Part shown: in pieces, positions 1 to 64,000 of the stretch
Position numbering within the stretch: the first letter of the stretch is position 1
How the letters are laid out: every line of letters starts with the position of its first letter
Assembly: GCF_013315695.1 (NCBI RefSeq)
Contig: NZ_CP054353.1
DNA length: 64,000 nucleotides
Direction: 5' to 3' (one strand)
From: Escherichia coli
Lineage (GTDB): Bacteria; Pseudomonadota; Gammaproteobacteria; Enterobacterales; Enterobacteriaceae
The notes under the pieces: generated by a model
Database searches by the model: none
What the model was told of the DNA's origin: nothing
Seen by the model: the letters and a program-made list of their open reading frames with translations, nothing else
Position numbers and translations under genes: made by a program

Positions 1-28446: not shown

Positions 28447-28868
28447 CCTCGCGCATACAGCCGGGCAGTGACGTCATCGTCTGCGCGGAAATGGACGAAC
28501 AGTGGGGCTATGTCGGGGCTAAATCGCGCCAGCGCTGGCTGTTTTACGCGTATGACAGGCTCCGGAAGACGGTTGTTGCGCACGTATTCGGTGAACGCAC
28601 TATGGCGACGCTGGGGCGTCTTATGAGCCTGCTGTCACCCTTTGACGTGGTGATATGGATGACGGATGGCTGGCCGCTGTATGAATCCCGCCTGAAGGGA
28701 AAGCTGCACGTAATCAGCAAGCGATATACGCAGCGAATTGAGCGGCATAACCTGAATCTGAGGCAGCACCTGGCACGGCTGGGACGGAAGTCGCTGTCGT
28801 TCTCAAAATCGGTGGAGCTGCATGACAAAGTCATCGGGCATTATCTGAACATAAAACACTATCAATAA
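28365..28868 (+). CDS. insB: IS1 InsB (expressed as InsAB' by -1 frameshift)
   Basis: 167-aa ORF overlapping insA. Confidence 0.9.
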
Positions 28869-28921
28869 GTTGGAGTCATTACCAATAGCGTCGTGGGTCG
28901 CTATTCACCTCTACTGATCGT

Positions 28922-30271
28922 TTACTCAAACAAATTAAAATGCAGCTTCTGCACCACCTGCTCGGCATCTTCGCCGGGCACCAGGAAGCACAGGTTATGG
29001 CTGGATGCGCCGTAACAAATCATGCGAATGTTGAACGGTTCCAGTACGCCGAATACCTCTTTGCCAACGCCGCAGGCTTTTGACAGGTCATTGCCAATCA
29101 ACGCGACCAGCGCCAGCCCCTCTTCCACTTCCACCCGGCACAGTGCGGAAAGCTCCATCAGCAGGGATTGCGTCAGCAAGGTATCGCCAGTGGAGGTTGA
29201 ACCGGTGGTATCAAGGGTTAATGCCACGCTCACTTCTGACGTGGTGATTAAGTCTACCGAAATATTATGCCGCGCGAGGATGCCGAAAACTTCCGCGAGG
29301 AAACCGCGAGAATGCAGCATATTCAGGCTGTGCAAAGTGAGCAGGGTCTGATTGCGACGAAGCGCCAGCGCGCGGAACAGCGGCGGATTTTCAGTTTTAT
29401 TGCACACCAGCGTACCACCTGCGCGTGGGTCTTTGCTGGAGCCGACAAAGACCGGGATATCGCTGCGTACTGCGGGTAGCAACGTTGCCGGATGCAGTAC
29501 TTTTGCACCAAAAGTTGCCATCTCTGCCGCTTCGGCAAACGCGATTTCATCAATGCGTTTTGCTGCGGAAACCACGCGTGGATCGGTGGTGTAGATGCCC
29601 GGGACGTCGGTCCAGATATCAACACGAGATGCGTGTAAAGCCTCCGCCAGCAAGGCTGCCGTATAATCGCTGCCTCCACGGCCAAGCGTCGTTGTACGAC
29701 CTTTATTTTCGCTACCGATAAATCCCTGGGTGATCACTAAGCCTTCATTGAGGCGTGGGAGCAGCTGCAGCGCGGTCAGTTCCGCCAGCGCGGCTACATC
29801 TGGCTCTGCACGACCAAATCGGTCGTTGGTACGCATCACTTTACGTACATCAAACCACTGTGCCTGAACATCGCGTTCGCGCAGGATTTCGACAAACAGC
29901 AGGGTCGACATCAGCTCGCCGTGGCTGACCAGTTCATCTGTCAGGGCCGGAGACGTTGCCAGCGCCGCCGCTTCTGCCAGAACAGTAATATTCTCCAGCA
30001 GACGTTCAATCTCTTCACGGATAACGTTCGGGTAACGCAGACGTTCCAGAATGGCAAACTGGATATTGCGGATTGCGTCGAGTTTTTCGAATCGCTCGCC
30101 AGGTTCCAGTCCTTCAGCTAAAGCGACCAGCAGATTAGTGATACCAGCAGAAGCCGAGAGGACAACTAAACGCACGTTGGCATCAGAAAGCACAATATCA
30201 GCGCTGCGGTTCATGGCGTCAAAATCAGCTACGCTGGTACCGCCAAATTTGGAGACAACAATTTCAGACAT
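28922..30271 (-). CDS. lysC: lysine-sensitive aspartokinase III
   Basis: 449-aa ORF MSEIVVSKFGGTSVADFDAM... Confidence 0.95.
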   Translation of the reverse strand: MSEIVVSKFGGTSVADFDAMNRSADIVLSDANVRLVVLSASAGITNLLVALAEGLEPGERFEKLDAIRNIQFAILERLRYPNVIREEIERLLENITVLAEAAALATSPALTDELVSHGELMSTLLFVEILRERDVQAQWFDVRKVMRTNDRFGRAEPDVAALAELTALQLLPRLNEGLVITQGFIGSENKGRTTTLGRGGSDYTAALLAEALHASRVDIWTDVPGIYTTDPRVVSAAKRIDEIAFAEAAEMATFGAKVLHPATLLPAVRSDIPVFVGSSKDPRAGGTLVCNKTENPPLFRALALRRNQTLLTLHSLNMLHSRGFLAEVFGILARHNISVDLITTSEVSVALTLDTTGSTSTGDTLLTQSLLMELSALCRVEVEEGLALVALIGNDLSKACGVGKEVFGVLEPFNIRMICYGASSHNLCFLVPGEDAEQVVQKLHFNLFE

Positions 30272-30299
30272 AACTACCTCGTGTCAGGGGATCCATTTT

Positions 30300-30555
30300 C
30301 AGCCTTGGCACAAGGGAAGAGCGGAAGACGGGTGGGCGCAGAGCGATACTTCGCTACTATTTTCACCCAGAAGTGCTCCACCACTTGCGAAACGCCCGAC
30401 TGCGAACGCTTCTGGTGACAACCCAGGGGATTCAGCCCCTGTAGCCGATGATGAACGTGGCCAGCCGTTCAATCACCTCGGCGATGCACCCCCTCAGGTG
30501 TTATCACAGGACTGGCTCCTCCAACACCGTTACTTGGGCAACGCGCCTCTTCTGG
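30300..30555 (-). ncRNA. lysine riboswitch (L-box) in lysC leader
   Basis: Minus-strand leader reads GAGGCGCGUUGCCCAAGUAACGGUGUUGGAGGAGCCAGUCCUGUGAUAACACCUGAGGGGGUGC...; lysC leader is a known lysine riboswitch; boundaries approximate. Confidence 0.75.
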
Positions 30556-30795
30556 CCTGCGCTAGCGCAGGTAGTACATTTATAAATAAAGGGTGAGCGG
30601 GGCGGTTGTCAACGATGGGGTCATGCGGATTTTTCATCCACTCCTGGCGGTCAGTAGTTCAGCTAATAAATGCTTCACTGCGCTAAGGGTTTACACTCAA
30701 CATTACGCTAACGGCACTAAAACCATCACATTTTTCTGTGACTGGCGCTACAATCTTCCAAAGTCACAATTCTCAAAATCAGAAGAGTATTGCTA

Positions 30796-32445
30796 ATGAA
30801 AAACATCAATCCAACGCAGACCGCTGCCTGGCAGGCACTACAGAAACACTTCGATGAAATGAAAGACGTTACGATCGCCGATCTTTTTGCTAAAGACGGC
30901 GATCGTTTTTCTAAGTTCTCCGCAACCTTCGACGATCAGATGCTGGTGGATTACTCCAAAAACCGCATCACTGAAGAGACGCTGGCGAAATTACAAGATC
31001 TGGCGAAAGAGTGCGATCTGGCGGGCGCGATTAAGTCGATGTTCTCTGGCGAGAAGATCAACCGCACTGAAAACCGCGCCGTACTGCACGTAGCGCTGCG
31101 TAACCGTAGCAATACTCCGATTCTGGTTGATGGCAAAGATGTTATGCCGGAAGTCAACGCGGTGCTGGAGAAGATGAAAACCTTCTCGGAAGCGATTATT
31201 TCCGGTGAGTGGAAAGGCTATACCGGCAAAGCAATCACTGACGTAGTGAACATCGGGATCGGCGGTTCTGACCTCGGCCCGTACATGGTGACTGAAGCAC
31301 TGCGTCCATACAAAAACCACCTGAACATGCACTTTGTTTCTAACGTCGATGGGACTCACATCGCGGAAGTGCTGAAAAAAGTAAACCCGGAAACCACGCT
31401 GTTCCTGGTAGCATCTAAAACCTTCACCACTCAGGAAACCATGACCAACGCCCATAGCGCGCGTGACTGGTTCCTAAAAGCGGCAGGTGATGAGAAACAC
31501 GTTGCGAAACACTTTGCGGCGCTTTCCACCAACGCCAAAGCCGTTGGCGAGTTTGGTATTGATACTGCCAACATGTTCGAATTCTGGGACTGGGTCGGCG
31601 GTCGTTACTCTTTGTGGTCAGCGATTGGCCTGTCGATTGTTCTCTCCATCGGCTTTGATAACTTCGTTGAACTGCTTTCTGGCGCACACGCGATGGACAA
31701 GCATTTCTCCACCACGCCTGCCGAGAAAAACCTGCCTGTACTGCTGGCGCTGATTGGCATCTGGTACAACAATTTCTTTGGCGCGGAAACTGAAGCGATT
31801 CTGCCTTATGACCAGTATATGCACCGTTTCGCGGCGTACTTCCAGCAGGGCAATATGGAGTCCAACGGTAAGTATGTTGACCGTAACGGTAAGGTTGTGG
31901 ATTACCAGACTGGCCCGATTATCTGGGGTGAACCAGGTACGAACGGTCAGCACGCGTTCTATCAGCTGATCCACCAGGGAACCAAAATGGTACCGTGCGA
32001 TTTCATCGCTCCGGCTATCACCCATAACCCGCTCTCTGATCATCACCAGAAACTGCTGTCTAACTTCTTTGCTCAGACCGAAGCGCTGGCGTTTGGTAAA
32101 TCCCGCGAAGTGGTTGAGCAGGAATATCGCGATCAGGGTAAAGATCCGGCAACGCTTGACTACGTGGTGCCGTTCAAAGTGTTCGAAGGTAACCGCCCGA
32201 CCAACTCCATCCTGCTGCGTGAAATCACTCCGTTCAGCCTGGGTGCGTTGATTGCGCTGTATGAGCACAAAATCTTTACTCAGGGCGTGATCCTGAACAT
32301 CTTCACCTTCGACCAGTGGGGCGTGGAACTGGGTAAACAGCTGGCGAACCGTATTCTGCCAGAGCTGAAAGATGACAAAGAAATCAGCAGCCACGATAGC
32401 TCGACCAATGGTCTGATTAACCGCTATAAAGCGTGGCGCGGTTAA
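30796..32445 (+). CDS. pgi: glucose-6-phosphate isomerase
   Basis: ORF; start at [13 protein letters not shown] (549 aa). Confidence 0.95.
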
Positions 32446-32462
32446 TTAAATAACCTTAATAA

Positions 32463-32491
32463 AAATGCCGACGTTATGTCGGCATTTTTTA
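32463..32491 (+). terminator. pgi terminator
   Basis: ATGCCGAC-gtta-TGTCGGCAT hairpin then TTTTTT. Confidence 0.8.
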
Positions 32492-32797
32492 TCAGATAAA
32501 TCCCCTTGTCTGTGATTTAACGGAAATCATACCGTGAGGTTAATCCTAAAATAGATTTTTAATCGTGATTGATTTCGGAAAATACGCAGAGTAATTACTT
32601 TTATTTTTATTTTAAGCTTATGATTTTTAGTGCTATTTATATATAAGCTGAAGCTTATATTTGATATTCATTCCAATTATCCTAAAACCCCATCACTAAT
32701 TCCCCGCGCCGTAATTCGCATGCTTTAGTTGTGTATACTCGATCCCGCCCGAAATGTTTTGGGTAAATCTCCATTCATTCAATGAAGGGAAATTGTT

Positions 32798-33040
32798 ATG
32801 AAAAAAGTTCTGTATGGCATTTTTGCCATATCTGCGCTTGCGGCGACTTCTGCGTGGGCTGCACCTGTACAGGTGGGCGAAGCGGCAGGATCGGCAGCAA
32901 CGTCGGTTTCGGCGGGTAGTTCCTCCGCGACCAGCGTCAGCACCGTAAGCTCGGCGGTGGGTGTCGCGCTCGCGGCAACCGGTGGCGGTGATGGTTCTAA
33001 TACCGGGACCACCACAACCACGACCACCAGTACCCAGTAA
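32798..33040 (+). CDS. yjbE: secreted Gly/Ser/Thr-rich protein YjbE (yjbEFGH exopolysaccharide operon)
   Basis: 80-aa ORF with signal peptide and low-complexity tail; GAAGGGA RBS. Confidence 0.85.
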
Positions 33041-33153
33041 TAAAGTATGTATCCCCAAAATAATTCGAGTCATCGCATCTGTGGCTTGAAGTATGAAGGG
33101 ATTTACCATAACCACACTCCGGTGTGGTTATTCTGCCCCTCTGGAGAAGAGTC

Positions 33154-33792
33154 GTGAAGCGACCTGCACTCATTCTTATCTGCCTGCTATTACAGGCCTG
33201 TTCAGCCACGACTAAAGAGCTGGGCAATTCACTGTGGGACAGTCTGTTCGGTACGCCAGGCGTACAGCTGACGGACGATGATATTCAAAATATGCCCTAC
33301 GCCAGCCAGTACATGCAGCTTAATGGCGGGCCGCAGTTATTTGTGGTGCTGGCCTTCGCTGAAGACGGACAACAAAAATGGGTCACTCAGGATCAGGCCA
33401 CCCTTGTCACACAACATGGTCGTCTGGTGAAGACTTTGCTTGGCGGCGACAACCTGATTGAAGTGAATAACCTTGCCGCCGACCCGCTGATTAAACCCGC
33501 ACAAATCATTGATGGTGCAACCTGGACGCGCACGATGGGCTGGACCGAGTACCAGCAGGTACGCTACGCCACCGCGCGCTCAGTCTTCAAATGGAATGGC
33601 ACCGATACCGTCAAAGTCGGCAGCGATGAAACCCCGGTTCGCGTGCTGGACGAAGAAGTCTTTACTGACCAGGCGCGCTGGCATAACCGCTATTGGATCG
33701 ACAGCGAAGGGCAAATTCGCCAGTCGGAACAGTATCTCGGCGCGGATTACTTCCCGGTGAAAACCACCCTCATCAAGGCGGCAAAACAATGA
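33154..33792 (+). CDS. yjbF: lipoprotein YjbF
   Basis: ORF; GTG start at 33154 (212 aa) with GGAGAAGA RBS, lipobox LLQAC; alternative ATG 33124. Confidence 0.8.
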   Translation: MKRPALILICLLLQACSATTKELGNSLWDSLFGTPGVQLTDDDIQNMPYASQYMQLNGGPQLFVVLAFAEDGQQKWVTQDQATLVTQHGRLVKTLLGGDNLIEVNNLAADPLIKPAQIIDGATWTRTMGWTEYQQVRYATARSVFKWNGTDTVKVGSDETPVRVLDEEVFTDQARWHNRYWIDSEGQIRQSEQYLGADYFPVKTTLIKAAKQ

Positions 33793-34526
33793 TTAAACAA
33801 ACTATTGTCGCGTTGCTTTTGAGTGCGGGGGCGTCATCAGTCTTCGCGGCGGGAACCGTCAAGGTGTTCAGCAATGGCAGCAGTGAGGCTAAAACGCTGA
33901 CGGGCGCAGAGCATTTAATCGATCTGGTAGGCCAACCGCAGCTGGCAAACAGCTGGTGGCCTGGTGCGGTGATTAGCGAAGAGCTGGCCACGGCGGCAGC
34001 ATTGCGTCAGCAGCAGGCGTTGCTGACACGGCTGGCAGAACTGGCTGCAGATTCCAGCGCCGACGATGCCGCCGCAATTAACGCCTTACGCCAGCAAATT
34101 CAGGCGTTGAAAGTGACGGGCAGGCAAAAAATCAATCTTGATCCTGATATCGTCCGCGTTGCCGAACGCGGTAACCCGCCGTTGCAGGGCAACTACACGC
34201 TGTGGGTCGGACCGCCGCCGTCCACGGTCACGTTGTTCGGGCTTATCAGTCGTCCAGGCAAGCAGTCATTCACTCCAGGTCGCGACGTGGCGAGCTATCT
34301 CTCTGACCAGAGCCTGCTCAGCGGTGCGGATCGAAGCTACGCGTGGGTGGTTTACCCGGACGGACGCACGCAAAAAGCGCCGGTGGCTTACTGGAACAAG
34401 CGTCACGTAGAGCCGATGCCCGGCAGCATTATTTATGTTGGCCTCGCGGACTCCGTCTGGAGTGAGACGTCTGATGCCCTTAACGCCGACATTCTTCAGA
34501 CTCTGACGCAGCGGATACCCCAATAA
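33789..34526 (+). CDS. yjbG: periplasmic protein YjbG
   Basis: Start [11 protein letters not shown] overlaps yjbF stop (ATGA), 245 aa, signal peptide. Confidence 0.85.
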
Positions 34527-36622
34527 TGAAAAAAAGACATCTGCTTAGCTTACTGGCGCTGGGCATTAGCACAGCTTGCTACGGCGAAACATATCCTGCG
34601 CCCATTGGTCCGTCGCAATCGGATTTCGGTGGCGTAGGATTATTACAAACGCCCACCGCGCGCATGGCGCGGGAAGGGGAGCTGAGCCTGAACTATCGCG
34701 ATAACGATCAGTACCGTTATTACTCAGCTTCAGTGCAACTCTTCCCGTGGCTGGAAACAACGCTGCGCTACACCGACGTGCGCACCCGGCAGTACAGCAG
34801 CGTAGAAGCATTCTCTGGCGATCAGACGTATAAAGATAAAGCCTTCGATCTCAAACTGCGTTTGTGGGAAGAGAGTTATTGGCTGCCGCAAGTGGCGGTT
34901 GGTGCGCGGGATATCGGCGGTACGGGGCTGTTTGATGCGGAATATCTTGTTGCCAGCAAAGCCTGGGGGCCGTTCGATTTTACGCTCGGCCTGGGCTGGG
35001 GATATCTGGGCACCAGCGGTAATGTGAAAAATCCGCTCTGTTCAGCCAGTGATAAATATTGCTATCGCGATAACAGCTACAAACAGGCGGGATCTATCGA
35101 CGGTAGCCAGATGTTCCACGGCCCGGCCTCACTGTTTGGCGGCGTGGAATACCAGACGCCCTGGCAACCGCTGCGCCTGAAACTGGAGTATGAAGGCAAT
35201 AATTATCAGCAGGATTTTGCCGGGAAGCTGGAGCAAAAAAGTAAGTTTAACGTCGGGGCGATTTATCGCGTTACCGATTGGGCCGACGTTAACCTTAGCT
35301 ATGAACGTGGCAACACCTTTATGTTTGGCGTCACGCTGCGCACCAACTTTAACGATCTGCGTCCTTCGTATAACGATAACGCCCGCCCGCAATATCAACC
35401 GCAGCCACAGGATGCCATTTTGCAGCATTCGGTGGTGGCGAATCAGTTAACGTTGCTGAAATACAACGCCGGACTGGCCGATCCGCAGATCCAGGCGAAA
35501 GGCGATACGCTGTATGTCACGGGCGAGCAGGTGAAATATCGTGATTCGCGCGAAGGGATCATCCGTGCTAATCGGATCGTGATGAACGATCTGCCGGATG
35601 GGATCAAAACGATCCGCATTACGGAAAATCGCCTTAACATGCCGCAGGTGACGACGGAAACCGATGTCGCCAGCCTGAAAAATCATCTCGCCGGAGAGCC
35701 GTTGGGCCACGAAACGAAGCTGGCGCAAAAACGCGTCGAGCCAGTGGTTCCGAAGTCCACCGAGCAGGGCTGGTATATCGACAAATCACGCTTTGATTTC
35801 CATATCGATCCGGTGCTGAACCAGTCGGTCGGTGGCCCGGAAAACTTTTACATGTATCAGCTGGGCGTGATGGGAACGGCGGATTTGTGGCTGACGGACC
35901 ATCTGCTGACCACCGGCAGCCTGTTTGCTAACCTGGCTAACAACTACGACAAGTTTAACTACACCAATCCGCCGCAGGACTCGCACTTACCGCGCGTTCG
36001 TACCCATGTGCGCGAGTATGTGCAGAATGATGTCTATGTGAATAACCTGCAAGCCAACTACTTCCAGCATCTGGGCAACGGCTTCTACGGTCAGGTCTAC
36101 GGTGGTTATCTCGAAACCATGTTTGGCGGTGCGGGGGCAGAAGTGTTGTATCGCCCGCTGGACAGCAACTGGGCGTTTGGTCTGGATGCCAACTACGTTA
36201 AACAGCGCGACTGGCGTAGTGCAAAAGATATGATGAAATTCACCGACTACAGCGTGAAAACCGGACATCTGACCGCCTACTGGACGCCATCTTTCGCTCA
36301 GGATGTGTTAGTGAAAGCCAGCGTCGGGCAGTATCTGGCTGGGGATAAAGGCGGCACGCTGGAGATCGCCAAACGCTTTGATAGCGGCGTGGTAGTGGGG
36401 GGCTATGCCACCATCACGAATGTTTCGAAAGAGGAGTACGGCGAAGGGGACTTCACCAAAGGCGTATATGTCTCTGTACCGCTGGATCTCTTCTCGTCTG
36501 GCCCAACACGCAGTCGTGCGGCAATTGGCTGGACGCCGCTGACGCGTGACGGTGGTCAGCAACTTGGGCGTAAGTTCCAGTTGTATGACATGACCAGCGA
36601 CCGTAGCGTCAATTTCCGCTAA
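34526..36622 (+). CDS. yjbH: outer-membrane lipoprotein YjbH (GfcD-like)
   Basis: 698-aa ORF; start overlaps yjbG stop (TAATG); C-terminal aromatic residue typical of beta-barrels. Confidence 0.88.
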
Positions 36623-36633
36623 GTCATGGGAAA

Positions 36634-36670
36634 GGTGCCAGTTTTCGCACTCACTGGCACCTTTATTCTT
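36634..36670. terminator. bidirectional terminator between yjbH and yjbT
   Basis: GGTGCCAGT ... ACTGGCACC hairpin followed by TTTATTCTT. Confidence 0.6.
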
Positions 36671-36947
36671 AATGGCCTGTCGAGCCATCAGGAACGCAGT
36701 TCACCCCCGGTTTGCGATCTGGTGTGTAAAGGCGAAAACATTCTGTCTTCCTGTCCGTCGATATTGGTTGCAGGTCTGGTTGCCTGAGCGACTGGGCCAT
36801 CATTGGGCTGGAGACATTGCTTTGCGGTAGGTCGGTTTTATCAGCAGTACCGAGCGGACCAGCATAAGCAGGAAGAACAGAGACTGATAACATCAAAGCA
36901 GCAAAATAAGGCTTCATTTTTACCACCTTTATCAGGTTACGTTTCAT
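36669..36947 (-). CDS. yjbT: small secreted protein YjbT
   Basis: 92-aa ORF with signal peptide (AYAGP); alternative start at MKPYFAAL (36917). Confidence 0.6.
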   Translation of the reverse strand: MKRNLIKVVKMKPYFAALMLSVSVLPAYAGPLGTADKTDLPQSNVSSPMMAQSLRQPDLQPISTDRKTECFRLYTPDRKPGVNCVPDGSTGH

Positions 36948-37161
36948 TTGTTCCAGAGGAACATTGTCGATTTTTTGCGCATTGCTGGTGGCTGGGAATC
37001 ACCTGAATGGGTGATTTTTTTGGGCTGTGTGTTTTGCCAGATGCGACGTTGATGGGAGATGCCCACTTAATCTAGCTGAACAAAACATACACAAAAAATA
37101 TAGATCTCCGTCACATTTTTGCGTTATACAGGAAGCTCGCCACTGTGAAGGAGGTACTGCT

Positions 37162-37572
37162 ATGACGTCACTCTCTCGTCCGCGCGTGGAGTTTATCTCC
37201 ACCATTTTGCAGACCGTACTCAATCTTGGCCTGCTGTGCCTCGGCCTGATTTTGGTTGTCTTCCTCGGCAAAGAAACGGTGCATCTGGCTGATGTGCTGT
37301 TCGCGCCAGAACAAACCAGCAAATATGAGCTGGTAGAAGGGCTGGTGGTTTACTTTCTCTATTTCGAATTTATCGCGCTGATTGTGAAGTACTTTCAGTC
37401 CGGTTTTCACTTCCCGCTACGTTACTTTGTCTATATTGGGATCACCGCCATTGTGTGCTTGATCATCGTCGATCATAAATCACCACTGGATGTGTTGATC
37501 TACTCGGCAGCGATCCTGTTACTGGTGATCACCCTGTGGTTGTGTAATTCGAAACGGCTGAAGCGGGAGTAA
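37162..37572 (+). CDS. psiE: phosphate-starvation-inducible membrane protein PsiE
   Basis: Start [11 protein letters not shown] (136 aa) with GAAGGAGG RBS. Confidence 0.9.
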
Positions 37573-37600
37573 AAAAAGGCGCTCCGTGGAGCGCCGAATA
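37573..37600. terminator. bidirectional terminator between psiE and malG
   Basis: AAAAAA-GGCGCTCC-gt-GGAGCGCC hairpin. Confidence 0.65.
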
Positions 37601-37665
37601 ACAGTCACAAGTTGGGATAACGTAAGTTGAGGGTGCAGCGGCATAACATTGGCAGAACAACATCT

Positions 37666-38556
37666 TTAACCTTTCACACCACCTGCCGTCAGGCCGTTGA
37701 CCAGCCAGCGTTGAGCCAGCAAGAAGACGATGGTGATCGGTAATGCAGACATCACGGCAGCGGCGGCAAAGTCACCCCACAGGTAGTTTTGCGGGTTGAG
37801 GTATTGCTGCATCCCCACAGCCAGGGTGTAGCTGTTTACGTCACGCAGTAATAGCGACGCGACCGGAACTTCAGTAATGGCAGCGATAAACGACAGGATG
37901 AACACCACCGCCAGAATCGGTACTGACAGCGGCAACAGGACAAGGCGGAAGGCCTGCCACGGTGTCGCACCATCCAGCGCCGCCGCTTCTTCCAGCGAAC
38001 TGTCGATGGTTTCGAAATAACCTTTGATGGTCCAGACATGCAGCGCAATCCCGCCCAGATACGCGAAAATTACGCCGCCGTGAGTATTCAGGCCAATGAA
38101 TGGAATGTACTCACCCAGACGATCAAACAACGCATACAACGCGACCAGTGAAAGTACTGCCGGGAACATCTGGAAAATCAGCATTCCTTTCAGCAGCGTC
38201 GCTTTGCCTGGAAAGCGCATACGGGCGAAAGCGTAGGCGCAGGTGGTGGAGAGCGCCACAATGCCAATCGCGGAAATCCCGGCGACCTTTACCGAGTTCC
38301 ACAGCCACAGCAGTACCGGGAATGGCGGTGGCGTAATGCGGCCATCAGCCTGTTCCACACTAAAACCTAACGCCAGTTTCCAGTGATCCCAGGAGATTTG
38401 CTCCGGGATCAGGCTGCCAGTCGCGAAGTTCCCCTGACGCAGCGAGATGGCGACGACCATCAGCAGCGGGAACATAATCGCCGCGATAAAAAGTAGCAGT
38501 AGCAGGTGAGTAATAAACAAACGTGCTTTTTGCGATTTCGGTTGGACCATTGCCAT
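37666..38556 (-). CDS. malG: maltose ABC transporter permease MalG
   Basis: 296-aa ORF. Confidence 0.95.
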
Positions 38557-38570
38557 TTTTGTTATCTCCC

Positions 38571-40115
38571 TTAATCAAACTTCATTCGCGTGGCTTTCAG
38601 GTTCACTATCGCCAGCGCACCCACCAGCAGGAAGATCAGCGTGGCAATTGCTGCTGCCAGACCGAAGTCCTGACCCCCGCCGCCTTCAAAAGCGATGCGG
38701 TAGGTGTAGTTAACAAGCAGGTCGGTATAACCGGCTGGCGTGGTCGTGCCAAGACGATCCGGGCCGCCGTTGGTTAACAGTTGAATCAGCACGAAGTTGT
38801 TAAAGTTAAAGGCGAAGCTGGCGATCATCAGCGGCGTCAGCGGTTTAATCAGCAGCGGCAGCGTAATCTTAAAGAAGTTCTGGAACGGACCTGCGCCATC
38901 CATTGCTGAGGCTTCATACAAATCGTCCGGAATCGCTTTCAGCAAGCCCATGCAGAGGATCATCATGTACGGATAACCCAGCCAGGTATTGACGATAATC
39001 AGCATCGTTCGGGCGGTGGTCGGATCGCTGAACCAGGCGGGCTTCACGCCAAACAGCGCGCTCAACATCATGTTGATCTCACCGAAGCTCTGGTTAAACA
39101 ACCCTTTGAAAATCAAGATTGAAATGAACGATGGCACCGCGTAGGGCAGAATAAGCAGGACGCGATAGACCGCTTTGCCGCGCAACGCTTCCCACTGCAC
39201 CAGACACGCCAGAACCATGCCGACCGCCACCGTTAAAAAGACAGTGATCAGCGAGAACACCACGGTCCAGACGAAAATGGCGAGGAACGGTTTCTGAATG
39301 CCTTCGTCGGTAAAGACGCGGGTAAAGTTTTTCCAGCCGGTGGTCACGGTGTAACCGGGGCTTAGCTTTTCATCACCCCAGTTGCCGTCAGCAGTGATGG
39401 ACTGGTAAAAACCAATCTGGTCGTTTGGACGATATTTTACGCCACTCTGATTATTGGTCAGCGTGCCGTCACCGTCGAGTGTGTAGAGCGGCTGCGTGCC
39501 AGAAAACTGGCGCAGGGAGCTCATCATCACTTTGTTGCCATCCGGCAGAATGGCGGTAATGTCACTCAGTGCCTGACGATTCTGGGTAATCACGCGCAGA
39601 TTCGCGCGTTCGCCTTCGGGCTGGGCGGTCGTTTCTTTCAGTTGCAGTTTTTGCTCGCCGCCAAATTTAAACGCGTCGGAGAGGTAATTTTTGCCGGTTT
39701 CGCCGTCGCTGAGCGCCAGTTGCCACTCATCGCCCGCCGGGTAAAGACCAAAATTATAGGTTTTGCCTGCTTGCCAGGAGCGATCTAACAACACTTCCTG
39801 CGCACGTTCAAAAGTCAGCTGGTTAGTGCTGCTGTAGTTGGTAAAGGCAATGGCGATGGTGCAGACCAAAGGGAAGAGGACGAATAATCCCATTCCAGCC
39901 ATTCCCGGGTAAACATAGCGCCAGGCGTAGGCTTTACGATTGGCGAAAATATACAGCCCCGCTGAACTCAATATCAGCGTGGTAATGGCGAACAGGTATT
40001 CCCCTTGTGCGTACATTAAAACAACAAGGTAACCCACCAGCAGGCCGAGCAGACCTAACACTGACCATTTCAGCGCGTCGCTTTGCCACCAATGTTTCTT
40101 TTTAATGACATCCAT
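38571..40115 (-). CDS. malF: maltose ABC transporter permease MalF
   Basis: Start [12 protein letters not shown] (514 aa). Confidence 0.95.
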
Positions 40116-40133
40116 GGGGTTCTTCCTCATTCC

Positions 40134-40259
40134 AGGACGGATAAGGCTTTCATACCTTATCCGACAACAACTGCCTGATGCGACGCTGACGCGTCTTATC
40201 AGGCCTACATACGTTTCAATTTCGTAGGCCGGATAAGGCGTTTACCGCATCCGGCATTT
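40134..40259. repeat. REP/BIME cluster between malF and malE
   Basis: GCCTGATGCGACGCTGACGCGTCTTATCAGGCCTACA and GCCGGATAAGGCGTTTACCGCATCCGGCA units. Confidence 0.8.
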
Positions 40260-40266
40260 CACAGCA

Positions 40267-41821
<1,555 letters not shown>

Positions 41822-64000: not shown

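Follow-up and report, generated by a model that had tools for sequence, protein, structure and literature searches.

A common xylE-less allele of the Escherichia coli psiE–malG junction and the predicted MalH sRNA gene within it

Introduction

Did this Escherichia coli strain lose a xylose transporter gene from between psiE and malG, or did its lineage never carry the gene at this site? XylE is a low-affinity D-xylose:H+ symporter, and the affinity classes of XylE and of XylFGH are well established. The two routes of xylose uptake have also been restated in the literature (PMC8534289). The first-pass annotation of the window, by which we mean the whole 64-kb stretch of DNA analysed here, had drawn attention to the short distance between psiE and malG, had placed xylE at this position in K-12, and had suggested on that basis that the strain lacks the symporter. 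Here, the junction was compared with that of K-12 and with the same site in other members of the Enterobacteriaceae, and population counts were taken on 5,426 complete RefSeq E. coli genomes.

Results

Structure of the psiE–malG junction

The ORFs of the window place psiE and malG as convergent genes 93 bp apart, and their positions confirm both the size and the coordinates of the gap as they had been annotated. The PsiE and MalG proteins share 99.3% and 100% amino acid identity with their K-12 counterparts, respectively. The gene psiE is annotated as such in the MSB1_4I, CFT073, and 042 genomes, and the RefSeq annotation of MSB1_4I names both psiE and malG, with a spacing equal to that of the window. 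The features of the junction are as follows.

37162-37572, plus strand: psiE, phosphate-starvation-inducible protein, 136 aa (ATG-started ORF of 136 codons, from its translation)
37666-38556, minus strand: malG, maltose ABC transporter permease, 296 aa (ORF of 296 codons)
37573-37665, no strand: psiE–malG intergenic gap, 93 bp (exact stop-to-stop distance)
37571-37577, no strand: A7 tract, U7 on the minus strand, the U-tail of the predicted malG/MalH terminator (from junction alignments)
37571-37673, minus strand: match to the MalH sRNA, 103 nt (from identity to the K-12 ncRNA malH, b4807, at 4532-4634 of locus L001)
37578-37595, minus strand: predicted intrinsic terminator hairpin of malEFG/MalH (from a terminator scan and RNA folding)

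The gap opens with AAAAA; joined to the final two bases of the psiE stop codon (TAA), this makes up the A7 run at 37571-37577. This run is the empty site, that is, the place occupied by the xylE cassette in K-12, Citrobacter, and K. oxytoca. Within psiE, a C>T change at 37456 alters codon 99 (R99C) and is private to the window, being present in none of MSB1_4I, K-12, CFT073, 042, the four other Escherichia species, and the two Citrobacter species with which it was compared. A query of 838 bp spanning the junction had no 100% match among the complete E. coli genomes.

Comparison with the xylE cassette of K-12

In K-12 MG1655, the gene order is psiE (b4030), xylE (b4031, minus strand, 1,476 bp), the sRNA gene malH (b4807), and malG (b4032), and the first-pass placement of xylE between psiE and malG was therefore right. 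The spacing was checked as well; the psiE–malG interval of K-12 measures 1,890 bp including xylE, unlike the 93 bp of the window. The order and orientation of the flanking genes are the same in both, and nucleotide identity between K-12 and the window is 98.8% in psiE and 98.1% in malG. The difference amounts to 1,797 extra bp in K-12, located between the psiE stop codon and the malG terminator and consisting of the xylE terminator hairpin, xylE as the sole annotated gene, and a 276-bp AT-rich promoter region (34% GC). The cassette begins just after the psiE stop codon and a short A-run and ends at the A7 run before the malG terminator, so that psiE faces the xylE terminator in K-12 and the malG terminator in the window. 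The 93 bp of the window and the malG-adjacent 93 bp of K-12 are 100% identical, and four placements of the cassette junction are possible within the A-run (an ambiguity of 3 nt).

The ends of the K-12 cassette showed no marks of a mobile element (IS, transposon, or integron), no inverted repeats by eye, and no target duplication beyond the A-run. A decayed duplicate of the psiE end at the right edge of the cassette was also considered by eye; it reached approximately 11 of 18 matches in E. coli, mostly within the A-run, and chance level in Citrobacter, and was not counted.

The MalH sRNA gene and its terminator

Judged by its sequence, the 93-bp gap appears to be the MalH sRNA gene together with the terminator tail of malG, not a bare spacer. 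Positions 37571-37673 on the minus strand are identical to K-12 malH (b4807) at 103 of 103 nt, and this stretch is co-linear with malG, covering its last codons, its stop codon, and its 3'UTR. A scan of positions 36500-38500 against Rfam at E ≤ 1 matched no family, and the identity of MalH was thus taken from the agreement with the K-12 annotation instead. MalH has been described as an Hfq-associated sRNA of approximately 104 nt derived from the 3'UTR of malG, which includes the final part of the malG ORF with the stop codon and has a Rho-independent terminator as its 3' end (Iosub et al. 2020, RNA Biol, PMC8081044). In K-12 experiments, it was produced from the malEFG mRNA by RNase E processing, was bound by Hfq, and paired with ompC, ompA, and MicA; regulation of ompC and tuning of maltoporin expression via MicA were reported (PMC8081044).

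The G+C-rich hairpin at 37578-37595, GGCGCTCC-(loop)-GGAGCGCC, consists of a stem of 7 pairs, 6 of them G-C, and a loop of 4 nt. Read on the minus strand, from 37595 to 37578, it is directly followed by TTTTTTT, as predicted for a Rho-independent terminator at the 3' end of MalH. The plus strand reads GAATAACAG after the hairpin and has no T-run there, and a consensus scan called this hairpin a terminator on the minus strand only. The first-pass description of the hairpin as a bidirectional terminator is thus not supported; for malG it would be a terminator of the canonical kind, for psiE no more than a non-canonical stop. Since the U-tail of the MalH terminator shares 2 nt with the psiE stop codon in the xylE-less allele, psiE probably has no canonical terminator of its own there. 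In K-12, the same U-tail faces the xylE promoter region, whereas it lies over the psiE stop codon in the window.

An alignment of 16 enterobacterial malG 3' regions revealed conserved blocks and a hairpin stem that is kept throughout, with stem pairs that change together (GGCGCTC/GAGCGCC to GGCGGCC/GGCCGCC). Because the sequence in the window is identical to that of K-12, termination of malEFG and production of MalH should be unchanged.

The same site in other Enterobacteriaceae

A psiE-anchored scan of species-representative genomes yielded 80 loci, with E. fergusonii, E. marmotae, Salmonella, and the GTDB E. coli representative not among them. In each of E. albertii, E. whittamii, Escherichia sp. 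E1V33, and Escherichia sp. MOD1-EC7003, the psiE stop codon, the A-run, and the malG terminator follow one another directly, with gaps of approximately 91–94 bp and a sequence nearly identical to that of the window. Both genes were complete at 76 of the species-representative Enterobacteriaceae loci, where the gap was at most 130 bp in 40, 131–800 bp in 25, and larger in 11; the direct psiE–malG junction is found in most Enterobacteriaceae.

Nine of the large gaps hold xylE, namely those of eight Citrobacter species representatives (C. werkmanii, C. youngae, and C. gillenii among them) and that of K. oxytoca. These cassettes share the insertion point with K-12, and their xylE terminator and promoter sequences are homologous to those of K-12. 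In a search for XylE homologues, the Citrobacter proteins fell within the 90% cluster, followed by K. oxytoca and Entomohabitans (88%), Shimwellia (82%), and Salmonella (81%).

Two species bear traces of change at the site. C. braakii ATCC 51113 retains a decayed xylE cassette of approximately 280 bp (L020, 6412-6691) in a 382-bp psiE–malG gap, of which there remain the terminator with the 3' end, 57 nt from the interior, and the end nearest the promoter; no cassette remnant was detectable in the window or at any xylE-less locus other than that of C. braakii. In K. oxytoca, 15 nt from the psiE 3' end, CTGAAACGCGA[G/A]TAA, are directly repeated on either side of the xylE insert (L069, 6396-6411 and approximately 8307-8321), and approximately 190 nt of extra DNA separates the xylE promoter region from the second copy. 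This repeat adjoins the native terminator, which is identical to that of the xylE-less K. michiganensis; K. michiganensis and K. grimontii, the sister species of K. oxytoca, are without the insert. The 15-nt repeat reads as a clear insertion scar, and its position beside the native terminator shows that, at least once, a xylE-less allele gave rise to a xylE-positive one.

Other genes occupy the gap elsewhere. Locus L040 (6692-11003) holds a PTS EIICB gene, an isomerase, an asparaginase, and a LacI-type regulator; locus L057 (6397-8086) holds a LysR regulator and a HAD hydrolase; and in C. sedlakii (L038, 5013-10459), PTS, GFO/IDH, DUF7916, and GntR genes lie at the gap with xylE beside them. 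The psiE–malG gap thus looks like a recurrent insertion point for genes of sugar use. It is possible, as a tentative extension, that the junction of the psiE and malG terminators acts as a family-wide exchange point for sugar-uptake cassettes and that xylE is an ancient cross-species presence/absence polymorphism of core-like divergence, repeatedly swapped by recombination through its conserved flanks, which we consider somewhat doubtful.

Absence of xylE from the strain and its distribution in E. coli

A tblastn search of the 64-kb window with K-12 XylE returned nothing (best E = 4.4), and no XylE-like ORF (an MFS sugar porter of approximately 491 aa, D-xylose:H+ symporter) was found there. 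The window is set apart from the complete genome of MSB1_4I (NZ_LR898874.1) by 6 SNPs over 43.7 kb and a single change in a homopolymer. A chimeric query was constructed from a 2.5-kb lamB–malM marker and the full K-12 xylE, the marker being far enough from the site not to join with it. In MSB1_4I and all 40 top-ranked relatives, this query matched through the marker only, in one place each, with no xylE. Its 9,051 places in total corresponded to 5,425 markers and 3,626 xylE copies, and the matching records were equal in number to the matching genomes, which speaks against a plasmid copy of xylE. Within the tested scope, i.e., the 64-kb window together with MSB1_4I and the 39 next-closest genomes, xylE was found nowhere else, and the view that the strain is without the low-affinity symporter is supported for the window and the near-identical MSB1_4I.

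Among the 5,426 complete genomes, psiE and malG were contiguous as in the window in 1,786 (approximately 33%), and xylE was present in 3,638, in 3,626 of which psiE, xylE, and malG formed a single block. The two junction states are complementary, and xylE is practically never located elsewhere. The genes psiE and malG adjoin directly, without xylE, in CFT073, 042, IAI39, and CE10, with an annotated gap of 93 bp in MSB1_4I, CFT073, and 042, while xylE is carried by K-12, O157:H7 strains, and an O111:H8 strain. By established typing, we take the xylE-less reference strains to belong to phylogroups B2, D, and F, and the xylE-positive ones to A, E, and B1. In the literature, a passing remark names xylE as one of the transporters that are enriched in the B1/A sublineage of E. 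coli (PMC6896753); our literature searches turned up no study devoted to the xylE indel. The xylFGH genes were present in 5,406 of the 5,426 genomes (>99.6%).

The window therefore carries the xylE-less allele, which is shown by these counts to be a lineage-level state of about one-third of the complete E. coli genomes, not a private deletion; the junction is an ordinary, already known, and already annotated polymorphism.

Origin of the xylE-less junction

Two explanations particular to the strain can be set aside as highly improbable. Only 64 kb of the strain was read directly, and xylE might on that account sit at another chromosomal site or on a plasmid outside the window; against this stand the single marker place of the chimeric query in MSB1_4I and each of the 40 closest genomes, the lack of plasmid copies, the fact that a psiE–xylE–malG query hit only 5,433 places in 5,425 genomes, and the canonical block in which 3,626 of the 3,638 xylE copies reside. 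A recent strain-specific deletion, or a collapse in the assembly, would likewise account for the short gap, with nothing in its favour beyond the difference from K-12. This explanation is refuted by the identical junction in 1,786 independent complete genomes, CFT073 and 042 included, and in four other Escherichia species, and the junction sequence equals the malG-proximal sequence of K-12 up to the A-run.

What remains is the polarity of an old indel, for which we favour, with a probability of roughly 60%, that the lineage of the window never had xylE at this site over a precise loss. Under this reading, the lineage would descend from Escherichia ancestors without a cassette here, in which the malG 3'UTR (MalH) and its terminator ran straight into the convergent psiE stop codon as they do in the window; the 93-bp junction would probably be the older state, and the added one would be the 1,797-bp cassette that K-12 and other A, B1, and E strains carry in the A-tract separating the psiE stop codon from the malG terminator. 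Ancestral absence is favoured because xylE is missing, with the same junction, from all four of the other Escherichia species and from the reference strains sampled in three E. coli phylogroups, because the direct junction occurs throughout the family, and because documented losses leave scars, not clean junctions. The alternative is an old secondary loss, in which the ancestor of Escherichia or of E. coli had the cassette and a precise deletion occurred between the A-tracts preceding the xylE and malG terminators; the deletion allele would then have reached B2, D, F, and the other Escherichia by descent or by homologous recombination, and the window would display a derived lineage-level state. 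We regard this as the less probable account, though one of real weight. The divergence of xylE matches that of the flanking core gene malG among E. coli, Citrobacter, and K. oxytoca (83/83, 81/83, and 85/85% at the nucleotide level), and such core-like divergence in three genera at an identical site fits long vertical residence followed by repeated loss, which counts against ancestral absence. The A-runs form direct repeats at both ends of the cassette, so that a deletion between them would recreate a clean junction. The flanks, moreover, are clean between xylE-positive and xylE-less E. coli strains: K-12 and 042 have the psiE 3' haplotype in common, differing at only 2 sites in the psiE flank and at none in the MalH flank, and the SNP patterns of psiE and malG revealed no tract of imported donor DNA around the K-12 cassette, which neither proves nor excludes a gain. 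Losses do occur, as in the scar of C. braakii and in partial E. coli deletions such as that of TOE17, in which a 17% remnant persists. However, an old loss requires either several independent precise deletions or introgression across species, the direct junction prevails in most of the family, and K. oxytoca records a change in the opposite direction. On balance, ancestral absence thus remains the preferred reading.

Other features of the window

The window has several further features of note. Between yjbD and lysC (24694-28868), the annotation of MSB1_4I gives a slipin-family pseudogene, a nucleotidyltransferase gene split by IS4 (25959-27305), and an IS1 (28171-28868); the stretch is fully covered in only 2 of the 5,426 genomes. 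The same annotation has dinF, a MATE efflux and SOS gene at 52832-54934, interrupted by IS1 at 53711-54408. A DUF2713-family gene at 56134-57138 is an intact 334-codon ORF in the window, whereas the homopolymer near 56838-56845 is A7 in MSB1_4I, against A8 in the window, and the MSB1_4I annotation records a frameshift at that point; the two phases may truly differ, or the MSB1_4I record may contain a sequencing error. Between pepE and rluF (16154-22672) is a PTS operon of the L-sorbose type, made up of genes for a regulator and an SDR, IIA/IIB/IIC/IID components, sorE, and a shikimate-dehydrogenase-like gene; this block is also annotated in CFT073. Between malM and ubiC (45739-47319), there is a SopA-family ORF of 526 aa whose identity to other E. 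coli drops fast, and only 19 genomes reached ≥99% over the 2.5-kb marker, in which its 5' part is contained.

Discussion

The strain would be without XylE, and its import of xylose should continue via the near-universal XylFGH ABC transporter; with xylFGH present in nearly all complete genomes, only the low-affinity route of uptake would be missing. The practical weight of the finding is small, and K-12 is not to be taken as the default E. coli at the psiE–malG locus. Metabolic models and inventories of transporters built for strains of phylogroups B2, D, and F, among which are most extraintestinal pathogens, should leave out XylE and represent xylose uptake by XylFGH. The one useful addition made here concerns the gap itself, which annotators should recognise as the likely MalH sRNA gene, with a terminator that appears canonical in one direction and a U-tail overlapping the psiE stop codon. 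The patchy yet core-like distribution of the cassette makes a tidy case of a long-lived indel polymorphism and opens no new question.

Set beside known systems, the window shares its psiE–malG adjacency with CFT073, 042, IAI39, CE10, and MSB1_4I, and the private psiE SNP (R99C) is found only in the window. In the Citrobacter freundii complex and K. oxytoca, the cassette sits after the psiE stop codon and its A-run and before the A-run and the malG terminator, a position at which the window holds none. Relative to the published MalH, the window would encode the same annotated 103 nt, including the intrinsic terminator, and the conserved blocks and hairpin of this sRNA are common to the Enterobacteriaceae.
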